From contig CAMCHB010000002.1 in assembly GCA_945874585.1 (NCBI GenBank), positions 1 to 33,519 on the forward strand: a stretch of DNA of 33,519 nt. The letters run 5' to 3'. Positions 1 through 33,519 of this stretch are shown here, one piece after another. Each line of letters begins with the position of its first letter. Position 1 is the stretch's first letter. Source of the DNA: an uncultured Clostridium sp. Lineage in GTDB: Bacteria; Bacillota; Clostridia; TANB77; CAG-508. Below the pieces are notes generated by a model, which was given only the letters and a program-made list of their open reading frames with translations, had not been told where the DNA came from and did not search any database. The position numbers and the translations under genes are program-made.

Positions 1-1496
1 TGAAAATTGAAAAACAAAAAGAACAAGTAAGCCAATTAGTGGATGAAAGATATGAGACCATGTCTCATATTCAAGAAAAAAAGATCAACAACGAAAATTT
101 AGAAAAAAACAAGAAAAATTTACAGGAAGAGATTTACCAAATAATTTCAGAACTAGATGCCAAAAAAATTGAAAAACAGGAATTAGTGAAAGATTTTCGA
201 CTTTCAGAGGAGAAAAAGAAAAAACAGGAAGAAGCTTTACAGGAAATTGAAAAACAGACAGAGGAATGGAGTCGCCAGTTAGCACAATACGAAGAAAATA
301 GAAATAAAATGCTGGCAGAATGCAACATGAAACAATCTCGTTTAAAATTTTTAGAGGAAACAGAACGAGAAAAAGAAGGCTATGCTAAAAGTGTCAAATC
401 ATTGCTTTTAGCATTTGATCGAGATTCACAGTTAGCCCAAGGAGTTCATGGCGTTTTAGCCGATTTATTAGCGGTTCCACAAAAATATCAAACAGCCATT
501 GAAATTGCACTGGGAAGTGCTATGCAAAATATTGTGACACAATCAGAAGGAGAAGCCAAAACACTGATTCAATATTTGCGTGATCATCGTTTGGGACGAG
601 CTTCTTTCTTGCCAATAACAGCTATGAAAGGGAAAAAACTAGAGCGAATTGATCAAAAAAATATAGATGGTGTTATGGGAATTGCATCTGATTTGGTACA
701 GTACGACAAAACTTATCAAAATGTAGTGGAACAATTATTGGGAAGAACAGTTATTGTAGATCAGATGGATCATGCTATTGCATTGGCGAAAAAAAATCAC
801 TATGGATTTCGCATTGTAACACTACAAGGAGATGTAGTCAATCCATCAGGTGTTATGACAGGAGGATCTGTTGCTAATAAGACAGTTAATTTGCTGGGAA
901 GAAAACAAGAAATTGAATCTTTAAAACAAGTTGTACAAAACATGCAACAGGAATTAGAACAGGAAAAACAGAAGAAAGAGGCAGAACAAGAGAAAAGACA
1001 AGCTGTTTTAGAACAGGCAGAAACCATGGAAAAAGCAATGCAAGAAATTCAGATTGCATGTGCTACCAAACAACAGAAATTAGATTTAATCACACAGGAA
1101 ATTTCCAAAAAAGAAGATCAACTAAAACAACACAAAAATAAACTAGAACAGATTGAACAAGAAAACAAACAGAATCAACAAGAAAAAGAAGGGCTAGAAA
1201 AAGCAGTATTGGAAATGGATCAGAACATGGAAAAAGCCAATGCAGTAATTCAAGAATATGCACAAAAAAATAAAGATAATCAAAAAAATATCGATGATTT
1301 GAATTTTGAAATTACCAACTTAAAAATCTCAGTTACTTCTTTCCATGAAAGTGGTATGTCAATTCAAGAAATGATTGATCGTGTAGAAGAAGATATGAAA
1401 ATGACAACTCAAGAGAAAGAGCAAAAACAAAAATTGTGCGAAGAAATGACCAATAACAATCAAAATTATGCAAAAAAAATGGAAGAAAGTCTTTAG
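1..1496 (+). CDS. smc: Chromosome segregation ATPase SMC, 5'-truncated by the window edge (coiled-coil arm + hinge + part of the return arm); ends at an in-frame TAG
   Basis: Frame 3 is open from nt 3 to TAG 1494-1496, so the ORF-track Met at 39 is internal. E/K/Q-rich heptad coiled coil lies on both sides of an SMC hinge (GVHGVLADLL..YQTAIEIALGSAMQNIVT..GRASFLPI..RIVTLQGDVVNPSGVMTGGS). Confidence 0.9.
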   Translation, partial: KIEKQKEQVSQLVDERYETMSHIQEKKINNENLEKNKKNLQEEIYQIISELDAKKIEKQELVKDFRLSEEKKKKQEEALQEIEKQTEEWSRQLAQYEENRNKMLAECNMKQSRLKFLEETEREKEGYAKSVKSLLLAFDRDSQLAQGVHGVLADLLAVPQKYQTAIEIALGSAMQNIVTQSEGEAKTLIQYLRDHRLGRASFLPITAMKGKKLERIDQKNIDGVMGIASDLVQYDKTYQNVVEQLLGRTVIVDQMDHAIALAKKNHYGFRIVTLQGDVVNPSGVMTGGSVANKTVNLLGRKQEIESLKQVVQNMQQELEQEKQKKEAEQEKRQAVLEQAETMEKAMQEIQIACATKQQKLDLITQEISKKEDQLKQHKNKLEQIEQENKQNQQEKEGLEKAVLEMDQNMEKANAVIQEYAQKNKDNQKNIDDLNFEITNLKISVTSFHESGMSIQEMIDRVEEDMKMTTQEKEQKQKLCEEMTNNNQNYAKKMEESL

Positions 1497-1499
1497 AAA

Positions 1500-2411
1500 A
1501 TGATTCAATTACAAGAGACACAAAAACAAGATTTACAACAAATGGAGCAAGAAAAACAAGAAAAAATTCAAAAAGATGAAACGTTAAAAAAGACGGAAGA
1601 TGAAATTTTAGAACAATATCATGTTTTGAATGAGTTAAAAGAACAAATCAATAAAATAGAACTAAAGAAATCAAAAGTAGAATTAGAACTAGAACAAATT
1701 GTGAATAAACTATGGGAAGAATACGAATTAACACCGAACAATGTGACAGACTATCAAAAAGTAGAAAACATACAAGAAGTCCAAAAACAAGTTACAAAAA
1801 TACGTGGTGAAATTCGTGCATTGGGTAGTATTAACGTTGATGCAATTGAAGAATACAAACAGGCAAAACAGCGTTATGATTTTATGACCGAGCAAAAAAA
1901 TGACTTGGAAGAGTCCAGCGATAAATTAAAAAAAGTAATTGCTGACATGTTAAAAATTATGGAAAAACAATTTAAAGATCAATTCCGCATTATCAATCGA
2001 AATTTCGGAGAAATTTTTGCAGAATTATTTGGAGGAGGAAAGGCAGAATTAAGCTTGACCGATGACAATGTATTAGAATGTGGCATCGAAATTGAAGCAC
2101 AGCCACCAGGAAAGAAATTGCAAAATATGATGTTATTATCAGGTGGAGAAAAGGCTTTAACAGCAATTGCATTATTGTTTGCTATTTTAAAAATCAATCC
2201 AGCGCCATTTTGTGTATTAGATGAAATTGAAGCAGCATTGGATGATGTAAATGTGTATCGTTATGCTGAATATTTGAAAAAATTCACCAAAGAGATTCAA
2301 TTTTTGGTGATTACACATCGAAAAGGAACCATGGAAGCAGCTGATACGGTCTATGGAATTACCATGGAGGAAAAGGGAATTTCAAAATTATTATCTTTAA
2401 AACTAAAATAA
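1500..2411 (+). CDS. smc: SMC C-terminal part (coiled coil + C-terminal ABC head), same frame as 1-1496
   Basis: ATG lies two codons after the TAG, in the same frame. ABC signature LSGGEKALTAIALLFAIL, Walker B FCVLDEIEAALD, then ITHRKGTM. TAA stop at 2409-2411. Confidence 0.9.
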   Translation: MIQLQETQKQDLQQMEQEKQEKIQKDETLKKTEDEILEQYHVLNELKEQINKIELKKSKVELELEQIVNKLWEEYELTPNNVTDYQKVENIQEVQKQVTKIRGEIRALGSINVDAIEEYKQAKQRYDFMTEQKNDLEESSDKLKKVIADMLKIMEKQFKDQFRIINRNFGEIFAELFGGGKAELSLTDDNVLECGIEIEAQPPGKKLQNMMLLSGGEKALTAIALLFAILKINPAPFCVLDEIEAALDDVNVYRYAEYLKKFTKEIQFLVITHRKGTMEAADTVYGITMEEKGISKLLSLKLK

Positions 2412-2476
2412 CACACCATCGAAAACCTTGCAAGATTGTCAATCATTTTTGAAAATGTCTTAAAATTTTTTATTTA

Positions 2477-2512
2477 TTAGCACTAAATTTTTTGTTTAGT
2501 GCTAATATTTTT
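2477..2512 (+). terminator. Intrinsic terminator downstream of smc (CIRCE-like palindrome, see findings)
   Basis: TTAGCACTAAA-ttttttg-TTTAGTGCTAA forms a perfect 11-bp stem followed by TATTTTT, 66 nt after the smc stop. Confidence 0.7.
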
Positions 2513-2591
2513 ATGCGACATTTTCCTAAATGATATATTAAGACATTATCATAAATGAATTATAAATACTTCCTTAAAATCCTTGCAAGAT

Positions 2592-2620
2592 TTGACAGAA
2601 CTGGAAAATCAGTATATACT
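2592..2620 (+). promoter_or_regulatory. Sigma-A-type promoter of the NlpC/P60 gene
   Basis: TTGACA (2592-2597), 17-nt spacer, TATACT (2615-2620), about 30 nt upstream of the SD and ATG 2652. Confidence 0.6.
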
Positions 2621-2651
2621 AAGTACGAATTTTAAAATGAGAGGTGCAGAC

Positions 2652-4076
2652 ATGAAGCAGAATAAAAAAATAATAGGAACAATGGGAATCACCATAGGAG
2701 CAGTTGCTATGTTGCTTTCTCATGTTTATGCAGCCAGTGGTACAGTAGCATCAGAAACGGTTCGTATGAGAGAAAAGCCAACCACGCAATCTGCTATTGT
2801 GATAAATTTAGATAAAGATGACAAAGTAGATGTGATAGAACAACAAGGGGATTGGTATAAGATAAAATACGATGGAAAACAAGGATATGTTAGTAAAGAT
2901 TTGATAAAAGTAGATGGCAAAGTAGAAAAAATCACATCTTCTAATACGACCAATACGACAACATCCAGCGAAAACAAGACCAGTGAAGAAGAAAGTTCAA
3001 GCCAGAATACAGTGACAGAAGAGGAAAATAACAATTCTTCTGATGAAACCGAAAATAAACAAGAAGTTGCATCCCAAACAGATACTTCTATGGAAGTGGG
3101 ACAGGCCTATCCGGTAGCACAAGAGACAAAATTGTATGGTTTACCAGTTCTTTCATCTTCTGATACCATGACTGTTCCAAAAGGAGAAAAGGTAACTGTG
3201 TTGGATTGCTTAAATCGATGGGTTTATGTAGAAACAGCAGAAGGAAATGGATGGATGTTATCCAATATGACAACAAGTCAAGATCAAAGTAGTACTCCTA
3301 AAGAGGAAGACCACCAAATTGACGAAACCAAACAGGACGATAAAAACCAAGAAAATACCAATACAGTTTCTAAAACTGAAACAGAATCAAAAGACAAAAC
3401 AACAACCAAAGTAGGATATGTGAATACCGATAGTGCCTATATTAGACGCCAACCAGATACAAGTTCAGAAGCCATTGATGCCCTACAATTAAATGATAAA
3501 GTAACCATCTTAGGAGAAGAAAATAATTGGTATCAAGTGCAATATGGGGACTCAAAAGTAAAAGGTTATATTGCCAAAAAATTGATTTCAAGTGAAAAAA
3601 CAAAGACAACCTCTAGAAGTATGACAGCTCCAAGAGGAGAAACTGTGGAAATCGAAACGCAAAATGAAGCAAAAACGGCAGAAAAAACAGAACAAAACAA
3701 TACAGCCAATGGAGATGCAGTTGTTGCTTATGCCAAAACATTTTTACATGCCAAATATGTGTCTGGTGGGAATGGACCAACTGCTTTTGATTGCTCTGGT
3801 TTTACCCAATATGTGTATCAAAAATTTGGCTATTCTTTAAATAGAACAGCAGCTGGACAAGCAAGCAATGGAACAAAGGTGAACAAAGATGCTATGCAAA
3901 AAGGAGATTTACTTCTTTTCTATGATGAAGCTAGAAGTAAAATTGGTCATGTTGGAATTTATATTGGAAATCAGCAATTTATCCATGCAGCCAATGCTAG
4001 TAGAGGTGTTGTAACAGATTCCATTCACAATTCTTACTACGCACCAAGATTGGTAGATATTCGAAGAATTTTATAA
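2652..4076 (+). CDS. Secreted cell-wall hydrolase: three SH3b-like domains + C-terminal NlpC/P60 endopeptidase
   Basis: ATG 2652 is preceded by a GAGAGGTG SD; the ORF-track start 2583 has none. Signal peptide MKQNKKIIGTMGITIGAVAMLLSHVYA. SH3b-like modules (GDWYKIKYDGKQGYV; NRWVYVETAEGNGWM; NNWYQVQYGDSKVKGYI) are separated by S/T/N/E-rich linkers. NlpC/P60 catalytic Cys (FDCSGFTQYVY) and His (GHVGIYIG). Confidence 0.88.
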   Translation: MKQNKKIIGTMGITIGAVAMLLSHVYAASGTVASETVRMREKPTTQSAIVINLDKDDKVDVIEQQGDWYKIKYDGKQGYVSKDLIKVDGKVEKITSSNTTNTTTSSENKTSEEESSSQNTVTEEENNNSSDETENKQEVASQTDTSMEVGQAYPVAQETKLYGLPVLSSSDTMTVPKGEKVTVLDCLNRWVYVETAEGNGWMLSNMTTSQDQSSTPKEEDHQIDETKQDDKNQENTNTVSKTETESKDKTTTKVGYVNTDSAYIRRQPDTSSEAIDALQLNDKVTILGEENNWYQVQYGDSKVKGYIAKKLISSEKTKTTSRSMTAPRGETVEIETQNEAKTAEKTEQNNTANGDAVVAYAKTFLHAKYVSGGNGPTAFDCSGFTQYVYQKFGYSLNRTAAGQASNGTKVNKDAMQKGDLLLFYDEARSKIGHVGIYIGNQQFIHAANASRGVVTDSIHNSYYAPRLVDIRRIL

Positions 4077-4106
4077 AAATAACGGGGGCAAAAAGGATGG
4101 ACAGGT

Positions 4107-6512
4107 ATGAAACGTGCTATTTTAGTTGCCTCAATGGGAACGATTATAGGAATCGTAGAAAAACTATACTGGAACATCAGTATAGTTTTTTTGATAGCCA
4201 TAGGTTATGCTTTATTAGCCATATGGTTTCATTTCAAACCCAAACAAAAACGTTATTGGAAAGTATTAGGCCAAAAGCAATGCATTGTTTTCTGCTTTTT
4301 TGCTATCTTGGCAAATTTTTATACGGCCATTTGGGAAAATCAGTATCAGAAAGTGTATCAAGCACCAGAAAATTGGAAAGTATGTGGAATTGTATGGAAA
4401 GAGATGCAGGAAAAGCCTTATAGCAAGCAAACAATTGTTAAAATAACAACAAAGCCATACCAAAACAAGAAGATAATTGTAAAGTGTCCGAAAAATGTAC
4501 AAGATTTACCTTATGGAAGTTTGGTACAATTAGAAGGAAACTATGAGAAACCAAACCCACAAAAGAATGACAAGGGATTTGATCAGCAAAAATATCAGAA
4601 AACAAAAGGAGTTTTTGGCACATTGGTAGTTAAGAAAACAACTATTTTGCAAGAGCAAAAAATAGATGGAATACACCAAACAGCTTATTTTCTTAACCAA
4701 TGGATCAAAAATAAATGCCATCAACTTTTGCCGAAAAGAGAGGCTAGTTTATTCATTGGCCTATTATTAGGTGATACAGAGGAAATTGAGGAGGATATAG
4801 CACAGGATTTTGTGCAAAGCAGTTTGGCACATATGTTGGCCGTTTCTGGTACCCATATTTCTTATCTTGTGATCGGAATCTCTTTTTTCTTTTCTTATTT
4901 TGGAAAAAGAAAAGCTCGTATGTTCACGGTAATAGGGCTTGTTTTTTTCATGTATATGACCAATTTTGCAGCTTCTGTGGTTCGCGCTTGCCTTATGGGA
5001 ATAGCGACTTTAGGGGGTCAAATTTTATATCGTAAATCCGATATATACACCAATATGGGATTATCCTGTTTCTTAATTTTATTGGTGAATCCATATCAAA
5101 TTTTAGACATTGGTTTGCAGCTTTCCTATGCTGGAACATTGGGAATTGTTTTGGTATATTCATTGTGTCAGCCATGGATTCGAAAAAGTCCAAAAGGAAT
5201 CAGACCAGTGTGCAATATTCTGGCGATAACAGGATCAGCACAAATAGCTGTATTTCCTTTAATTGCTTACTATTTTCAAAATATTTCTTTTACGTTTTTT
5301 CTATCCAATTTATTGGCAACTCCCATTTTGGCAATTTTAATGCTAGGTGGAATGGGATTTGTTTTTCTTATTTTTCTTGCCCCAACAGTAGGTGCTTGGT
5401 TTTCTCCTGTGCTTGCATTTCTCCTTCGACTTTTAATGAAAATTTCCCATCAAGTGGCACAAATGCCGTTTTCATATGTACTGATTCCAGCGCCAGCTTG
5501 GGGGGGATTGTTGCTTTATTATCTTGTCCTTTTCTTATTTTTACAAAGGCAGCATATCAAACAAACACAAGGGGAATGGAGGTTTTTAACTAGTCTTCAA
5601 AAAAAGAAAATCATTTGGATAAAAAAGATAGAACAAATGAAAGTAAAAATTGGAATTGGGTTGATTTGTCTTATCCTAACCATCATTTTAGGGAGACAGT
5701 GCTTTTTCCTAGTTAACAAGAAATTGGATATTTTTTTTGTAGATGTAGGACAGGGAGATGCCTGCTTGATTCGAACACCCCATCAAAAGAATATTTTGAT
5801 AGACGGAGGAGGCAGTGAAAATTACGATGTTGGAAAAAATATTGTATTACCATATTTGCTCAAACATGGAATTACTAAAATTGATGTGCTATTCATTTCT
5901 CATTTTGATACAGACCACTGTGGTGGTTTGTGGTATGTGCTACAAAATCTGAAAGTGGACTATATTGTTCTAGGAAAACAAATGGAAATCAATGAAAATT
6001 ATGTCGATTTTCAGAAAATTGTCAAACAAAAAAAGATAAAAGTTAAAATGGTAACAGCAGGACAGCAAATCAAATTGGAAAATGACTTAACCTGTCATGT
6101 TTTATGGCCTGAAACTAAAAAAGAAATAGCAGAAAATACAATCAATAATCAATCATTGGTATTTCAATTGGTTTATCGAAAATTTACAATGTTACTAACA
6201 GGTGATATCGAAAAAATAGCAGAAGAAAAACTAATACAAAAATATGGAAAAACAAATGCCCTACAGTCAAATCTCTTAAAAATACCCCATCATGGTTCTA
6301 AAACATCTAGTACAGATGAATTTTTGCAATGTGTTAAGCCTCAGGTGGCACTCATAGGAGTTGGTAAAAATCACTTTGGACACCCATCAGAAGAGGTATT
6401 AAATCGATTACAAGAACATCAAATTTTGTATTATCGAACCGATCAACAAGGAGAAATTCATGTAGCCGTTTTGCCAAACAGTCAAATGGAAATACAAACT
6501 TTTTTGCCATAA
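4107..6512 (+). CDS. comEC: DNA internalization competence protein ComEC/Rec2
   Basis: 801-aa polytopic membrane protein. Competence domain (LAHMLAVSGTHISYL) and C-terminal metallo-beta-lactamase fold (DIFFVDVGQGDACLI..LIDGGG..ISHFDTDHCGG..PHHGS). Confidence 0.9.
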   Translation: MKRAILVASMGTIIGIVEKLYWNISIVFLIAIGYALLAIWFHFKPKQKRYWKVLGQKQCIVFCFFAILANFYTAIWENQYQKVYQAPENWKVCGIVWKEMQEKPYSKQTIVKITTKPYQNKKIIVKCPKNVQDLPYGSLVQLEGNYEKPNPQKNDKGFDQQKYQKTKGVFGTLVVKKTTILQEQKIDGIHQTAYFLNQWIKNKCHQLLPKREASLFIGLLLGDTEEIEEDIAQDFVQSSLAHMLAVSGTHISYLVIGISFFFSYFGKRKARMFTVIGLVFFMYMTNFAASVVRACLMGIATLGGQILYRKSDIYTNMGLSCFLILLVNPYQILDIGLQLSYAGTLGIVLVYSLCQPWIRKSPKGIRPVCNILAITGSAQIAVFPLIAYYFQNISFTFFLSNLLATPILAILMLGGMGFVFLIFLAPTVGAWFSPVLAFLLRLLMKISHQVAQMPFSYVLIPAPAWGGLLLYYLVLFLFLQRQHIKQTQGEWRFLTSLQKKKIIWIKKIEQMKVKIGIGLICLILTIILGRQCFFLVNKKLDIFFVDVGQGDACLIRTPHQKNILIDGGGSENYDVGKNIVLPYLLKHGITKIDVLFISHFDTDHCGGLWYVLQNLKVDYIVLGKQMEINENYVDFQKIVKQKKIKVKMVTAGQQIKLENDLTCHVLWPETKKEIAENTINNQSLVFQLVYRKFTMLLTGDIEKIAEEKLIQKYGKTNALQSNLLKIPHHGSKTSSTDEFLQCVKPQVALIGVGKNHFGHPSEEVLNRLQEHQILYYRTDQQGEIHVAVLPNSQMEIQTFLP

Positions 6513-6581
6513 TGGTATAAAATTTCCAAGAATAGCCATACTAAAAAGCAAAGACAGAATAGAAGTAAGGGAAGTGATACC

Positions 6582-6662
6582 ATGAAGAAATTATGGTTGA
6601 TTTACATCGTATTATCCATCATCGGATTTAGCTTTTTGATACGGTTATTGTATATCCGGTGA
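6582..6662 (+). CDS. 26-aa membrane-anchor ORF, probably the detached N-terminus of the following BofC-like gene
   Basis: ATG 6582 with an AAGGGAAG SD; MKKLWLIYIVLSIIGFSFLIRLLYIR, then TGA 6660-6662. It overlaps the open upstream part (from 6640) of the next gene's frame. Confidence 0.4.
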   Translation: MKKLWLIYIVLSIIGFSFLIRLLYIR

Positions 6663-6756
6663 CGCCAAAAAACAAGCAAAAGTAGAAGCCAATCAAATCG
6701 AAAAAACAGCAGAAGCCAATTTAGCTGAAAATAATACTCTGTGGGAAAATCAAGCA

Positions 6757-7182
6757 TTGGTGCCAACTAATATGCCAGAAACCGAAAAAGTATCTCCCAA
6801 AGCAGTGCTTGTGCTAAAAACATGTCATAAATCCTGTGGACATACAACAAAAGAAGAAGTGGATGTGCCAGCCGAAATGGTTAACCAAGAAGAAAAAGAA
6901 GTCCAAGCCCTTTATCCGCAATGGAAAGTCATTGGCTTTTCACCAGAAGAAGTAGTGCTTTACCATGAAGTCAATGGAATTTGCAATGAGCATTATGCCG
7001 TTCGAGCAAAAGATGGTTTGGTGGCGGTTTATGTAAAAAATGAAAAAGGAGAGGAAAGCTTAAAAGAGATAACTGGTATATCTATGGAATACCTACCAGA
7101 AGAAGATCAAAAAAAAATACAAGAAGGGATTGAAATTACAGGAAAAGAAAATCTAAATAGTTTATTAGAAGATTATGAATAA
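6757..7182 (+). CDS. BofC C-terminal-domain-like protein (frame open from 6640; likely frameshifted from its N-terminal anchor)
   Basis: The pattern W.V..F..EEVVL..EVNGIC.EHY.VR.KDGLVAVY...E.L.E.TGI....LPEED...I.EGIEI......SLLEDY resembles the BofC C-terminal domain of sporulating Firmicutes. The ORF has no signal or anchor of its own. TAA stop at 7180-7182. Confidence 0.6.
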   Translation: MVPTNMPETEKVSPKAVLVLKTCHKSCGHTTKEEVDVPAEMVNQEEKEVQALYPQWKVIGFSPEEVVLYHEVNGICNEHYAVRAKDGLVAVYVKNEKGEESLKEITGISMEYLPEEDQKKIQEGIEITGKENLNSLLEDYE

Positions 7183-7186
7183 AAAG

Positions 7187-7213
7187 AAAAAACCTCATGC
7201 TTGAGGTTTTTTT
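7187..7213. terminator. Bidirectional intrinsic terminator between the BofC-like gene (+) and pgsA (-)
   Basis: AAAAAACCTCA-tgct-TGAGGTTTTTT, with A/T tracts on both sides. It overlaps the last codons of pgsA. Confidence 0.8.
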
Positions 7214-7734
7214 CGAACTTGTATAAAAATTTTGAAATACATAATCAAAGCAAATAAGGTGCAGGCAACAGCGATGTCATATAAGATAAAATCAAAACTA
7301 TATTGGAAACCAAATTGTTTTTTGATCATAGAGGTGAAGATAGCAATGTAGAAGATGACGGTAGCTGCTTTTCCAAACCATTTGCTTGGAACAACAACGG
7401 TTTCTTTTCCATATAAGAAACTAGCTCCCAGGATCATCAGAAATTCTTTTACCAACACAATGATCAAAATCCAAATGGGAATGATGTTTTGAATGACTAA
7501 CACAACCAAAGTAGAGATTTGGGTTAGCTTGTCAGCTAATGGATCAAATAAGGTTCCGAAATCAGTAATAAAATTAAATCTTCTAGCAATATAACCATCT
7601 AATACATCGGTACAACCAGATATCATCAGTAGAATAACAGCTACTAGATAATTATCTTGAAGAGCAAAGTAAAAAATAAGTGGGATTAAGATAAAACGCA
7701 CGATGGTTAAAATATTTGGTACATATTTAAACAT
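7195..7734 (-). CDS. pgsA: CDP-diacylglycerol--glycerol-3-phosphate 3-phosphatidyltransferase (CDP-alcohol phosphatidyltransferase family)
   Basis: CDP-alcohol transferase motif DVLDGYIARRFNFITDFGTLFDPLADK. 179 aa, multi-TM. GGAGGAAATATT-ATG SD. Confidence 0.85.
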   Translation of the reverse strand: MFKYVPNILTIVRFILIPLIFYFALQDNYLVAVILLMISGCTDVLDGYIARRFNFITDFGTLFDPLADKLTQISTLVVLVIQNIIPIWILIIVLVKEFLMILGASFLYGKETVVVPSKWFGKAATVIFYIAIFTSMIKKQFGFQYSFDFILYDIAVACTLFALIMYFKIFIQVRKKPQA

Positions 7735-7775
7735 AATATTTCCTCCAATTAGTTTTGTTTTACAGAATAGGAAAG

Positions 7776-10070
7776 TTATACTTCCTTATTTGTTTTTTCA
7801 AATTTTAATGTTCCATTTTTTTTCGTAATAGAAACGGTATCTCCATTTGTAATTTCATTTTTTAGTAAACGGTCGGCAATTTCATCTTCAATATATCTTT
7901 GAATTGCCCTTCTAAGAGGTCTAGCTCCATATTTTAAATCAGTTCCTTTTTCCAAAACAAGCTGTTTAGCATCTTTTGAAATTTGAATGTTAATATGTTT
8001 ATCGTGCAGAGCAGATTTAGTTTCTTCTAACATAAGATCAATAATTTGAAGAAGTTGTTTTTGGTTCAATGGATCAAAAACAATGATTTCATCCACACGA
8101 TTTAAAAATTCGGGTCTAAAATATTCTTTTAAAGAATCCATGGTACGATATTTTTTATCTTCACTTGAATGAAAACCAATGGAATTGGTATTGCTATTGG
8201 AACCAGCATTTGATGTCATAATAATAATGGTATTAGCAAAGCTAACCGTATTACCTTGTGAATCGGTTAATTTTCCATCATCTAAAACTTGTAATAATAA
8301 ATTGAAAACATCAGGATGTGCTTTTTCAATTTCATCTAATAAAATAATAGAATACGGATTTCTTTTGACCTTTTCTGTTAATTGACCAGCATCATCGTAG
8401 CCTACATAACCTGGAGGAGAACCAATCATTTTAGCTACAGAGTGACTTTCCATGTATTCAGACATGTCAAATCGGATAATGGCATCTTCATTTCCAAACA
8501 TCTCAAATGCAAGTGCTTTAGCCAATGCTGTTTTACCAACACCAGTTGGACCAACAAAAATAAATGATGGTGGTCTTTTGGCACTTTGTAAACCAACACG
8601 GTTACGACGAATGGTTCTAGCAACAGCACTAACAGCTTCATCTTGTCCAATGATTTTGTGATGTAAGTTTTGTTCCAAATTCAAAAGTTTTTGTGTTTCA
8701 GCTTCAGTAATTTTCTTTACTGGAATTTTGGTCATGTGTTCAATGACATCGGCAATATCAGCAACGGTTAATTCTTGGATTTTTAAATGAGCATTTAATT
8801 CATCCATACGTGCTTTTATATTGCATTCCTTGGTTTTTAAATCAGCCGCTTTTTTATAATTCTCGATTGAGTCAGTAGAAACAGCATCTTCTTTTTCTGT
8901 TTCAATTTGGGCCAATTCGTTCTTTAACAATTCCAATTCATATAAATCTTTGTTGTTTAAATTGATGCGTGAACAAGCTTCATCCAAAACATCAATGGCC
9001 TTATCTGGTAAGAAACGGTCGTGGATATATTTTTCGGACATAGTAACTGTTTTTTCGATAACATCATTGGAAATTTTGACTTTATGATAATCTTCGTAAT
9101 ATTTTTTGATACCTTTCATAATTTCAATGGTGTCTTCTACACTTGGTTCTTCAACCAAAACAGGTTGAAATCTTCTTTCCAATGCAGAATCTTTTTCAAT
9201 GTATTTACGATATTCTTTCAAAGTAGTGGTCCCAATTAGTTGAACCTCACCACTAGAAAGAGAAGGTTTTAAAATATTGGCTGCATTCATAGAATGTTCG
9301 GCATCACCAGCTCCTATGATATTGTGAATTTCGTCAATGACCAAAATGATATTTTTGCAAGCTTTGCATTCATCAATAATGGATTTCATACGAGATTCAA
9401 ATTGACCACGAAACTGTGTGCCAGCTAAGATGGCAGTCATATCAAGTAAATAAACTTCTTTGTTTAATAATTTAGCTGGAACTTGTTTTTCCGCTATTTT
9501 AATGGCTAAACCTTGGGCAATGGCTGTTTTACCAACACCTGGTTCACCAATCAAACAAGGATTGTTTTTCAAACGTCGGTTTAAAATTTGAATGACTCTT
9601 TCAATTTCCTGTGAGCGGCCAATGACTTGATCCAATTCACCATGTTTTGCCTTATTGGTTAAATTGGTACCATAAGTGTCAAGAAATTTTTTCTTTTTTT
9701 CCTTGTTTTTTTTATCTACTTTTACGCGCTTTTGAGAAGAAGTATCAGTTTCTTCATCAGAAGAATTGGCAAACATATTGGAAAAGATAGAGCCAAGAGA
9801 ATTATCATTACCTGCCATATTTTCATTGATTTCATCTAAATTTACATTGTTCGATAAATCTTTGAAAATAGTTTCAAATTGTTGTGACATATTTTCTAAG
9901 TCGGCGTCTGATAAATTCGCTTGTTTGGCTAATACATCTAAAGGGTTAATTCCTTTTTTCTTAGCACAATCATAGCATAAACCTTCCAGTTGAGTTTTAT
10001 TATCTTTAACTGTGTTAATAAAAATAACAGCAGTATTTTTTTTACAGATTGAACATAACATATATTTCAT
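7776..10070 (-). CDS. clpE: Class III Hsp100/Clp ATPase with N-terminal zinc ribbon (ClpE-type)
   Basis: Two AAA+ modules (Walker A GEPGVGKTAI and GPTGVGKTAL), a middle coiled coil and a ClpP-docking IGF loop (NSIGFHS). The N-terminus is C-x2-C-x22-C-x2-C (CSICKK...CYDCAKK) instead of Clp_N repeats, the same Cys spacing as B. subtilis ClpE. Confidence 0.8.
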   Translation of the reverse strand: MKYMLCSICKKNTAVIFINTVKDNKTQLEGLCYDCAKKKGINPLDVLAKQANLSDADLENMSQQFETIFKDLSNNVNLDEINENMAGNDNSLGSIFSNMFANSSDEETDTSSQKRVKVDKKNKEKKKKFLDTYGTNLTNKAKHGELDQVIGRSQEIERVIQILNRRLKNNPCLIGEPGVGKTAIAQGLAIKIAEKQVPAKLLNKEVYLLDMTAILAGTQFRGQFESRMKSIIDECKACKNIILVIDEIHNIIGAGDAEHSMNAANILKPSLSSGEVQLIGTTTLKEYRKYIEKDSALERRFQPVLVEEPSVEDTIEIMKGIKKYYEDYHKVKISNDVIEKTVTMSEKYIHDRFLPDKAIDVLDEACSRINLNNKDLYELELLKNELAQIETEKEDAVSTDSIENYKKAADLKTKECNIKARMDELNAHLKIQELTVADIADVIEHMTKIPVKKITEAETQKLLNLEQNLHHKIIGQDEAVSAVARTIRRNRVGLQSAKRPPSFIFVGPTGVGKTALAKALAFEMFGNEDAIIRFDMSEYMESHSVAKMIGSPPGYVGYDDAGQLTEKVKRNPYSIILLDEIEKAHPDVFNLLLQVLDDGKLTDSQGNTVSFANTIIIMTSNAGSNSNTNSIGFHSSEDKKYRTMDSLKEYFRPEFLNRVDEIIVFDPLNQKQLLQIIDLMLEETKSALHDKHINIQISKDAKQLVLEKGTDLKYGARPLRRAIQRYIEDEIADRLLKNEITNGDTVSITKKNGTLKFEKTNKEV

Positions 10071-10099
10071 ACGCTCCTTTATGATATACCTATTTATTT

Positions 10100-10128
10100 A
10101 TCATACAAAAAAAACGGCGTATAGTCAA
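10100..10128 (-). promoter_or_regulatory. Sigma-A-type promoter of clpE
   Basis: Minus strand reads TTGACT (10128-10123), 17-nt spacer, TATGAT (10105-10100), about 30 nt upstream of AAAGGAGCGT-ATG. Confidence 0.55.
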
Positions 10129-10235
10129 TCAAAATACGTGAAAATTGTGTGAAATTTTACGAAAATAACATAAAATAGAAAGAGAACTGTTCTAAGATTA
10201 TAACATCTGGCATAAATATGAAAAAAAAGCGAAAT

Positions 10236-10264
10236 TTGACAAGATGAAAAAGACATAGTATAAT
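10236..10264 (+). promoter_or_regulatory. Consensus sigma-A promoter of the G5/3D-domain gene
   Basis: TTGACA (10236-10241), exactly 17 nt, TATAAT (10259-10264). Confidence 0.75.
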
Positions 10265-10298
10265 AACGTTGTCTTTAAAAGGAGGGATAAAACCTTAT

Positions 10299-11297
10299 AT
10301 GAAGAAAGAAGAAAAAGCGTCTATATCTGCGGTAAAGATTATAGTAATAAGTCTTGTATTTATACTGTTTTCTGGAATTGGAGTTATGGCTGTTAATTCA
10401 CAAATTATGAATGTTAAGGTACAATTTCCAAACAATTATGAATTGAGTATTTTAACAACAAAAACAAAAGTAGGAGATATCTTAAAAGACAATCATATAA
10501 CGGTAGGGGAAGAAGAAGCAATTGAACCAGCTTTAGATGAAGATGTCGGAGAAGACAAAACGATCCGCATCACAAAAAGCTTTGAAGAAACAGATGATAC
10601 ACAAGCAATTGCAGCATTAAGCACAAAAGATGTGGAAAAAGATTATGCTACCGTTGTGGAAAAGATTGAAACCATGGAAGTGGAAATACCTTACGAAACC
10701 ATTACCAAGGATGTCAGTGGTAGTGATGAGAAAAATGCACAAACTAAGGTAATTCAAGAAGGCGAAAATGGCTTAAAACAAGTCGTTTACAAAATAACAT
10801 ATAAAGACAATATTGAAATCGATCGATTAGAGATGAGTTCTACCATCCTAAAGGAACCTGTTAACAAAATCGTTCAGATCAATAAAAAAGTAACGATATC
10901 AAGAGCAAGCACAGCAGAAAGAATGGCTACAAGTCCTGCCAAATCTGCGACATCATCTTTAGCTAAAAAAGTAGAAAATAAAACACCACAGGTTAAAACC
11001 TTAAATGCATCTGCTTATACAGCATCTACTTGCGGAAAATCAAGTTCAGATAAAGGCTATGGTAAAACAGCTTCTGGTAAGATTGCACAATCATGGTACA
11101 CCGTTGCTGCTGGATCTGGTTATCCAATTGGAACCATTATCTATATTCCATACTTTAAGGATAAACCAAATGGTGGATGGTTTGTTGTACAAGATAGAGG
11201 ATCTGCTATTTCCAATAACCGTGTAGATATTTATATGGACAGTTATGGTGATTGCAAAAAATTTGGACGTAGAAACTTAGAATGTTATATTTATTAA
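10299..11297 (+). CDS. DUF348-G5-3D domain cell-wall protein (YabE/RpfB-like)
   Basis: ATG 10299 lies downstream of GGAGGG; the ORF-track TTG 10269 has no SD. N-terminal TM segment. DUF348-like segment (KVGDILKDNHITVGEEE), G5-like segment (KVIQEGENGLKQVVYKITYKDN) and C-terminal 3D domain (TASG..VAAG..PIGT..VVQDRGSAI..NRVDIYMDS). Confidence 0.8.
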   Translation: MKKEEKASISAVKIIVISLVFILFSGIGVMAVNSQIMNVKVQFPNNYELSILTTKTKVGDILKDNHITVGEEEAIEPALDEDVGEDKTIRITKSFEETDDTQAIAALSTKDVEKDYATVVEKIETMEVEIPYETITKDVSGSDEKNAQTKVIQEGENGLKQVVYKITYKDNIEIDRLEMSSTILKEPVNKIVQINKKVTISRASTAERMATSPAKSATSSLAKKVENKTPQVKTLNASAYTASTCGKSSSDKGYGKTASGKIAQSWYTVAAGSGYPIGTIIYIPYFKDKPNGGWFVVQDRGSAISNNRVDIYMDSYGDCKKFGRRNLECYIY

Positions 11298-11333
11298 GAC
11301 AAAAAGAAAGAGCTATTGCTCTTTCTTTTTGTC
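11298..11333 (+). terminator. Intrinsic terminator after the G5/3D gene
   Basis: GACAAAAAGAAAGAGC-tatt-GCTCTTTCTTTTTGTC forms a perfect 16-bp stem directly after the stop codon. Confidence 0.8.
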
Positions 11334-11394
11334 CTCATTTGAAAAAATTGTCAAAATATGACAGACGAATCTAACAAAAATTAGCCAAATTCAA

Positions 11395-11423
11395 TTGACA
11401 GAAAAAGAAAAATTTGTTACACT
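11395..11423 (+). promoter_or_regulatory. Possible promoter of comM-dprA-yraN
   Basis: TTGACA (11395-11400), 17-nt spacer, TACACT (11418-11423). The -10 matches only 4 of 6 positions. Confidence 0.4.
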
Positions 11424-11506
11424 TAGAAAAATTTTTATTTCTATATTTTTTGATTCAAAAAAATATTCCCACAAAATTAAAAAATCAAATAAAAAAGGAG
11501 GATACC

Positions 11507-13054
11507 TTGTTAGCAAATGTAAAGAGTATGGCTTTGCACGGTCTAGATGGGTATTTGGTAAATGTCCAAGTCGATATTTCTGGTGGATTGCCTGGTTGGG
11601 AAATTGTTGGACTTCCAGATGCGGGTATTCGAGAGTCCAAAGAAAGAATTCGAATTGCGATTCGAAATTCAGAAATTGCTATACCTAGTCGAAAAATTAC
11701 AGTTAATTTGGCACCAGCTAGTACCAAAAAAGAAGGTTCATTTTTTGATTTGCCAATTGCTATTGGAGTTTTACAATCCATAGGTACAATACAAAATGAA
11801 GAAATTTCATCTACCGTATTTTTAGGAGAACTTTCTTTGGATGGACATATCACCAAAATTCATGGCGTTTTACCCATGTGCATTGAAGCCAAAAAATTAG
11901 GCATGAAACGTGTCATGGTACCAAAAGAAAATGCAGAAGAAGCAGCAATTGTAGATGAACTGGAAGTGATACCAGTTGCACATCTTCAGCAAGCAATTGC
12001 TTATTTAAATGGCCAAATTGTCATTCCAAGAGCCAGAGTAAATCCAGAAATATGGCAAGAAAAAAAGCAAGAAGAAACCGAGGATTTTTCTGAAATTAAA
12101 GGACAAAATCAAATCAAAAGAGCCTTAGAAATAGCAGCTGCTGGGTCTCATAATATTTTATTGATTGGTAGTCCAGGATCTGGTAAAACCATGATGGCTA
12201 GAAGGCTTCCAACCATTTTACCAGATATGAGCTTTGAAGAAGCATTAGAGGTTACCAAAATTCATAGCATTGCTGGTTTATTGGATCAGCAAGCCATGAT
12301 TCGACAGCGACCTTTTCGTTCACCTCATCATACGGTATCTGGTGTTTCCCTAGTGGGTGGTGGAAAAATACCAAAACCTGGGGAGATTAGTTTAGCTCAT
12401 TATGGCATTTTATTTTTAGATGAGCTAACCGAATTTAATAAGCATACCCTAGAAGTGCTACGTGTTCCCTTGGAAGATAGAAAAGTTAGTATCAGTCGTG
12501 TTAATGCAACTTTGACCTATCCTTGTAATTTTATGTTAGTTGCTAGCATGAATCCATGTCCTTGTGGTTACTACGGCACCAAGGGACGAGAGTGTCATTG
12601 TAGTGAAACACAGATAAAAAAATACATGGGAAAGATTAGTGGACCATTACTGGATCGATTTGATATACAAATTGAGGTAAAACCTGTGGATTACGATAAG
12701 ATAAAATCCAATCAACCTGCAGAAAAATCTTGTAAAATAAAAGAACGTGTGAATCAAGCTAGAAAAAGACAATTGGAACGTTACCAACCCTATTCCATTT
12801 TCTCCAATGCAGAATTAACACCAAAATTGATGGAGCAGTATTGCCAATTAGATGCAAGTTCTCAAAAATTATTAGAGATTTCCTATGAAAAATTGGGCTT
12901 AAGTGCACGTGCTTATGCCAAAATTTTAAAAGTTGCTAGAACCATAGCAGACTTAGAAGGAAAAGAAAATTTGACCAGTGCGCATATTGCAGAGGCAATT
13001 CAATATCGTAATTTGGACCGAAAATATTTTGAAAGAAGGATGGAAAATCTATGA
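11507..13054 (+). CDS. comM: Mg-chelatase-like AAA+ protein YifB/ComM
   Basis: TTG 11507 lies 5 nt after an AAGGAGG SD; the ORF-track start 11414 lacks one. N-terminal Lon-protease-like domain (LDGYLVNVQVDIS..LPSFEIVGLP-type), Walker A GSPGSGKTMMARRLP, Walker B ILFLDEL, Cys cluster CPCGYYG..CHC. Confidence 0.88.
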   Translation: MLANVKSMALHGLDGYLVNVQVDISGGLPGWEIVGLPDAGIRESKERIRIAIRNSEIAIPSRKITVNLAPASTKKEGSFFDLPIAIGVLQSIGTIQNEEISSTVFLGELSLDGHITKIHGVLPMCIEAKKLGMKRVMVPKENAEEAAIVDELEVIPVAHLQQAIAYLNGQIVIPRARVNPEIWQEKKQEETEDFSEIKGQNQIKRALEIAAAGSHNILLIGSPGSGKTMMARRLPTILPDMSFEEALEVTKIHSIAGLLDQQAMIRQRPFRSPHHTVSGVSLVGGGKIPKPGEISLAHYGILFLDELTEFNKHTLEVLRVPLEDRKVSISRVNATLTYPCNFMLVASMNPCPCGYYGTKGRECHCSETQIKKYMGKISGPLLDRFDIQIEVKPVDYDKIKSNQPAEKSCKIKERVNQARKRQLERYQPYSIFSNAELTPKLMEQYCQLDASSQKLLEISYEKLGLSARAYAKILKVARTIADLEGKENLTSAHIAEAIQYRNLDRKYFERRMENL

Positions 13055-13950
13055 AAATCATACAATGGGAAGATACTTGTTATCCAGAATCCTTAAAAGA
13101 AATTGAGTCACCTCCCTCAACTTTGTATTGCCTAGGTAATACAAAGTTGTTAAATAGTCCCAATCTTGCCATAGTGGGCTCCAGAAAGGCAAGTGAATAT
13201 GGAAAAAGACAAGCCTATCAATTTGCTCAGGTTCTTGCCAAATCTGGTATGACAATTGTGAGTGGAATGGCACTGGGGATTGATACGCAGGCCCATTTAG
13301 GTGCCTTAAAAGTAAAGCAGAAAACCATTGCTGTTTTGGGAAGTGGCTTTCACCATATTTATCCACCAGAAAATGAAACATTGTTTTGTGAAATTCTAGA
13401 AAAGGATGGTTTGATTTTAAGCGAATATGAACCAAATCAAATGGTAAAAAGCAGTCATTTTCCTGCTCGTAATCGCATTATTAGTGGCCTTTCGAAAGGG
13501 GTCTTAGTGGTAGAAGCAGCCTATCGAAGTGGTTCTAGTATTACAGCCCAATATGCCAAACAACAAAAGCGAAAACTCTATGCTATCCCGAGCAATATTG
13601 GAAATAAAAACGGTGTAGGAACCGCTCGCTTGATTCGCCAAGGAGCCAAAATTGTTATTTCTCCTCAAGATATACTAGAAGATTTTGATGACCTTTGTAA
13701 AAACAACCCAATCAAATGGTCAAGAGAAAAGAAGGAACCAATCAATCCAATACCTAGAAAAAGAAATGTGCCAGAAGCTTATCAGACCATTTATCAATTA
13801 TTAGAAAAGGAAAACAACACATTAGATGGTTTAGCAATGCGTTTGGAATTATCGGTTTCAGAAATTAGTGCGACCTTAATTTTAATGGAGATTGAAGGCT
13901 ATATTCAAAAAAACAGGCAAGGGGAATACCAAATTCAAGATGGATCGTAG
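13051..13950 (+). CDS. dprA: DNA-processing protein DprA (Smf)
   Basis: ATGA start/stop overlap with comM. Rossmann-like DprA core (LAIVGSRKASEYGK..IVSGMALGIDTQAH..AVLGSG..YP.EN..ARNRIISGLS..VVEA...SGSSITA). TAG stop at 13948-13950. Confidence 0.9.
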   Translation: MKIIQWEDTCYPESLKEIESPPSTLYCLGNTKLLNSPNLAIVGSRKASEYGKRQAYQFAQVLAKSGMTIVSGMALGIDTQAHLGALKVKQKTIAVLGSGFHHIYPPENETLFCEILEKDGLILSEYEPNQMVKSSHFPARNRIISGLSKGVLVVEAAYRSGSSITAQYAKQQKRKLYAIPSNIGNKNGVGTARLIRQGAKIVISPQDILEDFDDLCKNNPIKWSREKKEPINPIPRKRNVPEAYQTIYQLLEKENNTLDGLAMRLELSVSEISATLILMEIEGYIQKNRQGEYQIQDGS

Positions 13951-14293
13951 AAAAAAGTTAGGAAAAATAGGTGAAGAAATAGCGGTGCACTATTTAGAGA
14001 AGAATGGTTATCAGATTATCGAAAGAAATTTTCGTTGCCGAAGAGGTGAAATTGATATCATTGCATGGGGAGAAGATGAAATCGTTTTTGTGGAAGTTAA
14101 AACGAGGACTTCTAAAATATGTGGTAATCCAGCTGAAGCTGTGACCAGACAAAAAAAGAAACATCTTTATCTAACAGCTGAGTATTATATGACGCTTCGA
14201 AAAATAGAAGAATATCCAGTTCGCATGGATGTCATAGAAATTTTATGGGAGCATCATCAATATACGATTCACCACATTCGACAGGTCTATTAA
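13940..14293 (+). CDS. yraN: YraN-family (UPF0102) endonuclease-like protein
   Basis: ATG 13940 (MDRRKKLGKIGEEIAVHYLEKNGYQIIERNFRCRRGEIDIIA..VFVEVKTR) overlaps the dprA end by 11 nt. The ORF-track start 13892 lies inside dprA. Confidence 0.85.
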   Translation: MDRRKKLGKIGEEIAVHYLEKNGYQIIERNFRCRRGEIDIIAWGEDEIVFVEVKTRTSKICGNPAEAVTRQKKKHLYLTAEYYMTLRKIEEYPVRMDVIEILWEHHQYTIHHIRQVY

Positions 14294-14312
14294 AATCAAC
14301 CAAAAAATCAGC

Positions 14313-14341
14313 TTTACAAAATCCTTGTTCTCAAGTATAAT
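14313..14341 (+). promoter_or_regulatory. Sigma-A-type promoter of xth operon
   Basis: TTTACA (14313-14318), 17-nt spacer, TATAAT (14336-14341). Confidence 0.6.
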
Positions 14342-14404
14342 AGGCAAGTAAACAAGAGACAATGAAGAAACAGAAGCAAATCGAAAAAAGAAGGATGATA
14401 AAAT

Positions 14405-15160
14405 ATGAAATTAGTATCTTGGAACGTAAATGGGTTGCGTGCTATTTGGAACAAAGGATTTGAAGATATTTTTTACCAAATAGATGCTGATATTTTTTGC
14501 ATTCAAGAAACCAAAATGCAAGAAGGACAATTAGATGTTGACTTTGAAGGATATGAACAATACTTTAATAGTGCTGTTAAGAAAGGATATTCTGGAACAG
14601 CCGTTTTTACTAAGAAAAAACCAATACAGGTTACCTATGGAATTGGAATCGAAGAACATGACCAAGAAGGAAGAGTTATTACCGCTGAATTTGAAACATT
14701 TTATTTGGTAAATGTCTATACACCTAATTCACAAAGAGAATTAGTTAGATTGTCATACAGGAAAAAATGGGAAGACGATTTTCGTGCCTATGTGAAACAA
14801 TTAGATGAAAAGAAACCTGTGATCATTTGTGGGGATTTAAATGTAGCACATGAAGAAATTGATTTAAAAAATCCAAAAACCAATCATAAAAATGCAGGTT
14901 TTACCGATGATGAGAGAGGAAAAATGACCACTTTACTTCAAAGCGGTTTTGTGGATACATTCCGTTATTTGCATCCAACACAGAAAGAAGCCTATACATG
15001 GTGGTCCTATATGATGAAAGCAAGAGAAAAAAATGTAGGGTGGAGAATCGATTATTTTATCGTATCTGACCGCATCAAAGAACAAATACAAGAGGCTAAA
15101 ATTCTTTCCGATGTTTATGGCAGTGACCATTGCCCGATTGAATTGGATTTAGCCATATAG
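14405..15160 (+). CDS. xth: Exodeoxyribonuclease III (AP endonuclease)
   Basis: [55 protein letters not shown] is the classic ExoIII/EEP motif set. TAG stop. Confidence 0.92.
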
Positions 15161-15171
15161 GAGGGAACAAA

Positions 15172-16311
15172 ATGGAGTCAAAAAGAGGAAAACACTGGTT
15201 TTACTGGTTCACCTTTGCAGTAGCGGTCATTTTTGTATACAAAACATTAGATAGCTGGAAAGCTATTACCGATTGGCTAGGCGGATTTTTTAGTTTGTTA
15301 ATGCCGTTTATTTTAGCAATTTTGGTAGCCTATATCTTTTATTTACCAGCCAAAAAGTTGGAAAATCTCTTTCAAATGGCACCAACCAAATGGGTCCAAA
15401 AGCATGCTCGAACCTTTTCGGTATTAGGTGTGTATCTAGTCGCATTTATTATTCTGGCGGTGATTATCAAATTTTTAGTACCGTCTGTTTCCAAAAGTGT
15501 TATCGAATTGGTTGAAAATTTACCGGGCTATTACCAAAGTGCCACCCAATATTTAAATGAACTACCAGAAGATTCTATTTTAAATAAAGTAGATGTTAAG
15601 GGAATGATTCATAATTTGCAACAAATTGAAGTCAGTCAATTTTTACAAGTTGATAACCTATCTGGTTATGCCAAAGGAGTCATTGGAATTGCCACAGGTA
15701 TTTTCGATTTATTTGTAATGGTTATCGTTTCCATTTATATTTTGCTAGAAAGAAAACAAATCTTGCAATTTGCAAGTAAATTGTCCAGTGCACTTTTCAA
15801 AGGCAAAGCTAACCAAAAAATTCGTAATTATTTTCGTAAGACCAATGAAATTTTTTATCAATTTATTTTTAGTCAAATGCTAGATGCTGTTGTAGTTGGT
15901 ACCTTAATGGCAGTGGCATTATCGATTATGAAAGTAAAATATGGAGTTTTATTAGGTATCATGATTGGTGTTTTCAATATCATTCCATATTTTGGAGCTA
16001 TTATCGCAGTAGTTATTGCTGTTTTGATTACCCTTTTTACAGGTGGCATTCCGCAGGCACTTGCGATGTTGGTCGTGGTGATTGTCTTGCAACAAATTGA
16101 TGCCAATATCATCAATCCAAAAATTGTAGGTAGTACCTTAAAACTAAGTCCGATTTTAATCATATTTGCTGTGACAGTAGGAGGAGCCTATTTTGGAATC
16201 TTAGGTATGTTCTTATCTGTTCCGATTGTTGCTATGCTTAAGATTTTAATCTTAGATTATGTTGAATTAAAAAACATGAGAAATATACAGGAACAAAACC
16301 AGAATGAGTGA
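15172..16311 (+). CDS. AI-2E family (PerM/YhhT-like) membrane transporter
   Basis: 379 aa, about 8 TM segments, with the conserved C-terminal region NIIPYFGAIIA......QQIDANIINPKIVG..L.L.P..IIFA. AGGAGGG SD. Confidence 0.8.
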   Translation: MESKRGKHWFYWFTFAVAVIFVYKTLDSWKAITDWLGGFFSLLMPFILAILVAYIFYLPAKKLENLFQMAPTKWVQKHARTFSVLGVYLVAFIILAVIIKFLVPSVSKSVIELVENLPGYYQSATQYLNELPEDSILNKVDVKGMIHNLQQIEVSQFLQVDNLSGYAKGVIGIATGIFDLFVMVIVSIYILLERKQILQFASKLSSALFKGKANQKIRNYFRKTNEIFYQFIFSQMLDAVVVGTLMAVALSIMKVKYGVLLGIMIGVFNIIPYFGAIIAVVIAVLITLFTGGIPQALAMLVVVIVLQQIDANIINPKIVGSTLKLSPILIIFAVTVGGAYFGILGMFLSVPIVAMLKILILDYVELKNMRNIQEQNQNE

Positions 16312-16321
16312 AAGGAGTAGC

Positions 16322-18175
16322 ATGCAGTTAGAAACATTTTTACAACAACATCATGTATCCTTAAATGAACAACAAAAAGAAGCAGTATTGAACCAAAAGG
16401 GGAAAATACTGCTTCTTGCTGTTCCAGGAAGCGGAAAAACAACTGTTATGGTAACACGCATGGCATATTGGATAGCTCAAAAACAGATGAGACCAGAACA
16501 GATTTTAACCCTAACCTATAGTGTAGCTTCTGCTCGCGATATGAAACGCAAATATGAAAGACTATTTGGAACCAACGAAAAATTAGAGTTTCGCACCATT
16601 CATAGTTTTTGTGTGAAGGTTTTACAAGAATGGGAAAGACAAACAGGGAAAAGAGTGTTTTCCTTGATGGAACAAACAGGCCCTGTTTTAGCGAAAATTT
16701 ATGATCAATTAACCCATACTAGTCCAACCGAAATGGTAGTAAAAGAATTACAAAATAAGATTGCTTATGTAAACAATGGAATGTTGACCAAGGAAAAAAG
16801 TGAGGAACTTTTTGCAGAACACTTATGTGGGGCAAAGATTGTGCAAGCGTATCAACAATACAAAAAAAGAAATAGGGTAATGGATTTTGATGACCAATTG
16901 CTATATGCCAAAAACATTTTAGAAAAATATCCATCTATTTTGCAAAAAATGCAACAGCAATATCCCTATCTATATGTAGATGAGGCACAGGATATTTCTA
17001 AAATACAGCATGTTTTAATCCAGCAGTTGGTAAGAAACCACCTTTTTATGGTGGGAGATGAAGATCAAAGTATTTATGGATTTCGCAGTGCTGACCCAAC
17101 AACTTTATTTCACTTCCAGCAGATATATCCAGGAGCCCAGATTTTATATATGGAGAAAAACTATCGCAGCACTCCACAAATTTTGCAAGTGGCTCACCAA
17201 TTTATGCAGCAAAATAAAAATCGTCATGACAAAAAGATATACTCTACCAGGCAAACAGGTGAAAAGGTGAAAATACTTGTACTTAAAAATTATGAAACAC
17301 AATATCAATATTTGTACCAACATTTAAAACAGGAGACCAAAAGGACGGCCATTTTATACCGAAACAATGAATCAGCTATTCCACTGATTGATTTATTTTC
17401 ACAAAAAGGATTACCATTTCAAATGAAGGCTTGTGAAAGAAATTGGGGAGAACACCCTATGATCCAAACGGTTCAAAATTTTATCTGTTATGCTTGGCAG
17501 GAAAACAATCCAGCATTATTTGAAAAAATTTATCCGAAAATGGGATGTGGCATTACCAAAGAGATGGTGAAAAAAGTAGCTAGCATGAGTAATTCAGGAG
17601 AACCGATACTCGATACCATCCTGCAACAAAAAGAAATGTTGTTTTGGCAAATAAAACGAATACAGCAAATTAAGAAATGGATGAAACAGTGGAAACGACA
17701 AAAAACAGAAGTAATTTTGCAGAATATTTTGCATGAATTGATAGAGCCTCAAACAAGCCACTCCAAGAAGAAAGAGAGGCCCAAAGATCATACAAAGATC
17801 AATACTTTAAAAATACTGGCAAGACAGAATCCAAATCCACCAGATTTTTTAAAAGCACTTGCCTCCATCAAACAACAAATGAAACAGGGCGTGCAAAGCG
17901 ATTCTTCTTTATACCTTATGACCATGCATGCCAGCAAAGGATTGGAATTTGAGCAAGTGATTCTAATAGATGTGCTACCAGGTATTTTGCCGAGTATGAC
18001 AAAAGCTGAAATAAGAGGGGCAGAAGAACTATTACAGTATGAAGAAGAAGTGCGTTTGTTTTATGTGGCAATGACAAGAGCAAGGGATAAACTGATATTG
18101 TTACAGTATCAAAACCAAGAAGGAAAAGCCTTAAAACCATCTGAATTTATACAAAAAATAAGCCAGATAAATTAG
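16322..18175 (+). CDS. UvrD/PcrA-family SF1 DNA helicase (short form, ~617 aa)
   Basis: ATG 16322 follows a GAAAGGAG SD; the ORF-track start 16304 overlaps the upstream stop. Walker A AVPGSGKTTV, motif II YVDEAQD, MTMHASKGLEFEQVILI, FYVAMTRARDKL. TAG stop. Confidence 0.85.
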   Translation: MQLETFLQQHHVSLNEQQKEAVLNQKGKILLLAVPGSGKTTVMVTRMAYWIAQKQMRPEQILTLTYSVASARDMKRKYERLFGTNEKLEFRTIHSFCVKVLQEWERQTGKRVFSLMEQTGPVLAKIYDQLTHTSPTEMVVKELQNKIAYVNNGMLTKEKSEELFAEHLCGAKIVQAYQQYKKRNRVMDFDDQLLYAKNILEKYPSILQKMQQQYPYLYVDEAQDISKIQHVLIQQLVRNHLFMVGDEDQSIYGFRSADPTTLFHFQQIYPGAQILYMEKNYRSTPQILQVAHQFMQQNKNRHDKKIYSTRQTGEKVKILVLKNYETQYQYLYQHLKQETKRTAILYRNNESAIPLIDLFSQKGLPFQMKACERNWGEHPMIQTVQNFICYAWQENNPALFEKIYPKMGCGITKEMVKKVASMSNSGEPILDTILQQKEMLFWQIKRIQQIKKWMKQWKRQKTEVILQNILHELIEPQTSHSKKKERPKDHTKINTLKILARQNPNPPDFLKALASIKQQMKQGVQSDSSLYLMTMHASKGLEFEQVILIDVLPGILPSMTKAEIRGAEELLQYEEEVRLFYVAMTRARDKLILLQYQNQEGKALKPSEFIQKISQIN

Positions 18176-18186
18176 AAGCCAGAAGA

Positions 18187-18897
18187 TTATTCAAAAGGAT
18201 CTTCCACTTGTTTGGCAGAATACTTTTTGTAAATACTAAGCTGATTTTGGTTATCATAGGTCGCAAGAAAAATTTGATCCAAATGAGAATAGCCCTGTTT
18301 TTTACATTCTTTCATCAACCAATTTTCATCATGATGAATATAGGCTAAGCTATGTTTTAAAATTTTACCATCTAAAATTAAATTGATAACAATTTCTTCT
18401 GGCAAAGGACGAATACTTAAATCATTCGGTGTAGTAGGCCTTTTGGAACTCTTGGGTAAAAAACTCATTTTCCCATTGGATTCTAAGATAACGGTTTGCA
18501 AATCTGCCAAATTAAAATAGCCATTGATTCGGCATTGCATTAAAAACTCACTCACATTTAAATTCATTTTTTTGAGATTACCATAGTAAATTTTACCATT
18601 TTGATACACGATAATGGATTTGCCTTCTACCACGCGGCGAAAAGGGAGAAATTTAGCAGATAAATAAGAAATCAAAATGGAAATAGTAGCATAGATGACC
18701 ATAGCAAGTAGTGGTTCCATGAAATTATTTTCCAGGGAAGTTGCCATTTCAGCAGCAATGGATCCAATTGAAATGCCAATGGTATAATCAAACATGGTTA
18801 ATTGAGAAATCTCTTTATTTCCCATCAATTTACTTAGAATAAATAAAATAAACAAAGAAGTAATCGACAAAATAGGTATTTTTAAAAGATAATCCAT
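18187..18897 (-). CDS. DUF421 (YetF/YdfS-like) membrane protein
   Basis: N-terminal TM helices with the LTMFDYTIGISIGS motif. The C-terminal soluble part (VYQNGKIYYGNLKKMNLNVSEFLMQCR..LESNGKMSFLPK) is collinear with B. subtilis YetF. Confidence 0.8.
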   Translation of the reverse strand: MDYLLKIPILSITSLFILFILSKLMGNKEISQLTMFDYTIGISIGSIAAEMATSLENNFMEPLLAMVIYATISILISYLSAKFLPFRRVVEGKSIIVYQNGKIYYGNLKKMNLNVSEFLMQCRINGYFNLADLQTVILESNGKMSFLPKSSKRPTTPNDLSIRPLPEEIVINLILDGKILKHSLAYIHHDENWLMKECKKQGYSHLDQIFLATYDNQNQLSIYKKYSAKQVEDPFE

Positions 18898-19048
18898 AGA
18901 TTCACCTCATTCCTATCATTTCCTTTTAGTATGAGCCAAAATTCATAAAAATATAAAAGATTCATAGAAAATTAAGATTTTATTTTTCACTTTTTCATAA
19001 ATGTGTGATATAAAGAAGACAGAGTAAAAAGAAAAGAGAGGAGAAAAA

Positions 19049-19852
19049 ATGAAAAATCGATTGGATAAAGAAATGGTTAGCAGAGGATTGGTGGATTCTC
19101 GTATGAAAGCACAAGAATTGATTGCCAAAGGATATGTCCTTTGGCAAAACAAAGTCGTAAAAAAAGCAAGTCATCCAGTAGCTCCAGAAGATACCATTCA
19201 AATACAAGCAAATGATTGTTTCCGCTATGTTTCAAGAGGTGGACTAAAATTGGAAAAGGCTCTTTCAACATTTGCTATTTCATGGAAAGGTAAAACAGTG
19301 TTAGATGTGGGATCTTCCACAGGAGGATTTACCGATTGTGCCTTGCAACATGGAGCACAAAAGGTTATAGCCGTAGATGTTGGGACAGATTTAATGCATC
19401 CAAGTTTACGTGCCAATCCTCAGGTAGAATTACATGAACAAATCAATTTAAAAGAACTAGATGCTTCTTATTTTGAAAGAGCAGATTGGATGGTAGCCGA
19501 TATTTCCTTTTTGTCCATCCTAACCTTATTTGAAAAAGTACAGGCATACCAAGCAAAACTAGATACCGTTTTTTTAATCAAACCACAATTCGAGTGCGGA
19601 AAAGAAGTGGCTCATCACTACAAAGGTATTATCACCAATGCTAAAATTCATCAAGAAATCTTAAACCATGTTTTAGGTGAAATTCGAGCCATGGGGTTCG
19701 CAATAGGAGGATTAACCTATTCGCCAATCTGTGGCGGAGATGGAAACATTGAATACTTAGCATATGGTTCCAATCAAAAACAAATAGCAAAGCATATTCC
19801 GATTGCAGAAATTGTGACACAAGCCTTTCAAAATTTAAAACAGAAAAAATAA
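19049..19852 (+). CDS. tlyA: TlyA-family rRNA 2'-O-methyltransferase (S4 + FtsJ domains)
   Basis: S4 RNA-binding N-terminus (RLDKEMVSRGLVDSRMKAQELIAKGYV) and SAM motif VLDVGSSTGGFTDCALQHGAQKVIAVDVG. GAGAGGAG SD. Confidence 0.88.
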   Translation: MKNRLDKEMVSRGLVDSRMKAQELIAKGYVLWQNKVVKKASHPVAPEDTIQIQANDCFRYVSRGGLKLEKALSTFAISWKGKTVLDVGSSTGGFTDCALQHGAQKVIAVDVGTDLMHPSLRANPQVELHEQINLKELDASYFERADWMVADISFLSILTLFEKVQAYQAKLDTVFLIKPQFECGKEVAHHYKGIITNAKIHQEILNHVLGEIRAMGFAIGGLTYSPICGGDGNIEYLAYGSNQKQIAKHIPIAEIVTQAFQNLKQKK

Positions 19853-19860
19853 GAGAAAAT

Positions 19861-19900
19861 AAGATTCCCTAAGCAAACAGGGGAATCTTATTTTTGTTTT
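19861..19900 (+). terminator. Intrinsic terminator after tlyA
   Basis: AAGATTCCC-(11 nt)-GGGAATCTT followed by ATTTTTGTTTT. Confidence 0.8.
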
Positions 19901-20078
19901 ACAAAAATGTCATAGAAAAATATTTTTTTGTTAAAAAGGAGAAAAAGATTTTATTTCCGTAATAAGAGGCTTTGTTATCAGGAGTGCATAAGGCAAATGT
20001 CTTTCTTGACTTTTGGGTAGAATTTTTAAAATAAAAGTAAATAAAAAACGAAAAAAGCAGAAAAAATGGAGGCAGACC

Positions 20079-22169
20079 ATGGCTCAAACACAGACCAAAA
20101 GAAAAAATAGTAGCAATACCAATTTATCAACCATTACGAAAAATGAAAATGTGAATTTAAAAATAGAACTAAAGAACAATCAACCAATATCTGATATGTA
20201 TCAAAATCCAAAATTTGCATTGGTATTTCCAAGTGCAGTAACAGCCGTTAATGTCAAAAATGTGAATGTATTGTTTGATTCTACATTCCAGATCCAAGAA
20301 GTCAGTCAAACTACTTGGCAAGGCCATATTGTGATGCTGATAACTTTAGATGGAAGTCAAACCGACTTTTTGCCAGATCAAATGATGCAAGGAACGACTA
20401 TTTTATGCCAAACAGATATAGAGGTTGATGTAAAAACACCAATTGAATTGTATTATCAAAATGAAAATGCAAACTCTTATGAGAAAACAGGTTGGTGGCA
20501 AGGACAGAATTGGGGTTATACGACATTGGATTGTCAATTTATTGCCCCAGATGGCATGATCAGTGCTATGGAAATAACAGGATTTCAAGGACAAGACAAA
20601 GTTTCTTCTTATGCACAAGGTGAAAAGACAGGGAAATTAGAAATTTTAACCAATGAAAAAATAGCTACTATGCATTTAACGGTTTTAAATCATACCGATG
20701 ATGTAACCAAAAATATGGTAGCGGTTGGAAACATTCCTTTTGCCAACAATCAACAGGTGATAACAGGAGAAAAATTAGGAACCAATCAAACAACACAAAT
20801 GACAAGTTTGATTCAATACAAAGGAAATCCAGAAGATGTTACGATTTATTATTCAGACCAAGATCAGGTTACCTATGATTTGACAGACCAAGCAAGTGGT
20901 TGGACAACCAATCCAAGTCAAGTTCAGAAGGTAAAACAGTTTATGATAGTTGTTCAGCGAGAATTGCCAGCAACTGAAATTTTGGAATTTTCGTATACCT
21001 TTAAAATTCCAGCCATGTTAGAGCACAATTGTGATTTATATGGATCTTTTGGATGTGTTTTTGATCGCGTAACAGAGCAAGGCACAAGTCGTGATACAAG
21101 TGTAGCAGATAAAGTAGGATTGTCAACAGGAAGAGGACCACAAATGAAAATATTACAATCGGTTTCTGTCGGAGATGGAAATCCGGTTGGCGAAAATCAG
21201 AAAATTAAATACAAAATTAAAGTTGAAAATATTGGATTAGATCCAATTGAAAATATGAAAGTAACAGATCAAATCCCAAAGGGAACAAGCTATGTTCAAT
21301 ATGACACGGCTAATTGGCAAACAGCTTATGAAGTACATGAGCCAAAAGCCAATGAAATTTATTGGAAGATTGATCGTTTAGAAGTAGGCAAATCAGTCGA
21401 TTTGGAATTTGAAGTAGCAGTTCAGGATTTACCAACAGTAGAAGAGTATTATGCGGGAGATCCAGCTTTTACCGAAAAGGATGGTAAGTTTTACTATCAA
21501 GGAAAAGAAGTTACGCAAATCCCAGAAACCAGTATTCAAAATGTTGTACAAGTAGAAGCAAAGAATTTGGAAAAGACGATGCAATCTATTTCATCATCAA
21601 ACAAGGTGGTACCAGCTTCTTTACAAATTGAAGAAACAGCATCTTCATCCAAAGGATCTTTGCTAAAAGAAAATCAGAAGATGAAATATAGTATTCATAT
21701 AGAAAGTCATACAGAGGATACTTTGCAAAATGTACAAATTCAGAAAAAATTGCCGGAAGGATTAAAATATTTAGATGCATATACACTAAAATATAATGTG
21801 GATTTGGATATTTGGGAAAAGGATTTACAGGCAAGTTATGACGAAGTAACCAGAATGGTTCAATTAAACATTCCTACTTTGGCAAGTCATGATGATATTC
21901 AGTTAAAAGTGGAAACACAAACAGAGCCATTAGCAGAAGACGAAGAGCAAAAAGAGATTGAAACCGATACTACCGTACAGGCAGATGGAACAGCTATTTA
22001 TCATTCTGAGACACAAGAAAATACGATTTTAAAAAGCAAGGTAAATGTTCGTTATAACTGTGTTCATCCAAAGAAATATTTTCAATTTTTCTTATTTGTT
22101 CTGGCAAATATAAAAAGACAAAAAAATTATGTAAAATTAGGCAAATATGTATTGACAAGGATTTTTTAA
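20079..22169 (+). CDS. Large DUF11 (conserved repeat domain) protein, no signal peptide, atypical C-terminus
   Basis: ATG 20079 lies 6 nt after GGAGG; the ORF-track start 20013 is K-rich read-through of AT-rich DNA. Two DUF11/CARDB-like repeats (GENQKIKYKIKVENIGLDPIENMKVTDQIPKGTSYV; LKENQKMKYSIHIESHTEDTLQNVQIQKKLPEGLKYL). The N-terminal ~340 aa has no motif I recognise. Confidence 0.7.
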   Translation: MAQTQTKRKNSSNTNLSTITKNENVNLKIELKNNQPISDMYQNPKFALVFPSAVTAVNVKNVNVLFDSTFQIQEVSQTTWQGHIVMLITLDGSQTDFLPDQMMQGTTILCQTDIEVDVKTPIELYYQNENANSYEKTGWWQGQNWGYTTLDCQFIAPDGMISAMEITGFQGQDKVSSYAQGEKTGKLEILTNEKIATMHLTVLNHTDDVTKNMVAVGNIPFANNQQVITGEKLGTNQTTQMTSLIQYKGNPEDVTIYYSDQDQVTYDLTDQASGWTTNPSQVQKVKQFMIVVQRELPATEILEFSYTFKIPAMLEHNCDLYGSFGCVFDRVTEQGTSRDTSVADKVGLSTGRGPQMKILQSVSVGDGNPVGENQKIKYKIKVENIGLDPIENMKVTDQIPKGTSYVQYDTANWQTAYEVHEPKANEIYWKIDRLEVGKSVDLEFEVAVQDLPTVEEYYAGDPAFTEKDGKFYYQGKEVTQIPETSIQNVVQVEAKNLEKTMQSISSSNKVVPASLQIEETASSSKGSLLKENQKMKYSIHIESHTEDTLQNVQIQKKLPEGLKYLDAYTLKYNVDLDIWEKDLQASYDEVTRMVQLNIPTLASHDDIQLKVETQTEPLAEDEEQKEIETDTTVQADGTAIYHSETQENTILKSKVNVRYNCVHPKKYFQFFLFVLANIKRQKNYVKLGKYVLTRIF

Positions 22170-22181
22170 ATGTGATATAGT
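22152..22181 (+). promoter_or_regulatory. Extended -10 sigma-A promoter upstream of the rpoB leader
   Basis: TTGACA (22152-22157), 18-nt spacer, TGaTATAGT (22173-22181). The stop codon of the DUF11 ORF (22167-22169) lies inside the spacer. Confidence 0.6.
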
Positions 22182-22262
22182 ATATGGAGCTATGTTGAGA
22201 ACAAAAAGAAGTTGGTGATTTCGATCAAAAATATAGAATTTTGCGAAAGAAATTGATACATG

Positions 22263-22302
22263 AAAAAGGTAAGTTAGTAAAAAATTACTAGCATGCCTTT
22301 TT
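22263..22302 (+). terminator. Terminator-like hairpin (terminator of the DUF11 gene and/or attenuator in the rpoB leader)
   Basis: AAAAAGGTAAGTTAGTAA-aaaa-TTACTAGCATGCCTTTTT forms about 18 bp with one mismatch and two G-U pairs, followed by GTTGCTT. Confidence 0.55.
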
Positions 22303-22509
22303 GTTGCTTAAATTAGCCACTTAAAAAAATTCAAAATAGAGGAATTAAATAAAAATAATTAGCAAAAGTAACAAACGATCGGCAGTAAGTTTTAAGCTTT
22401 TGATAACATTTTTATTTAAGAGGGACTTTTTGAAACCTTTTTTAAGAAATTAAGTCTGCCAAAAGAGGATGATGTGATTTTTTACATCTGAAAAATAGGG
22501 GTGATTTTT

Positions 22510-25500
22510 TTGTTAACAGATGTTATACACGAAAAAGCAATACGTAAGACATTTGCAAGAATTGGCGATTTCATTGAAATGCCAAATCTAATTAAAGTAC
22601 AAAAGGATTCTTATGACTGGTTTTTAAAGGAAGGCTTAGGAGAAGTTCTAGAAGATATTTCTCCCATTGAAGATTATTCAGGTAATCTAGTACTTGAATT
22701 TTTTGACTATTACATGGAAGATAAAACCAAATATTCCATCGAAGAAGCAAAAGAAAGAGACACAACTTATTCATCAAGATTACATGTAAAAGTTCGTTTG
22801 ATCAACCGTGAAACAGGTGAAATCAAAGAACAAGAAATTTATTTAGGAGATTTCCCATTGATGACAGATAGTGGTACTTTTATTATCAATGGTGCTGAAA
22901 GAGTTGTTGTTAGCCAGTTGGTTCGTTCTCCAGGATGTTATTATGCTTCCGATTATGACAAAACAGGAGCAAAACTATACACAGCAACGGTTATGCCAAT
23001 TCGTGGTGCATGGCTAGAATACGAAACCGATGCAAACGATGTTTTCTATGTACGTATCGACCGTACCAGAAAATTACCTGTTACCTGTTTGTTAAGAGCT
23101 ATTGGACTAGAGACTGATGAACAAATTATGCAATTCTTCGGCGAAGACAAAAAGTTAATAGCAACTATCAATAAAGATCCAGTTAAAACAACAGACGAAG
23201 CTTTAATTGAAATTTACAAAAAATTAAGACCAGGCGAACTACCAACAGTAGATGCAGCACGTAATTTATTCAATGGTTTATTCTTTGATAATAGAAGATA
23301 TGATTTAGCAAAAGTAGGTCGTTATAAATACAACAAAAAATTGGATTTAGCAAGCAGAATAAAAGGACAAATTGCTTACGATGATATTATCAATACAGAA
23401 ACTGGTGAAGTTGTTGTAGAAAAAGATAATGTTATCTCAGAAGAAAAAGCAAGAGAAATTAAAGATTTAGGCATCAATGTAGTGGATGTAAAAGTGGATG
23501 ACAAAAAAGTAAGAGTTATTGGTAATGGAACTGTTGATATTCACAAATGGGTAGAAGAAGATCTATCTGATTTACATATCAAAGAAGATGTTAATTTCGA
23601 AATTTTGAAAAACATTTTAGCAACGACTGAACCTAGCAAATTAAAAGAAGAAATAAAATTAAGAATACACGAATTGATTCCAAAGCATGTAACAACAGAA
23701 GATATGCTAGCTTCTGTTAACTACTTATTGAATTTACAATACGATTTAGGAAAAGTAGATGACATTGATCACTTAGGAAATAGACGTATTCGTTGTGTTG
23801 GTGAATTATTACAAAATCAATTTAGAATTGGTTTAACAAGACTAGAAAGAGTTGTACGTGAGAGAATGACAATTCAAGACCTAGATGTTGTAACACCACA
23901 AACTCTAATCAATACAAAACCAATCACATCATCTATTAAAGAATTCTTTGGAAGTTCACAATTGTCTCAGTTCATGGATCAAACCAACCCATTATCTGAG
24001 CTTACCCATAAGAGAAGAATTTCTGCTTTAGGACCTGGTGGATTATCAAGAGATAGAGCCGGATTTGAAGTAAGAGATGTTCACTATACACACTATGGTA
24101 GACTATGTCCAATTGAGTCTCCAGAAGGACCTAACATTGGTTTGATTTCAGCACTTTCATCATTTGCTGTTATCAATGAATATGGATTTATCGAAACACC
24201 ATATCGAATTGTTGATAAAAAGACTGGAAAAGTTACTGACCAAGTGGTTTATCTATCTGCTGATGAAGAAGATGGAAAGATTATTGCACAAGCAACAGAA
24301 CCAGTAGACAAAGAAGGAAGATTTATCAATAAGAGAATTAAAGTACGTTATTTAGATGAAGTAACAGAAGTAGAGAAGGAAAGAGTAGACTATGTCGATA
24401 TCTCTCCAAAACAATTGGTTTCTGTTGCAGCAGCTATGATACCTTTCTTGGAGCATGATGATGCAAACCGTGCTTTGATGGGTGCTAACATGCAACGTCA
24501 GGCAGTTCCGTTGATGATTTCTGAGTCACCAATTGTAGGAACAGGTATAGAATACCGTGCAGCCAAAGATTCTGGTATTATGGTCTTAGCAAAAGAAACT
24601 GGAACCGTTGAGCGTGTAACAGGTGATGAAATTGTTATCAAAAATGTAAAAGGTAATACAGATACTTATCATTTACGTAAATTCAAGAGAACCAATGGTG
24701 GAACTTGTATCAATCAAAGACCAATTGTAAAAAAAGGTGAAAAAGTTAATAAAAACGATGTTATTGCAGATGGACCATCTACACAAAATGGTGAAATGGC
24801 ATTAGGAAAAAATGTTATTATTGCCTTTACAACATGGGAAGGTTACAACTACGAGGATGCTGTTTTGTTAAATGAAAGATTGGTGAAAGAAGATGTTTAC
24901 ACATCTATCCATATTGAAGATTATGATTGTGAATGTAGAGATACAAAATTAGGCCCAGAAGAGATTACAAGAGATATTCCAAATGTGGGCGAAGATAGCT
25001 TAAAAGATTTGGATGAAAACGGTATTGTTCGTATTGGTGCAGAGGTTCGACCAGGTGATATCTTAGTCGGCAAAGTAACACCAAAAGGTGAAACTGAATT
25101 AACAGCAGAGGAAAGATTGTTAAGAGCTATTTTTGGCGAGAAAGCTAGAGAAGTTCGTGATACCTCATTGCGTGTCCCACATGGAGAAGCTGGAACAATT
25201 GTTGATGTTAAAGTGTTTACTAGAGATAATTCAGATGAATTAGCACCAGGTGTCAACCAAGTAATTCGTGTGTATATTGCACAAAAAAGAAAGATTTCTG
25301 TTGGTGATAAAATGGCTGGACGTCATGGTAATAAGGGTGTTGTTTCTAGAATATTACCAGAAGAAGATATGCCATTTATGCCAGATGGAACTCCCGTTGA
25401 TATTGTATTGAACCCATTAGGTGTTCCTTCTCGTATGAATTTAGGACAGGTTTTGGAAGTTCACTTAGGAGCTGCTGCCAGAATGCTTGGTATCAAAGTA

Positions 25501-26226
25501 GCAACGCCAGTATTTGATGGTGCTAGTGAAGAAGATATTGAAGAATTATTGAAAAAATCAGGTTTAAGAGAAGATGGTAAAACCATTTTATACGATGGTA
25601 GAACGGGTGAGCCATTTGATAAACCAATTACAGTTGGTGTTATGTACATGTTAAAACTTCACCATTTGGTTGATGATAAAATACATGCTCGTTCAACTGG
25701 TCCATACTCACTTGTTACACAACAGCCATTGGGTGGTAAAGCTCAATTCGGTGGACAGCGTTTTGGTGAAATGGAAGTTTGGGCATTGGAAGCATATGGT
25801 GCAGCTTATACCCTACAAGAAATCTTAACCGTAAAATCAGACGATGTTGTTGGTAGAGTAAAAACATATGAAGCAATTGTAAAAGGTGAAAACATTCCTG
25901 AACCAGGTGTTCCAGAAAGTTTTAAAGTATTGATTAAGGAATTACAAAGCTTAGGACTAGATGTTCGTTTGTATTCACATGATGATAAAGAAATTGAAAT
26001 CAAAGAAAATATTGATGATGCAATTGATTTTAATTTGGATCACTTAAAAGAACCAAAAAATGATGTAGAAGAGGGTCATTTAGAGCCTGAACAAGCAGTC
26101 GAAGACGCAGAAGAAGATTATGAAGATAACGAAGAAATGGAAGATGATTTGCAAGAAGAACTAGAAGATGATGGCGATCATATTTTAAACGATGAAGACA
26201 TTTTAGATGATGAAGATAAAATGTAA
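22510..26226 (+). CDS. rpoB: DNA-directed RNA polymerase subunit beta
   Basis: Collinear with Firmicute RpoB (FARI..MPNLI..Q..SY.WFL; [23 protein letters not shown]; NMQRQAVPL; [13 protein letters not shown]). TTG 22510 lies 6 nt after a GGGGTG SD, whereas the ORF-track GTG 22501 sits inside that SD. Acidic C-terminal tail. Confidence 0.97.
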
Positions 26227-26361
26227 CAGATGAAATCTGAATTGAATAGAATATAAGTTTTGTTGTGAATGACAGCTAAGTCTGATCGAGCAGTGTATAT
26301 TCACAGCAAAGCGATGATTCAAGAACTTTAATGTGAATGATAAGAGGGGGCAAAAATTTTA

Positions 26362-29300
26362 ATGGAAGAGTTAGAAGTTTTTGATAAAATAAAAATAGGA
26401 TTAGCTTCCGACGAAAAAATTAGAGAATGGTCAAAAGGGGAAGTAAAAAAACCAGAGACAATCAATTATAGAACATTAAAGCCAGAAAAAGATGGATTAT
26501 TTTGTGAAAAAATCTTTGGTCCAACCAAAGATTGGGAATGCCATTGCGGAAAATATAAAAGAGTTAGATATAAGGGTATTGTCTGTGATCGATGCGGTGT
26601 TGAAGTAACCAAATCAAAAGTAAGAAGAGAAAGAATGGGACATATCGAATTAGCAGCTCCAGTAGCTCATATTTGGTATTTTAAAGGAATTCCAAGTAGA
26701 ATTGCTTTGATGCTTGATATTTCTCCAAGAAGCTTGGAAAAAGTTATTTATTTTGCAGCTTATATTGTAACAGACAAAGGAACATCAGGATTGACAAAAT
26801 GTCAAATACTAACAGAAAAAGAATATCATGAGGCTGAAGAAAAATATGGCAAGGGTTCTTTTAAAGCACAAATGGGTGCAGAAGCACTTGAAAAATTATT
26901 GGCAGAAATCGATGTAGAAGAATTATCTAAGAAAATTAAAAAAGAACTTGCAAAAGCAAGTGAACAGAAAAAAGTAAAATTGATCAAACGTTTAGATACC
27001 GTTGAATCTTTCCGTTTATCTGGCAATAAGCCACAATGGATGATTATGAACGTGGTACCAGTTATTCCACCAGAATTAAGACCAATGGTACAATTAGATG
27101 GTGGAAGATTTGCAACATCTGATTTAAACGATTTATATCGTCGTGTTATCAACCGTAACAATCGTTTAAAAAGATTATTGGAATTAGGCGCTCCAGAAAT
27201 TATTGTTCGTAACGAAAAGAGAATGTTACAAGAATCAGTAGATGCCCTAATTGATAATAGTAGACGTGGTAGACCAGTAACAGGTGCTGGAAATAGACCA
27301 CTAAAATCATTATCTGATATGCTAAAAGGAAAACAAGGTCGTTTCAGACAAAACCTTTTAGGAAAGAGAGTTGACTATTCAGGACGTTCTGTTATCGTTG
27401 TTGGACCAGAACTTAAGATTTATCAATGCGGTGTGCCAAAGGAAATGGCTATTGAATTATTCAAACCATTTGTTATGAAAGAATTAGTCGGCAGAGGTAT
27501 TGCACATAATATCAAAAATGCGAAAAGAATGGTTGAAAAATTAAGACCAGAAGTATGGGATATTTTGGAAGATGTTATCAAAGATCATCCAGTTATGTTA
27601 AACCGTGCACCTACTTTGCACAGATTAGGTATTCAAGCATTTGAACCTGTTCTAGTAGAAGGTAGAGCAATCAAATTGCATCCATTGGTATGTACAGCAT
27701 TTAACGCTGACTTTGATGGTGACCAGATGGCAATTCACGTTCCATTATCACCAGAAGCACAAGCAGAAGCTAGATTTTTAATGCTTTCAGTTAACAACTT
27801 ATTAAAACCACAAGATGGTAAACCAGTTACAGTACCAACCCAGGATATGATTTTAGGTAGTTATTATCTAACCATGCAAATTGATGGCGAAAAAGGCGAA
27901 GGTATGTACTTTAGCAGTGTAGATGAAGCTTTAATGGCTTATCAAAATCATGATGTTGGTTTACATGCCAAAGTAAAAATTAGAATGTATAAAACCTTAC
28001 CAGATGGAACACAAAAACATGGAACCATTGAAACAACTGTTGGTAGAGTTATTTACAACCAAGGAATTCCACAGGATATTGGATTTGTAGATCGTTCTGA
28101 TCCAGCCAATGAATTTGCTTTGGAAATTGATTTCCCAGTTATCAAGAAGAATTTGGGAACCATTATTGCAAAATGTATCAATACTCATGGTTTATCTGAA
28201 ACAGCAGAAGTATTGGATTATATCAAAGCAACAGGTTATAAATATTCAACCATCGGTGCTATCACCGTGAGTGTTGCCGATGTTGCAGTACCAAAAGCTA
28301 AAAAAGATATTATTGCACAAGCTGAGAAAGATAAGGAAGAAGTATTAAAACAATATAGAAGAGGTTTGATTACAGAAAACGAAAGATATGAAGCTGTTAT
28401 TAAGATTTGGGAAGATGTAACCAACAAAGTTACCGAGGCTATGAAAGATAACTTTGATGAATTAAACCCAATTTACATGATGGCTCAATCTGGAGCAAGA
28501 GGTAACATGAACCAGTTAAGACAGATTGCAGGTATGCGTGGTTTGATGGCTAATACATCTGGTAAAGCCGTTGAAATCCCAATTACATCATGCTTTAGAG
28601 AGGGTCTTGATGTACTAGAATACTTTATTTCATCACATGGTGCTCGTAAAGGTCTTGCTGATACTGCTTTAAGAACAGCCGATTCAGGTTACTTAACCAG
28701 AAGATTGGTTGATGTTAGCCAAGATATCATTGTACGTGAAGAAGATTGTGGTACAACCGATGGTATTGATATTATGGATATCAAAGATGGTAACCAAATT
28801 ATCGAACCATTACATGAAAGACTAATTGGTCGTTATTTAGTAGAAGATTTGAAGGATAAAGACGGAAATGTTGTAGCAAGCAAAGATGTTATGATCAATG
28901 ATGCTATTGCTACCAAAATTGTGGATGCTGGCTTTACAAAAGTAAGAGTACGTTCAAGCTTAGCTTGTCGTTCTAAACATGGTGTATGCTGCAAGTGCTA
29001 TGGTATGAGCTTAGCCAGAAGAGAAGAAGTTAAAATTGGTGAAGCAGTTGGTATTGTTGCTGCTCAATCAATTGGTGAACCAGGTACACAGCTAACCATG
29101 AGAACATTCCATACAGGTGGTGTTGCTGGAGGCGATATCACACAAGGTCTTCCTAGAGTTGAAGAATTGTTCGAAGCTAGAAAGCCAAAGGGATTAGCTG
29201 TTATTACAGAGATTGCTGGTAAAGTAAGCATCACAGATGACAAGAAGAGAAAAGAAGTAACGGTTACTGGAAAAGATGATAGCAAAACTTATACCATTAG

Positions 29301-29949
29301 TTTTGGTTCAAAACTAAAAGTAAAAGAAGGAGATATGCTAGAAGCTGGTGATCCTATTACAGAAGGATCTATCAATCCTAATGATATCCTTGCTATCAAA
29401 GGCCCAGAAGGCGTTTACGAATATCTAATTGCCGAAGTACAAAAAGTATACCGTAACCAAGGTGTTGATATCAACGATAAACACATCGAAGTAATTGGTA
29501 GACAAATGCTTAAGAAGGTAAGAGTAGAAGATAGTGGAGACAGCAAAATGTTCCCAGGATCTTTGGTAGATATGTATGAATTTGAAGATGAAAACAAAGA
29601 ATTAGTAGCAGAAGGTAAAAAACCTGCTATTGGTAAGAGAATTTTACTTGGTATCACAAAGGCATCTTTATCTACAGAAAGCTTCTTATCTGCAGCATCA
29701 TTCCAGGAAACAACTAGAGTATTAACCGATGCTGCTATCAAAGGTAAAGTTGATCCATTATTAGGATTAAAAGAGAATGTTATTATTGGTAAGTTGATTC
29801 CAGCCGGAACAGGAATGAGTCAATACAAAAATCTTCACATTAGTACAGAAGATTTAGTACAAGACGAAATTCAAAATAAAACAGAGGAAACTCATCATGA
29901 GGGAGAGGTAGAGGAGCCTACTGTTGCAACCGAATCAAAGCCGGAATAA
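26362..29949 (+). CDS. rpoC: DNA-directed RNA polymerase subunit beta'
   Basis: Zn-binding [23 protein letters not shown], catalytic [10 protein letters not shown], and the trigger-loop/bridge regions are conserved. 1195 aa. Confidence 0.97.
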
Positions 29950-30003
29950 TATAGGAAGTAGGCTAATTTATCTACTTCACAAAAGATTCATCATATATCA
30001 ATC

Positions 30004-30031
30004 AAAAGCTAGAGAGAAATCTCTAGCTTTT
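30004..30031 (+). terminator. Intrinsic terminator after rpoC
   Basis: AAAAGCTAGAGA-GAAA-TCTCTAGCTTTT forms a 12-bp stem with a GAAA tetraloop. Confidence 0.8.
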
Positions 30032-30049
30032 CGATATCCCTTCAAAGAC

Positions 30050-30078
30050 TTGAAATTTACATAAATTAGTGGTAAAAT
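30050..30078 (+). promoter_or_regulatory. Extended -10 promoter of trmB-gdpP
   Basis: TTGAAA (30050-30055), 17-nt spacer, TGgTAAAAT (-10 at 30073-30078). Confidence 0.65.
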
Positions 30079-30106
30079 ACATCTATTGAGTAAATGAGGA
30101 GTTATT

Positions 30107-30763
30107 ATGAGAATCAGAAGTAAGCCTTGGGCAAAAGAGGAATTAAGAGCATGTGGGTATTTTGAAGAAAGTCCGGAAGCATATAAAGGAAAATGGAAAG
30201 AAGCTTTTCAAAATGACAACCCTATTGCATTAGAATTAGGATGCGGAAAGGGGCTATTTGTTGGGCAAATTGCCAAATTACATCCGGAAATGAATTATAT
30301 AGCAATTGATATCAAATTGGATATTTTAGGGGTAGCTAAAAGAAACATTGAAACGATTTTTGAAGGAAAGCCAGTTTCCAATATTCGATTGGTGCAAAGA
30401 AATATTGAGCAAATCAATGAGATACTAGCACCAGAGGATGGAATTGATCAGGTCTATATAAATTTTTGCAATCCATGGCCACGAGGCAAACATCAAAAAA
30501 GACGCTTGACACATACAAGATTATTGTTAAAATATAAAGAGTTCTTAAAGCCAGGAAGTAAAATATATTTTAAAACAGATGATGATGCATTGTATCATTC
30601 TAGTTTTCGTTACTTTGATGAAGCAGGGTATCACATCATAAAAGCAACAGAGGATTTGCATAAGCAACCAATTTTTGAAGAAAATATAATGACAGAACAT
30701 GAGAAAATGTATACAGAAGAAGGAATAAAAATAAAAGGAATTTTAGCAGAAGTAGAAGAGTAA
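30107..30763 (+). CDS. trmB: tRNA (guanine-N7)-methyltransferase
   Basis: SAM motif LELGCGKG, plus IAIDIK and the C-terminal NFCNPWPRGKHQKRRL motif typical of TrmB. GAGGAG SD. Confidence 0.9.
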   Translation: MRIRSKPWAKEELRACGYFEESPEAYKGKWKEAFQNDNPIALELGCGKGLFVGQIAKLHPEMNYIAIDIKLDILGVAKRNIETIFEGKPVSNIRLVQRNIEQINEILAPEDGIDQVYINFCNPWPRGKHQKRRLTHTRLLLKYKEFLKPGSKIYFKTDDDALYHSSFRYFDEAGYHIIKATEDLHKQPIFEENIMTEHEKMYTEEGIKIKGILAEVEE

Positions 30764-30786
30764 AAGGAGAAATGAAGGGGAAGGTT

Positions 30787-32784
30787 ATGCCAATCAATAA
30801 GAAAATTCTAGAAAAAATCACTTCAAAAACAAAAATTTATTTGGTGATTATTTTTATCTTGCTAATACTAATATGCTTATATGATAAAATTTGGATTCTG
30901 CCAGCTAGTTTGTTTTACATCTTGCTTGTTGCCTATACATTTTGGACCAATGGAAAGAAAAAACACGAATTTTTTAAGCATTTACAAGAAATCACATTAG
31001 ATGTGGATTCAGCTGCTAAAAATACACTCATCAATTCACCATTTCCATTAGTTGTGCTTGAAACGGATGGAAACATCATATGGAAAAATCAAAAATTTGT
31101 TAAAGAATTCATCAATGTGGATATTCACACTTGTTTGGATGAAATTATCAAAGAAGTCAGACAAGATATTATTCATCATCACGAAAATAAGGCAATTGAA
31201 AAAGAAATCGAAATTGGTGAAAAAAATTATAAAATAATTGGAGAATATGTTAAGAGTAAAAAAGATCATGACCAACAAAAATATGTTATGAATTTGTATT
31301 TTTTAGATAACACAAAAAACATTGAAATTCAGCAAAAATACAAAGATTCTAGAACCTGTATTGGAATCATTATGATTGATAATTATGAAGAAGTGATGCA
31401 ACGTATTTCAACTGAAGCAACACCTCAGGTAATTGCAACTGTGGAACAAGAAATTTATAATTGGGTTAATCCAACGGGTGGATTGGTCATCAAAAAAGAT
31501 CGTGATACTTTTATCTATGTTTTTGAAAAGAAGTATTTAAAAGGATTAAAACAGGAAAAATTTCATATTTTAGATACGATTAAACAAATCAATATGGAAG
31601 GTAAAATGCCAATTACACTAAGTATTGCGATAACAGATGAAGGAGAAACCTATGATGATAAATATCAATCTGCTTTATCTGCTATTGATATTGCTTTAGG
31701 AAGAGGTGGTGACCAAGCAGTTGTGCGTGAAGATGGGGCTTATCATTTTTTCGGAGGACGAGCACAAGAGGTCGAAAAGAGAACCAAGGTAAAAGCAAGA
31801 ATGATTGCTCATGCATTAGAAGAACTTATGTTAGAATCAAAAGACGTGATGATTATGGGACATATGAATGGTGATATTGATTCCATGGGGTCTAGTTTGG
31901 GCTTGTATCGTTTGGCAAAAAGCTTGGGAAAAGACGTGCACATTGTTAGCCAAACAGCAGATATTACGCTTTCTAATTTTATTGATATGTTAAAAGAGAG
32001 TGAAGAATACAGGGAAGCTATTATTGATAAAAATGAGGCGATTGGACGTATCAGTCCAGAGACTTTGTTGATTATTGTGGATACACATCGCAAAAATTAT
32101 GTGGAAGTTCCAAGTTTGCTAAAAGAAACAGAAAAAATTGTGATTATCGATCATCATCGTAAAAGTACAGAATTTATCGAGTCACCAATTTTAATGTTTC
32201 ATGAAGTATATGCTTCTTCAACAGCTGAATTGGTAATTGAAATTTTACAATATGCTAAACAAAATGTACAATTGACGGATCAAGAAATTGAAGCACTATA
32301 TGGTGGTATTATGGTGGATACCAAAGACTTTACTTTTAAAACAGGTGTGAGAACATTTGAAGCAGCAGCATATCTTAGAAAATTAGGCGTTGATATCATC
32401 AAAGTAAAGAAATGGTTTCAAGTGGATTTGGCCAATTACAATATCATTTCTGATATTGTCAAGAAGGCAGAAATTATCAATGATACAATTGCCATTGCAG
32501 TGTATGATAAAGTCGATAAGAATGCAGGTATTATTTGTGCAAAAACAGCCGATGAACTGATTACCATTAGTGATATTACAGCTTCTTTTGTGATTGGAAA
32601 TGTAGGAGATAAAATTTGCATCAGTGGCCGTTCCATTGGAGATATCAATGTACAAGTCGTGCTAGAGAAATTAGGCGGAGGCGGTCATATTACGGTAGCA
32701 GGAGCTCAACTAGATGAACTAACACTAGATGAAGCAAAACAATTGGTAATTGACAAAGTAAATGAATATTTAAAAGAGGATTAA
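30787..32784 (+). CDS. gdpP: Cyclic-di-AMP phosphodiesterase GdpP (2 TM + PAS-like + degenerate GGDEF + DHH/DHHA1)
   Basis: Two N-terminal TM helices, a degenerate GGDEF region (..LGRGGDQAVV), DHH motif (MGHMNGDIDSMGS..DTHR..IDHH) and DHHA1 GGGGH. The start is ambiguous: ATG 30787 (GGGGAAGG upstream) or ATG 30772, where the SD is only 2 nt away. Confidence 0.9.
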   Translation: MPINKKILEKITSKTKIYLVIIFILLILICLYDKIWILPASLFYILLVAYTFWTNGKKKHEFFKHLQEITLDVDSAAKNTLINSPFPLVVLETDGNIIWKNQKFVKEFINVDIHTCLDEIIKEVRQDIIHHHENKAIEKEIEIGEKNYKIIGEYVKSKKDHDQQKYVMNLYFLDNTKNIEIQQKYKDSRTCIGIIMIDNYEEVMQRISTEATPQVIATVEQEIYNWVNPTGGLVIKKDRDTFIYVFEKKYLKGLKQEKFHILDTIKQINMEGKMPITLSIAITDEGETYDDKYQSALSAIDIALGRGGDQAVVREDGAYHFFGGRAQEVEKRTKVKARMIAHALEELMLESKDVMIMGHMNGDIDSMGSSLGLYRLAKSLGKDVHIVSQTADITLSNFIDMLKESEEYREAIIDKNEAIGRISPETLLIIVDTHRKNYVEVPSLLKETEKIVIIDHHRKSTEFIESPILMFHEVYASSTAELVIEILQYAKQNVQLTDQEIEALYGGIMVDTKDFTFKTGVRTFEAAAYLRKLGVDIIKVKKWFQVDLANYNIISDIVKKAEIINDTIAIAVYDKVDKNAGIICAKTADELITISDITASFVIGNVGDKICISGRSIGDINVQVVLEKLGGGGHITVAGAQLDELTLDEAKQLVIDKVNEYLKED

Positions 32785-32829
32785 AGAAAAAGACATGTAG
32801 TTTTAGACTAAGGGCTGTAAAAAATGTTA

Positions 32830-32858
32830 TTGACAACGAGAGAACTGCGTAGTAAAAT
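32830..32858 (+). promoter_or_regulatory. Near-consensus sigma-A promoter of a predicted small RNA
   Basis: TTGACA (32830-32835), exactly 17 nt, TAAAAT (32853-32858), 46 nt after the gdpP stop. No SD-spaced ORF follows. Confidence 0.65.
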
Positions 32859-32864
32859 AAAAAT

Positions 32865-32955
32865 AGGAAATGGGAGCCACAGAAATGTGTGTTACCTTAA
32901 ATGAATAAATAACACCACATAGCTTGGCCAAGCATAATGTGGTGTGTTTCTTTTA
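32865..32955 (+). ncRNA. Predicted ~90-nt small RNA, 3'-antisense to the convergent peptide mRNA (candidate type I antitoxin)
   Basis: Runs from the predicted TSS (~7 nt after the -10) to the U-tract after hairpin 32912-32945. The only internal ATG has an SD-like AGGA immediately adjacent, which is non-functional spacing. Boundaries are predictions, not measurements. Confidence 0.45.
32912..32945. terminator. Bidirectional intrinsic terminator shared by the small RNA (+) and the peptide mRNA (-)
   Basis: ACACCACAT / ATGTGGTGT 9-bp stem plus an inner GCTT/AAGC stem. GTTTCTTTT follows on the plus strand and TTATTTATTCATTT follows on the minus strand. Confidence 0.75.
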
Positions 32956-33063
32956 TTGACTTAAAATAATAACCAAAGTTATAATTAAGGCAATTGCTAT
33001 GATAGTAATACCAATTATTCCGAAAAATAATAGGTATAACAATTGAATGAATAATAATTCCAT
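32953..33063 (-). CDS. 36-aa all-hydrophobic membrane peptide (candidate type I toxin); below ORF-track length cutoff
   Basis: Hand translation gives ATG 33063-33061 ... TAA 32955-32953: MELLFIQLLYLLFFGIIGITIIAIALIITLVIILSQ. SD GGAGG (33075-33071) with a 7-nt spacer. The ORF has its own promoter and terminator. Confidence 0.6.
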   Translation of the reverse strand: MELLFIQLLYLLFFGIIGITIIAIALIITLVIILSQ

Positions 33064-33148
33064 AGCACCACCTCCATTCTCACAGTTAGAACTGTGTATG
33101 TAAAGTGGTAACACGCACATCTGCTTATTCTCATTTCCTATGTTTCAT

Positions 33149-33177
33149 ACTATATAACATAATTTGGAAAAAAGCAA
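33149..33177 (-). promoter_or_regulatory. Sigma-A-type promoter of the peptide mRNA
   Basis: Minus strand reads TTGCTT (33177-33172), 17-nt spacer, TATAGT (33154-33149). This predicts a 5' UTR of about 80 nt. Confidence 0.5.
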
Positions 33178-33273
33178 GAAAAACCAAACAAGTTTTTGAT
33201 ATTTTTTAGTGATTGATAAGAAAACTGGCGATTATTGCAAGAAAAATACATTGTCATAAGGAGAGTATAATAC

Positions 33274-33302
33274 TTGACAAACAATGACAAAACCTGTAAA
33301 AT
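33274..33302 (+). promoter_or_regulatory. Near-consensus promoter of the radical-SAM gene, overlapped by TGACAA repeats
   Basis: TTGACA (33274-33279), 17-nt spacer, TAAAAT (33297-33302). TGACAAAC (33275-33282) and TGACAAAAC (33285-33293) are direct repeats 10 nt apart, and TTGTCA (33251-33256) is an inverted copy. Confidence 0.65.
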
Positions 33303-33356
33303 GTAAATATAATGTTTAAAAAATTTTTTTCTTAAATAATTTTAGGAGGAATCTTT

Positions 33357-33519
33357 ATGAAAGAGCGTGAACTTAGATTACTATTAACTCAAAAATGTAA
33401 CTTTAAATGTGGCTTTTGCCATAAGGAAGGAGTAATTGAAACTAAAAAAGAAATACTAAATGCATCAGATTATGTTTGGGTATATGATCTTCTAAAAAAA
33501 TGGTATGGATGGAACACAA
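33357..33519 (+). CDS. Radical SAM enzyme, MoaA-like N-terminus (3'-truncated by window edge)
   Basis: AGGAGG SD 7 nt before ATG 33357. MKERELRLLLTQKCNFKCGFCHKEG carries the CxxxCxxC 4Fe-4S/SAM motif in a MoaA-like context (compare LRISVTDRCNxRCxYC). Only 54 codons are visible. Confidence 0.7.
   Translation, partial: MKERELRLLLTQKCNFKCGFCHKEGVIETKKEILNASDYVWVYDLLKKWYGWNT

Follow-up and report, generated by a model that had tools for sequence, protein, structure and literature searches.

A candidate chromosomal type I toxin–antitoxin-like cassette of a new family in uncultured gut Clostridia

Organization of the Locus

The DNA analysed here, referred to as the window, is the whole 33,519-nt stretch of contig CAMCHB010000002.1 (assembly GCA_945874585.1) from an uncultured Clostridium sp., placed among uncultured gut Clostridia with Clostridium sp. 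CAG:245 and Ca. Scatovivens as relatives. Close to its far end, the intergenic region between gdpP and a radical-SAM gene holds a cassette in which the gene of a 36-aa hydrophobic peptide faces the gene of a predicted antisense small RNA (Table 1). A first-pass annotation of this DNA had proposed a self-contained convergent gene pair, possibly a new type I toxin–antitoxin (TA) family; every element it described was found in the sequence at the position given, and its structural claims are backed by the comparative data presented below.

Table 1. Features of the cassette and the adjoining repeat, in window coordinates.
Feature	Position	Strand	Description or basis
Cassette	~32830–33177		Peptide gene facing antisense RNA gene; intergenic, between gdpP and radical-SAM gene
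Antisense RNA promoter	32830–32858	+	TTGACA (32830–32835), 17 nt, TAAAAT (32853–32858); 11/12 consensus matches
Small-RNA 5′ block	32863–32896	+	Near copy of the mRNA leader, one terminal inverted-repeat arm; inverted repeats I2, I3
Predicted antisense small RNA, ~91 nt (candidate antitoxin)	32865–32957	+	5′ hairpin, linker, terminator hairpin and U-tract
Bidirectional terminator hairpin, RNA overlap zone	32912–32945	both	Folds of both RNAs; inverted repeat I1
36-aa hydrophobic peptide gene (candidate toxin)	32953–33063, including stop codon	−	ORF 33063→32953; homologues P0007–P0018
Shine–Dalgarno sequence GGAGG	33071–33075 (33075–33071)	−	7-nt spacer to ATG
Anti-SD and internal hairpin	33081–33109	−	Anti-SD ACCACUUU 33109–33102, hairpin 33096–33081; MFE and centroid fold
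mRNA leader, 26 nt, nearly invariant, ATAGGAAATGAGAATAAGCAGATGTG	33116–33141	−	mRNA 5′ end; the other inverted-repeat arm
Peptide mRNA promoter	33149–33177	−	TTGCTT (33177–33172), 17 nt, TATAGT (33154–33149)
105-nt repeat copy	33152–33256	unstranded	91–92% identical copy just upstream of rplI, beyond the window

A Multi-Copy Cassette Family

A 22-nt leader pattern, scanned against species-representative genomes, retrieved at least 120 loci, all from uncultured gut Clostridia; this count is a lower bound, and a leader-seeded scan favours conserved leaders by construction. The clade that carries the family consists of abundant, uncultured gut Clostridia with humans, mice, rabbits and ruminants as hosts. 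Genomes often hold two or three copies, which are diverged paralogues, and tandem cassette pairs occur at loci L028 and L001, in keeping with the expectation of the first-pass annotation that type I TA systems are usually multi-copy. Across the at least four unrelated genomic contexts compared, the unit of homology runs exactly from promoter to promoter. Cassettes homologous to that of the window are located at spo0A–spoIIID, spo0A–GNAT and hsp33–DHH sites, where both limits of homology coincide with the two promoters, and the cassette is the sole sequence that the window has in common with the genome loci fetched. No conserved neighbour or partner gene accompanies the cassette across these contexts. 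By this comparison, the cassette is a member of a family and a chance ORF is excluded. The family-wide analyses below draw on 102 distinct full-length copies.

Many type I systems reside on plasmids and phages; searches of plasmid and phage collections returned no match to the cassette. Likewise, no family match was obtained in Pfam, NCBIfam, PADLOC or Rfam. Rfam covariance models applied to the whole window at gathering thresholds gave no match, and a permissive Rfam scan of positions 32780–33260 gave chance-level matches only (E ≥ 0.99).

The Peptide Gene

The 36-aa ORF translates to MELLFIQLLYLLFFGIIGITIIAIALIITLVIILSQ, a peptide free of cysteine and proline in which 92% of the residues belong to a broad hydrophobic-or-small set (AILMFVWCGTSY). 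An intact hydrophobic ORF of 33–42 aa with a strong Shine–Dalgarno (SD) sequence is present in about 89 of the 102 cassettes. The peptides fall into at least five subfamilies, all of 33–47 aa and each with one predicted transmembrane (TM) helix between a short acidic N-terminus (M-I/V-E) and a polar or charged C-terminus that is likewise short. In the family comparison, codon position 2 varies least, indels and length variants stay in frame, and pN/pS amounts to 0.32–0.58, a range (0.3–0.6) which shows only that the peptide matters and says nothing of toxicity. These patterns indicate that the ORF is coding and under purifying selection, so that the hydrophobic single-helix ORF reported in the first-pass annotation is both present and maintained in the family.

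The peptide of the window ends in SQ and lacks a basic residue, the final K-to-Q change being particular to its lineage. The C-termini of nearly all relatives are SK, SKQK, SKSE, TNKE, DKQLHK or NRASNKNKKTHL. The lack of a charged C-terminal tail that had been remarked on earlier is therefore correct for the window copy and does not extend to the family, nearly all of whose other members end in charged or polar residues. Because its peptide ends in SQ without the basic C-terminal residue of its relatives, the window copy could be attenuated.

The ORF listing contains a 55-aa extension that has its stop codon in common with the 36-aa ORF. An exact look-up of the 36-aa peptide returned no match because gene callers take this upstream start. 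The longer form was rejected, as its start is without a usable SD; the conservation of its 19 extra residues is due solely to the structured 5′ UTR from which they are translated.

The Peptide mRNA and Its Sequestered Ribosome-Binding Site

The peptide promoter has a −10 element of TATAGT, TATACT or TATATT together with a 17-nt spacer in 92 of the 102 cassettes, and a weaker −35 element. Transcription is predicted to start near 33141, which gives a 5′ UTR of about 78 nt; the first-pass annotation had proposed about 80 nt, along with the TTGCTT-17-TATAGT promoter and the GGAGG at a 7-nt spacing, all of which were recovered. GGAGG or GGTGG occupies the equivalent position in nearly all cassettes. 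The leader at the 5′ end of the mRNA is identical at 25–26 of its 26 nt in cassettes retrieved by the peptide alone, hence without selection on the leader.

The 251-nt peptide mRNA folds at −65.9 kcal/mol (z = −4.4), and none of 200 shuffles folded as well. In both the MFE and the centroid fold, the anti-SD pairs with GAGGUGGU across a CACAGU/ACUGUG hairpin. This internal hairpin is kept in all long-leader relatives despite sequence change, and short-leader relatives carry the compensatory anti-SD/SD pairs GCCACC/GGUGGU, GCCCCC/GGGGGU and GCUUCC/GGAAGU. Three independent double compensatory changes thus occur in the SD stem and are tolerated even where the SD consensus suffers. Among the modelled family mRNAs, the mean unpaired probability of the SD is 0.05, i.e., it is paired at about 0.95. 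According to these models, a hairpin maintained through compensatory changes keeps the SD locked, which supports the earlier suggestion that an anti-SD in the UTR sequesters it.

A mok-like upstream frame beginning at the AUG in the leader (AGGAAAUGAGA...) was considered and rejected: loop length alters both its frame and the place where it ends, GGA lies only 1–2 nt before the AUG, and the AUG context recurs in the small RNA.

The Antisense RNA and the Shared Terminator

The region contains 11 promoter-like sites where 5.2 are expected, and promoter matches alone are therefore weak here; the promoter evidence carries weight because both promoters are conserved in more than 80 homologous cassettes. 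In the 84 cassettes compared for the antisense promoter, the −35 element is TTGACA or TTGACT and the −10 element TATAAT (74 cassettes) or TAAAAT (9), and the spacer between them is conserved in length, not in sequence. The plus-strand TTGACA-17-TAAAAT promoter, first described as firing into the shared hairpin, is thus a conserved element. On average it has 11.36 of 12 consensus matches, as opposed to 8.82 for the peptide promoter.

Folded as 98 nt, the predicted small RNA reaches −28.9 kcal/mol (z = −3.4). Its 5′ hairpin and terminator fold in 67 of 77 distinct homologues, and the 5′ hairpin shows compensatory changes in the family alignment. Run on a plain MAFFT alignment of 76 small RNAs, in which the terminator loops misalign, RNAalifold found the 5′ hairpin alone; the hairpins were therefore judged sequence by sequence. 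A coding small RNA was rejected, since no reading frame survives the 1-nt indels of the hairpin loop, and the RNA is accordingly regarded as non-coding.

After the shared hairpin, the plus strand continues with GUUUCUUUUAUU and the minus strand with UAUUUAUUCAUUU. The stem of the hairpin varies within the family with pairing kept (ACACAUCU/AGAUGUGU, ACACCACAU/AUGUGGUGU, ACACUACAU/AUGUAGUGU and CUCACAUC/GAUGUGAG), and a simple terminator scan missed it because the stem has an internal loop. U-tracts are present on both strands, as had been noticed, and are weaker in the peptide direction, with a mean of 3.4 U per 8 nt versus 5.7 in the small-RNA direction; in 33 of 83 cassettes, at most two U occur in the 8 nt after the hairpin in the toxin direction. 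Judged by these counts, the hairpin shared by the two RNAs makes a weak terminator for the toxin mRNA.

The last ~55 nt of the small RNA (55–59 nt, perfect) are complementary to the 3′ end of the peptide mRNA, and the overlap spans the 3′ UTR and the stop codon (32953–32955) only. The first-pass annotation had predicted an RNA of about 90 nt with its last ~50 nt complementary to the mRNA, close to the ~91 nt (32865 to ~32955) and ~55 nt obtained here, and had named cofolding as a check; the two RNAs of the window cofold with a ddG of −57.8 kcal/mol. Duplexes between the 5′ domain of the small RNA and the mRNA 5′ UTR plus 18 nt were no better than shuffles (mean z = −0.59; 3 of 83 below −2), and pairing of this domain with the ribosome-binding site (RBS) as in Fst or SprA1AS is thus unsupported. 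Given that its 5′ domain is without significant RBS complementarity, the small RNA could control translation only indirectly.

Leader-Like 5′ Ends and 5′–3′ Closure

The motif ATAGGAAATGRGA, which links the 5′ block of the small RNA to the mRNA leader, occurs twice in the window against 0.22 expected, and an inverted copy of the leader lies about 250–270 nt downstream of it in about 80% of the cassettes. The repeat arms evolve in concert, as their hexamers are identical in 59 of 87 cassettes compared to 35.7 by permutation. Because the repeats are inverted, the two RNAs share 5′ sequence without pairing there. In 80 of 83 modelled read-through peptide mRNAs, the 5′ leader pairs with the molecule's own 3′ end, and in these models the far 3′ end of the read-through transcript would be complementary to both leader-like 5′ ends. 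It is conceivable, if rather doubtful, that the 5′ domain of the small RNA is a maintained mimic of the toxin leader, in which case the toxin mRNA would close 5′ to 3′ and the antitoxin would compete for the 3′ element. If true, a Gram-negative-style long-distance lock would be joined to a Gram-positive-style 3′ antisense in a new type I architecture, and the likeness of the 5′ ends could reveal a control step undescribed in the type I systems compared. The notion that 5′–3′ pairing opens the SD and that the small RNA blocks this opening is unsupported, as the SD stays closed (unpaired probability 0.05 to 0.13).

Decay of the Peptide Gene and Strain Variation

In at least eight loci (L007–L010, L029, L050, L075 and L099), the peptide gene is truncated, frameshifted or startless next to an intact RNA gene. 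The reverse, a peptide ORF without the RNA gene, is seen in two loci only, namely L039, where the lone ORF has a weakened SD and encodes a helix with charged residues, and L100, which is a recent insertion. Sister strains with identical GdpP are an example of deleted or broken peptide genes with a surviving RNA gene, and contigs that encode the identical GdpP protein are without the cassette of the window, revealing strain polymorphism. The first-pass annotation had held that loss of the ORF between preserved flanks would speak against a TA module; such loss affects a minority of copies and usually leaves the antisense RNA in place, a pattern typical of TA systems. Three further loci (L072, L124 and L136) are remnants that consist of the cassette ends only.

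A Probable Type I System

The organization described above suggests that the locus is probably a chromosomal type I TA-like cassette of a new family. It combines a small (<60 aa) hydrophobic peptide with a predicted TM helix and an antisense RNA gene that has, at the sequence level, its own promoter and terminator. In the proposed mechanism, a moderately strong promoter would drive a ~240-nt mRNA for the 36-aa single-helix membrane peptide, and with the RBS held in a conserved helix the primary transcript would be poorly translated. A stronger convergent promoter would produce a ~90-nt RNA that ends at the same hairpin; its complementarity to the mRNA would thus be perfect over the mRNA's last ~55 nt, and over ~90 nt where the mRNA reads through the hairpin. 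The resulting duplex would most likely mark the mRNA for double-strand-specific cleavage and decay, as in TxpA/RatA and BsrG/SR4, and would thereby prevent peptide synthesis while the cassette is present. We infer that both RNAs are transcribed, that sense–antisense pairing leads to mRNA decay, and that the candidate toxin peptide is toxic to the membrane.

Homology searches are poorly suited to finding type I systems. The first-pass annotation had left the choice between a new family and an antisense-regulated small membrane protein, and the former is the better option, given the absence of matches to known toxin or RNA families. That such a family has gone undescribed is plausible, since homologues of known type I toxins are reported to be absent from most Clostridia (PMC6563280); according to the literature, type I systems are essentially unknown in Clostridia outside Clostridioides difficile. 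The cassettes thus appear to form a large, multi-copy and apparently undescribed family bearing every sequence hallmark of type I TA systems. The locus opens a family of more than 100 natural variants, comprising no fewer than five peptide subfamilies with their matched RNAs and numerous natural knock-outs, which represents a ready covariation data set for the RNA-based control of a membrane peptide. The cassette may also serve as a marker of strain-level genome plasticity, and the compact peptide/RNA pairs are candidate containment or selection devices for anaerobes.

Comparison With Known Systems

In Gram-positive type I families, the antisense RNA lies on the 3′ side with partial overlap (PMC8594479), and the cassette matches these families, as the first-pass annotation had recognized from its 3′-overlapping layout. 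The TxpA/RatA, BsrG/SR4, BsrE/SR5 and YonT/SR6 systems of Bacillus subtilis likewise pair the toxin gene with a convergent small RNA that has a promoter of its own and overlaps the mRNA 3′ end. Toxins of the TxpA/RatA and BsrG/SR4 group are single-TM peptides of 38–59 aa, pairing is confined to the 3′ overlap as in the cassette, and the toxin SD is partly sequestered by mRNA structure, as the cassette's SD is also sequestered. On the other hand, there is no sequence relation to this group (no Pfam or NCBIfam match); its overlap includes part of the ORF, whereas that of the cassette stops at the stop codon after about 55 nt unless there is read-through; its members reside in prophages, whereas cassette copies occupy intergenic core-genome sites; and only in the cassette does the antisense 5′ end copy the mRNA leader. 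The mode of action may nevertheless be the same.

The par system (Fst/RNA II) of Enterococcus faecalis pAD1 combines convergent promoters, a shared bidirectional terminator, an SD-sequestering 5′ stem-loop and a toxin of about 33 aa, and its direct repeats DRa/DRb provide a second complementarity covering the toxin start site (PMC7472228). The likeness to par/Fst pointed out earlier stands for the convergent promoters, the shared bidirectional intrinsic terminator with overlapping stem-loops, the SD-sequestering 5′ stem-loop and the short hydrophobic peptide; it fails for the second pairing site and the toxin motif. In the cassette, the repeats are inverted, the 5′ regions of the two RNAs are alike, and the extra RBS complementarity is absent. 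The PXXXG motif of the Fst/Ldr superfamily is missing, no intact family member contains any proline, and the peptides have no long acidic or charged tail. Searching the peptide against Pfam and NCBIfam, including the Fst profile, yielded nothing at E ≤ 10 beyond noise.

The only experimentally studied type I modules of Clostridia, CD2517.1/RCd8, CD2907.1/RCd9 and CD0956.2/RCd10 of C. difficile, resemble the cassette in their convergent, overlapping genes and small membrane-protein toxins (PMC6563280). Going by their descriptions, these toxins are set apart by a length of 50–53 aa and a lysine-rich tail, compared to 33–42 aa and one to four polar terminal residues in the cassette family. The C. 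difficile modules are located in prophages or beside CRISPR arrays, in contrast to the cassettes, which were not found in the phage and plasmid collections.

Full-length hok and aapA1 mRNAs are kept inert by 5′–3′ closure. The modelled read-through peptide mRNA resembles those of hok/sok and aapA1/IsoA1 in the pairing of its leader with its 3′ end; in those two systems, however, the antisense RNA hits the 5′ region, whereas that of the cassette would hit the 3′ partner of the closure. Unlike hok/sok, the cassette has no mok-like coupled frame of conserved length, and its SD is sequestered in both forms of the mRNA. SprA1AS overlaps the 3′ end of its partner and acts in trans on the RBS via its 5′ domain, a complementarity that is not significant in the cassette RNA.

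Alternative Explanations

The peptide could be a harmless small membrane protein, for instance an accessory subunit or modulator of a membrane complex, that is tuned by a cis-antisense RNA without TA logic. In favour of this view, the cassettes are chromosomal with core genes on either side, the window copy is without a basic tail, and any small membrane protein under regulation could show the purifying selection and the conserved antisense RNA. Against it, no conserved partner accompanies the peptide gene in at least four contexts, several diverged paralogues occur per genome along with tandem pairs, and presence varies among strains with identical flanking proteins; the very tight SD occlusion, an antisense promoter that consistently beats the sense promoter, and peptide loss with the RNA kept, which is far commoner than the reverse, argue in the same direction, and we consider this explanation unlikely. 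It is very unlikely that the cassette is a small non-autonomous MITE-like element, with the ATAGGAAATG.AGA ends as terminal inverted repeats and the ORF and promoters as incidental passengers. The window does contain 17 + 17 nt terminal inverted repeats whose spacing is fixed across the family, many copies occupy different intergenic sites, and the remnants retain the two ends only. Yet homology does not stop at the repeats and reaches the −10 and −35 hexamers, with unconserved spacers between them, which implies long-term promoter selection and argues against recent transposition; the ORF is under purifying selection, the RNA helices covary, and the cassettes showed no association with a transposase. 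Deletion between the copies of a short direct repeat, TGTGGTTT, one in the leader and one at the far end, accounts for the end-only remnants. Mobility and TA function are in any case compatible.

Two further explanations concern the neighbours of the cassette in the window. The hairpin lies 128 nt past the gdpP stop codon on the same strand and promoter-like matches are twice as frequent as expected in this region, so that the plus-strand RNA might be the 3′ UTR or terminator of gdpP and the TTGACA/TAAAAT pair a chance site in AT-rich DNA. This is extremely improbable, as the −35, −10, start motif, 5′ hairpin and terminator recur in 84 cassettes whatever the upstream gene or its orientation, and the second copy at L001 follows a NUDIX remnant instead of gdpP. 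Also extremely improbable, despite a small ORF back-to-back with a radical-SAM gene (gene start 33358), is a RiPP precursor modified by a divergently transcribed radical-SAM maturase: the enzyme resembles MoaA and viperin and carries no signature of SPASM or peptide maturases, the peptide has no cysteine and no leader/core organization and forms a single TM helix, and no radical-SAM neighbour exists at L001, at L011–L021 or at more than 100 genome loci. Instead, the radical-SAM and NUDIX genes form a separate insertion, an island flanked by the two copies of the 105-nt repeat. The site of the probable type I cassette is a hotspot of recombination at which this viperin-like radical-SAM and NUDIX island is gained and lost.

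Anatomy of the Cassette

The cassette lies between gdpP and a radical-SAM gene and combines a minus-strand peptide gene with a convergent, plus-strand gene for an antisense small RNA. The anatomy described in the first-pass annotation, namely the ORF, the Shine–Dalgarno sequence (SD), the leader pairing, both promoters and the shared hairpin, proved accurate, all elements being located by sequence inspection and folding. The 251-nt peptide RNA has a predicted fold of -65.9 kcal/mol (z = -4.4). On the plus strand, a 5' hairpin comes after the promoter, and the long hairpin shared with the peptide RNA, here ending in a U-rich tail, comes next; this 98-nt stretch has a predicted fold of -28.9 kcal/mol (z = -3.4). 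The two predicted RNAs overlap by ~55 nt, with a cofolding gain of 57.8 kcal/mol. Hydrophobic ORFs readily arise in AT-rich DNA, and promoter-like matches in this AT-rich region are twice the shuffled expectation. The anatomy alone is therefore weak evidence, and the case stands on the comparison with related sequences.

Features of the window cassette
Feature	Position	Strand	Basis or remark
Peptide promoter-like pair, TTGCTT-17-TATAGT	upstream end 33177	minus	sequence
Peptide mRNA leader, 78 nt	between promoter and SD	minus	sequence
Anti-SD, ACCACUUU	33109-33102	minus	predicted fold; pairs with SD region, enclosing a small internal hairpin
SD, GGAGG	7 bases 5' of ATG	minus	sequence
36-codon ORF, MELLFIQLLYLLFFGIIGITIIAIALIITLVIILSQ	33063->32953	minus	sequence
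Long hairpin	32945-32912	minus, 3' of ORF	sequence; region ends ~32900
Small-RNA promoter, TTGACA-17-TAAAAT	32830-32858	plus	promoter scan
Inverted repeat	32859-32875 with 33129-33145		
Inverted repeat	32880-32896 with 33107-33123		

A Family in Uncultured Clostridia

Protein searches yielded 18 related small ORFs, and the contexts of the relatives retrieved include spo0A-spoIIID, spo0A-acetyltransferase gene and hsp33-DHH-family gene. When these cassettes are aligned, homology runs from one promoter to the other and no further, and the 26 nt with which the mRNA begins (ATAGGAAATGAGAATAAGCAGATGTG) hardly vary, though the loci were retrieved via the peptide. A degenerate 22-nt leader pattern scanned against a one-genome-per-species collection gave at least 120 matching stretches. 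Among the matches listed, all are metagenome-assembled genomes of uncultured Clostridia from the guts of humans, mice, rabbits, goats and deer; Clostridium sp. CAG:245 is represented by three scaffolds and one Candidatus Scatovivens genome by two contigs. Several genomes appear two to three times, and one carries a tandem pair. The window has the cassette alone in common with these loci (~70% identity over 32850-33219). Searches of plasmid and phage collections yielded no copy, and a scan of the window gave no Rfam family match for the cassette.

At one genomic site, L011:2920-3320 and L093 (Clostridium sp. CAG:245 scf139) have nearly identical outer promoter flanks and interiors of different subtypes, in which peptide, small-RNA 5' hairpin and terminator stem all differ. 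This suggests that the interior was replaced or is diverging much faster.

Conservation of the Peptide Gene and the Small RNA

Sequence comparison marks the peptide gene as real. About 89 of 102 distinct full-length cassettes hold an intact ORF of 33-42 aa behind GGAGG or GGTGG, falling into at least five peptide subfamilies (examples are MIEAVLLEIIYLLLFGLVVETIIVFALIILVIILSK, MVEIQTLIATIYILYYSLIGVTIIAIALIIALAVILSKSE, MIEFLMFLIIGLMISTTINVALLAIIFIQWTNKE and MVKVILFFIISLMLSLTLNVALTAVLYKNWVDKQLHK). Within subfamilies, codon position 2 varies least, the pooled pN/pS ratio lies at 0.32-0.58 and peptides of unequal length still keep the frame. Almost every member closes with 1-4 polar or charged residues; the window peptide, which ends in SQ, is an exception through a K-to-Q change. 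Eight peptide variants were compared with Pfam, NCBIfam and PADLOC models, and no match was obtained.

By the same comparison, the antisense unit is conserved at least as well as the peptide gene. Across 84 cassettes its promoter has TTGACA or TTGACT at -35 and TATAAT or TAAAAT at -10, separated by a spacer of non-conserved sequence and mostly 17 nt, and matches the consensus at a mean of 11.36/12 positions versus 8.82/12 for the peptide promoter. The predicted ~90-nt small RNA begins with AGGAAAUGGAGAAACCACAAACGUGGUUUGCC and ends with ACAGAUGUGU followed by 6-8 U. Its 5' hairpin and terminator fold in 67/77 distinct sequences, and both stems show compensatory substitutions between subfamilies. 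In the 8 nt past the terminator stem, U averages 5.7 in the small-RNA direction versus 3.4 in the peptide direction, where 33/83 cassettes have two or fewer. A coding role was ruled out, since the hairpin loop carries 1-base indels that disrupt all reading frames.

Peptide translation is predicted to be held off by mRNA structure, the SD being unpaired with a mean probability of 0.05 in the predicted folds. Short-leader cassettes form a 10-bp stem, GUUUGCCUCC/GGAGGU.AGGC, whose variants have changed on both sides together (GCCACC/GGUGGU, GCCCCC/GGGGGU, GCUUCC/GGAAGU) and are kept despite degrading the SD. In long-leader cassettes, the window's class, GCCAC/ACCAC-UUU pairs with GGAGGUGG across an internal hairpin that differs in sequence in each subfamily but always pairs.

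Proposed Mechanism and Relation to Known Systems

The 3' overlap is the only strong complementarity between the two RNAs. A second pairing site of the par/Fst or SprA1AS kind was not supported, since duplex energies between the small RNA's free 5' domain and the mRNA 5' UTR and start region were no better than shuffled (mean z = -0.59). A mechanism of the TxpA/RatA and BsrG/SR4 type is thus the most economical: a duplex would form at the 3' end of the peptide mRNA and double-strand-specific cleavage and decay would follow, adding to a ribosome-binding site already closed intrinsically. Transcription, decay and toxicity are all three inferred here.

Gram-positive type I families have a partially overlapping antisense RNA at the 3' side, and the cassette layout belongs with these (PMC8594479). 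Like par/Fst, the cassette has convergent promoters, a bidirectional terminator and an SD stem-loop; unlike it, it lacks the two defining features of that system, the direct repeats that give start-site complementarity and the PXXXG toxin motif (PMC7472228). TxpA/RatA and BsrG/SR4 are closest in presumed mode of action but unrelated in sequence, and the cassette overlap, unlike theirs, ends at the stop codon. Among Clostridia, a review of type I systems describes functional modules in C. difficile only and reports that most lack homologues of known toxins (PMC6563280). Given this system-by-system comparison, the cassettes probably form a new family within the type I kind. The kind itself is unsurprising; the family is large, clean and apparently undescribed, sits in an uncultured, abundant gut clade, and is rich in natural variants, with a single oddity of architecture in the alike 5' ends of its RNAs.

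The losses within the family bear on toxicity. The small-RNA gene is intact beside peptide genes that are truncated (L007-L010), lack a start codon (L029), carry 5' deletions (L050, L099) or are frameshifted (L075), and the whole interior is lost in L072, L124, L130, L136 and L139, with the L136 and L124 junctions coinciding exactly with a short direct repeat, TGTGGTTT, that leader and far end have in common. An intact ORF lacking the small-RNA gene occurs in L039, with the SD weakened to GGAAG and Asp and Arg within the helix, and in L100, where foreign DNA inserted directly past the first terminator arm provides a natural test case. Such asymmetry would follow from a peptide that does harm when its RNA is missing; it is suggestive rather than proof. 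The main rival, a non-toxic small membrane protein under antisense regulation, appears unlikely. The window's cassette is, with reasonable confidence, type I toxin-antitoxin-like, and the family-wide comparison supports this first-pass reading as far as sequence goes.

The DNA inserted in L100 begins a new gene from L100:917 onward (CAUWEX010000004.1; GGAGGTGCATTTTTGATG...). In L050 (CANQPY010000035.1), a tRNA-like sequence (GGGGCTTCCAACGGGAATCGAACCCGTGACC...) lies ~60 nt past the small-RNA promoter, beside the 5'-truncated peptide gene.

Alike 5' Ends of the Two RNAs

The first ~34 nt of the peptide mRNA and the small RNA are alike, not complementary. The mRNA leader (33116-33141, minus strand) and the small RNA's 5' end (32863-32896, plus strand) share three blocks, AGGAAAUG.AGAA, CAGAUGUG and GUGGUUUGCC, and CAGAUGUG is also the terminator 3' arm in most relatives. 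The two arms change together: the hexamer before CC is identical in 59/87 cassettes versus 35.7 (maximum 43) by permutation, with matched minority states including GCTACC, GTTACC, GTTGCC and TTAGCC. The middle of each arm stays different despite this concerted change.

The shared ends are possibly a new twist on the type I layout. On one reading, peptide transcripts reading through the weak terminator side would end complementary to their own leader, a 5'-3' pairing present in 80/83 modelled long forms. In the models the SD is closed with or without it, and the pairing would therefore stabilise or lock the mRNA, not activate it. Alternatively, the arms may undergo gene conversion with each other, or both may carry a site for the same protein or RNase.

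Strain Variation at the gdpP Locus

The window's exact GdpP protein occurs on many metagenomic contigs, with three arrangements downstream. In the window and L002-L006 the cassette is complete, and genes for a radical-SAM protein and a NUDIX hydrolase separate it from rplI. In L007-L010, rplI directly follows gdpP after a 374-nt spacer, which retains the plus-strand promoter and a complete second-type small RNA with terminator; the peptide promoter, leader, SD and 5' two-thirds of the ORF are deleted, leaving the last 11 codons and stop. L001 carries tandem cassettes. One shares 97-98% identity with the window cassette. Its neighbour, at 73-76% DNA identity, encodes MIATQNLITIIYILFYSLIGITIITFALMIALAVIISKHK and retains reading frame, SD, terminator, antisense promoter and an SD-sequestering stem of different design; it looks like a functional paralogue.

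The two-gene island between cassette and rplI (window 33257-33519 and beyond; L002:3402-4764) encodes a MoaA/viperin-like radical-SAM protein of 309 aa (PADLOC pVip, 3.4e-18; NCBIfam MoaA, 1e-37, under cut-off) and a NUDIX hydrolase of 143 aa (PADLOC PDC-S07, 6e-8). A role in defence through nucleotide modification is possible. Direct repeats of 105 nt (window 33152-33256 and L002:3241-3343) flank the island, which is missing from strains with an identical GdpP protein. At least 18 nt directly past the gdpP stop (AAAAGACATGTAGTTTTA...; window 32788-32830) match the NUDIX gene 3' end and downstream flank, and in L001 (reverse complement of 3700-5420, ~527-760) a longer NUDIX 3' remnant is likewise joined to the second cassette, so the cassette's antisense-promoter side was once joined to NUDIX. 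Recombination among repeated units of cassette and island seems to have produced the locus. The RpoC gene call is 1170 aa in L007 (1591-5103) versus 1195 aa in L008 (1591-5178), two contigs carrying identical GdpP; the discrepancy probably reflects the start call, a frameshift or the assembly.
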